Virus record (IMG/VR): IMGVR_UViG_3300020034_000008
Location: 10,331 to 74,330 of that record
DNA from: a virus
Reading direction: 5' to 3' (one strand)
DNA length: 64,000 nt
The notes under the pieces were generated by a model. It saw only the letters and a program-made list of their open reading frames with translations. It ran no database searches and was not told where the DNA came from. Positions within the stretch are counted from its first letter, which is position 1. Each line of letters begins with the position of its first letter. The translations under genes were made by a program, and so were the position numbers. Shown piece by piece: positions 1 to 64,000 of the stretch.

Positions 1-129
1 AACAATGAGATGCACGCCGTTGCTTTGGCCGCTATTCAGCGGTGCGTGAACATCGGCCCGAATTCTAGAGAGACCGTCGCCGACGCTGTGCTGGTGGCCG
101 TTGACGAATGGATGCGCGGTGGTAAATGA
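1..129 (+). CDS. 3' end of a hypothetical protein (partial)
   Basis: Frame 1 is open from the window start to TGA at 127-129, which overlaps the next ATG (ATGA). Confidence 0.6.
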   Translation, partial: NNEMHAVALAAIQRCVNIGPNSRETVADAVLVAVDEWMRGGK

Positions 130-344
130 AACGTCGACTTGAGTTGATTGTTACACACTCAATTACAGCCCCTGGACATTTATCTCTGCGCGCTATTGAC
201 GAGTTTGGAAATCAACATTCACTTCAACATGCATTAGATACTACAGGATTTGAAGCAGGAGACAGAGTGGCGCTTATAGACATAGAAGATGTAACAGCAC
301 GACCACCAGAAGTATTAATAGAGATTATAGAGGCAATGGACTAG
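126..344 (+). CDS. hypothetical protein
   Basis: 72 aa ORF, tightly packed between neighbours. Confidence 0.65.
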   Translation: MKRRLELIVTHSITAPGHLSLRAIDEFGNQHSLQHALDTTGFEAGDRVALIDIEDVTARPPEVLIEIIEAMD

Positions 345-347
345 TAA

Positions 348-1640
348 ATGCGCACTGATGTTATGTACCGAGTAGAAGCAACAAGTTCTACTGTTGAGAA
401 AGTTGCACTGCTGAAGACGATTGCAGACGATCGGTTGACAGTAGAATTATTGAGATTGGCATTGGACCCGTATATTACATTCGGTGTTACTATGAACCGA
501 GAGACAATGTTGCGATTGGCTCAAAAACACCTAGAAGATGATTTTCCTGTTAGCGGCGGTAGTGCATATATTACTGAAAATATGGCAATTCTTGGAAATG
601 CAACACATACAATATACTGGTGGGAAGCATTTATATTAGTTCTTAATACTCTGTCTAAACGTGGTTTGACAGGTAGTAAAGCAGAGAAGGCTGTAAATGA
701 TGTAATTGCAGCAGCACCTAGTCTTGCAGTAGCTGATTGGGCATGGCGCATTCTGAACAAAGATTTGCGGTGTGGAGTAAGCGTTACACTTGCTCTGAAA
801 GCATTTCCTGGGTTGGTTAAGCCGTTTGCTGTTGCCTACGCGCACCCGTATAGAGACCAAGAGTTAAATTACGATGGCTTTATTGAGCCGAAGTATGATG
901 GTGAACGCTGCGTATACATTCGTGGCAAGGCAATGTCACGATACGGACTAGAGATGCCAGGTGCTCACGCTGCTCTAACATTGTCTGAACGCTTTAAAGA
1001 TGACTGGGTGTTTGACGGAGAATTGTATAAACACGGAACACCGTTGAATATTATTCACGGTATGGCCAGTAAATCTGCGCCAAATGATCTTGTGTACGTT
1101 GTATTCGACGCAATTAACATAGATGAGTGGGATGTGCAAAATACTAGTTCATTTTACGATCGTAGAACAGATTTAATGAGTCTTAGTTCTGGTTTTGGGT
1201 CACAAGTACAATGTACGCCATCTGAGTTTATTAATAGTGAAGGAGTTACAATTGAGTATCTATTGCAATGGCGAGATTATTGGCGTGAAGAAGGTTACGA
1301 AGGTGCAATGTGGAAGCGCTCTGACGCTAAATACTCATTTAGGCGAACTAACGACGTTATAAAACTGAAGATGTTTGAGACTGTAGACGGTAAGATAGTT
1401 GACATGTACGAAGGCGAAGGAAAACACGCTGGAAGATTAGGCGGTCTTGTCATAGAACTACCAAGTGGTGTACAAACGAGGCTGGGTGGTGGTTTTAGCG
1501 ACGCTCAGCGAGATGAGTTTTGGCAACTTGGCTCATCAATGTTTGGTCAGTATGTAGAAGGAATGGCGCAGGAAGGTAAGACTAAGAATGGAAAACTTCG
1601 TCACGGTAACTTTGTTCGTCTGCGTCCAGACAAGGAGTAG
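348..1640 (+). CDS. ATP-dependent DNA ligase
   Basis: Motif I EPKYDGER (KxDG), motif III FDGELY, IIIa VVFDAI, IV EGAMWK, V KLK, and an OB-fold region with GGGFSDAQR. Confidence 0.95.
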   Translation: MRTDVMYRVEATSSTVEKVALLKTIADDRLTVELLRLALDPYITFGVTMNRETMLRLAQKHLEDDFPVSGGSAYITENMAILGNATHTIYWWEAFILVLNTLSKRGLTGSKAEKAVNDVIAAAPSLAVADWAWRILNKDLRCGVSVTLALKAFPGLVKPFAVAYAHPYRDQELNYDGFIEPKYDGERCVYIRGKAMSRYGLEMPGAHAALTLSERFKDDWVFDGELYKHGTPLNIIHGMASKSAPNDLVYVVFDAINIDEWDVQNTSSFYDRRTDLMSLSSGFGSQVQCTPSEFINSEGVTIEYLLQWRDYWREEGYEGAMWKRSDAKYSFRRTNDVIKLKMFETVDGKIVDMYEGEGKHAGRLGGLVIELPSGVQTRLGGGFSDAQRDEFWQLGSSMFGQYVEGMAQEGKTKNGKLRHGNFVRLRPDKE

Positions 1641-1643
1641 GAC

Positions 1644-1871
1644 GTGAGAGCTATTATAACTAAACCAGTTGTAGATAACACTGGTTTTACTATATTCAGC
1701 GTTGGGCAGACTGTAAAAGGTAAATTAATGGCGCATACTGCTCCAGATGAACAGTGGGCTGATGTTGGTGCATTTATTGTTAAAGTAGACGGATTTGAGT
1801 ACGCTGTAGAGTGTGGCTACTTTAAACGACCATTTCGTATGCGTATAGAGGATTTTCTGTCTAGAGAGTAA
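1644..1871 (+). CDS. hypothetical protein
   Basis: 75 aa ORF, GTG start after GGAG. Confidence 0.6.
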   Translation: MRAIITKPVVDNTGFTIFSVGQTVKGKLMAHTAPDEQWADVGAFIVKVDGFEYAVECGYFKRPFRMRIEDFLSRE

Positions 1872-1875
1872 AATT

Positions 1876-2550
1876 ATGAAGTACATCGTCATATGTCTGT
1901 TGTTAATCGGTTGTGGGTCTATAACTGAGTCTATAGACGAGCATCCAGACTCTAGACAGTTCGATGTAGTGCCATCTGCGGATATTAATGGTACAGGTGG
2001 AACCAATGGATCTGGTGGCAATGTATCGCTAGATACAGGCACAGGTGGCTATACGCCTACAGGTAGTGGAGGGTCGTCACCAGGTACTGGAGGAGTGCAA
2101 GGCTCAGGTGGCTCGACACAAGCTACAGGTGGTAATAATGGTTCAGGAGGTTCAACTCCTGTAGCTTTAGCCTGTGGCCTGTCTCTGCCTATTTGCCCAG
2201 ACACTGTTAGATCTGTTTATTTTAGCTTGGTTTACGCTATTCCTAACGATACAACAGGTTCACGAGAAGCAAGAATTTGTGCAATTAATGCACAAGGAGT
2301 GTCAATAGTAGACGACAAAGGTTCATTTGATAATGTACGTTGTGGTAACTGCGCAATGGGTATTGCAAGTGGAAAGCGTGGAGTATATAATTGCTTGATT
2401 CCAGCTTTTACAGTTCTTGGTGTGCATATGACGCTTCCAATAACAACAGAAACAGCTGTATACTGCCTGCCTCCTAATGGTAACTGTCCAGATGTCGGTG
2501 TTAAGTACACTAAATGGGATGGACATGAGTCTATAAATGGAGAACAGTAA
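1876..2550 (+). CDS. lipoprotein with Gly/Ser/Thr-rich linker and Cys-rich C-terminal domain
   Basis: Signal peptide with lipobox LIGC, many (T/S)GG repeats, 8 Cys in the C-terminal half. Confidence 0.75.
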   Translation: MKYIVICLLLIGCGSITESIDEHPDSRQFDVVPSADINGTGGTNGSGGNVSLDTGTGGYTPTGSGGSSPGTGGVQGSGGSTQATGGNNGSGGSTPVALACGLSLPICPDTVRSVYFSLVYAIPNDTTGSREARICAINAQGVSIVDDKGSFDNVRCGNCAMGIASGKRGVYNCLIPAFTVLGVHMTLPITTETAVYCLPPNGNCPDVGVKYTKWDGHESINGEQ

Positions 2551-2554
2551 GTAA

Positions 2555-2761
2555 ATGGCAAAGCAGGTATCGTTAACACGTAAACATAAGACTGCGCTGG
2601 TTGATCTGTTTCAAGGTTCAACTAGTGTTGATGATCTCGATTTACAAGTAAAAATAGAGCTTATAGCTGCTGGATTGATTGACTATGGAGTTTTAACAAA
2701 AGAAGGCACCGTTAAAGCTCAAGAGTTGCTTGCTAAGGTAAAAAATGAGACCAAAACCTAA
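2555..2761 (+). CDS. hypothetical protein
   Basis: 68 aa ORF in operon. Confidence 0.6.
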   Translation: MAKQVSLTRKHKTALVDLFQGSTSVDDLDLQVKIELIAAGLIDYGVLTKEGTVKAQELLAKVKNETKT

Positions 2762-2975
2762 TAAAGGTCAGATCATTGCTTTGCCTGGTGCAGCTAGAGC
2801 AGATGATGCTCTAAAGTATTTACGCACTATTCTGGAAAATGATAAGCCAGATGGCGTTATACTTATAACTGTTGTAAAAGGCGTGGTAGATTTCAGGTTC
2901 TTCGGTCAAATTATAAGAAATGAACTGGCGTGGGCTGGTGCCACACTTTCATACGAAGCTGTACGGGAGGATTGA
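2745..2975 (+). CDS. hypothetical protein
   Basis: 76 aa ORF overlapping the previous gene. Confidence 0.6.
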   Translation: MRPKPNKGQIIALPGAARADDALKYLRTILENDKPDGVILITVVKGVVDFRFFGQIIRNELAWAGATLSYEAVRED

Positions 2976-2977
2976 AC

Positions 2978-3265
2978 ATGTTGAAGATTTTTACACTGTT
3001 TATGATAGTAATCTGTTTTGCTTTAGTTATTTCACGTACTAGCAAAGCCGCTTGCAAGGTCACCAACGACACTAACTTCTCGTTTACAGTGTCATCTGGA
3101 CGCACCAGTAACCAACGCATACCTGCGCGCACGACAACGTTTGTGTCAGCAGGCAAGATCGTTGGAACAGCCCCTGATGGAACAACAATTGGTGGTTATT
3201 GCAATGATAGCGACGAACTTGTCATCAAATTATTTAAGGGCGTACCAGTGTTACTGCCACAATAA
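2978..3265 (+). CDS. small secreted protein
   Basis: GGAGG RBS before ATG 2978 (better than the track start 2930); signal peptide ending SKA; two Cys in the mature part. Confidence 0.7.
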   Translation: MLKIFTLFMIVICFALVISRTSKAACKVTNDTNFSFTVSSGRTSNQRIPARTTTFVSAGKIVGTAPDGTTIGGYCNDSDELVIKLFKGVPVLLPQ

Positions 3266-3306
3266 AACGAACACAACCTAGGCACCACACCCTTACAAGT
3301 TTCGTC

Positions 3307-3492
3307 TTACCGTCTTTCATGCGTGTCTGACCGCACGCTGGCACGGTCGCTCCAATTGCCAACGCACAGACCGATAAAACCAGCAACAATCAACGCATAA
3401 CCGTAGCGTTGAACTTTTTCAGGCACTGGCATAAAGAACAGCAAAGTACCTATCAGAGCAATGATTGCAGGAAACGCTAATGAAATGGTCAT
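3307..3492 (-). CDS. small two-TM membrane protein (only convincing minus-strand gene)
   Basis: Two hydrophobic helices; fills a gap with no + strand ORF. Confidence 0.65.
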   Translation of the reverse strand: MTISLAFPAIIALIGTLLFFMPVPEKVQRYGYALIVAGFIGLCVGNWSDRASVRSDTHERR

Positions 3493-3600
3493 ACTTGGAA
3501 CATAGAAACGAATGTTAGTCTCAGTGCAGCATAATCGTACACTTTAGTTCAACTATGTAATTTAGCTTATTATTTGGATAGTCGTTGTACATGAAATCTT

Positions 3601-3831
3601 GTGTTATATACTCAGGTTGTGGATGAAATTAGCCACGAAGACAAAACAGTTGCACGATGTATAAAATGCGGTCGTAAAGCATGGTTAGGAGGTCCATATA
3701 CACCTGACGAGAAAATGGTGCGAGAGACTTGGCCTTGGTGCGCTAGTGGCCCAGGTTGGATGTGGTGTCATTATTTCGACCAATACGAGTTGACCTTTGA
3801 AGACGATTTAACTGTCGTAGACAAAAAATGA
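3601..3831 (+). CDS. hypothetical Cys-containing protein
   Basis: CxxC plus further Cys/His; start uncertain. Confidence 0.5.
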   Translation: MLYTQVVDEISHEDKTVARCIKCGRKAWLGGPYTPDEKMVRETWPWCASGPGWMWCHYFDQYELTFEDDLTVVDKK

Positions 3832-3832
3832 G

Positions 3833-3872
3833 GTGCTTCTAGGTGGTGAGCTTAGAGGCACTTTTTCTTTTT
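3833..3872 (+). terminator. intrinsic terminator
   Basis: GTGCTTCTAGG-7nt-CTTAGAGGCAC hairpin followed by TTTTTCTTTTT. Confidence 0.8.
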
Positions 3873-3875
3873 GTC

Positions 3876-3905
3876 TTGATTTTGTAATACAAAATAGTCT
3901 ACGTT
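3876..3905 (+). promoter_or_regulatory. sigma70-like promoter with palindromic operator in the spacer
   Basis: TTGATT-18nt-TACGTT; palindrome ATTTTGTA-A-TACAAAAT at 3879-3895; AGGAGG RBS downstream. Confidence 0.6.
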
Positions 3906-3927
3906 CCCTTGCAGGAGGAGATCACTG

Positions 3928-4119
3928 ATGCCAAAATGCCGATGTAAGCCCGACTGTAAACTGGAGATAGAGATTGGTACGCCAATTGTGTATGTGAGTT
4001 TTTTCCAAATGCCGAAACCAACTGCTACAGTAGCTCTGGAACATTTACGTCAAACTGAAATTCCTGCTGTAGTTTCGTTGGTTGACGAAAATCCGAAACG
4101 GAATGGGCAGGTCGGTTAA
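3928..4119 (+). CDS. hypothetical protein
   Basis: Strong AGGAGGAG RBS; N-terminal Cys cluster. Confidence 0.7.
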   Translation: MPKCRCKPDCKLEIEIGTPIVYVSFFQMPKPTATVALEHLRQTEIPAVVSLVDENPKRNGQVG

Positions 4120-4300
4120 GGGTAAAGCCCAACGAGGGCGCTCTATCTCTGTAAGAATACCAGATGAAGACTACGTAGCACTAGAGTTAATCAAAAGTAA
4201 AGACTCAACAGGAAATCTTTCTATCAGTGACCTTGTTTTACACGGTATAAGGCTAGTAACAGGCAAAACTACAGCTGAGCGTAAAACATGGAGTCTTTAA
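4082..4300 (+). CDS. ribbon-helix-helix (CopG/Arc-like) DNA-binding protein
   Basis: SISVRIPDEDYVALE...SISDLVLHGI pattern; ATG 4103 is an alternative start. Confidence 0.65.
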   Translation: MTKIRNGMGRSVKGKAQRGRSISVRIPDEDYVALELIKSKDSTGNLSISDLVLHGIRLVTGKTTAERKTWSL

Positions 4301-4527
4301 ATATGCCAACTACAGCGACTATAACTAAAGTGTTGCTGACAAAAGTGTTAAATAACCACTATTGTACATCTCGTAAGTCAATACCAATGTATTGGCGGCC
4401 AATAGAGTTAGTAATTGCTCTATACCCTGAAACGGCTACAGATTTACAAGGTCTTTCACCAGCAGTAGCTTCATTCTGTGTAGTGTGTGGTGCTTTGTGG
4501 GTTGTTGTGCAGCGAGGTGATAATTGA
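4288..4527 (+). CDS. hypothetical protein
   Basis: 79 aa ORF with HxC and CxxC. Confidence 0.55.
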   Translation: MESLNMPTTATITKVLLTKVLNNHYCTSRKSIPMYWRPIELVIALYPETATDLQGLSPAVASFCVVCGALWVVVQRGDN

Positions 4528-4733
4528 TTATGTCTATTGTAGAAGATGAGGCTGCAATAAATCAGGCTTTAATCGCTACGTATGAAACTCGTGGTAGTGA
4601 GAGCTATATTCGTGTACGACCTAATGCACCACAAACTTATTATCCTGCGCAAGGTGGAGCCATAGTATTAACATTCGATGCACTTGATGGTCTTGTTGAA
4701 CTAGCAAAAAGGCATGGCTGGAAAGCACTATAA
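4524..4733 (+). CDS. hypothetical protein
   Basis: 69 aa ORF in operon. Confidence 0.55.
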   Translation: MIMSIVEDEAAINQALIATYETRGSESYIRVRPNAPQTYYPAQGGAIVLTFDALDGLVELAKRHGWKAL

Positions 4734-4734
4734 T

Positions 4735-5235
4735 ATGAATGAGCTTACTATAGCTACGCTGCTAATAGCAGAACAAGAGATAGGTGTAAGAGAAGATCCT
4801 AAAAGACCAAATCGTGGTAAACGTGTTGAAGAGTATCTACGGTTTGTTGGTCTTGACCCAGATAAAGGTGGTGCTAAAGGGTACCCTTGGTGCGCAGCTT
4901 TTGTCTGTTGGTGTGTAGGCCAGGCATTACTAGAGACTGGAATGCGACCTAGTTTGCGTTATTCAGGACGAGTGTTTAGACTACTTGAACTAAACCCTGG
5001 TTTAGTTTTGCCTGGTCCAATCGTAGGATCAATTTTCATTCATTTAAATCCCGATCAGACTGGGCACACTGGGTTTATTACGGGTTTGCGAGAGGGCGAT
5101 TTTGTCGATACGCTAGAGGGAAATACCGACGGAGCAGGCAGTCGAACAGGTGGGCAGGTGATGAGGCAGGTTCGACCATACAGCTACGTGAAGAATTACC
5201 TAAAAATCGTCCCCCATGTTAGTCTAGTTGCCTAG
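4735..5235 (+). CDS. CHAP-domain peptidoglycan hydrolase (endolysin)
   Basis: EIGVRE, PWCAAFVCWC (catalytic Cys), GHTGF (His), TLEGNT; ATG 4735 follows the upstream stop. Confidence 0.85.
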   Translation: MNELTIATLLIAEQEIGVREDPKRPNRGKRVEEYLRFVGLDPDKGGAKGYPWCAAFVCWCVGQALLETGMRPSLRYSGRVFRLLELNPGLVLPGPIVGSIFIHLNPDQTGHTGFITGLREGDFVDTLEGNTDGAGSRTGGQVMRQVRPYSYVKNYLKIVPHVSLVA

Positions 5236-5243
5236 GAGGACCG

Positions 5244-6041
5244 ATGGCGTCCAAATCGACACTTTCGTTTGTTATGCAGGCAGTTAGGTCAGCAACTAAT
5301 CGCGGTGATAAGACTTTTGAGTCAACTGTAACAATACCAGATATACTTGAATTTCAGGTTGTGGAAATGGTTGTGCCAGCAGGTGATGTTGGAGTACCTG
5401 TAAATTTTGGCCAGATCGAATCTGCTTCTGGGTTTCTTGTGTTTACATCCAAATTGATTGGTTTAAGAATTAATAGTCCTAGTGCCCCACAAATTCCTTG
5501 TGGTTCTCAAACTGTTCTGCTTGATACAGCAGTTACGTCTCTGAATATAGACAATAATCTACTTGTAGATGCTACAGACCAAACTGTTGAGATATGGTTA
5601 GCCTCAAAGCTTAACGGTGTAGCACCTGGATCTTTTGGAGGAGGAAGTATGATCGCAGACGATGTCGCCCTCGCTCAACCAGCTAATCCTGGGGCGAATG
5701 CAACTGCTATTGTTTTTGATACAACAGCTATAGGTGGTATAACACTTCAACAGCGTGCAGCACGTCTAGATGTTCGAGAAGTTCTTGTGACTGTTGAAAC
5801 TGATGTGGCTTGCAGGTTTTTTACTGCTTGGATTGACCCTCTAACGCCAACAATTTTTACTGTGTATAATCAAGATCAAAATGATAATAATCCAGGTGAG
5901 GCTATTTTAGCAAATACACCGTTTTCAAGAATTGTAAACTGCATCGGCATTGACTCTAAGATCTATGTAACAGTACCTGCTGGTCCAGCGCCTACTGTTT
6001 GGAAAGTGATGGCTAAGACTAGTCCACTGAGGAGTGCTTAA
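5244..6041 (+). CDS. putative virion structural protein
   Basis: AGGAGG RBS; beta-rich, two domains joined by a Gly linker. Confidence 0.5.
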   Translation: MASKSTLSFVMQAVRSATNRGDKTFESTVTIPDILEFQVVEMVVPAGDVGVPVNFGQIESASGFLVFTSKLIGLRINSPSAPQIPCGSQTVLLDTAVTSLNIDNNLLVDATDQTVEIWLASKLNGVAPGSFGGGSMIADDVALAQPANPGANATAIVFDTTAIGGITLQQRAARLDVREVLVTVETDVACRFFTAWIDPLTPTIFTVYNQDQNDNNPGEAILANTPFSRIVNCIGIDSKIYVTVPAGPAPTVWKVMAKTSPLRSA

Positions 6042-6804
6042 CGTGTCCACTGATAATGGGCGCACACCATCTTCACCCGATTTTAAGGCTAATAACCCTA
6101 AGACGATTAATCTCAGTGCTGGTAAAAAAGTTTTTATTGTCCTTCAGGACTCAGGAACTAATACACCGTCAACTGTCCTTAAACTTAGACGTGGCACCAC
6201 AGGCACACCAATTGCAGCTGCTGGGGCTGCTTCAGCATTTGCTGGAAGAGTTGAATTAGAACTCGATGATGCCATTAATAATAGTCAAATTGCAGCAGTG
6301 TTGAACTGGTATTGGCGTGCAGTAGGTTCAAATATTGGTGCTGATTCTGGTGTATTATCAGTTATGGTACAGTCGTCTGGAACGTTAAAGGAAGTTCTGC
6401 GAATCAACGACTATTCGGTGCAACTACCTGGTGGTAGCACTACAAATCCGGGCCACAGTTTTCCAGAAGACAATAGACACGGCATGGGGCTCGACGGCAG
6501 CGGTCGTGTGTTCCTCGGCCACACCTCGTTACCTTTCATAGTTGGTGATACGGTAGGTGGTATTCCTAGGATTGGTGTGCTTGAAAATGCTAATGCACCT
6601 GTTCCTGTTGCGGTAGTAGGTGCAAATATCACTAACAATGTCACGTCAGGTGGCTCAGCAAACGTGATCAACAATATAACAGCTGCTAGTGGTGATGCTA
6701 CAGCGGCCAAACTTACTGACACACGCGATGCTATTTTTCGACTCACGCAGGAAGTGTCCATGTTGAAAGCACAACTAAAGTTGGTTGGCTACTGCAAGAC
6801 ATAA
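6034..6804 (+). CDS. putative fibre-like virion protein
   Basis: Gly/Thr/Asn beta-rich body with a C-terminal coiled coil. Confidence 0.5.
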   Translation: MLNVSTDNGRTPSSPDFKANNPKTINLSAGKKVFIVLQDSGTNTPSTVLKLRRGTTGTPIAAAGAASAFAGRVELELDDAINNSQIAAVLNWYWRAVGSNIGADSGVLSVMVQSSGTLKEVLRINDYSVQLPGGSTTNPGHSFPEDNRHGMGLDGSGRVFLGHTSLPFIVGDTVGGIPRIGVLENANAPVPVAVVGANITNNVTSGGSANVINNITAASGDATAAKLTDTRDAIFRLTQEVSMLKAQLKLVGYCKT

Positions 6805-6806
6805 CC

Positions 6807-7460
6807 ATGTCATTAATTGCTAAACTACCTATTGCCAGGAACAGCAAGGTTGGTGTTATTGGCGATTCCATCACGTTTTTTGGTTGGTATTACCATCTGA
6901 TAGGTTTGTCTCGGTTTGCCACTGACATTGGTCGTTCTCCAAGCCGTGGTGGGTACTATAGAACCAGTGAGCCACCACTAGACATCGTATGGATTAACTC
7001 TGGTCAGTCTGGTGACAGAATTTCAAATATAGAAGCCAATGTAGCTGGCAGAATTACAGCATATCAACTTCAGGCTATTATTCTAGCTATTGGAGTCAAT
7101 GATCTTAGGTTTGGTACTAGTCTCGGTACATTTTCCACGTTATTTAACAGTACAGTTGACCAAGCTCGTGCAGCACAACCGGGATTGAATATAGCTGCTA
7201 CTGGTATTTTCTGTAATGGAGAAGATATACCTAATGCAACTGAGTCTGGTCTTTTAGCATTAAATGCTATTCAAGCTGCAACTATGGACCGGGTAAATGG
7301 AACATGGACAGATGTGCATTCGAAGGTTGTTGAATGGGAAGCAGAAAACAATCCTTCGCACTTGCCTGGTGGGTTGTTGACAGATGAAGGATTTCACCCT
7401 AGCGACTTAGGAAAATTTAAGTTCTCAGAGTGGGTAAATCCTTATATACAATACATATAA
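6807..7460 (+). CDS. SGNH/GDSL hydrolase
   Basis: Blocks GDSIT, NSGQSGD, IGVND and DEGFHP. Confidence 0.9.
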   Translation: MSLIAKLPIARNSKVGVIGDSITFFGWYYHLIGLSRFATDIGRSPSRGGYYRTSEPPLDIVWINSGQSGDRISNIEANVAGRITAYQLQAIILAIGVNDLRFGTSLGTFSTLFNSTVDQARAAQPGLNIAATGIFCNGEDIPNATESGLLALNAIQAATMDRVNGTWTDVHSKVVEWEAENNPSHLPGGLLTDEGFHPSDLGKFKFSEWVNPYIQYI

Positions 7461-7473
7461 GTTGTAATGTATT

Positions 7474-7788
7474 ATGTCTGATGTTTGGGAGAAACTTTTA
7501 AATGCAGGCAAAGAAGGTAAAGCCTTACAGGTATCTGTCCCTCCAGGGGCTAGAATTAGGCGGCAAAAACGACCAAAGGCTGGGCGTCCTCGCGTTAGAG
7601 GGCCTCTCTTGTTCGGCGATTACGCTGGGTATGACCCAACGCAAGGGGGTCGGCCTTATTGCTATCTCAGAGGTTGCAACAAAAACCTCAGAAAAGACCA
7701 ACCAATTGGTTGCTGTGCAGAGCACGAAGCAATTGTAGTCAAAGAAGCGGAAGAAATTCTGCGAAAGGCTAAACGTGAGGCGGCTTAG
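7474..7788 (+). CDS. basic hypothetical protein, possible Zn-binding
   Basis: Arg-rich stretch plus CxxxxC...CCxxH. Confidence 0.6.
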   Translation: MSDVWEKLLNAGKEGKALQVSVPPGARIRRQKRPKAGRPRVRGPLLFGDYAGYDPTQGGRPYCYLRGCNKNLRKDQPIGCCAEHEAIVVKEAEEILRKAKREAA

Positions 7789-8092
7789 TGGTGTAGAGAT
7801 GCGAGAGGAGCTTCAAAATGCTCATGACTATGTTGTGCCATCAACGCAAGAAGATGAGGATAAACCACCAAGTCAATCTGAACTGCACGCTGATCGAATG
7901 CTGGTTGACGCTTTTGGAAAAGAGCAGACTCTTGATCCACCGCCGTGGATGCAGCGATTACGATCTGAGTTTACCCGTGGGCATGAGCAAGGCCAAAGAC
8001 TACAACGATCTTTAGACCGTACAGAAAATACTCGCGGAATGACTAAGTCTTTTAACAAATTTGAACTGGTTAGAGACTGGGAACCTAAGTAA
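7775..8092 (+). CDS. hypothetical protein upstream of terL
   Basis: ORF directly before the terminase; small-terminase identity not demonstrable. Confidence 0.55.
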   Translation: MRRLSGVEMREELQNAHDYVVPSTQEDEDKPPSQSELHADRMLVDAFGKEQTLDPPPWMQRLRSEFTRGHEQGQRLQRSLDRTENTRGMTKSFNKFELVRDWEPK

Positions 8093-8097
8093 TAGCT

Positions 8098-9810
8098 GTG
8101 AGTGTAGTTTCAGCTAAACAGTCTGTTCGCGATCAACTTGTGTGCCCTATGAGCACCAAGGAACTTGCGACATTGATTCTGGGTATGGTTGAGCAGGTCA
8201 ATAGTATTGACTTGTACGCCTACCAGCGTGTGCTAGCGTTCAGGATTATAGAATCTCTGCTGTTAAACGATGGCGCTGTTATAACAGCCTTGTTTAGTCG
8301 GCAGGCTGGTAAATCATCTACGTTATCGTCTGTGGCTTTAGCTCTTTGTATATTTTTGCCTGGATTAGCAAACATCTATCCAAATGATGATCGTCTTTCT
8401 ATGTTCAAAGACGGTGTTTGGATTGGTGTATTTGCACCAAAGCTTGAATTGTCTGGTCCTATCTACATTAAGATTAGAAATGTAGCTGAGAGCGACCATG
8501 TACGCGGGATAATGTCTGATCCTGAGCTAAATCTTACTATTGCACAAAGTCGTGGTGACTCTTTAGCGTTTAGTAATGGATCTATAGTTAAAGCTCAAAC
8601 TGCTAGTGAGCAAACTATTAATGAGGGTGGTACATATCACCTTGTATTAATAGATGAAGCTCAACGAGTCAGTAAGTTTAAGATTCAAAAAGAAATTGGT
8701 CCGATGTTAAGTTCCACAAATGGATCATTGATAAAAATCGGTACTGCATGGATGAGTCGTGGTGGCTTTCACAACGATATTCAGCATAATGTTGCTGTAC
8801 AAGAGCGTGGTGGAGCACGTAATCACTACCAGTTTGATTACGAGCAAGTTATTGCTGAAAAGCGTGCTCTGTATAACAGACAGAAACGAGAGTTTGAAGC
8901 TGGTAAGAGAAAAGAAAAGCCAAATATCTTCCATCTTAAGTATGAGAAGTGGTTAATTGGTGAATTACAGCGCCTAGCAGGTAACAAAGACAGCGAAGAA
9001 TTCAAGATGAATTTCCGACTCCTTTGGCAGGAGTCGAGAATGATTGCAATAAAAGAGGTTGTGTTAACGTCTTGTGCTTTGCAAGGTTCAGAAATGAACC
9101 AACCAAAACATGCTGGTTACCAAGTAGCTTCTCTAGACGTCGCAAAAAGTGTGGATTCTACTGTTTTAACAGTGGTGGAAGTAGAGCGTACTTCTGTTAT
9201 AATCGACAAGAATAGTCGTATACCTTCTGGCCAGATACAGCAGCCACAGATTTATCAGCGAAAGTTAATTCTTGGTTGGCTAGAGTTGCAAGGGTCGTTC
9301 GAAGGCATACAGTACAATGGTATACAAGCATTTCTGAAAGACTACTCTGTGCGTTACATGCTTGTAGACGCCACAGGAATAGGTGACCCTGTGTGCGAGC
9401 GACTGCAGGTATTGTTAAGTGGCATAGAAGTTGAGCCATTTAAGTATAACACCTCTAGTAAAAGCGATCTATACAAATACTATTTACAAGAGTTAGAGGC
9501 TCAACGTGTACTTTACCCTGCTGGCGCCCTTACACAACGCTCTAAAGAGTACCAAAAGTTTGTTCAACAACATACAGATTTAGAAAAAGAGTGGCACGGT
9601 AGCTATATGATTTGTCATGCACCTGAAGGTGAGCATGACGATTATCCAGATTCTGCCGCTGTAGCTGTGTGGGCTAGCCGCAAAATTATTGAAGATAATC
9701 CAATGGTTGAGGTAGAAGTTGAGTCGTACAATCGAGAAGATGTCAGTCGGCGTCACCCTGGCGTTCGCGGAAATAGTCGCGAAAGTCGGTACGTGCGCAG
9801 GCGGCATTGA
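8098..9810 (+). CDS. terL: terminase large subunit
   Basis: Walker A SRQAGKS, Walker B LVLIDEAQ, coupling motif IGTA, nuclease LDVAK..D / VDATGIG / HDDYPDS. Confidence 0.95.
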   Translation: MSVVSAKQSVRDQLVCPMSTKELATLILGMVEQVNSIDLYAYQRVLAFRIIESLLLNDGAVITALFSRQAGKSSTLSSVALALCIFLPGLANIYPNDDRLSMFKDGVWIGVFAPKLELSGPIYIKIRNVAESDHVRGIMSDPELNLTIAQSRGDSLAFSNGSIVKAQTASEQTINEGGTYHLVLIDEAQRVSKFKIQKEIGPMLSSTNGSLIKIGTAWMSRGGFHNDIQHNVAVQERGGARNHYQFDYEQVIAEKRALYNRQKREFEAGKRKEKPNIFHLKYEKWLIGELQRLAGNKDSEEFKMNFRLLWQESRMIAIKEVVLTSCALQGSEMNQPKHAGYQVASLDVAKSVDSTVLTVVEVERTSVIIDKNSRIPSGQIQQPQIYQRKLILGWLELQGSFEGIQYNGIQAFLKDYSVRYMLVDATGIGDPVCERLQVLLSGIEVEPFKYNTSSKSDLYKYYLQELEAQRVLYPAGALTQRSKEYQKFVQQHTDLEKEWHGSYMICHAPEGEHDDYPDSAAVAVWASRKIIEDNPMVEVEVESYNREDVSRRHPGVRGNSRESRYVRRRH

Positions 9811-9828
9811 CATCGATTGACGTATCTG

Positions 9829-9858
9829 TTGCGTAAAACGCAAATCCGGTGCTACCTT
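9829..9858 (+). promoter_or_regulatory. putative promoter with overlapping palindrome
   Basis: TTGCGT-18nt-TACCTT with extended -10 TG; TTGCGT-AAA-ACGCAA inverted repeat. Confidence 0.45.
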
Positions 9859-9927
9859 TAGGACAAACGCGCAGTCATGGCGATCGGTTCGCTTTGACGC
9901 CGGAAACTCGTCCTGAGGAGGTTCACC

Positions 9928-10362
9928 GTGGCACGTACCAACATCACCAAACGTCAGATTCGATTCCCGATTAGCTCTGCCAACCGCGATCTGCTTTTCA
10001 ATAAGCTTGCCGAGCATGACGCTGCTCTGGATTCGATGTCCGGTGACGGAACAGCAGCCTCACTTGAGGAAACTGTTGTTGCTGCCGGTCCTCTGAATCC
10101 TAACATTCTGATTACCAATCTGAGTGTTACAGGTACAGTTGCATACACACTGGCTGCTGGCACGAAGATCGGCCAACGCAAACTTATTAGGCAAGTTGTT
10201 GCTGCAACTTCACCTTCTGGTACTATTGCTGGAACATTCAAGAGTGGCGCTACTACAGGTACATCACTCGGTATCTGGGATGCATTGACTGATACTGCTG
10301 AGATTTTCTGGAATGGTACTCAGTGGACTGTCGGAGCTTCTGTTGGTGTTGCTGTCACCTAA
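9928..10362 (+). CDS. putative virion decoration protein
   Basis: GAGGAGG RBS; Ala/Gly/Thr-rich beta domain ending FWNGTQW. Confidence 0.6.
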   Translation: MARTNITKRQIRFPISSANRDLLFNKLAEHDAALDSMSGDGTAASLEETVVAAGPLNPNILITNLSVTGTVAYTLAAGTKIGQRKLIRQVVAATSPSGTIAGTFKSGATTGTSLGIWDALTDTAEIFWNGTQWTVGASVGVAVT

Positions 10363-10375
10363 GTTGTAATTTAGT

Positions 10376-10570
10376 ATGTCTGGTAATGTTTATGCTTTAG
10401 TAGCTGAATTTGAACGTAGTCCTACTAAACAGGGTTGTTCTACGTTTATAAAGGGTTTACTACTGCAGTTAATAGACGCAGGTACAGACCAGGCTAAATT
10501 GAGGGTTTTGATCAAAGATCTTCAATCGGCTGTTTTGGTTGTAGATTTTACATCTGAACCTGCTACATAA
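10376..10570 (+). CDS. hypothetical protein
   Basis: 64 aa ORF. Confidence 0.55.
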   Translation: MSGNVYALVAEFERSPTKQGCSTFIKGLLLQLIDAGTDQAKLRVLIKDLQSAVLVVDFTSEPAT

Positions 10571-10584
10571 CACGAGGTGAAGTA

Positions 10585-10785
10585 ATGGCAACAGGACATA
10601 GGGGTGGTTTTAAAGTAACTGTTCAGACAGTAAATCTGATGGCAGATCCTTTGCCTCAGCCTAGCTTGTCTGAAGGTTTAGCTCTTGGTGTTGGTAAAGC
10701 CCATCGTCAAGACGTTAATGGAGGAGTTGAGTTTCGTAATTTTCGTCGCACTACTCCACTAAAACTTAAGAATATAATTAAATGA
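10585..10785 (+). CDS. small basic hypothetical protein
   Basis: GAGGTG RBS; 66 aa. Confidence 0.65.
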   Translation: MATGHRGGFKVTVQTVNLMADPLPQPSLSEGLALGVGKAHRQDVNGGVEFRNFRRTTPLKLKNIIK

Positions 10786-10958
10786 GTATATTGACTATAC
10801 TCATTATTTTGCTTGTTGTTGCCGCTTGTGGTGGGTTTTGGTCCAATAGTGGTGGCAGAACATACGGATCGTATGGATGGTCGCCCTTAGGCGTTATAGT
10901 TATTATTTTGGTAGTTCTTTTAGTTACAGGTAATCTAGGACATATACGACTTAGATAG
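10782..10958 (+). CDS. small membrane protein, DUF3309-like (not in the ORF track)
   Basis: MSILTILIILLVVAACGGFW...YGSYGWSPLGVIVIILVVLLVTGNL: two TM helices with a Gly/Tyr loop; ATGA overlap. Confidence 0.7.
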   Translation: MSILTILIILLVVAACGGFWSNSGGRTYGSYGWSPLGVIVIILVVLLVTGNLGHIRLR

Positions 10959-10962
10959 TTTT

Positions 10963-11406
10963 ATGGTTATTCGTTACTACGGTCGTGAGATTGACCCTTC
11001 CATTCTGTCTAAAGCAGGGTGGAGGGGTCGTCTTGTTCGTATGTATGCACGCATAGTCGCTTGGTTAGAACGTAAAATTGAGTGGCATGTTATGCATGTA
11101 CTAGCTGCACAAGCTGGTGCAACAAAAGAGAATGTACATAATCTTGAAACAGTCTTTGATGCTGAAACTGGAAATAAACGTAGCACTGTATTGATGGGAA
11201 TGTTGAATACAGACCTTGTAGAGAAGAGATACTCTGCACGTAAGTCTTCAGGAGAAGATCCTAAGACATACAGGCAGAATCGGTCAATGCGAACGCAAGA
11301 TTTTCTGGCTCGCTACGCTGGTGTTGGTAGAGCAGGTGCGTATCGCTACGCGCGAAATCAACGCCTTGCAGCGCCTGATGGTGATGTAGACGAAGGAGAA
11401 ACTTAA
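10963..11406 (+). CDS. hypothetical protein
   Basis: 147 aa ORF. Confidence 0.7.
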   Translation: MVIRYYGREIDPSILSKAGWRGRLVRMYARIVAWLERKIEWHVMHVLAAQAGATKENVHNLETVFDAETGNKRSTVLMGMLNTDLVEKRYSARKSSGEDPKTYRQNRSMRTQDFLARYAGVGRAGAYRYARNQRLAAPDGDVDEGET

Positions 11407-11715
11407 ATGGCTATGAAAGTTGGAGGCCCTGGTTCAAGAGGGGCTAAATTTGAGATAAGTCGTAATGGTAAAGTTCAATACTTTCACCACGGTAATACAA
11501 AGCATCCTAGTGGGCATGGGCTCGCGCATCCTATTATTAAGCCTATTGTTAAGCCAGTAATTCCTAAGTTAATAGTCAAGCAGCTACCTAAAAAGGAAGA
11601 CAAGCCAAAACAAAAGTTAACTAGAGAGGCTAAGCCTAGTCCGCCTAAATCTAGTAAGGCACTTAATCATCATATTGCTACAGGTCACAAAAACCTGCTG
11701 ATTAAACGTGGCTGA
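11407..11715 (+). CDS. Lys/Pro/His-rich basic protein
   Basis: GGAG RBS; N-terminal GGPGSRG; low complexity. Confidence 0.65.
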   Translation: MAMKVGGPGSRGAKFEISRNGKVQYFHHGNTKHPSGHGLAHPIIKPIVKPVIPKLIVKQLPKKEDKPKQKLTREAKPSPPKSSKALNHHIATGHKNLLIKRG

Positions 11716-11887
11716 TAAAACACCTGTAGCTAAAGTTGTGGAACGTAAATTTCCACACCTATCACATGGCGCTTTTCCTTCTACCTCTGACACTGTTAAG
11801 TTACCTGAAACTGCAAAAGATGAACCGGAAGGTAATGTAACACCTCTGTCTTGGTGGAGACGTATGGTCGGGAAGAAGGCAGGCTAG
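11708..11887 (+). CDS. small hypothetical protein (not in the ORF track)
   Basis: 59 aa GTG ORF MADKTPVAK...WWRRMVGKKAG filling the gap before the portal. Confidence 0.55.
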   Translation: MADKTPVAKVVERKFPHLSHGAFPSTSDTVKLPETAKDEPEGNVTPLSWWRRMVGKKAG

Positions 11888-11890
11888 TTT

Positions 11891-13957
11891 ATGTCAATGA
11901 CTTTCGGTGCCTTTACTTCTGCTGGGTCTGGTGGAGGCTCAGCTTTCCAGCGCGTTATAGACCCTAGTCAACTAGGCATGTTTTTAAATCTTGAAGCTGC
12001 AGAGATGCAACGGCTTAAGAGATACACAGAGTATTGGCGCTTCTACCTCGGTCAGCATTGGCAATTCACACGCGAAGATGGAGAGCCTCTTGTCACACTG
12101 AACTATGTTCAGCTTCTTGTAGACAAAGCTACAGCTTGGCTAGTTGGCCAAGATATGACAATTAAGGTACCTGACGCTCTAAAAGATCACACGCTGCCTG
12201 TGTTGCAAGAGGTTTGGGAGTACAATAACCAGGGACAGACTCTGTATGATATTGGAACTGTCGGCGGTGTAACTGGTGATGCGTTTATTCTTGTTACCTA
12301 TGTTGAACCTACTGCGCAGGCGAAGCGTATTAATCCACATACTGAAGGTCGTATACGCATTCAGCTTATAGGTAGCGAACAGGTGTACCCTCAGTGGGAC
12401 CCTATGAATATAGATGTACTAAAAGCGGTACGAATTGAGACAATTTTCTACGACGATCGTAACACAGACATTCAAGATGGTAGTCAACAGCAGGGTCGGC
12501 AACTGCAAGCTCGTCGCTGGACACAGACTATTACAGCCACAGAGATTATAGAGCAGTTTCAAGGCGGTGAAAGGATCTCTAAACCAAATCCACTTGGCGA
12601 AATTAGCCTTGTTCACATTAAGAACAAGAGTGTGCCAGGTGAATATTACGGTTTGAGTGACGTGGTTAACGTTGTCGATCTCAATAGAGAATTGAATGAG
12701 AAGGCGACTGATATATCAGATATAGTTAATTACCATGCTGCCCCTGTAACAATTATACAGGGAGCTAAAGTTAGAAATTTAGACCGATCTGCTCGTAATA
12801 TTTGGTCTGGTTTACCTGCTGACGCTAAAGTATACAACCTAGAATTGCAAGGTGATCTTGCTGCTAGTTTGAACTACTTTGGTACTATAAAGAATTCAAT
12901 GCTTGAAATTGCACAAACACCGGCAGCTACGCTAGGTGAAGCTCAAGCTATATCAAATACATCCGGTACTGCCCTGCACACACAGCATCAGCCTTTGATC
13001 GAGAAAACTAATCGTAAGAAGACTACATATCAACCTGGTATTGAGCAAATCAATTACTATATTCTTCGTATAAAAGAGACTGTAGACCCTTCGTTTATCC
13101 TGAGAACCGATTTGTGCCGCCATTGCGGTGGGCGCATAGTAGAATTTGTTGAGCCATATCAAGGCAAACGTCGAAAATGTTATATGGTCGAACCTCAAAC
13201 GTTCGAATTTATGAATCCGGACGATGTAAAGATTAAGTATGTACGTCAGCATTCGTTCGGACAAAAGGTAGAAGAAGCGACTTTTTCTCAAGTTAAAGCT
13301 GAAGCTGGTGTTCATGCACCTTCGTTTTGGGACCCTACGCCGTCTATGTCTGCTGATGAAAAAGCAGCACAAGACCACGAAGAATTACTGAAACAGGTTC
13401 CACCTGAAGTATCTGTTAACCCTGAAACAGGTGCTGAAAAGCGTATAGAGGGGTTTAAGCCAGAAACACCTATTGCGCAGGTACCTCAAATGCCTATGGA
13501 GGCTATAGAGCTACCTGCCGAACCTGAAAAGGTCACTCTGCGAATTGTGCAGTACGATACAGTTACTGGTAATGAAATTTCTAGTACAGATACTGTTGTA
13601 GACGTTGTGCCAACAGGTTGTGAACGTAGTGAGTATCTGAATCCATACTTTAACACAGTTCTTTTCAATGATACTGTTCCAAAGGATAAGCAGCTTGTTG
13701 CTGATCTTATGGAAAAGTATCAGAAGAATGGCTGGGTTTCTAAACGGTGGATTAGGAAACAGATAACTGAAGTTGAAGATCCAGAAGCTATGGAAAAAGA
13801 GATTGAAGATGAAGCTTCAGATGCTATTGGCCAGGCACAGAGCCAAGTAGATGCCGCCGCAGCAGAAGATGCTTCTAATAAATCTGCTGCGTTACAAGTT
13901 CAAAATGCTGATTTGCCAATTGGTAATCAAGGTCAAACAGGGGGACAGGTAACATGA
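11891..13957 (+). CDS. portal protein (SPP1 gp6-like) with a large insertion
   Basis: FYLGQHW, LNYVQLLVD, NPLGEI..VHI, YGLSD, SNTSGTAL, F..VPKD, GWVSK; between terL and scaffold. Confidence 0.9.
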   Translation: MSMTFGAFTSAGSGGGSAFQRVIDPSQLGMFLNLEAAEMQRLKRYTEYWRFYLGQHWQFTREDGEPLVTLNYVQLLVDKATAWLVGQDMTIKVPDALKDHTLPVLQEVWEYNNQGQTLYDIGTVGGVTGDAFILVTYVEPTAQAKRINPHTEGRIRIQLIGSEQVYPQWDPMNIDVLKAVRIETIFYDDRNTDIQDGSQQQGRQLQARRWTQTITATEIIEQFQGGERISKPNPLGEISLVHIKNKSVPGEYYGLSDVVNVVDLNRELNEKATDISDIVNYHAAPVTIIQGAKVRNLDRSARNIWSGLPADAKVYNLELQGDLAASLNYFGTIKNSMLEIAQTPAATLGEAQAISNTSGTALHTQHQPLIEKTNRKKTTYQPGIEQINYYILRIKETVDPSFILRTDLCRHCGGRIVEFVEPYQGKRRKCYMVEPQTFEFMNPDDVKIKYVRQHSFGQKVEEATFSQVKAEAGVHAPSFWDPTPSMSADEKAAQDHEELLKQVPPEVSVNPETGAEKRIEGFKPETPIAQVPQMPMEAIELPAEPEKVTLRIVQYDTVTGNEISSTDTVVDVVPTGCERSEYLNPYFNTVLFNDTVPKDKQLVADLMEKYQKNGWVSKRWIRKQITEVEDPEAMEKEIEDEASDAIGQAQSQVDAAAAEDASNKSAALQVQNADLPIGNQGQTGGQVT

Positions 13958-14139
13958 ACCCATATAAGATAAGCGCAAAAACAGCTAAAGGTCGCGCAGC
14001 AATGAAAAAGGTTGGTAAAAAGGTTGGCCCCCTTGCTGGCGACATAACTGAAGAACGCGAGTCAGATAAAGCTGATTCGGTTGAAATGAACGAAGCTGAT
14101 GACGTTAAACCGCTGAAGAAATCTACCAAAGAAGAGTAG
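13954..14139 (+). CDS. small charged hypothetical protein
   Basis: 61 aa, overlaps the portal stop. Confidence 0.6.
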   Translation: MNPYKISAKTAKGRAAMKKVGKKVGPLAGDITEERESDKADSVEMNEADDVKPLKKSTKEE

Positions 14140-14141
14140 TT

Positions 14142-14513
14142 ATGAATACTTTCGCACAATCACCACTCTCTCTGTTGTTAACACCAGAGGTATCTCAGGA
14201 TGCTTCTACACTAGCTGTAGTTGGTGGTAGACAATCTAGTAATAGGCTGCCTCTGTACAGAACGTGCGCAGAAGAGTCAGTTGCACCTTTTATTGCACGT
14301 ATTACGAATAAAGTGCAAGCTGATCCACGACGTTATACTGTTCTTCCTGGTGGTGGAATAGTGTATGAGCCTGGCGAAGAAGAGAAGCTAGGACAAGTCG
14401 ATTTGACAAGAATACGAGGTGCAGAGAGCCAAGGTCGTATGTCTTCTGCATATCGTATGTCCAGGTACACTGTGTTTAGTGGTGCATTTAACTGTGGAGG
14501 AGACAATAAATGA
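14142..14513 (+). CDS. hypothetical protein
   Basis: 123 aa ORF. Confidence 0.65.
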   Translation: MNTFAQSPLSLLLTPEVSQDASTLAVVGGRQSSNRLPLYRTCAEESVAPFIARITNKVQADPRRYTVLPGGGIVYEPGEEEKLGQVDLTRIRGAESQGRMSSAYRMSRYTVFSGAFNCGGDNK

Positions 14514-14549
14514 GTATGTTTAAACTGATGCTGTGCAACTGTACAGTAT

Positions 14550-14858
14550 ATGCGCCACAGGTCAACAGAATTAAAGTTGCCTCTTTCGGATAATACGCCG
14601 TATAGTTTAACCATCATGAGAGCCGTACCAGACACTGGCATGGAAGAAGAGTACGACGATCGCGGTTTTGGTGGGATTGTTGGTGCAAATCGCCATGTTC
14701 CACCTTACGACCACTCCAAGGTAGAGACGTGTCCTGATTCGTCTCCTGCTGACTATGGCCCAGCACCTGGTTTGAATCCCGACTACGGGTCTAAAGGTGT
14801 TGATGGTAAGCCAGTGAGCGGACATGTTACGAAAACACGGCTATCTTTAGGTAAGTAA
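14550..14858 (+). CDS. Pro/Gly/Asp-rich hypothetical protein
   Basis: ORF; start uncertain (internal ATG at MRAVPD plausible). Confidence 0.55.
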   Translation: MRHRSTELKLPLSDNTPYSLTIMRAVPDTGMEEEYDDRGFGGIVGANRHVPPYDHSKVETCPDSSPADYGPAPGLNPDYGSKGVDGKPVSGHVTKTRLSLGK

Positions 14859-14891
14859 AGATTCTCTGTAATCTAATAAAGGAGTAAGCAA

Positions 14892-15143
14892 ATGGCGACA
14901 GGACAAGGCAAAGCACGTAGCAACATGGTGAAGGCTACTCGTTCGGGGCGGTTCCCGAATGCGTACGGAACATCTCAGGGAGAAACGTCTGGTGCGGGGT
15001 CTATCTTTGCAGCGGAACTAAACGAGAGACCGAATACCTCGAATCCGCGTAATCAAGGCCCTGTGCGTGGTGGATCCCTTGTTGGTGAATCCACTATTCC
15101 TATTGCTACATTTGAAGATCGACAAGTTGATAAAATTACCTAA
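14892..15143 (+). CDS. hypothetical protein, likely disordered
   Basis: AAGGAG RBS; 83 aa. Confidence 0.7.
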   Translation: MATGQGKARSNMVKATRSGRFPNAYGTSQGETSGAGSIFAAELNERPNTSNPRNQGPVRGGSLVGESTIPIATFEDRQVDKIT

Positions 15144-15186
15144 AAGGTAGGTTGATTTAAAACATTAAACGTTTGTAGGTGAAACT

Positions 15187-16386
15187 ATGCCAAATTTAGC
15201 ACCGACTTTAGCACAGAGCACACCAACGCTTAACGGCGTTGTTGGGCAAGACTTGACACCTGTTGTGGAATCCCCGGCAAGTACACCTTCGACCGAAGCA
15301 CTTGACATCAATAATCCAACAGTTCGTACATTGATTGAAAATGCTAGGTCTGAGGAGAAGACGAAACTGTACGCGACAATCGAATCGTTGAAGGAAGAGA
15401 TCAAAGGTCTTAAGTCAAAGCTGTCTGAAAAGATGAGCCCAGACGAAAAGATGGTACAGATGATCGAAGACCTTCAGCGACAGGTAACAGAGTCAACTGA
15501 ACGATTTAATGCTCTTGTTAGCCAGGCAGACGTTGATAGGCAGAATTATGCTACTGCACTCAAAAATGCCAAACTACAAGGTTATTTAGATCGTAGGTTA
15601 CGCGAGGAAAAAGACAAAGGTACGAAGCTTGTGCTCGAAATGGTTGTTGGGTCTACAGAACAGGAGATCGAACAATCTATCGTAGCGTCTGCGGCTGAAG
15701 AGTCTAGACGGCGAGCAATGTACCTTCAGGAGTTTCAGCAGCAATACGGCACTAATGGCGGGACTGTTGTACCAGTTTCCGTTACCGCTGTTCCTGTTGT
15801 TGTTACACCTACGGTTCAACCAGCGGCGTTTCCTGCGCCGTTGAACGCATCACCAATTCCTAACGCTGATCCAGGATCAGAAGCTTTTGTTGCGCGAGTA
15901 GCAGAGCTTACGTCCCCTGAAGCAGTGCGTAGTGGTGATTATGCGAAGAATCGTACTGAATTGCTGGCCGCTGTACGACAAGGGAGAGTACCTCCTGCCG
16001 GCGTACCGTTTGCCAACATGCCACGCGCGTATGTGCCGCAACAGCAGCATGGACAAGTTACACAGCCAACAGGACACCCTACTGGCCCTGTGATGAATCC
16101 TAATATGCGTACTTCTGCGCCACAGCCTCTTCCTATTGCAACAACACAACCAGTTAGTGCTACAGGTGTTCAGCCTGTGATGGCACCAGCACCTGCTGAA
16201 GGATCTGCAATCGCAGAGATGCGAGCACAGGCTATTCAGCACGCTACTACCGCTCTTGCTAATCCAGCGCACGCTGGGCGCGCAGAAGTCACTAGCGGTA
16301 GGCCAACAGCACATCCTGAATATGGTGGAGTTGCAATGAGAACCCCTGTATTCGACGGTCGTAATCCGATGGAACGCACAACGTAG
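15187..16386 (+). CDS. capsid scaffolding protein
   Basis: Long coiled coil (ARSEEKTKLY...) with Pro/Ala/Gln-rich tail, directly upstream of the major capsid gene. Confidence 0.75.
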   Translation: MPNLAPTLAQSTPTLNGVVGQDLTPVVESPASTPSTEALDINNPTVRTLIENARSEEKTKLYATIESLKEEIKGLKSKLSEKMSPDEKMVQMIEDLQRQVTESTERFNALVSQADVDRQNYATALKNAKLQGYLDRRLREEKDKGTKLVLEMVVGSTEQEIEQSIVASAAEESRRRAMYLQEFQQQYGTNGGTVVPVSVTAVPVVVTPTVQPAAFPAPLNASPIPNADPGSEAFVARVAELTSPEAVRSGDYAKNRTELLAAVRQGRVPPAGVPFANMPRAYVPQQQHGQVTQPTGHPTGPVMNPNMRTSAPQPLPIATTQPVSATGVQPVMAPAPAEGSAIAEMRAQAIQHATTALANPAHAGRAEVTSGRPTAHPEYGGVAMRTPVFDGRNPMERTT

Positions 16387-16457
16387 GAAACAAGTCAAAA
16401 TCTAAACGCATACAACGTTTAGATACATTTAACAAGACAACCGAGGAGTAAGGACCA

Positions 16458-17441
16458 ATGCCCAGCGTACTCAATACAGCCGTCACTACAGGCCCTGGTT
16501 TTAACCAGATGCTTGACGCTACCCGCGACGTGTTCTCTGCCGAAATATGGTTTGCAGCCCTTCCAGTGCTGAAGTTTGACCAGTTCACTACCAAGAAGAC
16601 AGAACTTGGTGTGCAGCCTGGAAAGACGATCTTGATTCCCAAGTACGGGAATATCAAGCGCGGTGGAAAGCTTGTCGAAGGTGTGCGCATGAAAACGCAG
16701 GCTATGAGCCTGACGTCTCAAGCCATTACTGTGGACGAGTATGGTAATGCCATCGGATTTAGCGAGTACCTGTTGCAGGTGTCGTTCTACGACCAGCTTT
16801 CGGCTGCGTCGCTGTTGCTTGGTCGCGATATGGCAGTTGTGCTTGATACCGTTCTGCGTGACGCGATCATGCTGGGCACAAACGTTATTTATGCGGCTGG
16901 TGGTACTTCTCGTGTGACTATTGCTGCTACTGCTGTGTTTGATACTCGCGTGATTAAAGACGCTGTTGAGGTTCTTGAGACCAATAACGTCCCTAAGTGG
17001 GGTGGCGACCATTACATTTGTTTCTTGCACCCACATCAGGCTCGTGGGTTGAGAGACGATAACGACTGGATTAATGCTTCGCTGTACTCTGGGGCTACTC
17101 AGATCTACACAGGAGAGATTGGTCGTTACGAAGATACACGATTCATCAGCACAACTGTTATGCCGAACGGCAAAAACTCTGCTGTTGACGCTATTACTGG
17201 TGACTTCGCTGACATCGGATACTCGGCTGTTCTTGACAACGCTGGTGTTGGTGGCACTGTTGATGTTTATCAGGCTGTGTTTTTTGGCGAGTATGCTCTT
17301 GGTCATGCGACCGCTTTACCTGTTGAGCTTCGTGATAACGGCGTTGAAGACTTCGGCCGTGAACACGGCTTGGCTTGGTATTCTATCTTTGGCCAAGGAA
17401 TCTTAGAGAATAATAACGTCGTGATCGCTGAAACGGCGTAA
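16458..17441 (+). CDS. major capsid protein (N4-gp56 family, HK97 fold)
   Basis: LVEGV, TVDEYGNAI, YICFLHPHQARGLRDD, GEIGRYEDTRFI, DFGREHGLAWY; GAGGAG RBS. Confidence 0.92.
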   Translation: MPSVLNTAVTTGPGFNQMLDATRDVFSAEIWFAALPVLKFDQFTTKKTELGVQPGKTILIPKYGNIKRGGKLVEGVRMKTQAMSLTSQAITVDEYGNAIGFSEYLLQVSFYDQLSAASLLLGRDMAVVLDTVLRDAIMLGTNVIYAAGGTSRVTIAATAVFDTRVIKDAVEVLETNNVPKWGGDHYICFLHPHQARGLRDDNDWINASLYSGATQIYTGEIGRYEDTRFISTTVMPNGKNSAVDAITGDFADIGYSAVLDNAGVGGTVDVYQAVFFGEYALGHATALPVELRDNGVEDFGREHGLAWYSIFGQGILENNNVVIAETA

Positions 17442-17473
17442 TCTCTAACAAAAGATAACAAGGAGAATCAAAC

Positions 17474-18139
17474 ATGGCTTTAGTTGCGAATGTTCCTATC
17501 ATTGATGCCCCTCACCCTGGCATCAACGAGTCTATTCTTCAAGAATCTCCAATTCTATTGGAGGTTCCGCTGGCGATGCCTGATGATGACACAACTGCCT
17601 ACGTCTTTACTGGTGCAGGCCAGTCTGGACTTCCGCCTCGTACTGTTACAGTGCTTCGTCACACTGGTGGCGATATTACTAACACTGTCAACGCGAACTG
17701 GGCTGTTAATAACGGTGATACTATTCTGTATCAGGTTGATGCTGGAGGAACTGGCAAGTTTGTGCAGTTTACGCACGCACTAGCCGGTGTTACCAACGGC
17801 GCCGCTACCGCTGTTCAGGTTGCTGCATCGCTAAATGCTGATACAACGTTCAAGAAGACTGCTGTTGCTGTTGCTGGTTTGACAGCCAATAGAGTTTCTA
17901 TTTTCGCAACATTGCCACGCTCTGCCATTCGTGTTGTTGGTGGTACGGCGCAAACTGTTATTCTGTTCCCAGGAACGGCAGCAGATTACCAGGCTCGCAC
18001 CTATGTGTCACAGTCAGTGTCTGTAATTGCTGGCGGTACAGGTTGGTCTTGGTCTTATGCTGCTGCTACTAAGACTTTGACTGTACAGAATGAGACAGGT
18101 GGTGCTGTTAACCGTGTTTTGATTGTGATTGAGCGTTAA
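17474..18139 (+). CDS. putative head decoration/structural protein
   Basis: Follows the capsid gene; AAGGAG RBS; ATAVQVAASLN-type beta domain. Confidence 0.6.
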   Translation: MALVANVPIIDAPHPGINESILQESPILLEVPLAMPDDDTTAYVFTGAGQSGLPPRTVTVLRHTGGDITNTVNANWAVNNGDTILYQVDAGGTGKFVQFTHALAGVTNGAATAVQVAASLNADTTFKKTAVAVAGLTANRVSIFATLPRSAIRVVGGTAQTVILFPGTAADYQARTYVSQSVSVIAGGTGWSWSYAAATKTLTVQNETGGAVNRVLIVIER

Positions 18140-18169
18140 ACAACAGTATATTGAACAGGAGTACATGAA

Positions 18170-18505
18170 ATGGCGTTTACTAGACGACAGCAGCATACTG
18201 CTGCTAAATCGACAGAACACGAAGCTGTAGAGCCACACGATGATGATGCTGTTGCTACTGCTGCTGAATTGTCTGATGATGAAGCATCTGAAACACCGAC
18301 TGCAGCCAAGTCAGAGCCTAAGATCGAAGAGATTGAAGTGGCTGACGTGGTTGCAGTAGTTGAAGAGAAACTTGTAACAATCGTACCGCACGTTACGCTT
18401 ACATCGTGTCGTATTGGGCCGAAGATGTACTCTTTTCTTAAAGGTGTTCCTGTTAAGGTCCCAGCTGGTGTTAGAGCACATCTTCAGGAAAAGGGTATTT
18501 GTTAG
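18170..18505 (+). CDS. hypothetical head-region protein
   Basis: Acidic disordered N-terminus plus a small C-terminal domain. Confidence 0.7.
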   Translation: MAFTRRQQHTAAKSTEHEAVEPHDDDAVATAAELSDDEASETPTAAKSEPKIEEIEVADVVAVVEEKLVTIVPHVTLTSCRIGPKMYSFLKGVPVKVPAGVRAHLQEKGIC

Positions 18506-18546
18506 TTCTCTAGTTTTATTAACCTCTCTACACGAAAGGCTATACG

Positions 18547-20010
18547 GTGGGCATTGCTCAGTCTCTAGTTGCGCAGCTTAGACGCCGCGTAATGGATGAG
18601 CGTGTTAGCCGTGTAGCCTTTCGTTTGCAGTGCATAGACGAAGCAGCTACTGATTGTCTTATTAGTATCACTAATCGACAGTTACAGAGCAACGTTCTTA
18701 ATGGTCGTATAGCTGAAGATTTGGCTATAGACCTTGAAGCTACATCATCTTTCTCTGTTAAGCAGTTAATAGAAGCTATAAATGATACTCCTGGCTACAG
18801 AGCAGTAGCTGAGAGTGATATAGAGCCGAATCATCCTGCCGATGACTTAGAAATTGTCGGCAGTATGTCAATCGTTGATGAAGCTGCAACGTTAAAGCAT
18901 CATCTGTTTAGCGACGATGAGATGCTTGAAATTGTCGACAACGCTTGTCGACGACACAATGTCTCATATACTCCAGAAACTCTGCCTCAGAATGAGTTTA
19001 TATTCGTTCTGATGTTGGGCCACGCTGAGGTTTCTCGTAGGCTGGCTAGTGATGCAGCTAAACGGCGAAACCTTCAGAGCAGTGCAGACCAGCTTCTTGA
19101 GGTGGCGCGTGATTTAGAGGTTGCATATGCGAACGATATACGCAGACAGCAACGCGCGATCCCTGTCCCAAAGCTTGACGAGAATAAGGTAGACCAAGGC
19201 GATGTAGTTATTGGCACATTTTCGCGCCGGTCACCACGCAATGGCTTCATGGCTCCTCTGTCTAATGAAGGTTTGTTGACAGCCAGTAAGTTACTTGAGA
19301 TAGCACCTGACGATGTAGAAGATACAAAAGTTACTTTGCGTTGGGATCGAAACAGCGACATTAGATTTTACTCGTATGAACTTTGGCGTGACACTGTGCC
19401 TGATGTTCAGCGACAAGACACGTATTACAGATCAAATTATCACACATCTGAACTTCTTAGACTACAATTTAAGCATCCGTCTACATCGAAGTTAGTATAT
19501 AGGTCTTATGGCCCGTATAGTTCTAGAGATGCAAGTAGTTATATGTACCAGGCTGGTCAGTTAGCGACTACGTTTGTTGATGTAGGATCTGGTGATCAAG
19601 CTGGACAGGCACCCGACTCTGTTATTATGGCACCACCACTTGAGCCAGATACTGTTTACTATTGGCGATTGTATATAATTGGAATGAATTATGAAGTTGT
19701 GCCTTCTAATGTTGTGTCAGCTAAAACAAAGAGTCTTCGCGCTTTGTTCGCAATAACGACACCTATTACACCTATTTTAGGCTTGGCTGGCTCAACGTTT
19801 ACTGTGAAGGGTGAACGATTTGACTCTACAGTTGGTCTTACACTTGGCGGCAAAACTATTGTGCCAACAGTGTTGAACCCAACTACAATGACGGCTGTTG
19901 TTCCTACGTTTAATAGCCCAGCAGCTAAAGGCACGCGTTATGACGCTGTGCTGTCGTCTGCTAGTGGCTTAAAAGACGTGATTGTGCAAGCTTTTCAGTA
20001 TACAGGCTAA
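18547..20010 (+). CDS. putative head-tail adaptor fused to FN3 and IPT/TIG domains
   Basis: LRRRVMD...LFSDDE adaptor pattern; VTLRW...LEPDTVYYWRL (FN3); GSTFTVKGERF...TAVVP (IPT). Confidence 0.65.
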   Translation: MGIAQSLVAQLRRRVMDERVSRVAFRLQCIDEAATDCLISITNRQLQSNVLNGRIAEDLAIDLEATSSFSVKQLIEAINDTPGYRAVAESDIEPNHPADDLEIVGSMSIVDEAATLKHHLFSDDEMLEIVDNACRRHNVSYTPETLPQNEFIFVLMLGHAEVSRRLASDAAKRRNLQSSADQLLEVARDLEVAYANDIRRQQRAIPVPKLDENKVDQGDVVIGTFSRRSPRNGFMAPLSNEGLLTASKLLEIAPDDVEDTKVTLRWDRNSDIRFYSYELWRDTVPDVQRQDTYYRSNYHTSELLRLQFKHPSTSKLVYRSYGPYSSRDASSYMYQAGQLATTFVDVGSGDQAGQAPDSVIMAPPLEPDTVYYWRLYIIGMNYEVVPSNVVSAKTKSLRALFAITTPITPILGLAGSTFTVKGERFDSTVGLTLGGKTIVPTVLNPTTMTAVVPTFNSPAAKGTRYDAVLSSASGLKDVIVQAFQYTG

Positions 20011-20012
20011 GT

Positions 20013-20510
20013 ATGATTACTGTTAAAACAACAGGTGGTTGGGGTACCTTCGCTGGCACGATTAGCCAAGCTAAGGGAAAAATACGCACAGAAGGCAATA
20101 AAGCTGTAAAGAAATTAGCTGATGATGCTTATGGACATCTTGTAGAAGATATAGTTCTACAGCGGCTAACGTTGGCACCTCTGTCAGCACCATATGCTTC
20201 AACTAAGCCTCCTGGTAGACCAATACTCATGAATTCACAAGAGTATGTTTTACAACTTGGCGTACTTAAAGACCAAGGTGGTTATCGTCTAGGTTTAAAG
20301 AAGGGCTCAAAACTTAAAGGCGACGATAGCAGTCGACATGTAACGAGACGTCGTAATAAGGGTGCTTCACTAGAACAAGTGGCAACGTATCTTGAATTTG
20401 GTACTTCTAGAATGCCACCACGTCCGCATTGGCGTACTACAGAGGCGTGGGTAAAAACACAGGTTGGTGATAGGGGTTTAGACGTTTTGAAAGACGTCTT
20501 TAAGACTTAA
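20013..20510 (+). CDS. neck/tail completion protein (HK97 gp10-like)
   Basis: YLEFGTSRMPPRPHW motif. Confidence 0.75.
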   Translation: MITVKTTGGWGTFAGTISQAKGKIRTEGNKAVKKLADDAYGHLVEDIVLQRLTLAPLSAPYASTKPPGRPILMNSQEYVLQLGVLKDQGGYRLGLKKGSKLKGDDSSRHVTRRRNKGASLEQVATYLEFGTSRMPPRPHWRTTEAWVKTQVGDRGLDVLKDVFKT

Positions 20511-21274
20511 TGCCGTTCAATTCTGTAGACATAGCAGTTGGCTATGCTCTATTAGGCATTGACCCTGTTAAGCCTACGTTACAGACGGCTGATTTAGGTG
20601 GTATTGGTCGTGGTTTTAAGACCGCCGCTTTTGACGGTGTACGTGGCGACATGGCTAAGTCTCAGACTAGGCTTGGTAGTCGTCATATTTCGTTTAACGG
20701 CGTTAAGACAGAGATACCTGTGTTTAGATTTGCTACACGAGGTAGGCGTATTGTTGAAACGTGGCCATCTTTGTCTTTTGAGTTGGTAAACTTTAGTTTT
20801 GCACCACAACGCTACATATGGCGAGCAGATCAGTTTAGAGACCCTGTTTCTACATCGTTTAAGTCTTACACAGAGACTACTTGGTCTGGTAAGAAAATGC
20901 CAGGAGTAACAAAAGAAGGACCAACTTTGTTAAGTGTAAGAGACAATCCAGAGCCTTTTGATTTGATGTTTGAGGTCAGGTCTTGGTCTAAAGAGGCGAT
21001 TGAATCTTACGCATTAAATCGAGTTATACTTGAGACATTTCCAGCCCGTGGTGCTCTTAAATTTGTTCAGGAGAGTGGCGAACCTAAAGTATGTGAGATG
21101 GCTCTACAGTCCGTCATATGCATGGACGATGACGAGCCAACGCTTGAAGATTCCGAGAAGGCTGCTTTCTCGTGGGTTTACACTTATGTTGTTGAGACAT
21201 TCCTTGATAACACTGAAGTTGTAACCTTGAAACGAACTATCACACAACCAGAGTTAACTGTGGGGATTTTATAA
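20510..21274 (+). CDS. putative tail terminator
   Basis: Position before the sheath; WPSLSF...PEPFDLMFEV pattern. Confidence 0.55.
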   Translation: MPFNSVDIAVGYALLGIDPVKPTLQTADLGGIGRGFKTAAFDGVRGDMAKSQTRLGSRHISFNGVKTEIPVFRFATRGRRIVETWPSLSFELVNFSFAPQRYIWRADQFRDPVSTSFKSYTETTWSGKKMPGVTKEGPTLLSVRDNPEPFDLMFEVRSWSKEAIESYALNRVILETFPARGALKFVQESGEPKVCEMALQSVICMDDDEPTLEDSEKAAFSWVYTYVVETFLDNTEVVTLKRTITQPELTVGIL

Positions 21275-21489
21275 TGGCTTTTGAAATTACTAATCAGACA
21301 CGCCAGCAGCATGTGTACAACCTGCTTAGTGGCAAGTCTATAACTCTTATGCCTGTTATGTCTACAGACACTACAGGTCGTACTGACGTGGCTATGGTTG
21401 CCGAGAGCGACGCTACGTCTTCTGATATTGTTAATGGATGTATTGTTGGTGATATTGCCATTCGGCAGATTCACACAGACCAAGATTAA
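21274..21489 (+). CDS. hypothetical protein
   Basis: 71 aa ORF coupled to the previous stop. Confidence 0.6.
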   Translation: MAFEITNQTRQQHVYNLLSGKSITLMPVMSTDTTGRTDVAMVAESDATSSDIVNGCIVGDIAIRQIHTDQD

Positions 21490-21538
21490 GTTAATTTTGT
21501 ACCGATAAATAGTCGGTACCAAACAAGGGAGTCTACAG

Positions 21539-23305
21539 ATGGCCGAAATGTTAAGCCCCGGTGTGCAGTTTACAGAGCCGCGCACGGCTCCCAACGATGT
21601 GCCCAGTGCATCCACAGCTGTTGGTTTGATGCTTGGCATTGCCGAACGTGGGCCAATCAATGATGCACAACTTATCGGTGACTTTGGTACCTACGTGCGA
21701 ATTTTCGGTAACTACTACCTTGGTAGCCCGCTGCCTGGAAGTGTTAAAGGATTCTTCGATAACGGCGGCAAGTCTCTGTGGGTTACTCGCGTTGGGCACT
21801 ATACAACGATCACTGATGCAACTACGCTCGATGCTGTTAAAGCTATTTATCAATTGCAAGGTGATGGTCCTGCGAATACAGCGCTTATCTCTGCGTCGTC
21901 ACATGGCCAGCACGGCAATGCTCTGTCTGTCACAACTGCACGAGTTAACACTCTGATTGCGAAAACAACGGCACTGTTAGCTGCGTCTGCGCAGTTGTCT
22001 GCACCTCTTGACGACGTTAGACGAGTTTACGTTGGTGCTCAACTTCTTCTTGCAGATGCTGGTACACCTTCACAGCACGCGCGTGTAGTTGTTACACGAG
22101 TTGATTCAGCTCAAAAGCTGGTATATTTTATATCAACTACGCCTACTGGTGCTATTGCGTCTGGTGGCACAGTTACTCTTGAAGAGTCTGACATATCGAT
22201 CTTGCGCGAAGGATCGTTTATTGAGAGAATTTCTCGCCTTGCTATGTCAACGTTGGCTGGAGAGTTATACTTCAAGGATAAAATCAACAATAAAGATCCT
22301 GTACGTCAGATTGAAGTTACAACTGACAGTGCGTTGGCTGCAACTAATGCCGTTGATCCTCGTCCGCTTGTTGTTACAAGTCAGCCACTAACTACTGGCT
22401 CTGACGGTACTACACCTAATGATGTTGACCATGTTGGAAGTTCTGCTTCTGCCACTGGTTTATACTCGTTTGATGTCATTAGCCAAGGTAATCTTTTAGC
22501 AATCCCTGGACGTCCTACACTAGCTGTGCATAACGGAATTATTACATACGCTGAAGCACGTAAGACGCTATTTGCTATTCTGGCTGTTAACAAAGGCCAA
22601 ACACCTATACAGGCTCTTACTTATGTGCAAACTACGGCTAATTTGTTCAGTGAGTACGCTGCTGTATATTATCCTTGGATAAAGATTGCTGATGCAACTA
22701 CTGGTCAGCTTGTTGACCATACTCCTGAAGGTATGATTATGGGTGACTACGCTCGCACAGACGCTACGCGCGGAGTGCAGAAAGCACCTGCAGGAACGCC
22801 GGATGGGCGATTGATTAATGCTCTTGGACCAGAACGTGTGCTTACTCAAACTGACCGTGATTTGCTGTACCCTGCCAACATTAACCCGATTATTGCACCT
22901 ACTGGGCAGGGGACGATTACGTATGGTTCGCGTACGTTGTCGTCGGGTGACTTCCGGCAGATAAACGTGCGCCGTGTGTTCCTCTTTTTCAAGTTGTCGT
23001 TAGATGCAGGTACAGCGTGGGTTGTGTTCGAAGAGAACAACTCACAGACTCGCGGTAAGGTGCGTAAGACTGTGGCCGCGTTCTGCTTGCGCCAGTGGCG
23101 CAAGGGTGTGTTGATGGGTGACAAAGCATCGAACGCTTTTATAGTTCAGTGTGATGAAGACAACAATCCACCTTCTGTAATTAATGCTGGACAACTCGTG
23201 TGTAGTGTTAGCTTGGCTGTTTCACGACCTGCCGAGTTTGTTACCTTTGAATTGCGACAGGATACGCGTAGCGCCGATGCAGAATTAGCGGCTGCTGGTC
23301 TTTAA
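21539..23305 (+). CDS. contractile tail sheath protein
   Basis: LSPGV, AERGP, GFFDNGG, AVYYPWI, YARTD..RGVQKAPAG, INVRR, WVVFE, PAEFV. Confidence 0.95.
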   Translation: MAEMLSPGVQFTEPRTAPNDVPSASTAVGLMLGIAERGPINDAQLIGDFGTYVRIFGNYYLGSPLPGSVKGFFDNGGKSLWVTRVGHYTTITDATTLDAVKAIYQLQGDGPANTALISASSHGQHGNALSVTTARVNTLIAKTTALLAASAQLSAPLDDVRRVYVGAQLLLADAGTPSQHARVVVTRVDSAQKLVYFISTTPTGAIASGGTVTLEESDISILREGSFIERISRLAMSTLAGELYFKDKINNKDPVRQIEVTTDSALAATNAVDPRPLVVTSQPLTTGSDGTTPNDVDHVGSSASATGLYSFDVISQGNLLAIPGRPTLAVHNGIITYAEARKTLFAILAVNKGQTPIQALTYVQTTANLFSEYAAVYYPWIKIADATTGQLVDHTPEGMIMGDYARTDATRGVQKAPAGTPDGRLINALGPERVLTQTDRDLLYPANINPIIAPTGQGTITYGSRTLSSGDFRQINVRRVFLFFKLSLDAGTAWVVFEENNSQTRGKVRKTVAAFCLRQWRKGVLMGDKASNAFIVQCDEDNNPPSVINAGQLVCSVSLAVSRPAEFVTFELRQDTRSADAELAAAGL

Positions 23306-23330
23306 TCTGTAACTTTACTAGGAGATATAA

Positions 23331-23363
23331 ATGTCACGTACCAGCGTTGAGACTAACAACTAA
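23331..23363 (+). pseudogene. orphan 5' remnant of the tail tube gene (MSRTSVE-TNN-stop)
   Basis: AGGAG RBS plus the same first 7 aa as the tube gene at 23996. Confidence 0.8.
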
Positions 23364-24016
23364 ACCATGCCGTTCGGTCTCATTAAACGAAGGTTTGGCA
23401 TAGAACGAGCGTGTGCTTGTGGCTGTGGTCTGCTATTACCAAAAACTGTCTATCACGGTAAGATGCGTGAGAAATATGGTAAATACCCGCGCTTTATAGT
23501 TGGTCACGCAACTAGAGATCCTAAAATAAAGTTGCTTATAAAAGGAAGACCAGACGTTATAAAGCAGTGGTTGATAGACAACGAAGGTAAGTTTAAGTGT
23601 CAGTGTGGAGGATGTGACAGAACTATTAAGTTACAACGAGACTACCACAGTAAAGGTGTGCCTCAATACGCGCATGGACACCACCCGAATAGTTCCAAAA
23701 GCTCTGCACAGTTGGAGTTAGGTATAAATACTATTAGGCGCAAATTTTTAATGGCAGACCGTGTAGACGCTCTTGTCAGGTATGACTATCTGTGCGCAGT
23801 TTGTGGGTGGGGTGGTAAAGATAACGTTAAATATTTTGAATTTGACCACATTGTTCCTATCGCTAAAGGTGGGCTAACATGTGCCGATAATTGTCAACCA
23901 TTGTGTCGTACATGCCACAAAGCAAAAACTAAACAAGATAACAAAGAACGAACCACCCATGTTGTTGGGCAAGGGTTTAGAGGAGCGTAGTATACATGAG
24001 TAGAACTAGCGTTGAG
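23352..24016 (+). mobile_element. HNH cassette inserted in the tube gene, bounded by the direct repeat AGCGTTGAG
   Basis: Repeat at 23343-23351 and 24008-24016; deleting 23352-24016 restores one in-frame tube gene. Confidence 0.7.
23367..23990 (+). CDS. free-standing HNH homing endonuclease
   Basis: Two CxCG(G)C...GH motifs; CAVC...FDHIVPIAKGG....DNCQPLCRTCH..KT HNH domain. Confidence 0.92.
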   Translation: MPFGLIKRRFGIERACACGCGLLLPKTVYHGKMREKYGKYPRFIVGHATRDPKIKLLIKGRPDVIKQWLIDNEGKFKCQCGGCDRTIKLQRDYHSKGVPQYAHGHHPNSSKSSAQLELGINTIRRKFLMADRVDALVRYDYLCAVCGWGGKDNVKYFEFDHIVPIAKGGLTCADNCQPLCRTCHKAKTKQDNKERTTHVVGQGFRGA

Positions 24017-24463
24017 GACCCCCTTAAGGTTTTTAGATTCGTTGTTGAGATCAACGGAATGGCTAAGGCTGGGTTCATGGAATGCTCTGGCCTTGAACGT
24101 ACCTCTGACGTTACAGAGTATCGTGAAGGTGGAGACAACTCTACTCCTCGCAAATCACCTGGCTTGTCCAAGTTCAGCGACATTACGTTGAAGCGTGGGC
24201 AGGTGATGGATGAGGGGCAGAATGATCTTTACAATTGGTCTCAAGAGGTGTTTGATGTCGAGTCTCTTGGTGTTGACGTGCGCGACTTCCGTCGCGATGT
24301 TGACATTGTTGTATTCGAGCGTGGCGGTTTGGAAGCTATTCGTTGGCGCGTACATAACGCTTTTCCGTCGCGATTTAAGACACCAGACATGAACGCTACC
24401 AGTAGTGACGATGCAATTGAAGAGATGGTATTGACATACGAGGGATTTCAGAAAGTCGTTTAG
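23996..24463 (+). CDS. tail tube protein (T4 gp19-like)
   Basis: DPL..FRFVVEI, GFMECSGL, EYREGG, PGLSKFSDITLKRG, NAFPS. Confidence 0.95.
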   Translation: MSRTSVEDPLKVFRFVVEINGMAKAGFMECSGLERTSDVTEYREGGDNSTPRKSPGLSKFSDITLKRGQVMDEGQNDLYNWSQEVFDVESLGVDVRDFRRDVDIVVFERGGLEAIRWRVHNAFPSRFKTPDMNATSSDDAIEEMVLTYEGFQKVV

Positions 24464-24526
24464 TTAAACGAAGTTTGACTGTTATTTTATTTGCACTGAG
24501 ATAGTCATGCACAGGAGAATTGACAT

Positions 24527-25354
24527 ATGGGCGACATGGAAAATACTGAAGAGACACCGGAGGACCAACCAGCGGCTTTAATTTCGCCGTTTTCTACTAA
24601 CGTTAAGTTTCCTTTAGATTTACCTGGAGGATACCTTGATGCTAGTGGAGTATTACATAAAGCTATTACTTTGCGCCCAACTACAGGCGTAGAAGAAGAC
24701 ATCTTGGTAGACGACGGTCGTACCGAAGTCAACAAAATGCGAGACGTTCTGGCTAACTGCCTCGTCAAACTTGGGCCATACGACGTTGCTACTGCTAAAG
24801 TAGGCGACGTTTACAAGGTGCTTGACGGTATGTTTGCTACGGATCGCGCTTTTGCGCAGATAGTGTTGCGTTGTATCTCTGTCCCTGAAGGTGACAAGAT
24901 TCGCTTCACGCAACACTGTTTGCAAAAAATGTGTGGCAAGGACTGGAATAACGTTCTTGATTTAAGCACGTTTCCTGTTAAGCCTATTGTTGAAGCTAAA
25001 GCAGAGTATGACTTTGTTCTTCCACAAAGTGGAGATAAAGTTAAGTTCCGGTTATTGCACGCTAGTGATGATCAGCTGATCAGTGAGTTGCAGACTCGCT
25101 ACCCGACACAGCTTGTGTCTGCTATCATGTGGCTGCACATGGTATCTATAAACGGCAAGAAGGTTCCTGCTCCTCGTGACTTGCAGAAGATGAGCAGCTT
25201 TGACCGCGCGTCTTTACGCAAGGTAATGGAGCAAGCAAACGGCGGGGTGGATTTGAGCTACAGCGCTCAGTGTCCTAAGTGTAGAAACGTTGTGCCAGGT
25301 GCTCTGAGGCTTGACAGTTCTTTTTTTCTCCTCTCGTCGGGCTCACCAGACTAG
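24527..25354 (+). CDS. tail assembly chaperone (T4 gp26-like/Mu gp41-like)
   Basis: LPGGYLD.G, TGVEEDIL, DRAF, C-terminal CPKC...FF; between tube and tape measure. Confidence 0.75.
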   Translation: MGDMENTEETPEDQPAALISPFSTNVKFPLDLPGGYLDASGVLHKAITLRPTTGVEEDILVDDGRTEVNKMRDVLANCLVKLGPYDVATAKVGDVYKVLDGMFATDRAFAQIVLRCISVPEGDKIRFTQHCLQKMCGKDWNNVLDLSTFPVKPIVEAKAEYDFVLPQSGDKVKFRLLHASDDQLISELQTRYPTQLVSAIMWLHMVSINGKKVPAPRDLQKMSSFDRASLRKVMEQANGGVDLSYSAQCPKCRNVVPGALRLDSSFFLLSSGSPD

Positions 25355-25575
25355 CTAGCTACGACGGAGAGCATGAGAATTTTACAGCGCTAGATTTAGA
25401 CATGTTGTTACTTGGCGTTAAGCTAAGGTGGCAACCAAGTGAGATAGCTGCATTAACATCTAAACGTAGAATGAAACTATCAAGATATTTGATGGCCCAA
25501 ACACAGAAAAACTCTGCACCAATAGAAGACACAAACAAGCGATCGAAGAGAGTGCTGTTTACACCACCTAAATAG
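25321..25575 (+). CDS. -1 frameshift extension of the tail chaperone
   Basis: In-phase slippery heptamer T TTT TTT (25321-25327); the -1 frame is open to TAG 25573-25575, 2 nt before the tape measure ATG. Confidence 0.8.
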   Translation, partial: FFSPLVGLTRLASYDGEHENFTALDLDMLLLGVKLRWQPSEIAALTSKRRMKLSRYLMAQTQKNSAPIEDTNKRSKRVLFTPPK

Positions 25576-25577
25576 AA

Positions 25578-27482
25578 ATGAATAGCTTCACATCCAGATT
25601 TGGTATTCTGTTCTACGCAGACACCAAACAAGCTGAGTCGGGCTTGCAAAGACTATCAGGCATGTTTAGTAACATGCATCTTAGTCTTATGGCCATGCAG
25701 AACATTTCTGGCCATGCCTTCTCAGCTATGTCTGACGCTATTATAGGGTCTGTTAAGGCTCTAGTTGGTACAGCGGCTGAGATGGAGAAGACAGAAGCTC
25801 TGTTTATGTTTGCTTTCAGGGACATGGGTGAGGACGCTCATAAAGTCTTTGAGGCTGCACAGGAAGCTGGTCTAAGGTCTATACAGACTACAAAAGAGAT
25901 TATAGATATTACCAAAGATTTAAAGCTCATGGGCAAGGTTAATATATTTGACCCAGAGATGCCTAAGCTTATGGACTCTACTAAAACCAAATCGTTAGAG
26001 TTAGTAGACGTTATTGGTGATATGGCATCTCAGCTTCAGTTTGGAACTCGTTCAGCTAAGTTCGGTTTGATGGCTTTGTTGAACGGTGACTGGAACTCAG
26101 CTAAGCGACACCTTGATCCGATTGCTGGCGTAATCAAAGAGTATAAAGCTGCAATGCAAGGCGCAGGAGATCAACAAGAACGACTACGTCGTATTGCTCC
26201 TCTGTTAGCTCGTGACTTCGGTGGCGCTGCCGATGCTATGAAGAGTACCTGGGAATTCATCTCAATGCAGATGACAGACATTGGGGAAAAGTTGCTGAAC
26301 ACATTCGGCAAACCAATGATGAATTCATTAAAAGTATCACTTCGTGAGTTTCAGAATTTCTTTGTTGGCAATCCTGATGGTATTATTCTTAAAGAGAATA
26401 TTCATCGATTAGATGCGATGAAAGATGTCTTTGCAGATATGGGCGAGAAGCTCGGGTTTGCTGCTGTGTTTGTCAAAGACGTGGCACTTGGTTTGTTTGA
26501 AATACTACGCACACATCCTGGCATTATAAAGATTGTAGCCCAATTTGCTATAGCTGCTACAATTTTAACTGGCATAATAGCTACTGTTATAGGTTTGAAA
26601 GTCGCCTTAATGGCACTTGTATATGCTGGTCCAATGGGGGCAATTATAGCTGCCCTATCATTAGGAGCATTTCTTATTGGTAAGTGGGCTGTAGGCGGTG
26701 AGGGGATTATAGACACCTTCTATAAATTTAGAATTGTGTCTATTGGCGTAATGGAGATCCTCTCCACAATGTCTGGGCATACAGCACAACTAAGCGAAGA
26801 GACAGTTAAGTTAGCTAACGAAAAAGGTGTGCTTGGTCTTATAATCAAGATCGGTATGTTTGCCTATCGTGTTAGTCGTGTGTTGGACGGCATCAAAGAC
26901 GCCATTATGAATAACATAGGTATTATTCAGACAGCGTTTATGCCAGCGTGGGAAGCTGTAGATGGAATTCTTGCTAGCTTAGGTATGAAAGCTACAACAT
27001 CATCTGATAAATGGCATGATGCAGGTAAAACCATTGGTGAAGTAATGACAGCTATAGCTGTTGCTATTGGTACTGTTGTCTCAGCTTTAGCTCAAATTAC
27101 TGCATGGATTGTAGAGAATAAACCTGCTTTAATGGTTGTTGCTGGCGCACTTGGTGTAATTGTTGCTGCTAAAACAGCAACATTTGGCGCTGGAGTTTAT
27201 GCAGGTTCAAAACTGGCACCTATATTAGATAAAGGTTACGGAGAGAAAGTTGAAGATGCCTTCTTCGGCGGCAAAGAACGCAAAGCTGAAGCTGAGGCTA
27301 CATCTGCAACTACCACAGAGTTAAGACAGAAAAGACAAGCAAGAAAAGAGGCAGGTAGTGCTAGTGGTACTAACTCTGTTATAAACATCCACAATTATGT
27401 AGACGGTGAGAAAGCTGCGCTTAAGCGCTACGAGATTGCTGGTGCTCGCGGTACGTTCAACATGACTCAGGATGTAGAGTAG
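25578..27482 (+). CDS. tape measure protein
   Basis: Helical Ala/Gly-rich 634 aa with central hydrophobic segments; canonical position. Confidence 0.85.
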   Translation: MNSFTSRFGILFYADTKQAESGLQRLSGMFSNMHLSLMAMQNISGHAFSAMSDAIIGSVKALVGTAAEMEKTEALFMFAFRDMGEDAHKVFEAAQEAGLRSIQTTKEIIDITKDLKLMGKVNIFDPEMPKLMDSTKTKSLELVDVIGDMASQLQFGTRSAKFGLMALLNGDWNSAKRHLDPIAGVIKEYKAAMQGAGDQQERLRRIAPLLARDFGGAADAMKSTWEFISMQMTDIGEKLLNTFGKPMMNSLKVSLREFQNFFVGNPDGIILKENIHRLDAMKDVFADMGEKLGFAAVFVKDVALGLFEILRTHPGIIKIVAQFAIAATILTGIIATVIGLKVALMALVYAGPMGAIIAALSLGAFLIGKWAVGGEGIIDTFYKFRIVSIGVMEILSTMSGHTAQLSEETVKLANEKGVLGLIIKIGMFAYRVSRVLDGIKDAIMNNIGIIQTAFMPAWEAVDGILASLGMKATTSSDKWHDAGKTIGEVMTAIAVAIGTVVSALAQITAWIVENKPALMVVAGALGVIVAAKTATFGAGVYAGSKLAPILDKGYGEKVEDAFFGGKERKAEAEATSATTTELRQKRQARKEAGSASGTNSVINIHNYVDGEKAALKRYEIAGARGTFNMTQDVE

Positions 27483-28336
27483 TGGCTATTCTTCTTCGTA
27501 ACCCTCTCGCTCCTGGCGGTGCTTCTGCGTTCTCACGGCTTGCGCCACGTCCTCCAATCGTGGCTGGCGTTATCGCCGTTGCGTTCCGCCATCCGACTCC
27601 CCCGGTGTCTCGTGTGCCTGCTGGTGCGCGTATAGCTCCTGTCGAACGCGGTGCAGGCTCTGTTGGGCCACCTGTGGCACGTTTTGAGAGAGACAATGCA
27701 GGTTTTGTTAGTCCTAAAGTCGATAAAGGTAGACTGACTAATTTGCGCACACGTCGTGCTCATTTTTTCATGTTTAACCCAACAGAGATTAATCGTACAG
27801 ACGGTTGGTCTTGGTCTTCACACAGAGTCCCTGGTGCATCTCATCCTGTTGTCTCTGGCGGCTCTGGTGGTGATAGGAAGATTTCATTTACTCTCTACTT
27901 TGACGCTGACAGAGGGCGCTCTGACAGTCGACGAGAAGGTACAGGTGAGGCTTCGCTAGACTTAACCATGGAACTTAATGCTTGGCGCTCAATGACTTAT
28001 CCACAGGACTCTCGTAGCAACTCTCTTCCCGAGCGTGGTCCAGGTAGGTTCATATTGAACTATGGGCCACTGTTTAATGGAATTGAAGTTGTTGTAGACT
28101 CTGTTAATGTTAATGTAATAAGTATGACTCCTAAGCTACAACCTATGCGCGCTGTCGTGTCGATAGATTTAACAGAAGTTGTACGTAAGAGTATATTCTC
28201 AACAGACGAATTGCGCCTACCAGCCACCTCTGGAAAACTTCAATTTGATCTTGGCACTGCTCTTATTACATCGTCTGAGGCTTTTGATGTTGTAGAGGGT
28301 GGTGAAATCGATAACGGTGGAGCAGGGCCACTATAA
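27482..28336 (+). CDS. tube initiator / CIS-tube-like baseplate protein
   Basis: FMFNPTEI, GGSGGDRKISFTLYFD, PMRAVVSIDLTE. Confidence 0.75.
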   Translation: MAILLRNPLAPGGASAFSRLAPRPPIVAGVIAVAFRHPTPPVSRVPAGARIAPVERGAGSVGPPVARFERDNAGFVSPKVDKGRLTNLRTRRAHFFMFNPTEINRTDGWSWSSHRVPGASHPVVSGGSGGDRKISFTLYFDADRGRSDSRREGTGEASLDLTMELNAWRSMTYPQDSRSNSLPERGPGRFILNYGPLFNGIEVVVDSVNVNVISMTPKLQPMRAVVSIDLTEVVRKSIFSTDELRLPATSGKLQFDLGTALITSSEAFDVVEGGEIDNGGAGPL

Positions 28337-28716
28337 TGTCTGTAAGTGAAGAGAGCCGATACAACTTTACGGTGCGTATGCGCCAGGTTGATATGGCTGG
28401 TCAATTGGTTGAGCCAGAAAGGCTTGACCTTCCTTACCCGCGTACACCTGTTATTCGACGCAGTCGTCCTGATTTGCACGAGTACAAGGTTCGCGAAGGT
28501 GACACTTGGAGTAATATTGCTTCACGCTTTCTGCGTGGACGCTCTGATTTGTGGTGGGTTATTGCTGAGTTTACAGGGGTTGTAGACACATTCGAAGAGT
28601 TAGTTGTAGGAGCTATTCTTCGCATTCCGTCGTTTGAGATGGTGATGTTTGATGTGTTGAATTTCGCTATTGAGCAGCCGCGTAGAGACTCTGCATTCAC
28701 TGACGAAGGTACGTAA
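28336..28716 (+). CDS. LysM-domain baseplate protein
   Basis: YKVREGDTWSNIA...LWWVIAE...GAILRIP. Confidence 0.85.
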   Translation: MSVSEESRYNFTVRMRQVDMAGQLVEPERLDLPYPRTPVIRRSRPDLHEYKVREGDTWSNIASRFLRGRSDLWWVIAEFTGVVDTFEELVVGAILRIPSFEMVMFDVLNFAIEQPRRDSAFTDEGT

Positions 28717-28718
28717 CA

Positions 28719-30068
28719 GTGGCAAAGGGTGATGTCTATACAGACTATATGTACCCGATGGTCATCGTTAGAACCACGGCTGGATCTGTATTTGACACAG
28801 AAGTCATTGAACGTATGACGTCTTTTGAGTTTCATGATGAGTTGAATAAGGTTGATATGGCAAGGCTTCACATTAGCTATGATGAAGCCTTTGCGAGAAA
28901 TGATCCGTTCGAAATTGATTCACGTTGGATTTTTCGTTGGGGTTATCCTCACGACATGTCTAATCCGCGTGAGATGAGACTAAAGTTCTACGAGCCAGAC
29001 TTTCCGCAAGATGGTGCGCCTGTTTGTCTGTTAACGTTTATGGCTGCTGGAGCTATTAAACTTACACAGGTAAAGAAGGCATCAAATTGGGGTTTAGTAA
29101 CAACATCTGAGATCGCAAAGAAATTAGCTAAGCGATATCATCTAAAGTCAGACGTAGATGATTCGAATGATAAGATGCCTGAACCATATATGCAGCCTTC
29201 CAACTTAAGTGATTGGGAGTATCTACATATGCTGGCAGATGAAGCTGACTTTGAAGTTGTTATTGAGAACGGTATATTGTTCTACAAGAGTAGAGATACT
29301 AAGCGTAATGAGGCTCCAAGAGTGGAACTTGTATATGGTGGTGACTATATGCCATCGCCATTGCTTCGCTTCCACCCTAAAATCTCAGGTAAAAAGGGCA
29401 AAGTTAAAGTCTCGTCTGCAAATACAAAATCAGGTAAGCATGCGCAGAGTGTGGCATCTAATGCGACTACTAGTCAGAAAACATCTTTAGGCCATTTGCC
29501 ACCACAGCCTGCACACCCGATAGACGTTGACTCGCACCCTAAAGGTACTGTTGATAGAGAAGTAAGTGCTATGGGCGAGACTAAAAAGAAAACGATCTTC
29601 AGTGCAGAGCTAGAGACTGGTGTATTAACTGGACTTGAGTTGAAAGACTCTGCTGATCATTCAATTACAAGTGCAACTACACAAGATAATAAAGCTAAAC
29701 AACTTGCCACATCTATAAAGAGAAGCTTCTTAGAGCGTGCAGTTGAAGCTGAAGCTGAGTGCATTGGTAGTCCACGTTTCCGTGCGAAGATCAATTTCAG
29801 CATTCAGGTACCTGAACGTAGATTAAGCGGACTTTGGTATGGACATGGCGCTGTACACAAGATTGACAGCAATGGGTATAACACACGCTTAGACCTTAAG
29901 CGTGGCGCGTACAATGTACCTAAAGCTAAACGCACCAAAGATGCACCAAAGACTAACGACAGTGGTGTTAAAGGTGCAGGAGATTTGCTTAAGATTTATG
30001 GTGTAGACGTCAACGACGGTGTAAACGGCTTTCTGTTTGGTCCACGTAGGTCAGTAGATTCAAAGTAA
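28719..30068 (+). CDS. baseplate hub (gpD/VgrG-N/gp27-like)
   Basis: WGYP, QPSNLSDWEYL..LAD, IGSP, LSGLWY....H...GY.T. Confidence 0.85.
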   Translation: MAKGDVYTDYMYPMVIVRTTAGSVFDTEVIERMTSFEFHDELNKVDMARLHISYDEAFARNDPFEIDSRWIFRWGYPHDMSNPREMRLKFYEPDFPQDGAPVCLLTFMAAGAIKLTQVKKASNWGLVTTSEIAKKLAKRYHLKSDVDDSNDKMPEPYMQPSNLSDWEYLHMLADEADFEVVIENGILFYKSRDTKRNEAPRVELVYGGDYMPSPLLRFHPKISGKKGKVKVSSANTKSGKHAQSVASNATTSQKTSLGHLPPQPAHPIDVDSHPKGTVDREVSAMGETKKKTIFSAELETGVLTGLELKDSADHSITSATTQDNKAKQLATSIKRSFLERAVEAEAECIGSPRFRAKINFSIQVPERRLSGLWYGHGAVHKIDSNGYNTRLDLKRGAYNVPKAKRTKDAPKTNDSGVKGAGDLLKIYGVDVNDGVNGFLFGPRRSVDSK

Positions 30069-30074
30069 CCTAAA

Positions 30075-30611
30075 GTGAAATATAATGGCAAATATTTTGG
30101 ACTTGTACGAGATACAAATGATCCAGAGCAACGAGGAAGGATACGTTTATTCTGCCCGGAGGTTATGGGCGGGATCGACAATGCAAATCAATGGCTTGAT
30201 TGGGCACTCCCGTGTTTTCCATGGTTCGTCAATCAAGGTATTGGACTCAATTTCATCCCACCCAAAGGTGACGTGTGGGGAGTTTGGGTTGAATTTAGAC
30301 AGGCCGATATAAAGTACCCAATCTGGACAGGTGTATTTCCTCTTGGCAACTTACGAGTAGATCAAACAAAAACAACATTCCAAGCTGAAGAAAGACTATT
30401 ACTTGGTAAGGATGCAGATGAAGCGGCTGTATTGGGAAATACGTTTGTTAGTTTCTTTAATGAGTTCTTTGATCAGATTACAATTGAGACACACCCAACA
30501 GCGGTTGGACCGTCTGGACCACCGTTGAACATTGCTGCTTATTCGGCTCTTAAGGCGAAATTAAACACACTGCTTAGTAACTATGTGTTTGTAAAGAAGA
30601 CTTCGCCATGA
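30075..30611 (+). CDS. baseplate spike (gpV/gp5 OB-fold)
   Basis: GKYFGLV...DPEQRGRI, WALPC, VWVEF...YPIWTG, C-terminal HPTAVGPSGPP. Confidence 0.88.
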   Translation: MKYNGKYFGLVRDTNDPEQRGRIRLFCPEVMGGIDNANQWLDWALPCFPWFVNQGIGLNFIPPKGDVWGVWVEFRQADIKYPIWTGVFPLGNLRVDQTKTTFQAEERLLLGKDADEAAVLGNTFVSFFNEFFDQITIETHPTAVGPSGPPLNIAAYSALKAKLNTLLSNYVFVKKTSP

Positions 30612-31129
30612 GTCTGAACAGTGCAACATTGCAGGTTAGTTTAGCAACTCTATTTAGCGGAGCGTTCGTGTTTCCTGGCGAAGTTGTAGGTAGGTGGCCG
30701 GTCGACAAAGCCGAATGTGCTTATGCCTGGACAAAGTGCTACGCAGACTATGCTGCTACAGCACAATCCTGCCAAGGTGTCAATCCCTCAACTTTGGTTT
30801 CAGCTAGAGCAACCATGCAGTCTGCACTTTTACTAGCTTTAGACACAATTGATCCGGCATCATGTGCCAGCGCTATTGCTGCTGCTATGACTGCTTTTTG
30901 GCTTACGCCACCTATTGTATTCACAGGAGCTACAGCAGGATTAGTTAGCTCTGTTACAGGCACAGCAGCTTTACAGTCTACGCTTATTTTAAATTGGGCG
31001 TCTAATGTTGCCGCACACATCTCTGCTCAAGATGCTGCTACACAACATGCTTCTGTATTTGACACATTTACAAAAACAGTAATTGTAGCTCACATTGCGC
31101 CTGGCGCGTGCTCTGCACCGTTGGCGTAA
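30608..31129 (+). CDS. Ala-rich baseplate-associated protein
   Basis: Coupled to the spike gene. Confidence 0.6.
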   Translation: MSLNSATLQVSLATLFSGAFVFPGEVVGRWPVDKAECAYAWTKCYADYAATAQSCQGVNPSTLVSARATMQSALLLALDTIDPASCASAIAAAMTAFWLTPPIVFTGATAGLVSSVTGTAALQSTLILNWASNVAAHISAQDAATQHASVFDTFTKTVIVAHIAPGACSAPLA

Positions 31130-31138
31130 GGAGATTAC

Positions 31139-34100
31139 ATGGGTGCGGTAGTTCAAATTAATGCAGTGTCAACGCGCGTAAAAGACGTGCCGTTTGGTGT
31201 TGCTGTGTCTTTATTGAATGCATCTCTTGGTGGTGTCACCTCTCAGAAGTGGGAAGTAGTTGCGTACTCACAAGACATTTACGGTAACGAGCCAGACCCA
31301 GCTAACTACTCTGGTTGGACACTTACAGGTAAAATCTTTAGTCGTACGCAATCTGGCACATACCCTGCTGTTACGTTTACGCCTGACATTTCTGGTAATT
31401 ATATAATTCGTCTTACAGACACAACTAATGTTGATCCATTACTGTGGACTATTCAGACTGCTGTTGTTCGCGTAAAGGATCAATTATCTGGTGGCTATAT
31501 ACCTGCGCCAGGAGAAAACGATGAAGTTGACACAGACCGTGGATGGTCTTTAGAGCGTAATCAAGACCTACGCATACAAGCTAGGTTTGCTGCATATGGC
31601 GGTCATATGCGAGTTGTAAACCTAACAGGTTCGACAATTGCGAGAGGAAAAATCTGTAAGGTTATCGGCTTTACAGATATGCACACTGTCGGTGGAAGTG
31701 CTGTTCCTGGTGGTTCTACCGTACGTAGAGAGCGTATTGCTAAAGTACAAGTAGCTAACTCCAGCGACAGCGACGCCACAAACGCAGTCTATGTGCTGGT
31801 AACTGAGCCTGCTGGTTTACTTAATAATGGAACTAGTTATGCTCTGCGCAATGGCATGTTCGAAGGTGTTAATCCTAGTACAGGCGGTGTTAGTGTAAAC
31901 TTCTCTGGTTTTACAGTTGCAGCACTCGTCTATCTGAATACAACAGGTGACATAGTAAGTGCTCCTGCTGGCTCGAACACTGTAGCTATTGGACGATGTA
32001 TTGAAAATGGTTCAGACGGTGATATGCTGTTTGATGGATCATTTTCACGATCGTTTACCAGTAAGTTTATCGTTCAAGGTACGGTTGACTCTCAGTTACC
32101 AAACGCACAATTTTTAGGGGCTTTAGGTACAGGGCTTGTAAAGAACACGACAACAACAGGTGTGTTGTCTATAGCTGCATCTGGTACTGATTACGAAGTT
32201 CCTTTGACTTTCTCTACCCCTGGTAATACTCGAACAGGAAATAACGTTACAGCAGACTACATCACAGGTAAGGCAGGCAATCAGCAGTGGTACGGCGGTT
32301 TTGCGTCTGGTGACGGTTTAACCATTGACGCAAACTTTAATGCAACTAAAGGTCCACTACGTTTGAATGCTGCACGTATGGGCTTCAATCGTGTGGCTGG
32401 GTCGTCGAATATGTACGATTTCGACCTTACTCAGACGTTCAATCAAGACGACACAACTACGTTAGATGCATTCTTCATTCGTGGTAGTACGGTAACATTC
32501 AACGAAGACATAAACATAAACTCGGCTACGCGAGTTGCATACGTATCGATTGGACAGCCTACGTTTTTGAATGCGTTCGATAACGACATTGGTCCTACGC
32601 CAGACGGAATCTCGACACTTTGGATCGAGGGCGAGCCAATTTGTGATGGCTGGGATGATGAAGAAAACAAATGGGCTGTTTACGTAAAGAGTGGTGATGT
32701 CAGAGCAGCTTCTGGCAACGTCTGGGTTGGTGGTTTCAGTGGCGTTCAACTTGATCGTAATGGCAATCAAGCTATACAGAAGCTAATTGGTGGTTCATTA
32801 AGTGTAGTCAACTTAGTTCCTTCTCAACCACTCAATTTTGGTGTCAGTGGAAATACACTGGCTGTTCGTATAACTACACCTAGTGGCAACGTCGGCTTGT
32901 CTGTTGCTCCTGGTGCAGCTAACCGACTGCGCGTTAACTCGTCACAGACTGTGGCTAGCGGAGCTAGCGCAACGCTTGACTCTGTGTACTTTGATCCTTC
33001 TACTATAACCATCACTGGTGTTACTACGATTGCTACTGCTCTTGGCTTCAATCAGCATACGTTTGCTGCGCCAGTGCTTAATGGCGCTGTAACAATTGGA
33101 GTAGCTGCTACGGTTGCTATTTCTGGTGCGCCGAGTGGCACAGCTACAATTACGCAACCGTTATCATTGTGGGTTCAGGCTGGCAACGTTCGTATCGCTA
33201 GTTTAAATGGTTTGCTGAAAGGTACAACTGGCATTGTTGGTGTGGCCACTGCTGGTACAGATTACTCACTGCCGATCGCAGCTGCTGACACGACAGTCAT
33301 TTTCCCCACGGCGACCACTGTACGAGTCAATTTGTTGCCGTCTAAGTTCGTTGTGCAAGGCACGACAGACACTATGTTGCCGAATGCACAGTTTCTAGGT
33401 GCGTTGGGGACAGGGCTTGTCAAGAACACAACTACCACTGGTGTTCTGTCTATTGCAGCTGCAGGTACAGATTTTGAGAGTCCGCTGACTTTTAACAGCG
33501 GTTTGACTCGTGCTACTAATACAGTTACCAATGATTTGTTCACAGGTAAGGGTGCTGGTCAAAGTGTTGTAGGCGCTACTTCAAATGGAGGATTTTTAAC
33601 TCTTAGCTCGTCATCTGGAACTAAAGGTTTGATTAATTTTGGAGCGAGTAATTACGATGAATTAGGTAATGTATTAAATGTAATAGGGTCCTCTACTTCA
33701 CAGAATACTCCTGTTGTTACAGTACAGTCTACAAGTGCGTCTGGTGTGGCACCGATTCATTTTAAAATTAACGGTGTGTTGCGTGGTGGACTTCGCGGCG
33801 ATTCTTCTGGTAGCATGACGTGGTTTGCTCAGGGTGCTAATCATTACTTCTTAACAGGTGGTGAATTTGGAGTAGGGTCTATTAAGGCCAAAATTTTTGC
33901 TAATGGTAATTTCCTTGTTAGTGATCCTGGAGTTAGTTTTGACGCTACAGATTCGGGTGCCCAGTTTGGTACAAGTGGGACGTCAAGTGGGTCGCAAGTA
34001 ACTCGTTTTGCTACCAATCCGGCTAGTATTGTAGCAGCTAGTGGCGCAGCACTTGATGCTCACAGCTGGGACAATGTTTTAATCTCGTTGACTGGTAGCA

Positions 34101-35818
34101 CTACCATCACTAATGCGGCTGGATTTAATTTTGCAATTTTCAATGCGCCATCACTACTTGGTGCCAGCCCTGTTACGGTAACGCATGCCGGTACCTTGGT
34201 AGTGTCTGGCCCACCAAATCCTGGCCCGAATATAACTATTACGAATGGGTATGCGTTTTGGGTAAGGTCTGGCACCACGAAGCTTGCTGGTACTGTTATA
34301 GCTGGATCTTTAAATGGAATGTTGAAAGGTGTAAGTGGTACATTAACTGTTGCCACAGGTGGAACCGATTTTGCCTTGCCATCAGTCAATATAATAGCCG
34401 GTACCGGTCTTACTGGTGGTGGCACTATTGCAACAGATGTTACTTTGAATGTTATTGCTAACGCAGATAACTCTATAGTCGTAAACGCTAACGATATACA
34501 AGTTGGAGTTATAAACGATACACAACATGGCAATCGTGGCAACGGAGCTTTACATACAGTAGCTACCACATCTGTAAATGGATTCTTTGCTGCAACAGAT
34601 AAAAGCACACTTGCTAACTCTAAATTCTTTGTTGGCAACTCAACTAATGCACCAGCCTCTGCTCAAAATCTAGGTGCTCTAGCATCAGGCATGTTGAAGC
34701 ACACTGTATCTACAGGTACATCAACTATTGCTGTTGCTGTCTCTGGCACAGATTTTGAGTTACCACTGACGTTTAGCACAGGACTAACGAGAGCTACTCA
34801 AACTATCACTGTTGACTTATCTACAGGCAAAGGCACAGGTCAAAGTGTGTATGGTGGTCTTACTTCAGGTGATCTAACACTTCACTCTAATACTAGTTCT
34901 AATGGAAAGATTTTCTTTAGCTCAAGTAACAATGGGTTTAATGAGTCTACAGGTAATTTTTGGCTTGGGCTATCTTCTCCAATTAGTTCTGCTCTGGTCC
35001 ATATAAATCGTGATAGTAATGCTATTAATGAGTTGTTTAACACCAATCCAAACACAGGTGGTGCTGCTGGTTCAGCGTTTATACTTGGATTAGATATAAC
35101 TAGTGATACAACCAAATATTTACAAATGAAAATGTTTGGTACTTCTTTTACAACGTCGGGTCTTATATCTGCCCAGGCAGGTATAATTGAACATAAACCA
35201 TCAAACGGTGCGCCATTTTTACTTAGTCAAGCTGGTACTGGTGATGTTGTATGGACTACTACTAGTAGTGTTACAGAGAGAATGCGGCTGTTTAATAATG
35301 GACACTTTCAGATCGGATCGGTAGCAACTGACCAAGCTGCTCAATTCTCTCTGACTGGTACGTCAACTACGGCCCAGGTAATGCGTTTGAAGACAACACC
35401 AGCTACACTAACTGCGTCTACGAGTTTAGTGCTTAACGCCTATAGCTGGGATCCAGTAACAGTTACTTTGTCGGGTGGAACTAACGTAGACACATCATCT
35501 GGGTTAAATCTTATCAGCATAAATTCTCCTAATTATACAAACAGTAGTGCTATGACAGTTAAAAATGCTGCAACTCTAGCTATTACTGGAGCGCCTGGTG
35601 GTGGTGGAAGTCTCAGTATTACCAATCGTTACGCGTTTTGGGTGCAAAATAATTTGTCCAGATTTGACGGCAATTTTGCATCTCCGTGGTTCGTTATTTT
35701 TGAGGTACCGGATCAAACATCACCTGCTGAACTTGGTACACCATTTAAAACCTTACCTGTTAAGGTGGTTGGTGATTCTACTGTTTATCACATTTTGTTA
35801 TACACTGATGCTGGTTAA
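31139..35818 (+). CDS. large repeated tail fibre/adhesin (1559 aa)
   Basis: Gly/Thr/Ser-rich; three ~427 aa modules; AGGAG RBS. Confidence 0.8.
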   Translation: MGAVVQINAVSTRVKDVPFGVAVSLLNASLGGVTSQKWEVVAYSQDIYGNEPDPANYSGWTLTGKIFSRTQSGTYPAVTFTPDISGNYIIRLTDTTNVDPLLWTIQTAVVRVKDQLSGGYIPAPGENDEVDTDRGWSLERNQDLRIQARFAAYGGHMRVVNLTGSTIARGKICKVIGFTDMHTVGGSAVPGGSTVRRERIAKVQVANSSDSDATNAVYVLVTEPAGLLNNGTSYALRNGMFEGVNPSTGGVSVNFSGFTVAALVYLNTTGDIVSAPAGSNTVAIGRCIENGSDGDMLFDGSFSRSFTSKFIVQGTVDSQLPNAQFLGALGTGLVKNTTTTGVLSIAASGTDYEVPLTFSTPGNTRTGNNVTADYITGKAGNQQWYGGFASGDGLTIDANFNATKGPLRLNAARMGFNRVAGSSNMYDFDLTQTFNQDDTTTLDAFFIRGSTVTFNEDININSATRVAYVSIGQPTFLNAFDNDIGPTPDGISTLWIEGEPICDGWDDEENKWAVYVKSGDVRAASGNVWVGGFSGVQLDRNGNQAIQKLIGGSLSVVNLVPSQPLNFGVSGNTLAVRITTPSGNVGLSVAPGAANRLRVNSSQTVASGASATLDSVYFDPSTITITGVTTIATALGFNQHTFAAPVLNGAVTIGVAATVAISGAPSGTATITQPLSLWVQAGNVRIASLNGLLKGTTGIVGVATAGTDYSLPIAAADTTVIFPTATTVRVNLLPSKFVVQGTTDTMLPNAQFLGALGTGLVKNTTTTGVLSIAAAGTDFESPLTFNSGLTRATNTVTNDLFTGKGAGQSVVGATSNGGFLTLSSSSGTKGLINFGASNYDELGNVLNVIGSSTSQNTPVVTVQSTSASGVAPIHFKINGVLRGGLRGDSSGSMTWFAQGANHYFLTGGEFGVGSIKAKIFANGNFLVSDPGVSFDATDSGAQFGTSGTSSGSQVTRFATNPASIVAASGAALDAHSWDNVLISLTGSTTITNAAGFNFAIFNAPSLLGASPVTVTHAGTLVVSGPPNPGPNITITNGYAFWVRSGTTKLAGTVIAGSLNGMLKGVSGTLTVATGGTDFALPSVNIIAGTGLTGGGTIATDVTLNVIANADNSIVVNANDIQVGVINDTQHGNRGNGALHTVATTSVNGFFAATDKSTLANSKFFVGNSTNAPASAQNLGALASGMLKHTVSTGTSTIAVAVSGTDFELPLTFSTGLTRATQTITVDLSTGKGTGQSVYGGLTSGDLTLHSNTSSNGKIFFSSSNNGFNESTGNFWLGLSSPISSALVHINRDSNAINELFNTNPNTGGAAGSAFILGLDITSDTTKYLQMKMFGTSFTTSGLISAQAGIIEHKPSNGAPFLLSQAGTGDVVWTTTSSVTERMRLFNNGHFQIGSVATDQAAQFSLTGTSTTAQVMRLKTTPATLTASTSLVLNAYSWDPVTVTLSGGTNVDTSSGLNLISINSPNYTNSSAMTVKNAATLAITGAPGGGGSLSITNRYAFWVQNNLSRFDGNFASPWFVIFEVPDQTSPAELGTPFKTLPVKVVGDSTVYHILLYTDAG

Positions 35819-35860
35819 TAGTTTCCTAGTCAGTAGTTATAAATAAAAGGCGAAGTAACT

Positions 35861-36334
35861 GTGTCCCTAATTGAACAAAGGAAAATGAACATGGGAAAAG
35901 AAGCCAGGAACAAGAAGGAAGCATCGGTAATTGTTAGTCCTATTGAGTTAACAGATCGTGAAAGATTTTTTCTCTTTATGTGGATGGAGCAAGCTGTTCC
36001 GTCAACTGAGATTGAAGATAAACGTCGATACACTGAAACGTACGAGCAGCTTAAGCTAGACGAAATTCAGGAAGAGATTGTAACGCTTGGTGGCAAAGGC
36101 ACAACAAATCTTGAATTTAAATTTGAACACTCTGATCTTAGAAAGGAACCAGGTACTGGTAGCTTGTTCGACATTACTAAAGCTACTAGCGATTATATGA
36201 ATAAATTCTTCACAGCAAAAGAACCACCTATGTCTGGTCCTTATGTTCGTCATCTTCTTCCTGTGCAGGAGAGAACTATTCTGTACTCTGCTGGCAACTA
36301 CAAGGTTCCATCACAATTGAAAGAGGTTGGATAA
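35861..36334 (+). CDS. hypothetical protein, possible fibre chaperone
   Basis: Soluble charged protein directly after the fibre; start uncertain. Confidence 0.6.
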   Translation: MSLIEQRKMNMGKEARNKKEASVIVSPIELTDRERFFLFMWMEQAVPSTEIEDKRRYTETYEQLKLDEIQEEIVTLGGKGTTNLEFKFEHSDLRKEPGTGSLFDITKATSDYMNKFFTAKEPPMSGPYVRHLLPVQERTILYSAGNYKVPSQLKEVG

Positions 36335-36705
36335 TGAAGAATTTTATTCTGTTATCTGCTATCGCTTTTACACTTTCTTGCAGTCATATTCCACCAACAG
36401 TAGTTGACACTACACAGACGATCGCTGTCGATTGTTTGGCACCAGCAGTTAGAGATGTCGCTACGTCACTTCTAGACGACGTTGCTTCCGCTTTGCTTAC
36501 TGGTGGCGATTGGAAAGCTGCTGTTAATAATATTGCTACTCGTATCAAGACTAATGGAATGGAAGCAGTTTGGTGTGCTGTTAATTACATTAAAGCAGAG
36601 GCAACAACTAAATTGTTTGCTAGCAAACGAATGGATGATGCAACAGTAGCACGACAGCAACTTATGTATGACCGAGCTAGCGCTTGGTTAGCAGACCACA
36701 AGTGA
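36334..36705 (+). CDS. lipoprotein
   Basis: Signal peptide with TLSC lipobox; helical body with two more Cys. Confidence 0.7.
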   Translation: MKNFILLSAIAFTLSCSHIPPTVVDTTQTIAVDCLAPAVRDVATSLLDDVASALLTGGDWKAAVNNIATRIKTNGMEAVWCAVNYIKAEATTKLFASKRMDDATVARQQLMYDRASAWLADHK

Positions 36706-37409
36706 GTGAAATAGCCGTCATAAACAGGTCACGTCTCTCTGACACGGAGGTTGCATTCATGACGGCTGGATGCGACCTTCAGCTTAGAGAGCACTTCTTG
36801 CCTTTATGGGAGGGAGTCGAGTACACGCCTATTCGTTTTTATTCTAATGAAAAGGATTTGCCTCTAGTCTCAGATCTTGTTCGTTTGATGGTAATTGCTG
36901 ACGTTATAGACGAGCCAGGTGCCTTGGGCTATCACACTATGGACCCAATGATTCACGGTATTGTGCTGGCTCAGTCTGATGGATCTACAAGTTCTATTTT
37001 ATCACATGAGATTTTAGAGATGGCTGTAGATCCTCCAGCTAGTCGTTGGACTATGATGCCTGACGGGCGTTATGTTGCTGAAGAGATATGTGATCCTGTA
37101 GAAGCAGACTACTATCTTATAGATGTAGAAATATTTGGTGATAAGAAGCCTGTACTCGTTTCTGACTTCGTTACACCTGCGTGGTTCCTTAAAACAGGAC
37201 TAGGCCCTTATAGTTACCTTGATCGTGCTCCTGCGCCGTTTATGTTGGCACCTGGTGGTTATATGATTGTGCGAGAGGGACATAATATATACGATGTATG
37301 GGCAGCTAAACCTGACGCATCAGTCAATACTGTCACACAGTCAGCCATAACCAGAGCACGCAAAGTGTGGTCACGCACAAGCAGGTTAAGAGCACGAGGC
37401 GTGCGATAA
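36702..37409 (+). CDS. putative metal-dependent hydrolase (HExxE motif)
   Basis: GALGYH, SHEILEMAVDP, EEICDPVE, VSDFVTPAWF; GTG overlapping the previous stop. Confidence 0.55.
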   Translation: MSEIAVINRSRLSDTEVAFMTAGCDLQLREHFLPLWEGVEYTPIRFYSNEKDLPLVSDLVRLMVIADVIDEPGALGYHTMDPMIHGIVLAQSDGSTSSILSHEILEMAVDPPASRWTMMPDGRYVAEEICDPVEADYYLIDVEIFGDKKPVLVSDFVTPAWFLKTGLGPYSYLDRAPAPFMLAPGGYMIVREGHNIYDVWAAKPDASVNTVTQSAITRARKVWSRTSRLRARGVR

Positions 37410-37413
37410 ACAA

Positions 37414-37794
37414 ATGGCAACTGGGTGGGGCAGGCAGTCGTGGGGGCCAGACGTTGGTGCTGGCGGTGGATCTGCCGACAGTACCGGGCCTGTTATTACT
37501 AACGTTACTCCTGCACAAGGTGTACGACGTGGCTCAACACAGTCAGTTCAATTTGATGTTACAGACGATGTTGCTTTAAGAAGAGTCTTTCTTTACGCCA
37601 ACTTCTCTGTTGACAAAGCATCAGAAGTTGTATGGAATGGTCTTATATTTTTATTCCCATACGGTCTGTCTATTCGTACAGAGCTTATAGCTGGCAGGTC
37701 TTATCGTTATATAATTAGTCGTCAAGGTGGTTGGCCAACAAATGATCTGGCTCTAACAGTTAATGCAATTGACTCGTCAGCTAATGAAGCATAA
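37414..37794 (+). CDS. Ig-like virion protein
   Basis: DSTGPVITNVTP...FDVTDD...LTVNAIDSSANE pattern. Confidence 0.6.
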   Translation: MATGWGRQSWGPDVGAGGGSADSTGPVITNVTPAQGVRRGSTQSVQFDVTDDVALRRVFLYANFSVDKASEVVWNGLIFLFPYGLSIRTELIAGRSYRYIISRQGGWPTNDLALTVNAIDSSANEA

Positions 37795-38265
37795 ATGCCT
37801 GTAACACTTACATGGCCAGTTACGCAGACCTTTGATGGTCAGACACAAACGTTTGGCCGTCATGTCTCGTTTCTTGGGAAAGGTCTACTATCTCCTTTAC
37901 GTGAAGACAACACCACTGGAGATTTTCAGGTTGTAAGTGACGAGGCCAATGTGAAGCAGTGTCTGCGCGATGGGATCCTTACAGCCATTGGTGAGCGAGT
38001 GATGTTGGAGCCATTCGGGACCATCACACCAACTTTGCTATTCGAAGAATCTGATGTTGTAGTAGACTTACTGCAACCTTCTATAAGTGACTATGTACAA
38101 CGATTTGAGCCTCGTGTGATTTTGCAGAGCGCTCAGGTAAACATGGATTCTGCTAATCCTGCTATGACATCATTTAATGTATCAATTGTATACGTTATAC
38201 GAGCAACTAATGCGAGACGTAACTTGGTTTTTCCGTTCTATCTAGCTAGCACAGATAGGGGATAG
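37795..38265 (+). CDS. baseplate wedge gp25/gpW-like (sheath initiator)
   Basis: FLGKG, ILTAIGERVM..FG, FEPRV, NLVFPFY. Confidence 0.92.
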   Translation: MPVTLTWPVTQTFDGQTQTFGRHVSFLGKGLLSPLREDNTTGDFQVVSDEANVKQCLRDGILTAIGERVMLEPFGTITPTLLFEESDVVVDLLQPSISDYVQRFEPRVILQSAQVNMDSANPAMTSFNVSIVYVIRATNARRNLVFPFYLASTDRG

Positions 38266-38267
38266 AG

Positions 38268-40277
38268 ATGTCATTGGCTACAGTTGGTGGATCTTCTCTA
38301 CTAAGTAGAACCGGAAGTCCTGTTATCGACTACACAAGTCTTGACTTTGCGGCAATAAAAGATGACTTGAAGAAGTATGCGCAAGCCACATTCTCAGACA
38401 GATGGACAGACTTCAATCCTAGTCAGTTCGCTGTCGTATTTCTGGACTTGATTTCGTATATGGGTGACTTGCTAACGTTCAATCTGAATGCTGCAATACG
38501 AGAGGTAACAGCTTCAACTTGTCAGCGTAGAGAACACCTAGCACAGATCGCTAAGTCATTCGATTATTTTATGGCTTCTGCTGGTCCTGCTAGTGGCGTT
38601 GTGCGGGTGAATGTAAACGCTGCCAATCTTCCTATGGCTATAATAGCTGCTACTCAGCAATGGTCTGCTGGCGATATTATATTCCAGCCTTCACAAGATA
38701 TAACTCTAATTGCTGTTGCTTCTCCTATAGCTATTGACAACGGTGATGGTACTTGGGACTTCTTAATACCAGTTATAGAAGGTCAGCAACTGACAGACGT
38801 TACACTGGGAGTGTCTGATGGCACGCGTGAGCAGTCGTTTGCTTTAACTCAAACACCACTATTAGACAATACACTGGTTGTTAAGGTGAACGGTTCTGCT
38901 TGGAGCCGTGTAACTACATTTACTAATAGTGGGCCAACTGACACTGAATATTTGGCTGAAACAAATGATGACGATAATACAACAATATTCTTTGGTGACA
39001 ATGTAAACGGGAAGATTCCACCACTTGGTCAGACTGTCACAGCTACTTGGAAAGCTGGTGGTGGGCAACGTGGCAATGTAGGTATCGCTACAGTTACTAC
39101 TATTACTACTCCTGTTACTGGTATGAATAGTGTCACTAACGATTCTATAATGACTGGTGGATCTGAGCGAGAGACACTTAGTCATGCACGTTCGGCTTTG
39201 CCAAAATCTTTAGTTGCTGGTGATAGAGCTATCTCTATTACGGACTATGCAATTGTTGCTAAGCATACTTCGACTAGTGTGCAAAAAGCTTCGGCTCGCT
39301 TTTCACAGGACGGAGTAGTTGAAGTGGCAATCGTGCCTAACGGCGGCGGGTTACCTGGTGACACACTTAAAGCTGCGGTATCTACTTATGTGTCTGCTCG
39401 CAAAGCTGTTGGCCAACGTATACGCATTATAGACCCGACGTATATAAAGATAGCTGTGTCTGTCGACGCTTACGTTGACCCATCTAGTGACAAGGTACTT
39501 GCTAAGCAGCGTGTATCTGACTTATTTCTTACTGCTGATAGTACCGATATTCAAGATGCTATTTTTGATTTGCCAAATGTTGGTTTTGGCGCAAGAGATG
39601 ATGACCATCAACCACAGCTTACTATTCAGCGCGTCTACGATCTTCTGAATGAACTTAAAGCTGTAGGTATACCAAGCACTAGGCTTATATCATTTACGAC
39701 TAGCCCTATAGCAGTGTCTGTTGGTGCTGCAACAGGTAATGGCACATTTACTTTTACTACAACTGATACTGGCGCTAAGAAGCGTAGGCAGTGGCGTGTA
39801 GTGTTTACGTCACCTACAACGTACACAGTTTATGAACGTGTTTTTGGTACTATAACATCTATTAATAAAGATGTATTGACTGACGATCGTGGTGGATTTC
39901 CTGCTTTTCCTGTTGGGTCAAAGTTAAATCCAAATTCTACACAGTCGTCAACTTACGGTGTAGACATAGCTAGCTCAACAGACAAGACTGTTAAACGTAT
40001 TGCGTCTGTTGGCACTCTGTTGACTGTTGCTAATGTAGGCGACTCATACTATGTAGAGTGGTTGGCTACTCCATCCGTAGGCACAGTTGGAGTTACCTTT
40101 GTGCCAACCGGTTCAGGTGTATCTTGGTCATTTGTTGCTGGCACCATTGCATATGTAAATGGAGATGAGTTCGTTGTAACTGTGTTTGCAGAGGTTGATG
40201 ACTTAGTATTACCAGCAGACCAAGTGCCAACGTTAGCAGCTACTGACTTAATAGTAAACATAAGGACAGCCTTATGA
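38268..40277 (+). CDS. baseplate J/gp6-like wedge protein
   Basis: IDYTSLDF, WTDFN, FFGD...GKIP, GGG..GNV, GG.ERET, RAISITDY. Confidence 0.92.
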   Translation: MSLATVGGSSLLSRTGSPVIDYTSLDFAAIKDDLKKYAQATFSDRWTDFNPSQFAVVFLDLISYMGDLLTFNLNAAIREVTASTCQRREHLAQIAKSFDYFMASAGPASGVVRVNVNAANLPMAIIAATQQWSAGDIIFQPSQDITLIAVASPIAIDNGDGTWDFLIPVIEGQQLTDVTLGVSDGTREQSFALTQTPLLDNTLVVKVNGSAWSRVTTFTNSGPTDTEYLAETNDDDNTTIFFGDNVNGKIPPLGQTVTATWKAGGGQRGNVGIATVTTITTPVTGMNSVTNDSIMTGGSERETLSHARSALPKSLVAGDRAISITDYAIVAKHTSTSVQKASARFSQDGVVEVAIVPNGGGLPGDTLKAAVSTYVSARKAVGQRIRIIDPTYIKIAVSVDAYVDPSSDKVLAKQRVSDLFLTADSTDIQDAIFDLPNVGFGARDDDHQPQLTIQRVYDLLNELKAVGIPSTRLISFTTSPIAVSVGAATGNGTFTFTTTDTGAKKRRQWRVVFTSPTTYTVYERVFGTITSINKDVLTDDRGGFPAFPVGSKLNPNSTQSSTYGVDIASSTDKTVKRIASVGTLLTVANVGDSYYVEWLATPSVGTVGVTFVPTGSGVSWSFVAGTIAYVNGDEFVVTVFAEVDDLVLPADQVPTLAATDLIVNIRTAL

Positions 40278-42859
40278 GCACAACGCTTCTAGCTACCAAT
40301 CCATTCACAGATAGTTTTACCGACAATATTGTTGGTTTGCCGTGGATTGCTCTACCGTCTCCGATGACAGCAGGCTGTACAATTACCGAGGCTAGTGGTG
40401 TAGAGACATTTACTATTACTTCCGGAACAGACGCTGCATTCACAGGTGTGTTTCCTGCACCACGTCTTGAGCTTCCAATCTTTGCTGAGGACCTTACAGG
40501 CATTGGTACTAGCGCCAATAACTTCATGGCTACGTTCAAGATCACAGTATTAACTGTGGTTGGCGTGGCTGGTAAGCGCGCTGTTGGAGGATTTGGACTG
40601 TGCAAAGTTAACCCTGATACTACACATTCACTTCTGCCAATTATAGAGTTTGGTGGCGACAATAACGCAAGTAAACGTGCCTATCATTCTTGGGGTGGAG
40701 CAATAGGCTCTGTTGCCGACGTTGCAATACCAAACTCTGGCACTTTACCACTGTTTGTTCGTGTTTTACGTTTGGACAACGTTGTTTACGCTGAGTATGC
40801 AACTACTGTTAGTGGCCCGTGGTTTAACTTAACCACGACTGCGGCTACCGGTAGTATGCCTCGTGTAAATGGAACTGGTGGCGATTATGCTCGCGTTATG
40901 TTGTATGCGAGGAATGAGACTTCTGGATCTGGCATAACATTCTCTGTAGATGATTTTAGTATTACGTGTTGGCCACGTTATGCACAATCTGTTGTTGTAG
41001 CGAGTCTTAAAGCTAAGACATGGCAAGGTGGAAGTAGAATTGATTTGTCATGGACTAACCCTGGCACTGGTGAAAATGTGCCTAGGTATATGTCTATTAG
41101 ACGATCTCGTTATGGTCACCCAGAATTACATCCACATCTATATATTGGTGCTGCTCCTGTTGGACTTGGTATTAATACGTTTGGTGAAGAGATTTATTCA
41201 GGTGTACCTATATCGTCCTTTACAGATACTGTGTTAACAGATCGGTTTTATTACTACACAATCTTTATGACTCGTGCTCCTCTTGCTGCAAACTTTGCAA
41301 CTGACGCAGGAACTGTAGCTCAGTTTGCTAATCAAGCCTCCGATACAGACTGGGGGCCACAAGCTGGGCTGCAGAACAAAGTCACTGGCTTGTCTGTTCG
41401 TGACTACTATGCAAGCAGTGGACCTTACATGTACGAACGATTCCCACAGACATACAGAGCACAGGATGAACAGGATCGTGTAGACATAGGCGCTGCACGA
41501 GGTTTGTTAGATAAGTGGTCTGAGTTTGCACAGGCAGGTATTGACGAGTACCGAGCTATAATTAAAGGTGCTGGTTTAATTCGTGATGCTGACAAAGCAC
41601 CATTAGGCATGGTTGGAGATAACTTTGATCAAACATCTATTGTCGATTCTTTTTTAAGAGACCGTGGTATCAATCCTTCTTTGCCGGCACTAGACGCGCT
41701 TACCAAGAGAAGACTCTGGCTTGGAGCTATAGGCTGTTTTAAATTGGGTGGTTCGCACGACGGCGTATGTAACTTTGCGAAGCTGATCACTGGTTGGCGT
41801 ACGTTGACGTGTGAGGAGCCTGGCGGCGATACATCGTCACGCTATCTACGAACGTGGGACGAAGTTTACGTTAAAGACACGTTCAATATTGCCAAGACAT
41901 CTTTAACTTACACGGCAGGACAGGTTGTCATTGCTGGTGGCACACTTACTCCATCTAAATACAAAGGTAGTTACTACGTTGACTACTTCGGCAATGTTAA
42001 GTTGATTATAGACAATACAGCAACTACTATCACATTCGTAGACACTTCGTGGGTAGGATACCCAGAGGTTGTATTTACAGGTATTAAGAATGGAGCTAAC
42101 GGAGTAGATATAACATCTGGATGGCACTTTGCTGCACATCCTAATGACTGGTCTTACGATGGCGCAAAGATTTTACCGTCGGCTGATAACACTGTTAGGA
42201 CTATAACATTAACTGATTACACGCCTACAGGCCCAAGTTTTCAAGTCACTGCTGCACCGCCTGCTGGATCAACTTCTTATGCAGTCGCTAGTGCAATCAC
42301 TGCTGGTGGTAGTTTTGCGGCTCGTGTTGTTACTCACCAATTTCACTTGTACTCTGGTCTTCCGACCTGGCTGTATAATCCAAAGAGTGATTTGGCTCTT
42401 ATTGGAACAGTAACTGATCCGTTCTACGTGATGTGGCTGGGCACTAATTATTACGGTAGTGGTACTCGCGTTACAGCAGGCATACGTGACTACCTGATTC
42501 GAGTGCCTACAGGTGCGGCTAAATATGCGTCTCTTGCAGTCCTGTCCACTATCGGAGCTACAAACGAAATTTGGTTTACTACTGCGGACTTATCTGGTGC
42601 TACTGTACTACCAGGGGATTACGTAAACCCGAATCGAAACCAAGGCCAGTGGTTCCGTATCGTACATGTAGTTGTAAGCGGTGGTACAACAAAAATGCGT
42701 GTAGAGCCAGTCTCTGGAATGGATCCTGCAGCACTAGCGACTGTGGGCGACATAGCTATTATTGCACCTAGAGTAACTGTAGACAGGGATCGTTTTGTGC
42801 GCTCTATACTCCCACTCATTCTACCTGCTGGCAGTGTTCTGTTTGTTTACTACAACTAA
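40274..42859 (+). CDS. baseplate wedge/tail protein I-like with extra beta domains
   Basis: Follows J; YERFPQTYR..D, FKLGG...G, C-terminal ILPAGS; FN3-like segment. Confidence 0.65.
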   Translation: MSTTLLATNPFTDSFTDNIVGLPWIALPSPMTAGCTITEASGVETFTITSGTDAAFTGVFPAPRLELPIFAEDLTGIGTSANNFMATFKITVLTVVGVAGKRAVGGFGLCKVNPDTTHSLLPIIEFGGDNNASKRAYHSWGGAIGSVADVAIPNSGTLPLFVRVLRLDNVVYAEYATTVSGPWFNLTTTAATGSMPRVNGTGGDYARVMLYARNETSGSGITFSVDDFSITCWPRYAQSVVVASLKAKTWQGGSRIDLSWTNPGTGENVPRYMSIRRSRYGHPELHPHLYIGAAPVGLGINTFGEEIYSGVPISSFTDTVLTDRFYYYTIFMTRAPLAANFATDAGTVAQFANQASDTDWGPQAGLQNKVTGLSVRDYYASSGPYMYERFPQTYRAQDEQDRVDIGAARGLLDKWSEFAQAGIDEYRAIIKGAGLIRDADKAPLGMVGDNFDQTSIVDSFLRDRGINPSLPALDALTKRRLWLGAIGCFKLGGSHDGVCNFAKLITGWRTLTCEEPGGDTSSRYLRTWDEVYVKDTFNIAKTSLTYTAGQVVIAGGTLTPSKYKGSYYVDYFGNVKLIIDNTATTITFVDTSWVGYPEVVFTGIKNGANGVDITSGWHFAAHPNDWSYDGAKILPSADNTVRTITLTDYTPTGPSFQVTAAPPAGSTSYAVASAITAGGSFAARVVTHQFHLYSGLPTWLYNPKSDLALIGTVTDPFYVMWLGTNYYGSGTRVTAGIRDYLIRVPTGAAKYASLAVLSTIGATNEIWFTTADLSGATVLPGDYVNPNRNQGQWFRIVHVVVSGGTTKMRVEPVSGMDPAALATVGDIAIIAPRVTVDRDRFVRSILPLILPAGSVLFVYYN

Positions 42860-42868
42860 GGGGTAGTT

Positions 42869-44251
42869 ATGGCTGACGTTACACAGAACACATTCGACGA
42901 GACAAAGAAGTATGTTAAAACTATATTTCAACGTGGTCGTAATGTACTCGATTCAGAGTTAAATGAATTACAAGACGATGCCCGCGTAAATTTCTATCGA
43001 GAGATGCAAGTTGTTTTTGGTACAGACCTTGTAGTTAAAAGTGCTGTTTCTTTTGCTATAACTGGTGGTACAAATCAAATTACTATTGCCGCTGGTATAG
43101 GTTCTGCTTACGGCTATATAATTAGTCAAGCGTCACCTATAAACGTAACTGGTCTTACAACGCCTGGTGGTGCCAGAACAGACTGTGTATGGCTGTCTAT
43201 TTCAGAGAGTGAAATAGATAGCGTTGCTGATCCAGCAATTGCTACTGCTGCTCTTGGAGAAACCACACGAAGATCTAAACTTGTAATTGGTTGGGGCGTA
43301 ACTGAGAACTCTCTAGTGCCTCCAGCAAATACAGGTGAACCGTGGGCTGTAGGTGTTGTCTATATACGAGTTGCATTATTGTCTCGTATAGCATCAGTGA
43401 CTATAGATAGCTCAATGATATACGATCGTAAACAACTATTTCGCCAGTATATTGGTAGTCTGTCAGCAGACTTTGTACCTATTACTAGTTATTTATATGA
43501 CGATGTATCTCACTCAAATGTAGACAGACTTGGTTTCGACAACTTTGGAGCGGTAGGTAATTGGAGAGAAGACTGGAGTTGGAAGGCTAGCTCTGGTTCA
43601 TCGGACTATGCTGCTAGAAACTACACGTTTCTGTCTAATGGTACAGGGTCTGCTCTACGTGATCCTCCTGTTGCAGGCATAGAGTTTGGCACTGGTATAA
43701 CTATACGCTGTGGTGTTGGAGAAGCGTCAGGTAAATACGCACAAGTCAAACAAAACTGGCTTATAAGTCCTAATACAAAAACTCTATTCGCTATAGAGTG
43801 GTCTGTTATATACGGAGGTACAGAAGTAGCAGGGTTTGGTGCCGCTACTACACAAATATTTCGTTGTGGATTAGCTGATACTCTTACAACAGGTGTACCT
43901 TCTGTTGCTGCTGCTTACTTTGAGTGGAGTGGGCCTTCACTAGCTGAGTGGAATGCAAAGGTTGTCGGGGCGAGTAGCAGTGGTGCTTTTACAGCCGTGT
44001 CTGGTGGCACAGCGCCTAGACACTTTAGAATCGAGATAATAGGATCTGCTGCTGACTCACTTTCTGCATCTCGTGTAAATTTTTACATTGATAACAGGTT
44101 AGTAGACTCAAACACGTCTTCTTACCCTTCTACTGGCACACTAGGTTTCTTTTGTTCTGCTGTGTCTACAGGTACAACTGTGATTGACACAATGGTAATT
44201 TCAGATGTTCGTGCAGCGTGGCGCCGAATGGTTACTCCATCTAAACGCTAA
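42869..44251 (+). CDS. baseplate/short fibre protein (DUF4815/DUF6519-like N-terminus)
   Basis: TFDETKKY....FQRGRNVLDSELNELQD; lectin-like C-terminus. Confidence 0.65.
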   Translation: MADVTQNTFDETKKYVKTIFQRGRNVLDSELNELQDDARVNFYREMQVVFGTDLVVKSAVSFAITGGTNQITIAAGIGSAYGYIISQASPINVTGLTTPGGARTDCVWLSISESEIDSVADPAIATAALGETTRRSKLVIGWGVTENSLVPPANTGEPWAVGVVYIRVALLSRIASVTIDSSMIYDRKQLFRQYIGSLSADFVPITSYLYDDVSHSNVDRLGFDNFGAVGNWREDWSWKASSGSSDYAARNYTFLSNGTGSALRDPPVAGIEFGTGITIRCGVGEASGKYAQVKQNWLISPNTKTLFAIEWSVIYGGTEVAGFGAATTQIFRCGLADTLTTGVPSVAAAYFEWSGPSLAEWNAKVVGASSSGAFTAVSGGTAPRHFRIEIIGSAADSLSASRVNFYIDNRLVDSNTSSYPSTGTLGFFCSAVSTGTTVIDTMVISDVRAAWRRMVTPSKR

Positions 44252-44556
44252 TGAGTGCAACATACCAACATTCTGTAGGGATTGAAATCTCTATTACTCT
44301 GCCTTCTTGGGCATTGAACACTGTTGATGCATCTCTTACAGCTAAACTGGTTAAGCCAGATGGCTCTACTTTGTTTAAGGATGACACTGATGTTATACAG
44401 ACTAATTGGCCTGTAGTCGTGTATACGACTAAACACGGTGAGTTAGATCAAGTTGGTTTGTATAAGTGGGCACTTACTCTTCGTTATACTGGTAAAGAAT
44501 TTCCACTTGACCCTATTCAGTTTCGTATTTGGCCACAAGATAGAGAGGGGTCATAA
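44251..44556 (+). CDS. BppU-like Ig-fold protein
   Basis: VKPDGS...YTT..GELDQVGLYKW pattern. Confidence 0.6.
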   Translation: MSATYQHSVGIEISITLPSWALNTVDASLTAKLVKPDGSTLFKDDTDVIQTNWPVVVYTTKHGELDQVGLYKWALTLRYTGKEFPLDPIQFRIWPQDREGS

Positions 44557-44560
44557 CTGA

Positions 44561-44848
44561 ATGATGATCGATATAAACGGCAATGTCATAGCTACTGCTG
44601 TTAGTACATTTGTTACAGTAGGTGGAATTCTTATTTGGTTCGGTTTGAATGTACTAGGCAAAATAAGTGGCTTAACTAAATCAGTTGCTGATTTAAAAGA
44701 CAGCATGGCTGAGATGAAGGTAGAGCAAAAAGCGTCTGTATTACATCTGGATATAAAGCTAGATAAATGGGGCGAGCGTTTAGGCGAAGCTGAGATTCAC
44801 ATTGCTGTGCTTAATTCAAAAGCGCAAAACAAAGATACAGAGGATTAA
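44561..44848 (+). CDS. membrane protein (N-terminal TM plus coiled coil), holin-like
   Basis: One TM helix followed by heptads. Confidence 0.55.
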   Translation: MMIDINGNVIATAVSTFVTVGGILIWFGLNVLGKISGLTKSVADLKDSMAEMKVEQKASVLHLDIKLDKWGERLGEAEIHIAVLNSKAQNKDTED

Positions 44849-44852
44849 TAAT

Positions 44853-45197
44853 GTGGATGAGATTACACCTCATAGTCACCCGCTATCTCTCGAACCTAAC
44901 GGACACTCGAAAGAGTATAAGGCTGCAATTGCAGCAGCAACGTCTCTTGTCGATCTTGCAAGGTACTTGTCTGAGAGCGCATCAACTATCGATACGCTGG
45001 AGGGAGTGGATCGAGTCACCGCGATGGCGGAAATACAGATTCGCATCACCGAGTGCGCAGAAATGCTTGCGGGATCCAATAACTCTAAACGGAATGATCG
45101 ATCAAGTAGAACGAGACTTACAGCTTTGACTTTCGTAATAGTAGGCCAACTAAGCATGGTAGCTATAGCTGGTATACTATACTTCTTGTTGCACTAG
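44853..45197 (+). CDS. membrane protein with C-terminal TM
   Basis: GAGGA RBS before GTG 44853; hydrophobic C-terminus. Confidence 0.55.
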   Translation: MDEITPHSHPLSLEPNGHSKEYKAAIAAATSLVDLARYLSESASTIDTLEGVDRVTAMAEIQIRITECAEMLAGSNNSKRNDRSSRTRLTALTFVIVGQLSMVAIAGILYFLLH

Positions 45198-45205
45198 GGG
45201 CGTAT

Positions 45206-45586
45206 ATGACTTCTACAGAAATTATTGCAATTATAGGTTCTATAGGAGTTTTAGTTACAACTGTGTTTACTGCCTGGGCTGCATTTAAAGCTAAGACTGC
45301 TGCTTCTGCGGCAAAAGTTATTGGTGATGAGAATAAAGTGACAGGTGTAACGCGTGATAAGAAACTGGATAATATCACAGTTCTTGTCGACGGCAGATAT
45401 GGACAAGTTCTACAAGAATTAGCTGACATGAATAAAAAGTTTGCTATCCTAACTGGAGTGTCAGAAGACCACGATAGAGCCGTTGTTGCGCAAGATAATG
45501 CTAACGCTCAACATGATCGAACAGCCGCTGCCTCTAGAGTTATTGCTGCTGGTGGAAGTGTAAAGTTGCCCGATACTAAGCTATAG
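45206..45586 (+). CDS. membrane protein (N-terminal TM), holin-like
   Basis: One TM helix followed by a helical tail. Confidence 0.55.
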   Translation: MTSTEIIAIIGSIGVLVTTVFTAWAAFKAKTAASAAKVIGDENKVTGVTRDKKLDNITVLVDGRYGQVLQELADMNKKFAILTGVSEDHDRAVVAQDNANAQHDRTAAASRVIAAGGSVKLPDTKL

Positions 45587-45588
45587 TT

Positions 45589-46359
45589 ATGGCAATTAAT
45601 ACTGGACTACGTATTGCGTATATATTGAAGAGACGTCGTGGACGTGGGGGTAAAAAACCACTTGTGCTTCCTGGCCTTGCGTTTGCCCCACTATGGTTCG
45701 ATGCGCAGGACATCAACGCCGGTGCCGGACAGCCGCTGGACGGCGCGGCGATCGCAACGTGGAAAAATAAGGGCAGCATCGGCGCGGGCGGCGACTGCGT
45801 GCAGGCGACGGGGGCTAACAGGCCATTGTTCAAAACCGTCGGCGCTGTCGGTAAGTTGAACAACCTGAGCACGGTTCGATTCGACGGGGCCAACGACTTT
45901 TTGGTATCGGCCGACTTTACGGCTCTCACCCAACCGACCCTGGTTTGCCTCATAGGCAGTCGAAACGGCGCTGCCAGCCAGGTGTTCTGCGCTGGCAATG
46001 GCGTGACGAACAGGAACCAGATTTGGTACGACGCCTCTGTTAACAAATGGGCGCTATATGCTGGCGCCGTTACCGACGGTGCGTTAACTGCTGACGACGC
46101 CAAATATACGATGTTCGCTGCTACATTTAACTTTGCGTCTTCAGTGTTTCGGGTCAATGGCGCGAACAATGCCATCGGCAATCCCGGGAACAACGTTCTT
46201 GACGGTTTCTCTCTTGGCGGCGACGAGGGCGGCGGCGCGCCCCTCAATGGGGACATAGTTGAAGCAGTCGTGTATGTCGACACAGCCCCAAACCTTGTGG
46301 CGCGAGCGCTTTCGTTTGAAGCGTACGCAGTTGCAAAGTATGGAGCGTTTTCGCAGTGA
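45589..46359 (+). CDS. LamG/concanavalin-like lectin-fold virion protein
   Basis: LWFDAQD, W.NKG, QAT..NRP, VRFDG.ND, LNGDIVE.VVY, Y...KYG. Confidence 0.8.
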   Translation: MAINTGLRIAYILKRRRGRGGKKPLVLPGLAFAPLWFDAQDINAGAGQPLDGAAIATWKNKGSIGAGGDCVQATGANRPLFKTVGAVGKLNNLSTVRFDGANDFLVSADFTALTQPTLVCLIGSRNGAASQVFCAGNGVTNRNQIWYDASVNKWALYAGAVTDGALTADDAKYTMFAATFNFASSVFRVNGANNAIGNPGNNVLDGFSLGGDEGGGAPLNGDIVEAVVYVDTAPNLVARALSFEAYAVAKYGAFSQ

Positions 46360-46444
46360 GCCAAACTAACCCACTACAATTTGTCGTTATGCTCAGAAAA
46401 GATTTTGATCAATCTATGCAACTAATTGAGAAAAAGGAGTAGCC

Positions 46445-47296
46445 ATGTCTGTACGTCTATTTGATATCGGTCGTCAAAAACTTGCTGACGACGCTGACTG
46501 GGACACCGACACTATTAAGGTCATGCAAATTGATCTTGGCGTTACAGATACGATGGTTAAAGCTATCACAAGCTCAACAAACGCTACTCCTATTGTTGTC
46601 ACCTGTACAGCGCACGGTTTCGCTAATGGAGATATTGTTTATATTCGTGGCATTGTTACTGGCACGTCTGGTAATGGAACGTGGCAGATTGCTAACCAGG
46701 CAACCAATACATTTGAGCTTAAGACTGTTAAAGACAATCTGAGTGCTGTTGGCAATGGTGTTGGTTCTGGTGGTGTCGTCATTAACCTTGGCGCGTCTAC
46801 TACAAACCTTGGCCAGATTGATGGCGGACGTATTGGCACAGACCAGACGCTTGGTACAAAGACTTTAGTCAACGGTGTGCTTGACGCTGCTGACCCGACG
46901 TTCACAGCCGTTACAGGCAACGTAGATGCCATTGTGGCATACAAAGACACAGGCGCGGCTGGTACATCTCCTCCGCTTATTTGGATCGATGGCAAGATGC
47001 AGATTGTTGTAGCAGCTGATGCTGCTGGGTCTGCTACCCTTCTATGGGTGGAACAGCTTGCTGGTCCTATTGCCTCTGGCATTGCGTTCGTTACTTCTGC
47101 TGGTGTTACTGTGACTACAACGTCCAGTGCTGTTGCTGGCGCTAGGAGTTTGGCGGTTAGTGCTTTGTCAGGTGCCGTTGCTGCTGGACACACTGCTGAC
47201 GTTGCTACAACAGGTGCCGGTCTGCCGTTTACTGGTGGTGGTGGATCTTATACGTATCAATTCGATAACGGCGTTAATAAGATCATCAAGCTTTAA
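46445..47296 (+). CDS. virion structural protein with an FCCH-like beta insertion
   Basis: AAGGAG RBS; DTIKV, GVLDAAD; insertion ITSSTNATPIVVTCTAHGFANGDIVYI. Confidence 0.65.
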   Translation: MSVRLFDIGRQKLADDADWDTDTIKVMQIDLGVTDTMVKAITSSTNATPIVVTCTAHGFANGDIVYIRGIVTGTSGNGTWQIANQATNTFELKTVKDNLSAVGNGVGSGGVVINLGASTTNLGQIDGGRIGTDQTLGTKTLVNGVLDAADPTFTAVTGNVDAIVAYKDTGAAGTSPPLIWIDGKMQIVVAADAAGSATLLWVEQLAGPIASGIAFVTSAGVTVTTTSSAVAGARSLAVSALSGAVAAGHTADVATTGAGLPFTGGGGSYTYQFDNGVNKIIKL

Positions 47297-47307
47297 CAAG
47301 TGATGAC

Positions 47308-47721
47308 ATGGATGAATCACTGCACATGATTGAAGCACGAGGTGAGTTGATTCCACATCCAGAAGAAAGAGGAGTCTATGATTGGATGGTGAAGTTAACT
47401 CTTGCTAAAAGAGAAACTGATCCAATTACCAAGGATCAGTTTTGGCGAGAGATTGATCACACTGTAGTAAATCACCATGGTTTAGACTTTGGGGGTGCAA
47501 CTGTTATTGCCCTTCAACGCAAATTGTTTAACGCCATTGGTGAGCCAAGTGCTGTGCGCACAATTGTGCAGAGGTCTGGCGATGTGTTGACGCTAGACTG
47601 GCTGCAAGGTCCAGATAGTAAGCAAGTCGAAGTCAAAAACAAAGCAGCTATAAACGCTGCAGGTGCATTGATAGAGGAAGCTAGATTAACACTTGCTAAA
47701 GTAGGGCTGATAGGAGGCTGA
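47308..47721 (+). CDS. hypothetical protein
   Basis: 137 aa ORF. Confidence 0.7.
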   Translation: MDESLHMIEARGELIPHPEERGVYDWMVKLTLAKRETDPITKDQFWREIDHTVVNHHGLDFGGATVIALQRKLFNAIGEPSAVRTIVQRSGDVLTLDWLQGPDSKQVEVKNKAAINAAGALIEEARLTLAKVGLIGG

Positions 47722-47725
47722 TAAA

Positions 47726-48181
47726 ATGGCTGATCTTACTGCCCCACAACTTGTGACATTGGCTACTGAGATTAACACTGATCCCAAGGCACTTACATAC
47801 TTGCCTGCTAGCAAGAACAATATACAGATTGCATCAATTATAAATACAGTTGGTGCATCAGTTGAAACTGTGCGAGCAGGGCTTGTGACATCTGCTCAAG
47901 TTATGGGCGCGATACTGTTGAGTGAGTTGGCAGCATCGCTAACTACACAACCACAACTGTTTCAGTTCTTGTACTACATCAGTTCTGGTTTTGTAGATTT
48001 CAGCAATACTAATGTTCGTGCAGCAATGGTAAGCCTTTTCCCGGTAGGTACTGCCCCAACTACAAGAACAAATTTTCAGAATCTTGTTGATAGACCAGCC
48101 AGCAGGGCTGAGGTTTTATTTGGTGCTGGTCAAATTATCTCACCATGGGATGTTGGTCGTGCTCTCGTAAGGCCGGCTTAG
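47726..48181 (+). CDS. hypothetical virion protein, paralog 1
   Basis: AGGAGG RBS; aligns end to end with the next gene. Confidence 0.75.
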   Translation: MADLTAPQLVTLATEINTDPKALTYLPASKNNIQIASIINTVGASVETVRAGLVTSAQVMGAILLSELAASLTTQPQLFQFLYYISSGFVDFSNTNVRAAMVSLFPVGTAPTTRTNFQNLVDRPASRAEVLFGAGQIISPWDVGRALVRPA

Positions 48182-48201
48182 ATTTTGATTGGAGGTTGAA
48201 T

Positions 48202-48642
48202 ATGTTGGATTTAAATGATGAAGCACAATTATTGCGTTTAAAAACTGAATTAATTAGTAACCCAAAGTTATTAGCTTATGCAGGTAAAACTGATGCTGAC
48301 ATTGCAACGTTGCTTAATACAGTCGGCGCATCTAATGAGAAGCAAACCGGCGCTGGTGTAGTCCCTACACAAGTCTTAATGAGTTGTATTGTGCTGTCAG
48401 AGTGGCTACTCCTGCAACCAGCACTTCAGCAACGATTGTCGTTTTGGTTCAGTGCTGGGTCTTTAGACACTGGTAATTCAAATGTAAGAGAGGCAGTCGC
48501 TAGTGTCTTTGGTGGTGGTACTCAGACACAAGCGAATTTATTAGCCGCAGTAGATAAACCAATTTCTCGTGGAGAGTCTTTGTTTGGTGTAGGCACTGTT
48601 GTATATCCATGGGATGTTGGACGAGCTAAAGCACTACCGTAG
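48202..48642 (+). CDS. hypothetical virion protein, paralog 2
   Basis: GGAGGT RBS before ATG 48202; shared NTVGAS, LSE, NVR, PWDVGRA. Confidence 0.75.
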   Translation: MLDLNDEAQLLRLKTELISNPKLLAYAGKTDADIATLLNTVGASNEKQTGAGVVPTQVLMSCIVLSEWLLLQPALQQRLSFWFSAGSLDTGNSNVREAVASVFGGGTQTQANLLAAVDKPISRGESLFGVGTVVYPWDVGRAKALP

Positions 48643-48652
48643 GAGACTCTAA

Positions 48653-49129
48653 GTGGCATCAGAGATTAAAGATAAACTGACAACTCCAGCGGCTCTAACT
48701 ATTACGTTAGCGTCGCTGGCATCGTCGACAACCTTTGTTGGTCGCCAATCTACGTTGGTTGATAATACGACTAATCGTTATTCTCTGATTCATTTATTTA
48801 ATAAATTTACACAAGGTACGACACCGACTGGAAATAAAGGTGCCTATGTGTTCGGTATACGCGGTGACAAAGACGCAACGACACCTCATCGTTCTGATAA
48901 TGCAGGTGCTAGCGATGCAGCGTGGACGCGTAACAATGCTGAGTTTTTAAATGTTGGTCGTAACTTAGCCAGTCCAGCTACTGGCGACGTGATTTATATC
49001 GAATCGTTCATCGTAAACCCCGGCCCCGAGTGGGGGATCGGCGTATACCACGATACTGTAGCTGCTCTAAATTCAACCGGTACTAACCACTGGGCACGCT
49101 GGGTAGGAAATAACCCAGAAGCACAGTAG
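48653..49129 (+). CDS. putative virion structural protein
   Basis: AGGAG RBS; TITLASLAS...VDNTTN jelly-roll-like pattern. Confidence 0.65.
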   Translation: MASEIKDKLTTPAALTITLASLASSTTFVGRQSTLVDNTTNRYSLIHLFNKFTQGTTPTGNKGAYVFGIRGDKDATTPHRSDNAGASDAAWTRNNAEFLNVGRNLASPATGDVIYIESFIVNPGPEWGIGVYHDTVAALNSTGTNHWARWVGNNPEAQ

Positions 49130-49141
49130 GCGTATAGAGAC

Positions 49142-51547
49142 ATGGGGCTCTTTAACGGAGCATCAACCTCTAATTTTAGAGAATACGCGAACAACGGACG
49201 CTTCAATGTCGCGACGACTCACACGATTGCGATCTGGGTCTTCCCACTAGCGACGCCAATAGCGCAGTGGGGCTTCGCTTGTCGTGGCGTCGGCACACTT
49301 TCTGGCGAGTTCACGCTTGGTACCCCTGCCGCCACGACATTCAACCTGGCGCGTGCGAGCTTCACGACTGGCTCCCTCATCACGCTGGCCGACACGCTAC
49401 AGTGGACCAACAATCGTTGGTTTCATTTCTGTCAAACGTGGGACGGCACCAACTTTCGCCTCTATGTCGACGGCAAGCAGCGGGCAAGTAGCGTGCCTGG
49501 TGGTACTTGGACCCAAAGCACAACGACCAACATCCGGCTTTGGATGCGTACCGACGCCACGATCGGAACCACCAACTGTTACCTGGAACAGTTTGGTTGG
49601 TGGAGAACTGCATTCTCGCCGATGGAAGTTGATGCACTATCAAGAGGCATTAATTTTACTAAAATAAGACGAGAAGACGCACTGATTCTGGACCCATTGC
49701 AAGACCCATCACAGCGAGAGTTAGTAGCTGGTTTAGGAACAAATACAGGCACTTTATCTATAGTAATGCGTGCTCCTGTACAGCGTACGCCCTTAAATTA
49801 CCCGCTTGCTAAGCCAAAAGTAATGCGTGGCCTCTCGCGTAAACGCTACTATGTTAGTCCTGCTGGAGTAATTATCCTATTACTATCCGGTGATACTACT
49901 GATGAGAGTTCAGGTGCCAGTACATTAACATCTACAAATGCATTTGCTGGCCAATATAGTTTAGAGCGTCCTGGTGCTGAAACACTGTCGGTGTCTGGAG
50001 CACTATCTGGACCATTCAGTGCAGAGTTTCCTGGTGCATCAAACACGTCAGGCTTTCTTGCTTTTGCCGGCATACAGTCAATTGAAGCAGCTGGTGCTGA
50101 GACACTAGCGTCAACAAATCTACTGTCTGGAAAATATAGCGACGAAAGATCTGGCGCAATATCTATTGTTCAAGCGCTTCTGATGGCTGCTGGACTTTCA
50201 AATGAAGCGGCGGGATCAGCAATATTAACAGCAAGCAATATACTGTCTGCTGGATCCTCGTCCGAATTACCTGGGGCTGAGTCTTTAACTGGTACATTGC
50301 CTTTATTCGGTAAGTACAGTGACGAGAAGTCTGGTGCGTCTACGCTTACTAGCACTCTTGGTTTAGCCGGCGCATTCTCAGACGAGCGTGCAGGTGCTAG
50401 CTTACTCTCAGTATTGAATCAACTGAGTGCTGGCAGATCAACAGAACTTGCTGGCGTTCTTTCACTCCTTGGTTCTTTATCGTTAGCAGGACCATACAGC
50501 GAAGAAAAAGCTGGTGCAATAACACTACTAGTAAGTGTTGCGCTTCTTCTTTCTGGTGCTTATAGCTCGGAGCGTGCTGGTGCTGCAACGCTTGCATCAA
50601 CACTCGCACTATCTGGTGGTTTATCAAACGAACTGCCTGGGGCTGATTTACTTCTAGCTGTTCTTAGCTTGGCCGGTGGACAGACAACAGAAGCACCAGG
50701 ATCAGTCTCTGTTTTAGCTGGTATTGTATTGTTGTTGCTTTCCGGCGCGTACAGTGGCGAACGGTCTGGAGCCAGCACACTAGCATCCACTCTTGGATTG
50801 TTTGGCGGACTATCTAACGAGACAGCAGGAGCAGAATTACTTCTAGCCTCGTTGAGTTTAGCTGGTGGGCGAACATCTGAGCAGGCAGGAGCAGCGTCAG
50901 TTGTTGCTGGTTTAATTACGCTGCTGTTGGCCGCAGGAGTAAGCGGCGAGAAAGCAGGAGCGCCAACACTCCAGACAGTTTTACAGTTCGCTGCCGGTCT
51001 CTCTGGCGAAAGAAGTGGCGCTAATTTACTTTCCAGTACGAGCACTCTGTCTGGTGGTTTGACAGAAGCAGCGAGTGGTGCAGTTACTTTAGTTCGCTCT
51101 CTTTTGTTAGCTTCTGGCATTTCGTCAGAACGCGCTGGCTCATTTATTACATCAGCAGTAGCTGGCTTGAGTTCTGGTGTCTCATCAGAGGTGAGTGGCA
51201 GTAGTTTGTTGTCAGCTTTACTTTCGCCAAAAGGTGTAGGTTCTTCTGAACAGGCCGGCACTGTATCTCTGGTAGCTATTTTACAACTGTTAATGTCAGG
51301 TGGACTATCGTCGGAAGCTGCTGGCGCTCTACTCGTGCAGCAGCCTGCGCTTACAGCTGAAGTCCACCGAATGATTCGTGGCTTCGTCAACGCGCATTCA
51401 AGTATGTCGGCGAAGGCCAGCACTCGCTTCAGCGTGGCATCGAAGGTCAACGCCAGGGGCGATGTGGCATCGAAGACTGATGCGAAGGGTGACGTGAATG
51501 GTTTGGTAGACGGATCTGGGAAACCGATTCGCGGAAAACCACACTAG
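49142..51547 (+). CDS. LamG-domain protein with ~24 tandem 20-aa repeats
   Basis: WFHFCQTWDGTNFRLYVDG (LamG); ExxG(A/S) repeated every ~20 aa. Confidence 0.8.
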   Translation: MGLFNGASTSNFREYANNGRFNVATTHTIAIWVFPLATPIAQWGFACRGVGTLSGEFTLGTPAATTFNLARASFTTGSLITLADTLQWTNNRWFHFCQTWDGTNFRLYVDGKQRASSVPGGTWTQSTTTNIRLWMRTDATIGTTNCYLEQFGWWRTAFSPMEVDALSRGINFTKIRREDALILDPLQDPSQRELVAGLGTNTGTLSIVMRAPVQRTPLNYPLAKPKVMRGLSRKRYYVSPAGVIILLLSGDTTDESSGASTLTSTNAFAGQYSLERPGAETLSVSGALSGPFSAEFPGASNTSGFLAFAGIQSIEAAGAETLASTNLLSGKYSDERSGAISIVQALLMAAGLSNEAAGSAILTASNILSAGSSSELPGAESLTGTLPLFGKYSDEKSGASTLTSTLGLAGAFSDERAGASLLSVLNQLSAGRSTELAGVLSLLGSLSLAGPYSEEKAGAITLLVSVALLLSGAYSSERAGAATLASTLALSGGLSNELPGADLLLAVLSLAGGQTTEAPGSVSVLAGIVLLLLSGAYSGERSGASTLASTLGLFGGLSNETAGAELLLASLSLAGGRTSEQAGAASVVAGLITLLLAAGVSGEKAGAPTLQTVLQFAAGLSGERSGANLLSSTSTLSGGLTEAASGAVTLVRSLLLASGISSERAGSFITSAVAGLSSGVSSEVSGSSLLSALLSPKGVGSSEQAGTVSLVAILQLLMSGGLSSEAAGALLVQQPALTAEVHRMIRGFVNAHSSMSAKASTRFSVASKVNARGDVASKTDAKGDVNGLVDGSGKPIRGKPH

Positions 51548-51552
51548 GAGCC

Positions 51553-51581
51553 TTGACGCCGGCTTTCGGATCTGCCATCCT
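51553..51581 (+). promoter_or_regulatory. putative promoter for the tRNA/early operon
   Basis: TTGACG-17nt-CATCCT upstream of the tRNAs. Confidence 0.4.
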
Positions 51582-51636
51582 GTGTGAATTCCAGGTGGGT
51601 AGGATCTCTAGATGTCCCGCCCACACGGAAGTCAAC

Positions 51637-51710
51637 GGTGGCATAGCTCAATCGGTTAGAGCAAACGCTTTATAAGCGTTAGGTTGTTGGTTCAATTCCA
51701 ACTGCCACTA
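51637..51710 (+). tRNA. tRNA-Ile (anticodon UAU)
   Basis: GGTGGCA/TGCCACT acceptor stem, AACGC-TTTATAA-GCGTT anticodon arm, GGTTCAATTCC T arm; no encoded CCA. Confidence 0.9.
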
Positions 51711-51716
51711 CTATCC

Positions 51717-51788
51717 GCCCTCTTAGCTCAGTGGTTGAGCAACAGTTTTGTAAACTGTAGGCCATCGGTTCAAATCCGATAGAGGGCT
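51717..51788 (+). tRNA. tRNA-Thr (UGU)
   Basis: GCCCTCT/AGAGGGC acceptor stem, ACAGT-TTTGTAA-ACTGT anticodon arm, GGTTCAAATCC. Confidence 0.92.
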
Positions 51789-51807
51789 TTTTGTAATACA
51801 AAATCAA
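51789..51807. promoter_or_regulatory. second copy of the palindromic operator
   Basis: TTTTGTAATACAAAATCAA; its reverse complement matches 3876-3894 at 18/19. Confidence 0.65.
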
Positions 51808-51820
51808 CTGGAGATAGAAG

Positions 51821-52003
51821 ATGACTGCTATTCATACTGACCTATTACGAGTACTAATTGCTGCACAAGTACAAGTTATTGCACACGTTGATAGAGAGTC
51901 TGCTGGTGAATTGCCTGGGCCAATTCTTAATCAATTAGACTATTGGCTAGTGCAAGCTCGCAAGTTAGTTGTCAGATTGAGTATGGAAGATAAAGGAAAG
52001 TAG
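51821..52003 (+). CDS. hypothetical protein
   Basis: GGAG RBS; 60 aa. Confidence 0.65.
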   Translation: MTAIHTDLLRVLIAAQVQVIAHVDRESAGELPGPILNQLDYWLVQARKLVVRLSMEDKGK

Positions 52004-52006
52004 TAT

Positions 52007-52267
52007 ATGGGCGCTGCACCACAATTGAAATTCAAAGAGTATCATGAACCTGAAGGTGTTGGTTGGGGTACACTGTGGACAGTTGTTGATGTTGGACCAG
52101 GACAATATGAAACAAGAGAAGTTCAAGCTTATGCTGTTAAAGATGGGTGGGTTGTTAGGATTGGTTGTTTCCGTATGTACGTATCAACAGGTACTTTGCA
52201 TACCACGCAATACGCTGCTGAGAGACGCGCAGAGTTATTGACACTTACAGATCGATATAATCGTTAG
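52007..52267 (+). CDS. hypothetical protein
   Basis: 86 aa ORF. Confidence 0.65.
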   Translation: MGAAPQLKFKEYHEPEGVGWGTLWTVVDVGPGQYETREVQAYAVKDGWVVRIGCFRMYVSTGTLHTTQYAAERRAELLTLTDRYNR

Positions 52268-52273
52268 TTTTCT

Positions 52274-52354
52274 GGCCGGATGATGGAATGGTAGACATCG
52301 TGGATTTAAAATCCACTGACGAAAGTCGTGCGAGTTCAAGTCTCGCTCTGGCCA
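52274..52354 (+). tRNA. tRNA-Leu (UAA)
   Basis: GGCCGGA/TCTGGCC acceptor stem, GTGGA-TTTAAAA-TCCAC anticodon arm, long variable arm GACGAAAGTC, GCGAGTTCAAGTCTCGC. Confidence 0.92.
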
Positions 52355-52396
52355 ACGAATGTACTGAACAGAAACCAACTGAACAGGAGATAGAAA

Positions 52397-52612
52397 ATGC
52401 ACACTCGTCCTTCGCCTTTTCCGCGTGTTCTTAATGACGGCCGTATTTGTGTTGATGAGAAATGTACGTGTGGTCGCTACCGCAGTAGTCATGAAGATAC
52501 AGTTGCATACGGGCATGGTCCATACCTTATTGGTGACAGACGTGAATGTCCTAAATTCTCGTTCGCTACTTATGTCTTTGATCGCTCGATTGCTTTTACA
52601 GGCGCAAGGTAG
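52397..52612 (+). CDS. small Cys/His protein
   Basis: AGGAG RBS; CxCG....H...GHG...C..F. Confidence 0.65.
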   Translation: MHTRPSPFPRVLNDGRICVDEKCTCGRYRSSHEDTVAYGHGPYLIGDRRECPKFSFATYVFDRSIAFTGAR

Positions 52613-52622
52613 TCTGTAGCTT

Positions 52623-54146
52623 ATGGCTTTCGGCTACATAATGCCGACGATCGTAGTCGGAGCTATGACGAAGATACCTAAGCATCTTTTGCTTAGTGTC
52701 GACAAAGAGAAGAAGGCTCTGACTGTCAGCAATACTTCAAAGTGGATAAAGATAAAGCGTGGATTCGGAAAAGTAGCTGATGATGAACCTGACTTCTATT
52801 ATCTCTTTGAAGAAGATAAACATAATCTTTATGTACCGCGAAATCACACGCCAGTTCTGCGTAACGATGTACTTCGAGACCACGACTACAGAGTGATTAC
52901 ACCGGACTTCTCTTCTCGTAAGACTGTACTTGGAGTTGACAGAGTTAGTTTGGGGCCTAATGAGTGGCAACCGGAAGACCAGCAACCAGCCTTTGACTCG
53001 TTAGTCAAGCCCACAGCTTGGCCCTATGGAAAGATTCTTGCTCTTAGGTGTGGTTTTGGCAAAACGGTTTGCGCATTGAAGGCGGCACACGCCAGGGGAG
53101 TACGTACACTTTGGGTGACAGTTACTACACTTTTGATTGAACAGATTAAGCCAGAGATAGAAAAGTGTCTTGGTATTCTGCCTGAAGATGTAGGGCACAT
53201 TCAGGGTAATAAGCAGAACTGGAAGGGTCGTTCAATTTCAGTTGCCATGTTGCACACTCTTGCTTGTAGAGAGTATACGCAAGAGTTTTGGGATTACTTT
53301 GGTTTAATTATCTTTGACGAAGGAGATATGTTGGGTGTTAATACATTTAGCAAGATTGCTGGAAAGTTCTCAGGTGAACGATGGCTACTGACAGCAACAC
53401 CAGAGCGCGACGACAAGATGGGCGTTCTGTTCGAGAAGCACACAGGGCCAGTATGCTACAAAAATTTAGAGTATACGTTGAAGCCAGATTGTTACATTGT
53501 AAAAACAGACGTCGACTCAAAGTGCGAACATAAGTCTGGATGGGATTCTGTACGCAGAGAGCAACGTACTCACTTTGCAGTTACAGCAAAGAAACTGTTA
53601 CTTGATACTAATAGGCACGAGTTGCTATTGAGTCAGATTGCTAAAGCAACAGAACATGACCGGACTTGTCTTGTGCTTGGCGATTCTGTTGAAGGTTTAG
53701 TATACGCGTATGGACAGGCACGAAAGACTTTAGCTAACCGTACTCACAGTTTGATTGTTGGAAAAGTAAAGCAGAGTGAAAGGCCAGCATTGATCAACGC
53801 CAGTCAAGTTGTGTGGGCGAATAGTCGTCTAGCGTATCGTGGGTTAGACCGGCAAGCATTCGACACTCTGATTATTGCAACTGTCATCGGTGCAAAGACA
53901 GCTTTCTGGTTGCAAGCAATTGGGCGCATTCTTCGTTACAAATTAGGTAAGAAACCACCAATTGTTGTATTGTTAGTTGACAACACAATTGGTCCCGTTG
54001 CAGCTATTGCAGCGAAGATACTAATGATCTTCAAGAAGGCTGGCTGGCCAGTGCATAATGCTGACGGCACAATCAACGAATACAAAGCTCGTATCAAAGC
54101 TATGAGAGATAACGACGCGATGGACCGACAAGATAGTAGGTATTGA
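52623..54146 (+). CDS. superfamily 2 helicase
   Basis: CGFGKT (motif I), IFDEGD (II), LTATP (III), QAIGRILR (VI). Confidence 0.9.
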   Translation: MAFGYIMPTIVVGAMTKIPKHLLLSVDKEKKALTVSNTSKWIKIKRGFGKVADDEPDFYYLFEEDKHNLYVPRNHTPVLRNDVLRDHDYRVITPDFSSRKTVLGVDRVSLGPNEWQPEDQQPAFDSLVKPTAWPYGKILALRCGFGKTVCALKAAHARGVRTLWVTVTTLLIEQIKPEIEKCLGILPEDVGHIQGNKQNWKGRSISVAMLHTLACREYTQEFWDYFGLIIFDEGDMLGVNTFSKIAGKFSGERWLLTATPERDDKMGVLFEKHTGPVCYKNLEYTLKPDCYIVKTDVDSKCEHKSGWDSVRREQRTHFAVTAKKLLLDTNRHELLLSQIAKATEHDRTCLVLGDSVEGLVYAYGQARKTLANRTHSLIVGKVKQSERPALINASQVVWANSRLAYRGLDRQAFDTLIIATVIGAKTAFWLQAIGRILRYKLGKKPPIVVLLVDNTIGPVAAIAAKILMIFKKAGWPVHNADGTINEYKARIKAMRDNDAMDRQDSRY

Positions 54147-54171
54147 TGAACTTAAAGAAAAGAAATCTACA

Positions 54172-54603
54172 ATGGTAAAACCACTACAGAAAGACGAGAT
54201 AGAATTTGAGAAATGGTCTGAGGACGTTAAACGTGTTGTCCGTATTAGACGGAAGGGAAGATTGTTCCATGTGTCAGGAGAGGAAATTGCACTGTTTCAG
54301 ATAAACGTTATGGCTGAGTCTATTGAGCGTAATGTAAAGACTATTCGTCGATGGGAACTTGATAAACTGTGGCCAGTACCTCAATGGAGTATTCCTGACA
54401 AGCGATGTAAGCGTTGGTATTCCAGCAATCAGATTATGACAATAAATGCCGAGTACAGGAAATTATCTAAGGGGGAGTTTGGGTTTGCACACTCTGCTTA
54501 CTTCCCTCTCGAAGAGTTTTTTAAGTTTGTTAAGTCAATCTTCTACAAAGTAGATGCACAGGTAGTTGCACAAGCACGAAAGAATCAGCAAGGTGCTGCG
54601 TGA
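54172..54603 (+). CDS. MerR-like HTH DNA-binding protein
   Basis: INVMAESIERNVKTIRRWE...RWYS..QI. Confidence 0.65.
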   Translation: MVKPLQKDEIEFEKWSEDVKRVVRIRRKGRLFHVSGEEIALFQINVMAESIERNVKTIRRWELDKLWPVPQWSIPDKRCKRWYSSNQIMTINAEYRKLSKGEFGFAHSAYFPLEEFFKFVKSIFYKVDAQVVAQARKNQQGAA

Positions 54604-54782
54604 CTTATATTAAAAGTAAATGGGTGTTGAATTCATTAACAGCCGAACGTTGTAGTCAATGCTCACTTGTCATTTTAGGTGAAATTGTCTATAAGAGTCT
54701 AATACCTGGCGGTCCATTTAATTGGATTGCAACTGCTGACATAGATTATCCAACCTGTAAATGTAAAGGTAGCGAACAATGA
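54600..54782 (+). CDS. small Cys-rich protein
   Basis: CxxC...CxC; GTGA overlap. Confidence 0.55.
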   Translation: MTYIKSKWVLNSLTAERCSQCSLVILGEIVYKSLIPGGPFNWIATADIDYPTCKCKGSEQ

Positions 54783-55516
54783 GCAAGAATAGTCCAAGCA
54801 AAGTTGAACCGATGGACAACCGTGATCTTACTTCTGCACTTCTCAAGCTTACTGACCGTGTTGTGAAGTTAGAAGCACCTGTAAAAGAAGACGACATTAA
54901 GAGTGCTGGTCGTTTCAAGTCGTATAAGGAAGAGATTCGTGAGATGTTGTCAAAGCATAATGATGACCGCAATACACAACGAAAAGATTTTGAAGAACAC
55001 TTCAATGCTATTGGACAACACATTAACATGGTGTTGCCTGGCTTGAACCGTCTTGAGAACCGAGTAAATGCTATCTGGAATACGTTCAATGCGTTTGTTC
55101 GTTTTATAGAGAAACTTGTTACAGAACCAGTGAGTACAGACCGTGGATTTGACCATTTTGATGGCGTTGTTACGGCTACAAATTTCTTGCATCCAAAGTG
55201 GCCAACAACACGAGAAGAGTTTCAGACTGGATTCATGGAAGCTGGCAGAGAGGTGTTTAAGGAGCATCAAGCTCACGAGAAGGCAGAACTGGAACGCCTG
55301 CGTAGTGAAAAGAAAGAACACGGTGTTGCTCTTACTCCAGCTAAAGCGCAAACAGATGGAACCGATTCTGTGCTGCTTGAAATGAATAGTATGGTGATCG
55401 ACCACATTCAGAAGAATCGTGACGACATCCAGGAACGAATTGAATTGGACGGCGAGGCACGTAAGAAGTTGAGCGAGGCTCTTACTTCTGTTAAATCAAA
55501 AATTGTGGAGTCGTAG
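54779..55516 (+). CDS. coiled-coil hypothetical protein
   Basis: 245 aa helical ORF. Confidence 0.75.
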   Translation: MSKNSPSKVEPMDNRDLTSALLKLTDRVVKLEAPVKEDDIKSAGRFKSYKEEIREMLSKHNDDRNTQRKDFEEHFNAIGQHINMVLPGLNRLENRVNAIWNTFNAFVRFIEKLVTEPVSTDRGFDHFDGVVTATNFLHPKWPTTREEFQTGFMEAGREVFKEHQAHEKAELERLRSEKKEHGVALTPAKAQTDGTDSVLLEMNSMVIDHIQKNRDDIQERIELDGEARKKLSEALTSVKSKIVES

Positions 55517-55518
55517 TC

Positions 55519-55968
55519 GTGGCTTTCGGGGCTAAAAAGGTAGAGGTATCTCCCTACGATGACCTGGAAAATGCGTATAAAGAACTTAGGGCTCACCGTG
55601 CGCTTCATAAACGCATTTTCGACAAGGAAGCAGAACTGAGAGAGAAATGCGAGATTGTAGAGAATCAACTTAAGATTTCTCTTAGGGTGCAGTATGCAGG
55701 ACAGCCAAGCGGAGAGTATAAAGCTTATGTAGGTTCGATTGTTAACGTTGTTGTACAGTCGAAGTGGAACCGAGAAGTTGATGCAGTTGCACTTTGCGAA
55801 CTTGTACCTGATGCAATGGAGAGAGGATTAGTTTCATACTCTGTAGATTTGAAGATGTTAGACTCAATTTTAGAAGGTGCAACAGAAGACTATAAGAGAG
55901 CATTTGAACAGGTAATTAAGCGAGTACCAGGTACAGCGGCTGTGTCTTACAAACTGTCAAAGGAATGA
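55519..55968 (+). CDS. hypothetical protein
   Basis: GGAG RBS; N-terminal coiled coil. Confidence 0.75.
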   Translation: MAFGAKKVEVSPYDDLENAYKELRAHRALHKRIFDKEAELREKCEIVENQLKISLRVQYAGQPSGEYKAYVGSIVNVVVQSKWNREVDAVALCELVPDAMERGLVSYSVDLKMLDSILEGATEDYKRAFEQVIKRVPGTAAVSYKLSKE

Positions 55969-56336
55969 ACATGGAAAGTGATAAATCGTCTTCAGTTTAC
56001 GGTGCTCTTTGTACTCTTCAGACTGCTATCGGTGACAACGCTAAGGCTCACGGCTTTCATGAAGGTGTTCTAAACATTCCAGAGAAGATTGCATTGATTC
56101 ATTCTGAGGCTAGTGAAGCACTTGAGTGTTATCGAGAAATCAAGATTATTAAAATGCTTGCTGAACCAGCTTATGCTGGCACTAAACCTGTTGGTTTCAT
56201 ATCTGAGCTAGCAGATGTTGTTATTCGTTGTTTTGACACTTCATACATTATTGGTGGTGATCTAGGGAAAGTCATTCTTGAGAAGATGGCTTACAATGAA
56301 ACTCGGCCTTACCGCCACGGAAACAAGAACGCCTAA
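55965..56336 (+). CDS. MazG-like nucleotide pyrophosphohydrolase
   Basis: IALIHSEASEALE, ELADVVIRCFD, KMAYNETRPYRHG. Confidence 0.88.
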   Translation: MNMESDKSSSVYGALCTLQTAIGDNAKAHGFHEGVLNIPEKIALIHSEASEALECYREIKIIKMLAEPAYAGTKPVGFISELADVVIRCFDTSYIIGGDLGKVILEKMAYNETRPYRHGNKNA

Positions 56337-56704
56337 TGTCATTCGGGGCAAATAAACCACCTGCTGTTCACACAGCAGCAGGCCAAGCAAGAGCACACAC
56401 AATTGTCACAGACAATAGGTCAAAAGAAATTGTTAAGGAACTTGAACAAAACAAATCTTTCCCGCCTGTTGCTTTCGATAAGCCTCACGTTGTTGTTACT
56501 GTTGGGCATGACACTAACCTGTCTGCTAATTATCAAAGCGTTCGTACTTCGGTCAGTATTTCTATACCTTGTGATCCAGGTAACATTGCACCTGTTGTTG
56601 CACAAGGGTGGGATCTTGTAGAGAAAATTCTAGAGGAAAGAGCGTTGTGGGCTAAGGATGTACTGAACGTGTACAACGAAGTTCGTAGAAAGATGGAAGG
56701 CTAA
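56336..56704 (+). CDS. hypothetical protein
   Basis: 122 aa ORF; NL..NYQSVR motif. Confidence 0.7.
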   Translation: MSFGANKPPAVHTAAGQARAHTIVTDNRSKEIVKELEQNKSFPPVAFDKPHVVVTVGHDTNLSANYQSVRTSVSISIPCDPGNIAPVVAQGWDLVEKILEERALWAKDVLNVYNEVRRKMEG

Positions 56705-56705
56705 T

Positions 56706-56825
56706 ATGAAGATTGTAGTGCTGCTAGTAGTTCTAGTTTCACTGTTTTCTATCGTCAGTTGCTTTGGCGACGACGATCCAGCAATGAATGATGCTGGTGT
56801 AACTGATGCTGCCAGCGAAGAGTAA
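56706..56825 (+). CDS. 39 aa lipoprotein (not in the ORF track)
   Basis: MKIVVLLVVLVSLFSIVSC-FGDDDPAMNDAGVTDAASEE; fills the gap exactly. Confidence 0.65.
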   Translation: MKIVVLLVVLVSLFSIVSCFGDDDPAMNDAGVTDAASEE

Positions 56826-56828
56826 TAA

Positions 56829-57092
56829 ATGACTAGTCTAAAGTTAGCAGCAGAGACTATTTATATACGCATTCATGGTGCAACAAAAGAACAACAGATT
56901 GCGCGAGTCTATTCTGCTCTAAAAGAACTTGCAACTGAATATATCATACAAGAAAATAACGCTCGTATAGAGGGATGGCGCGCAGGTTTAACAGAAGCTA
57001 CATTTCTTTGTGCTGAACATGGAGCAAAAGCAGTAGAACATATAATAGCTGCAATTGAAGCTGATCCACCTGTATCAAAGTTGAAAAGATAA
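56829..57092 (+). CDS. hypothetical protein
   Basis: 87 aa ORF. Confidence 0.6.
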   Translation: MTSLKLAAETIYIRIHGATKEQQIARVYSALKELATEYIIQENNARIEGWRAGLTEATFLCAEHGAKAVEHIIAAIEADPPVSKLKR

Positions 57093-57647
57093 ATGCCTAC
57101 TCCTGAAGAGATTTACAAGCTGTTACTAGACGATATGCTACCTAGAATGGACTGTGAACATTGTGCCGCAAAGATTCGTGCTGCTTTTGAAGAAGCTAAA
57201 CATTGCAAGGGTTCAGTTGCACCTATACTAAAGGCCGAAGACAAACGGTGGAAGAATTTAAGACTAGGAGCAGCAGAGGCTCTAGTTGATGCAGAGAAGT
57301 CTCACATATGGACTGAAATATCTCTGCTTGGTCTGTTCTATAAGTTGTACGAAACTGAAGTAGGTAGTTCTTATACTCTAATTAATAACAATGCTCGTGC
57401 AGACATGGCCCATATAACTGTACTGGTGTCTACACTCGGTGATTTATCCATTTTTGCTTTACGCGCATTTTTCTCTCCAGCTATGAAGTGGGTCGTAAAT
57501 AAGCGCCTGGATTTCTTTTCCCGCGACAACGTAGAACGATTTGTGAGGCCCCTGGCGCACGCGATGGCGCAGAAGGACCAGCGCAGACCGGAATGGGTCC
57601 CAGGCACGAAGGCGCGAGGTCTGGTGTGGAAACCGAAGGGTGGCTGA
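57093..57647 (+). CDS. hypothetical protein
   Basis: 184 aa ORF with CxxC. Confidence 0.7.
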   Translation: MPTPEEIYKLLLDDMLPRMDCEHCAAKIRAAFEEAKHCKGSVAPILKAEDKRWKNLRLGAAEALVDAEKSHIWTEISLLGLFYKLYETEVGSSYTLINNNARADMAHITVLVSTLGDLSIFALRAFFSPAMKWVVNKRLDFFSRDNVERFVRPLAHAMAQKDQRRPEWVPGTKARGLVWKPKGG

Positions 57648-57675
57648 GACGCTGATCGATTCTTAGACGCGGTGC

Positions 57676-57704
57676 TTGACACCGTCACGCTAAGCCGTTA
57701 CGGT
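57676..57704 (+). promoter_or_regulatory. sigma70-type promoter of the replication operon
   Basis: TTGACA-17nt-TACGGT, 9 nt upstream of ATG 57714. Confidence 0.7.
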
Positions 57705-57713
57705 GTGCGTGAC

Positions 57714-58328
57714 ATGGGGTATGCAAAGATTTTCGCTGAGATTCTGGACTCTACGGTTTGGCGTCTTCCTGACCAGGCAAGACTTGTCTGGATGACAATG
57801 CTGGTAATGGCAAACGAATACGGTGAGGTTCGTTCGTCAGTACCTGGATTAGCTGATCGTGCAAGAGTCTCTTTAGACAAGTGCAGAGAAGCTATTGAAC
57901 TTCTATCATCACCTGACCACGACAGCCGTACTGATGACCATGAAGGAAGACGCATTTTGAAGATAGACGGTGGTTGGGAAATAATTAATCACGATAAATA
58001 TCGCAAACTTATGTCACACGAGGATAAAAAAGAGAAAGCCGCTGTGCGCCAGCGTCGTCACAGAGAGCGTAACGCTTTGTCACGTTCCGTAACGCCTAGT
58101 AACGGTCTGTCACCTGACGCAACGCCCAATAACGCGAATAACGACATCAGAGTCAGATCAGAAGAGAGAAGAGAAGATACGGATCCGGAGGCTGGTCCAG
58201 CCACTAAACCACAGACCGGACCCAGACCAAATGTATTTGGAGGTCTCAGTAAACCACAACGTGTTAAGCCAGAACACAATTACAATAGTGTTGCACGAGG
58301 TACTGTTTACAAAGTAAAGGGAAGTTAA
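57714..58328 (+). CDS. phage replication initiator (replisome organizer-like)
   Basis: YAKIF..ILDSTVW, GLADRARV, PD.DSRT...EGRRI..IDGGW.IIN..KYR; upstream of a DnaC-like gene. Confidence 0.75.
   Translation: MGYAKIFAEILDSTVWRLPDQARLVWMTMLVMANEYGEVRSSVPGLADRARVSLDKCREAIELLSSPDHDSRTDDHEGRRILKIDGGWEIINHDKYRKLMSHEDKKEKAAVRQRRHRERNALSRSVTPSNGLSPDATPNNANNDIRVRSEERREDTDPEAGPATKPQTGPRPNVFGGLSKPQRVKPEHNYNSVARGTVYKVKGS
58057..58180 (+). repeat. iteron array, putative replication origin
   Basis: GT(A/C)ACG-like hexamers at 58069, 79, 89, 99, 109, 119, 129 (10-bp period), then a purine-rich tract. Confidence 0.75.
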
Positions 58329-58330
58329 TT

Positions 58331-58906
58331 ATGTACGGACAGCAAATTAGTATGGCTAGAAGTATACCTAGTAAATACTCAGCATTCAGTTTATCAGAAT
58401 TAACTAGTACACCAACATTCGATGGCGTTCGTTCTTATGCTGATAATATAAAGAGCCATCTGTCTAAGAAACGTGGTCTGCTTTTAGTTGGTGCTAATGG
58501 TATTGGCAAAACTGGTGCTCTTGCTTCAATTCATAATCTTCTTGCCACAGTACGACCCATGTGGGGTGTTAAAGAGAGAATGTGGTGTAGGGCTAGAGAT
58601 ATTGCCAAGACATATGAGTACGGTCACTTTGATGAAACTTTCGATGAGCCTGTAGATGAACTGTATAATAGCTGTGCATGGTTGGTAATAGATGAATTAG
58701 GTCGCGAAGCTGATGTGAAGAATTTTGAGCATAGAATGCACAGTCTGCTTAGTTCACGCCGTGACAATATGAAAATTACTTCTTTTACAAGTAATTTAAG
58801 TTTGTCACAAATACGTAATATATATGGCGAAGGTTTCTACTCAATTCTGCATGAGACTTCTGCTTTCATCATTGAGTGTGATGGACCGGACAGGAGAATG
58901 CTGTGA
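58331..58906 (+). CDS. DnaC/IstB-like AAA+ helicase loader
   Basis: GANGIGKT, LVIDELG, FTSNL, GPDRR. Confidence 0.88.
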   Translation: MYGQQISMARSIPSKYSAFSLSELTSTPTFDGVRSYADNIKSHLSKKRGLLLVGANGIGKTGALASIHNLLATVRPMWGVKERMWCRARDIAKTYEYGHFDETFDEPVDELYNSCAWLVIDELGREADVKNFEHRMHSLLSSRRDNMKITSFTSNLSLSQIRNIYGEGFYSILHETSAFIIECDGPDRRML

Positions 58907-59001
58907 GTGTTACTGGATTGATTCAATGCCCTAAATGTTTGCACCTGTTCAGCCCACTTCTGTACAAGTGTACATTCTGCGGTTGGGTAGTGAAGCAATG
59001 A
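58903..59001 (+). CDS. 32 aa zinc-ribbon microprotein (not in the ORF track)
   Basis: MSVTGLIQCPKCLHLFSPLLYKCTFCGWVVKQ; AGGAG RBS; GTGA and ATGA overlaps at both ends. Confidence 0.65.
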   Translation: MSVTGLIQCPKCLHLFSPLLYKCTFCGWVVKQ

Positions 59002-59213
59002 GTTATGTACCATCTGATTATAAAGATTGGCCGTTGCCAAGACCACCGATTGGCAAGATTCCAGATTGGTTGCGATGGGAGCACATGCACATACGTGAGT
59101 TGAATAAGACTCATCGTCGATGTGAGAAGCAAGCTTATGTTAAGGCACTTCGTCAACATATCGATAACGTGAATGGTGGGTTGACTTATAAATGGGTGAC
59201 AGGTGAAGTTTGA
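58998..59213 (+). CDS. hypothetical protein
   Basis: ATG 58998 coupled to the microprotein stop. Confidence 0.55.
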   Translation: MSYVPSDYKDWPLPRPPIGKIPDWLRWEHMHIRELNKTHRRCEKQAYVKALRQHIDNVNGGLTYKWVTGEV

Positions 59214-60450
59214 GAAAGCATTAATCACACGAATTATAGACACAGGTGATGTAAAGACAGTCAGTCGGTCTCTGACGTCTGATCACTTCTTTCTACCGGA
59301 GGCAAGACAGGCTTGGACGTTTCTCATTCAGTATTTTATGGAGCATGGTTTAGCTCCTTCCCGCGAAATGTTGCAGGCTCATGTACATCGATTTGAATTT
59401 GTAGCCTCTGCCGATCCTGTTCTCGCTCTGACAGAGCGTGTTCACGAGCATCTTGTTTACAACAAGATCAATCTTGTTGCCGAACACGTAACAGAGTTAG
59501 TAAAGACTGATGTACTTGGTGCAGGTAATCTCATGGCTGACGAAGCCATGCGTCTGCGTACACTAATTGCTGGAGGGCAAAGTACAGGCATAGACATAAC
59601 GACGAGAGCCAAAGAAGAGTTTGACTCTTATTATCGGCGAAAGAACCTTAAAGGTTTGCTTGGCTATGCGTACCCCTGGGATCGACTGAGTAAGGCCACA
59701 CATGGTTTGCAAATAAGCCAGTTGGTCATTTTCTATGCTCGTCCTAAGTCGATGAAGACATTTATTTTATTGTACGTACTTTTGTATATTCATTACAAGT
59801 ACAGAGCAAGGATTGTTTTATTTACTCGCGAGATGAGAGAAGAAGAGTTGCGATGTAGGTATGTAGCAATGCTAGCTCAGGTTGATTATGATCGTTACCA
59901 GAATGGGGCTTTAACAACACAAGAAGAGAGTCGTTGGCTTGAGGCTCTTGAAGTGTTTGTAGAGATGGGGCCAATGGTTATTGATACAGTTTCTGGATAC
60001 GGAGCAGATGCAGCAGATGAGATGATTTCAAAAGCGCAAGACCACGGGGCAGATTTGATTGGCGTAGACGGTATTTATTTCTTCGGCAATCGAGAGTGGG
60101 AAGAGATCGGCAAGTTCACTAGTCGTCTAAAGTATCACTTGTTGAACACATATAAAGTTCCATGTCTCGGTACTTCACAGGGTGCTAAGACAATGAGCAT
60201 GAAGCGTAAGAATATGGACGACGTTGGTTACAGTGACACGATGGCACAGGACGCCGATATTCTGATCAAGATGGCTTATATTGAGGCTGATAATAGAATA
60301 TATATGAATATGGCCGGCGCTCGTGATGGCAAACCATGCCAGTTACAAATTTGGGCAAGGCCAGCTTATGATTTTAGTCAGGCTCTTGTTAAAGAAGAAG
60401 TTGAGAGTGATGGCACAGAAGGAGACACCGATGCCCCTGTTGCAGAGTAA
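59203..60450 (+). CDS. DnaB-like replicative helicase
   Basis: ARPKSMKT (Walker A variant), FTREM, IGVDGIY, SQ, DVGYSD...QDAD. Confidence 0.88.
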   Translation: MKFEKALITRIIDTGDVKTVSRSLTSDHFFLPEARQAWTFLIQYFMEHGLAPSREMLQAHVHRFEFVASADPVLALTERVHEHLVYNKINLVAEHVTELVKTDVLGAGNLMADEAMRLRTLIAGGQSTGIDITTRAKEEFDSYYRRKNLKGLLGYAYPWDRLSKATHGLQISQLVIFYARPKSMKTFILLYVLLYIHYKYRARIVLFTREMREEELRCRYVAMLAQVDYDRYQNGALTTQEESRWLEALEVFVEMGPMVIDTVSGYGADAADEMISKAQDHGADLIGVDGIYFFGNREWEEIGKFTSRLKYHLLNTYKVPCLGTSQGAKTMSMKRKNMDDVGYSDTMAQDADILIKMAYIEADNRIYMNMAGARDGKPCQLQIWARPAYDFSQALVKEEVESDGTEGDTDAPVAE

Positions 60451-60454
60451 CTTT

Positions 60455-60601
60455 ATGCGCATTCAACACGAGCTAGTAGTGCAACTAGCTGAAGAATTAT
60501 TTGAATCCCCTGTAATAAAGTTATCTTCCAGTAAGGTTTGGGAGATGATTAAACAATTAGAATTGCCGTATATGGAAGGTGATGTAGAGATTGAGAGGTA
60601 A
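60455..60601 (+). CDS. small hypothetical protein
   Basis: ATG 60455 ORF filling the gap between dnaB-like and phosphoesterase genes. Confidence 0.5.
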   Translation: MRIQHELVVQLAEELFESPVIKLSSSKVWEMIKQLELPYMEGDVEIER

Positions 60602-60602
60602 A

Positions 60603-61175
60603 ATGAACGACATTTGGTTTACTAGTGATACACATTTTGGTCATACAAACGTCATTAAATATTCAGATCGTCCTTATGCAGATGCTGATGATATGAATGC
60701 AAAGATGCGCGACAATTGGAACGCGTTGGTTAAACCTGGTGATAAAGTGTATCACAACGGTGATATGGCTTTTATGAACTACACTAAATTTAAGGATTAC
60801 CTTGGTACTTTAAATGGCAGCATTGAGTTAGTTCTAGGTAATCACGATAAAATGATTATTGAGAAGAAAAATGACTTACTTACACAAGGTAAGATTGCCA
60901 GCATAGGATATTACAACGAATTGAAGATTTCTGGTTTGCCTATGATTGTTTTGTTTCACTATGGACAAAGAGTATGGAATAAGTCTCATCACGGTAGTAT
61001 ATTGCTCTATGGCCACTCTCACGGGTCTTTACCACCACACGGACTATCAGTTGATATAGGTGTTGACTGTAAGGAAATCACAGACGAGTACAGGCCAATT
61101 CACTTGGATGAGATTATTCAGTATATGAGTAAACGCACTCCTGTGGTTGTAGACCATCACGAAATGCGTGAATAG
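60603..61175 (+). CDS. calcineurin-like metallophosphoesterase
   Basis: SDTHFGH, GD, GNHD, FHY, GHSH, DIGVD. Confidence 0.92.
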   Translation: MNDIWFTSDTHFGHTNVIKYSDRPYADADDMNAKMRDNWNALVKPGDKVYHNGDMAFMNYTKFKDYLGTLNGSIELVLGNHDKMIIEKKNDLLTQGKIASIGYYNELKISGLPMIVLFHYGQRVWNKSHHGSILLYGHSHGSLPPHGLSVDIGVDCKEITDEYRPIHLDEIIQYMSKRTPVVVDHHEMRE

Positions 61176-61178
61176 ACA

Positions 61179-62180
61179 GTGGACAGGAATACTCTATACG
61201 AGATGATGGTGCAAGCCAGTCTGCAAAAGATTAAGCCGACTGGAGAAGGCTTTAGCAGTGTTTGTCCTTTGCATAAAGGTGAACGACCTACATTCAATAT
61301 CAACTCTGATAGCGGTTTATGGAGGTGCTGGAATCCTGACTGTGACCGTAAAGGCAATCTCGTTCAATTCTTGTCTTTGATCGTTGGAATGCCTTACGCT
61401 GATGCAGTTGAGTATGCGCAGAATATTCCTGTCGTCTCTTCTGTCGACATTGATATAGACGGTTGGAAATTACCGGATTACGACAAGCGTTGGGCATCAG
61501 AAGAACCGAAGTTCATGCAGGAGGCTGCATTAGGTTTGTACAGTAAATGCCCCGTGTACATGTTGAACCGTGGTTTCACCAAACCATTCTTGCGCGAGTT
61601 TGATATTGGCTGGGATGAAAACGGTTACGAACATCCAGAAGGCAGCGGTCGAGTTCTTGGCGCAAAGCGTGTTACATTTCCAGTTCGCGATCCTTACGGT
61701 CGATTGCTTGGCCTAACAAGGCGAACAGTTGAGTCAGACGGTGTACCGAAGTATCTACACGACTTCGAGCGAAACAAAACGCTCTACTTGATTCATTTGG
61801 TAAAGCGCGGAGGAGTAATTGGAGTGTCAGAGGGTAATCCAGATGCACTGATGGCTAGGCAGCGCGCAAGAGAGATACCTAGCAAAGCTATCGAGTATAC
61901 AGCTATGCATAATATGACAGCAACACTTGGTGGGTCTATTACGCACGATCAAGCTTCGCTGTTGGCAATGTACGAGCCAGAAGCTGTTGTGCTTGGATTC
62001 GACAATGATCCACCTGGAGTTTCTGCAACCAAGAAAAGCATCAAGACTCTGCGTGAGTTTGGATTTGGTGAGATACTTTGTTTGCGTTTCCCGTCGCATG
62101 ACTTGGGGGACTTGACTTCAGAGCAGATTGTTGATATTGATTGCGTTAGCTCGATCGAATGGCTGAGAAGCAGCCAATAA
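61179..62180 (+). CDS. DNA primase (CHC2 zinc finger plus TOPRIM)
   Basis: CPLH.GE.PTF...C...DC, TFPVRD, SEG..D, FDND..G, DLGD. Confidence 0.9.
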   Translation: MDRNTLYEMMVQASLQKIKPTGEGFSSVCPLHKGERPTFNINSDSGLWRCWNPDCDRKGNLVQFLSLIVGMPYADAVEYAQNIPVVSSVDIDIDGWKLPDYDKRWASEEPKFMQEAALGLYSKCPVYMLNRGFTKPFLREFDIGWDENGYEHPEGSGRVLGAKRVTFPVRDPYGRLLGLTRRTVESDGVPKYLHDFERNKTLYLIHLVKRGGVIGVSEGNPDALMARQRAREIPSKAIEYTAMHNMTATLGGSITHDQASLLAMYEPEAVVLGFDNDPPGVSATKKSIKTLREFGFGEILCLRFPSHDLGDLTSEQIVDIDCVSSIEWLRSSQ

Positions 62181-62248
62181 TAAGGGCCGTAAACGCCCGT
62201 AAAACATAGGAGCAGCAATATGGGTTACCAGAAAGTGACAGTTTAGTA

Positions 62249-63445
62249 ATGCCCGGCCAGCGTGGCATTTCGGCGTACAAGCAGCAGGCAGCGGCCAGCA
62301 GCGAGCGCCGACAGAGCGGTTATGCGAATTATCTCAAGCTTGAGGCTGGAGACATTGTTCGCGGACGTTTTCGCGGTTTGTTCTTTATGCCGTCTTGGCA
62401 GTTCAAGCCGGAAGGCGTGAAGGCGCTTACGCCTGAATGGCTACAGCACTACGCTTATGTGCTTGGCTTTGTTCCTCCAGAAAAAGACACGCTAGAAGAC
62501 TGGACACAGGCGTTCATGCTGCGCTACAAGCAAATTGAACCGTTCATTTACGATCAACACTATTGCCACGGTGTGCATGGTAAAGATGCTTATGGTACCT
62601 GTGCAAAGTCCTGGGCGGCACAAGATTGTGTTGACTGTTATTTGAAGAGTTGTGGTGATAAACGAATTTCGTTTAAGCCAACAAATGTATTTACGTTCCA
62701 GCCACAACGTAAATTTCATAAACTTCAGTCAACACGAGACAAGAATAAATCTGACTATTTGTTTTGTCCTGCTGTTGAAGGTGATCACTGTGCTTATTGC
62801 CAGCAAGGGTTGGAAGCTAAAGACGAAGGTGTTAAGTACGTCAGCTTTGCTGATACTCATGCTGGTGGTGTTGTCGCTTGTGCAGAGCGCGTGTCAAAGC
62901 GTTGTGGATTCTGTGGTATTGGATTTGTAAAGAATGCTGGTTGGCAGTGCGCGAATCCAGATTGTGGTGAACCTCTCACGTATACGCCACCTCCTATTCC
63001 AGCGCCGGAAAACTGGGATCCTGCGATTACGTGTCCAGCGTGCAAAGTGCGCAATCGGCCGGAAGAGTTGGTGACTTGCAACAAAGGTTGTGCGGCGCCA
63101 CGTCGTTGTCAGTTGCACGACGTGGACGTTATTGTCACACGCACTGGCGGGGATAAAAGCACAAGCTACCAGTTCAGTGAACAGTTCCCCGCTGAACCGC
63201 TGCCGGCAGCACTGATGAAGTTGAAGCTGCCGAACTATGAGTTGGCGTTCAAGCCTAAAGACATCAATGAGCAGTGTCGAGTGCGCGGATTGGTGCAGAA
63301 TCCATTCACCGGGCAAGGTGTCTCTGCGCCGCCTCAGCAGCAAACGCAGGGCTACGACGATCCTAATGCTGATGAGAATTTGGATCCGCACGGTGGGGAT
63401 CCGCAGGGATCACGTGCTGGTGACAACGATCCAATTCCATACTAG
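62249..63445 (+). CDS. putative ssDNA-binding protein (gp32-like) with multiple Zn motifs
   Basis: YLKL..GD...RF start, DVIVTRTG...TSY, acidic tail ending DPIPY, 19 Cys. Confidence 0.65.
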   Translation: MPGQRGISAYKQQAAASSERRQSGYANYLKLEAGDIVRGRFRGLFFMPSWQFKPEGVKALTPEWLQHYAYVLGFVPPEKDTLEDWTQAFMLRYKQIEPFIYDQHYCHGVHGKDAYGTCAKSWAAQDCVDCYLKSCGDKRISFKPTNVFTFQPQRKFHKLQSTRDKNKSDYLFCPAVEGDHCAYCQQGLEAKDEGVKYVSFADTHAGGVVACAERVSKRCGFCGIGFVKNAGWQCANPDCGEPLTYTPPPIPAPENWDPAITCPACKVRNRPEELVTCNKGCAAPRRCQLHDVDVIVTRTGGDKSTSYQFSEQFPAEPLPAALMKLKLPNYELAFKPKDINEQCRVRGLVQNPFTGQGVSAPPQQQTQGYDDPNADENLDPHGGDPQGSRAGDNDPIPY

Positions 63446-63452
63446 TATTTTG

Positions 63453-63549
63453 CCTACCGTCTAGTTGACGAAGCTCGAAAAACCGTACCTGTGGGGCGGT
63501 GAGATGGCCATGAGATGTGGCAATACGGCTAGACGGTAGGTTTCTTTTT
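63453..63549 (+). terminator. multi-branch structured RNA / terminator
   Basis: 15-bp closing stem, two internal hairpins, then TTTCTTTTT. Confidence 0.55.
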
Positions 63550-63656
63550 GCACAGGAGATGACAGATGAAGGTGTTGATGAGCGGGTGGTTTTGGCTTGG
63601 TATAGCCATAGGCATAGCTGTTCACACTGTCTGGTTGTGTAAGGGTGGTGTGTAAA

Positions 63657-64000
63657 ATGGCTAAAGAAGATCTCGACTCGACAACAGCAGGTAGGTCGTC
63701 AACAATGGTTGACAATGCTACTATTAAGTACGCCAGTATTGCCGTTACACATAAAGGCAGAACTGTTTTCTCCGATGTGCCAGACGAGTCTGAGTGTTGT
63801 ATTTGCCGTCAATGTCTTGCAGTAATAGCAGTAAAAGATAAAGCAGTTCACGTTTGTGTTTTAACTGAACAGCCTGGTGCAATTACAGTCTCTGTAATTG
63901 AGGCTTGTCCTTTTGCGCACGAAGTTATTGAAGGTGTGCATGTAGTCGGGCAACACAGTAAACGGGCATACGTGCGGTGCTACGATTGTTATACTGATGG
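63657..64000 (+). CDS. Cys-rich hypothetical protein (partial, runs off the window)
   Basis: Open frame from ATG 63657 to the end. Confidence 0.55.
   Translation, partial: MAKEDLDSTTAGRSSTMVDNATIKYASIAVTHKGRTVFSDVPDESECCICRQCLAVIAVKDKAVHVCVLTEQPGAITVSVIEACPFAHEVIEGVHVVGQHSKRAYVRCYDCYTD

Follow-up and report, generated by a model that had tools for sequence, protein, structure and literature searches.

A putative HNH homing-endonuclease cassette with a substitute gene start in the tail-tube gene of a soil phage

The locus described here lies in a window of 64,000 nucleotides (positions 10,331 to 74,330 of IMG/VR record IMGVR_UViG_3300020034_000008); the coordinates below are those of the window, and all of the features named are on the plus strand. 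The 74-kb record, which comes from a soil metagenome, carries one tail-tube gene and one HNH endonuclease gene. Upstream of both is the tail sheath gene (21539-23305, 588 aa), assigned from the ORF list and from its matches to Pfam PF04984 and PF17482. A Shine-Dalgarno (SD) site, AGGAG (23320-23324), recognized by its duplex energy and by its placement, which is the same in relatives, follows the sheath gene; it is probably the native SD site of the tube gene, now driving a mini-ORF. The ATG of this mini-ORF (23331) lies 25 nt after the sheath stop, and its ten codons (ATG TCA CGT ACC AGC GTT GAG ACT AAC AAC; 23331-23363 with the TAA at 23361-23363) encode MSRTSVETNN, the first seven residues of which are the N-terminus of the tube protein. 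The HNH gene (23367-23990, 207 aa) is in the same reading frame as the mini-ORF, begins with an ATG 3 nt after the mini-ORF stop and ends with TAG at 23988-23990. Its last codons (F-R-G-A) contain a second SD site, GAGGAG (23979-23984), again supported by its duplex energy. Next comes the functional tail-tube gene (23996-24463, 155 aa; PF06841, E = 7.5e-37, the single match in the record), which opens ATG AGT AGA ACT AGC GTT GAG GAC and encodes MSRTSVED.

The first seven codons of the functional gene (23996-24016) form a replacement start, in which codons 2-4 are recoded relative to the mini-ORF and codons 5-7 constitute the right copy (24008-24016) of a 9-nt direct repeat, AGCGTTGAG. The left copy, an exact match, is found in the mini-ORF (23343-23351). 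Between the end of the left copy and the end of the right copy lies an insert of 665 nt (23352-24016), made up of a 15-nt leader, the HNH ORF, the SD site and the replacement start; its GC content (42.3%) is inside the range of the window (44.7%). When the insert is removed in silico, the joining of 23331-23351 to 24017-24463 regenerates the tube protein exactly, and any of the ten junction registers inside the 9-nt repeat is equivalent as an insert boundary. An earlier sequence-only reading of this DNA had described the duplicated start, the two SD sites and the rebuilding of one intact tube gene on removal of the insert, and its description was borne out base for base; the coordinate at which it placed the beginning of the feature, 23320, is that of the ribosome-binding site and not of the ATG.

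The duplicated MSRTSVE start is not a product of chance. Identical seven-residue peptides less than 2 kb apart are expected 0.15 times per shuffled 64-kb window, and both copies here also stand behind strong SD sites. It is likewise highly improbable that the structure is an assembly artefact in which two phage variants were joined. The sequence derives from a metagenome, and both runs containing it come from one soil sample, but no difference across the region separates the IMG/VR contig from two Logan contigs, each about 45 kb long, at a depth of about 42x; the Logan contigs carry no variant letters, joints or loose ends, and the structure is coherent in its frames and signals. A joint across 23352-24016 is absent from the contigs, all of them from that one sample, and a rare empty allele could escape such contigs.

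The assignment of the inserted gene as an HNH endonuclease is well supported. Residues 143-190 of its product match PF01844 with 48 bits (cut-off 21.4; E = 1.4e-12), and the protein also matches PHROG HNH families and HNH structures in the PDB. Its N-terminal half consists of two Cys-rich repeats, and its C-terminal half contains the HNH (beta-beta-alpha-metal) core with the CxxC...DH...N...CxxCH signature intact; C143, C146, D160, H161, N175, C180, C183 and H184 are invariant in an alignment with four homologues, so that the catalytic and zinc residues are complete. Only two close homologues (P0056 and P0057; 55-57% identity) were retrieved from 5.8 billion proteins. The homologues begin M-P-x-G, in agreement with the HNH start called at 23367, and the two close ones keep the G-x-G-F-R C-terminal tail, the stretch that codes for the SD site. 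The HNH protein search of IMG/VR returned no locus, and the HNH profile found only distant relatives, with at most 31% identity over the full length, in JGI/ENA metagenome contigs. So sporadic a spread of close homologues is typical of homing endonuclease genes. None of the tube-family matches is on a contig of the size of that of P0056 (1300) or P0057 (3314), a weak hint that the two close homologues are not located beside a complete tube gene. The sequence-only reading had also proposed that duplicated N-terminal peptides be sought beside other HNH genes; in 80 distant HNH loci, no duplicated start was found for the gene downstream of the HNH gene.

In one of these 80 loci, L075 on a bacterial contig, the 3' end of a dehydrogenase gene, about 40 residues in length, is coded on both sides of a 291-aa HNH ORF. 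Its layout follows the same gene-end-duplication logic at the 3' end of a gene.

Related tube loci were collected from IMG/VR (29) and from prokaryote genomes (80), and the sheath gene was upstream of the tube gene in 92 of them. The distance between the two genes in these 92 loci has a median of 70 nt (measured between tblastn matches), and an HNH gene lies between them in none, as would be anticipated for a sporadically present free-standing homing endonuclease gene. Inserts of at least 800 nt occur in only two related loci, one with three small minus-strand genes and the other with two small ORFs (L022 and L026). In relatives, AGGAG and the tube ATG are found 10-25 nt after the sheath stop, the very position that the orphan start occupies here, and the family as a whole conserves the tube N-terminus M-x-R-T-S-V-E-D-P-L-K-V-F-R-F. 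Identity to the closest tube protein is 71%, so the relatives compared are distant ones and not empty alleles of the same lineage; a tube profile matched GTDB genomes from many phyla at identities of at most 46%, and so points to no particular host. No match was obtained when 3 kb were compared by blastn with 50,697 phage records, or with the tube-start pattern ATG-N6-ACN-AGCGTTGAGGAYCC in IMG/VR. The comparison of related genomes, which the earlier reading had put forward as a check, agrees with its supposition that a sheath-then-tube order without the HNH gene is ancestral, this order being the rule in relatives. The presence of a single tube gene, the HNH-free relatives and the rarity of the HNH protein together mark the cassette as an insertion specific to this lineage, placed in the 5' end of a structural gene that is present once. 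Its placement there, likewise part of the earlier reading, is corroborated by the PF01844 and PF06841 matches and by the one tube gene in the record.

The in-frame, intact gene that would be left on removal of 23352-24016 is what a self-splicing intron or an intein would also give, with the insert excised at the RNA or protein level and translation of the tube protein beginning at the upstream start. We regard this explanation as very improbable. The region 22800-24600 has no Rfam match at E values up to 1, and the HNH ORF takes up 624 of the 665 nt of the insert, leaving about 40 nt for a ribozyme. In group I introns the upstream exon ends in U and the intron ends in G; on direct reading, none of the ten junction registers combines an upstream exon ending in U with an insert ending in G. 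The GUGYG start of group II introns is missing from the insert. For an intein, there is a stop codon before the HNH gene and another at its end, and the HNH gene is out of frame with the tube gene. Splicing is moreover superfluous, since a complete second SD site and start are present. The proposal that the arrangement works free of splicing is upheld by all of these observations, splicing being neither needed nor plausible. A transposon was considered as well and dropped, as terminal inverted repeats are lacking at the insert ends.

The expression signals of the locus are unevenly distributed among its three starts. The anti-SD duplex energy is -7.3 kcal/mol for the orphan ORF (top 2.7% of random positions) and -9.5 kcal/mol for the new tube start (top 0.6%), and the value for the HNH start, -2.7 kcal/mol, is at background level (41% of random positions do as well). 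The strong site before the new tube start, GAGGAG, is supplied by the insert from within the last HNH codons, just as had been noticed in the first reading. Two other genes of the operon that abut the preceding stop (starts 20013 and 20510) are also without an SD site, which suggests that translational coupling is used locally. We infer coupling for the HNH gene as well, since it has no SD site of its own and starts 3 nt after the stop of an SD-driven ORF; that ribosomes restart on it after the ten-codon ORF would be a reasonable inference from this layout. A 6-7-bp stem (TGAGAC/GTCTCA) brackets the mini-ORF stop and the HNH start, with a fold no better than shuffles (z = -1.07), and the RNA folds around both starts were no better than shuffles. 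Promoter-like and terminator-like sites occur at chance level only; as none of them stands out, transcription of the cassette as part of the late operon is probable.

An HNH protein that had been domesticated would explain some of these features. Such a nuclease would serve the phage, for instance against competitors or in DNA processing, and would be immobile, the duplicated start being a fossil; its intact catalytic residues, its co-orientation in the late operon and the chance-level promoter and terminator signals suit such a role. Domestication also has a precedent, since HO derives from WHO-like elements (PMC7282813). We nevertheless regard it as quite unlikely here: none of the 92 relatives with the sheath gene upstream of the tube gene has an HNH gene at this place, and the orphan start remains fully open and keeps its strong SD site, suggesting a recent event. 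Helper HNH proteins usually adjoin the terminase gene, and the site is not beside terminase.

The two gene starts deserve a closer comparison. Over the seven codons, 15 of the 21 bases are identical and the six differences are all synonymous (TCA/AGT, CGT/AGA and ACC/ACT). They are sharply confined, since codons 2-4 differ at 6 of 9 bases and codons 5-7 at none of 9 (Fisher p = 0.009), and the two ATGs have TATA at -5 to -2 in common. At each changed position only 3-5 of about 60 alternative codons would be synonymous. The synonymy of all three changed codons implies either that both copies evolved as working tube starts or that all of the changes took place in the working copy. Codon usage in the two starts, compared with that of the whole genome, of the HNH gene and of the remaining tube gene, does not discriminate between them, and neither do the codons of relatives indicate which start is native; the position of the orphan copy is that of the native tube start in relatives.

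With respect to the origin of the substitute start, we lean towards its having arrived together with the cassette, out of the tube gene of a different phage, as the most likely route, over recoding in place. A start from a donor phage explains why the differences are synonymous, and the arrival of a foreign gene end with the element is the route taken in fungal mobile endonuclease ORFs (mORFs) and yeast WHO elements (PMC3630166, PMC7282813). A donor origin leaves the sharp boundary unexplained, unless the right-hand crossover fell between codons 4 and 5, and foreign origin alone explains neither the 9/9 identity of codons 5-7 nor the common TATA. Recoding in place explains the sharp boundary, but the change of serine from TCA to AGT would need intermediate residues; residue 2 of the tube protein in relatives is A, P, S or G.

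Taken together, we consider it probable that the locus is a free-standing HNH homing-endonuclease cassette of the gene-end-replacing type, set in the only tube gene of the phage. The mobile unit would comprise the nuclease gene, the ribosome-binding site at its 3' end and the substitute first codons of the tail-tube gene. An unchanged tube protein would be made from the substitute start with neither RNA nor protein splicing, and the original ribosome-binding site and first seven codons would remain as the ten-codon ORF. In a mixed infection, the nuclease would cut cassette-free tube genes near the junction, and repair would then copy the cassette from the carrier, with the sheath gene and the orphan start as the left arm and the body of the tube gene as the right arm. 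The carrier would be protected by the split recognition site and by the respelled codons 2-4, the substitute start having most likely come in with the cassette from the tube gene of another phage. Ribosomes that finish the orphan ORF would restart on the nuclease gene.

The protection of the carrier is the step on which the role of the replacement start depends. The insertion presumably splits the recognition site, in which case the orphan would keep its left half and the working copy its right half plus 9 bases. If codons 2-4 had not been respelled, 21 bases left of the junction would be native in the working copy, which makes a protective role plausible; it is in this sense that the respelled start may guard the resident gene against the nuclease. 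The replacement is only seven codons long and only three of them differ; should most of the recognition site lie on the right-hand side of the junction, the resident gene would remain open to cutting.

The shortness of the duplication and the presence of just three differing codons would also be expected of a passive scar, in which the gene happened to stay viable after a single illegitimate insertion, or after a short tandem duplication and a later insertion. The respelling would then be unrelated to resistance and would reflect the divergence of a donor, selection on the initiation region or a shortening of the repeats that makes them less prone to deletion, and the mini-ORF would be vestigial. 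The exact 9-nt repeat looks like a microhomology junction, the respelled codons AGT AGA ACT contain more A/T than TCA CGT ACC, as suits a start region, insertions between sheath and tube genes occur without a duplication in the two relatives L022 and L026, and the 80 distant HNH loci have no duplicated start. Against this, a complete SD site, an ATG and in-frame codons at the end of the insert are too specific for a random event, both close HNH homologues keep the SD-encoding G-x-G-F-R tail, and in the eukaryotic precedents that have been tested the replaced end does confer resistance (PMC7282813; 10.64898/2026.08.13.744650). We therefore think a passive scar unlikely, and favor the gene-end-replacing cassette.

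If the respelled start does protect the carrier, the locus would provide a very small, testable model of a homing nuclease that resides in an essential gene without splicing, in which the sensitive and the resistant allele are defined by three codons and a ribosome-binding site. Such cassettes, if they are what we propose, would account for short orphan gene starts beside phage nuclease genes that annotation pipelines overlook. The chimeric gene starts that they create can mislead phylogenies of structural genes, and they also mark recombination boundaries.

Among known systems, homing endonucleases borne by introns or inteins resemble the present case in that they reside within an essential gene and their insertion disrupts the recognition site. 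They differ from it in the way function is restored, which is by duplication here, where neither a ribozyme nor a protein-splicing domain is present. Homing endonuclease genes of phages are for the most part free-standing, and they mark the boundaries of recombination close to tail genes; they are intergenic, with one case in which a gene is split into two polypeptides (PMC10448857). The seg and mob genes of T4-like phages and ICP1 are, like the gene described here, phage-borne, free-standing, sporadic, often of the HNH type and placed beside conserved essential genes including tail genes (Edgell et al. 2010, PMC2988022; Barth et al. 2023, PMC10448857), and they spread together with flanking DNA by double-strand-break repair (PMC2988022, PMC10448857). 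Unlike it, they are intergenic; mobE in Aeh1 nrdA splits the gene into two working polypeptides, and none has been described inside a gene together with a spare start. Full-text literature searches found no description of a spare-gene-start layout in phages.

The sequence-only reading had presented the strategy as new, and in this it went too far, because precedents exist at the 3' ends of genes in the yeast WHO elements (PMC7282813) and the fungal mORFs (PMC3630166). In WHO elements, which reside at FBA1, the aldolase gene of yeast (Coughlan et al. 2020, PMC7282813; Osborne et al. 2026, preprint 10.64898/2026.08.13.744650), the 3' end of the gene is replaced by a copy resistant to cleavage by the nuclease of the element, and the old end is left as a fragment (PMC7282813; 10.64898/2026.08.13.744650). 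Allele-specific cleavage and diversifying selection on the 28-bp site have been shown for them, and so has, for WHO6 and FBA1, the resistance that the replaced end confers (PMC7282813; preprint 10.64898/2026.08.13.744650). The phage locus resembles them in combining, without an intron or intein, an endonuclease gene with a substitute end for an essential gene and in leaving an orphan fragment beside the element. Membership of the WHO family by descent was considered and rejected, the enzyme here being HNH. WHO proteins are of the LAGLIDADG/intein-derived kind with a zinc finger, so the likeness is one of mechanism only. The stretch that a WHO element replaces is hundreds of bases long and lies at the 3' end, whereas 21 bases at the 5' end and a ribosome-binding site are replaced here; an element acting at the 5' end must also bring a ribosome-binding site. 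They inhabit a eukaryotic nuclear genome and home in meiosis, whereas the present cassette sits in a phage late operon. Its orphan, in addition, stays translatable and abuts the nuclease start, and the phage case is known from its sequence alone.

A comparable design is found in the mORFs of fungal mitochondrial atp6, atp9, cox2 and nad3, which carry a foreign C-terminus while the native end is kept as a duplicate, the differences between the two being mostly synonymous (PMC3630166). The cases are atp6 of Allomyces (Paquin et al. 1994, as cited in PMC3630166) and atp6, atp9, cox2 and nad3 of Glomus (Beaudet et al. 2013, PMC3630166); partial gene duplications beside free-standing endonuclease genes have been reported in other mitogenomes as well. 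The phage locus and the mORFs have in common an endonuclease ORF in a protein-coding gene, two copies of the gene end and largely synonymous differences between them; one copy is foreign and the other native in the mORFs, and this is also the likelier reading here. The mORFs differ in encoding LAGLIDADG or GIY-YIG enzymes, in acting at the 3' end with duplications of 50-280 nt and in being organellar. The native copy could be matched to a sister species in the mORFs, whereas the nearest tube relative here is 71% identical.

The features that define the gene-end-replacing architecture of WHO elements and mORFs are seen at the tube gene, where an orphan and a functional copy flank the nuclease gene and differ in their DNA with the protein preserved. 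We judge that the earlier reading is right about the architecture, that the mechanism is plausible and that its principle has a precedent. If the respelled start does protect the carrier, the principle would extend from eukaryotic nuclei and organelles to phages and to the 5' ends of genes. We would raise, more tentatively and as a possibility short of an even chance, that a third class of homing element, distinct from introns and inteins alike, is widespread in phages, and that it would consist of a nuclease gene, a ribosome-binding site and a respelled, cleavage-resistant start of an essential gene, with the orphan start as a leader ORF that feeds the nuclease. Such a class would be the 5'-end counterpart of WHO in prokaryotic viruses, and the locus described here, with seven codons of which three are respelled, its minimal form. 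In its layout the locus appears as the mirror image of the WHO and mORF design, transferred to the 5' end of a gene in a phage, with an unrelated HNH enzyme and with 21 bases replaced.

The codons for the last residues of the window HNH protein, G-x-G-F-R (23970-23990), double as the Shine-Dalgarno site of the tail-tube gene, and this motif is kept at the C-termini of its two close homologues, P0056 and P0057; the cassette family may always end in a ribosome-binding site for the downstream gene. Elsewhere in the window operon, the ATG of two structural genes abuts or overlaps the preceding stop codon (20007-20013 and 20507-20513), and neither start has a Shine-Dalgarno site, the duplex energies being -2.5 and -1.4 kcal/mol. 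The operon appears to use translational coupling routinely.

The sheath-tube junction accepts cargo other than HNH genes, since the relative L022 carries three small minus-strand genes there (2540-3480), whose products by eye resemble HicB-, RelE/ParE- and Phd-type toxin-antitoxin proteins. In another relative, L026, two extra plus-strand ORFs of 76 and 150 aa (2637-3316) occupy this junction. In several relatives (L003, L007, L008 and L009) the sheath gene itself includes about 650 nt without a match in the window sheath, exemplified by L003:1533-2209 and L007:1436-2085. This segment is probably a variable surface domain, an inserted element being a possible alternative.

Two other HNH loci carry repeats around the nuclease ORF. 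On the gut-metagenome contig L075 (2890-4600), the final ~40 codons of a gene resembling a short-chain dehydrogenase are found on either side of a 291-aa HNH ORF (3290-4165). Both copies encode ...ETPLGRLGTPEDIAAAVSFLAD(G/D)RASFITGQVLTCDGGFIL and then reach a stop codon. The arrangement looks like the gene-end-replacing layout of the window, in which an orphan and a functional copy of one gene end flank the endonuclease gene, but at the 3' end and in a bacterium. In L076, a sequence with the ~10-residue translation KRKVERPSFF is present at 180-270 and again at 1470-1560, flanking a 398-aa HNH ORF; both copies are outside obvious genes and may represent a repeated intergenic element.

The N-terminal half of the window HNH protein (23367-23770, residues 1-135) contains a Cys-rich motif, CxCGCG...P(R/Q)(F/Y)..GH, twice, and the distant homologues P0058 and P0059 contain it three times. 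The repeats probably represent tandem zinc-finger DNA-binding modules, of a type also reported in other phage homing nucleases (PMC10448857).
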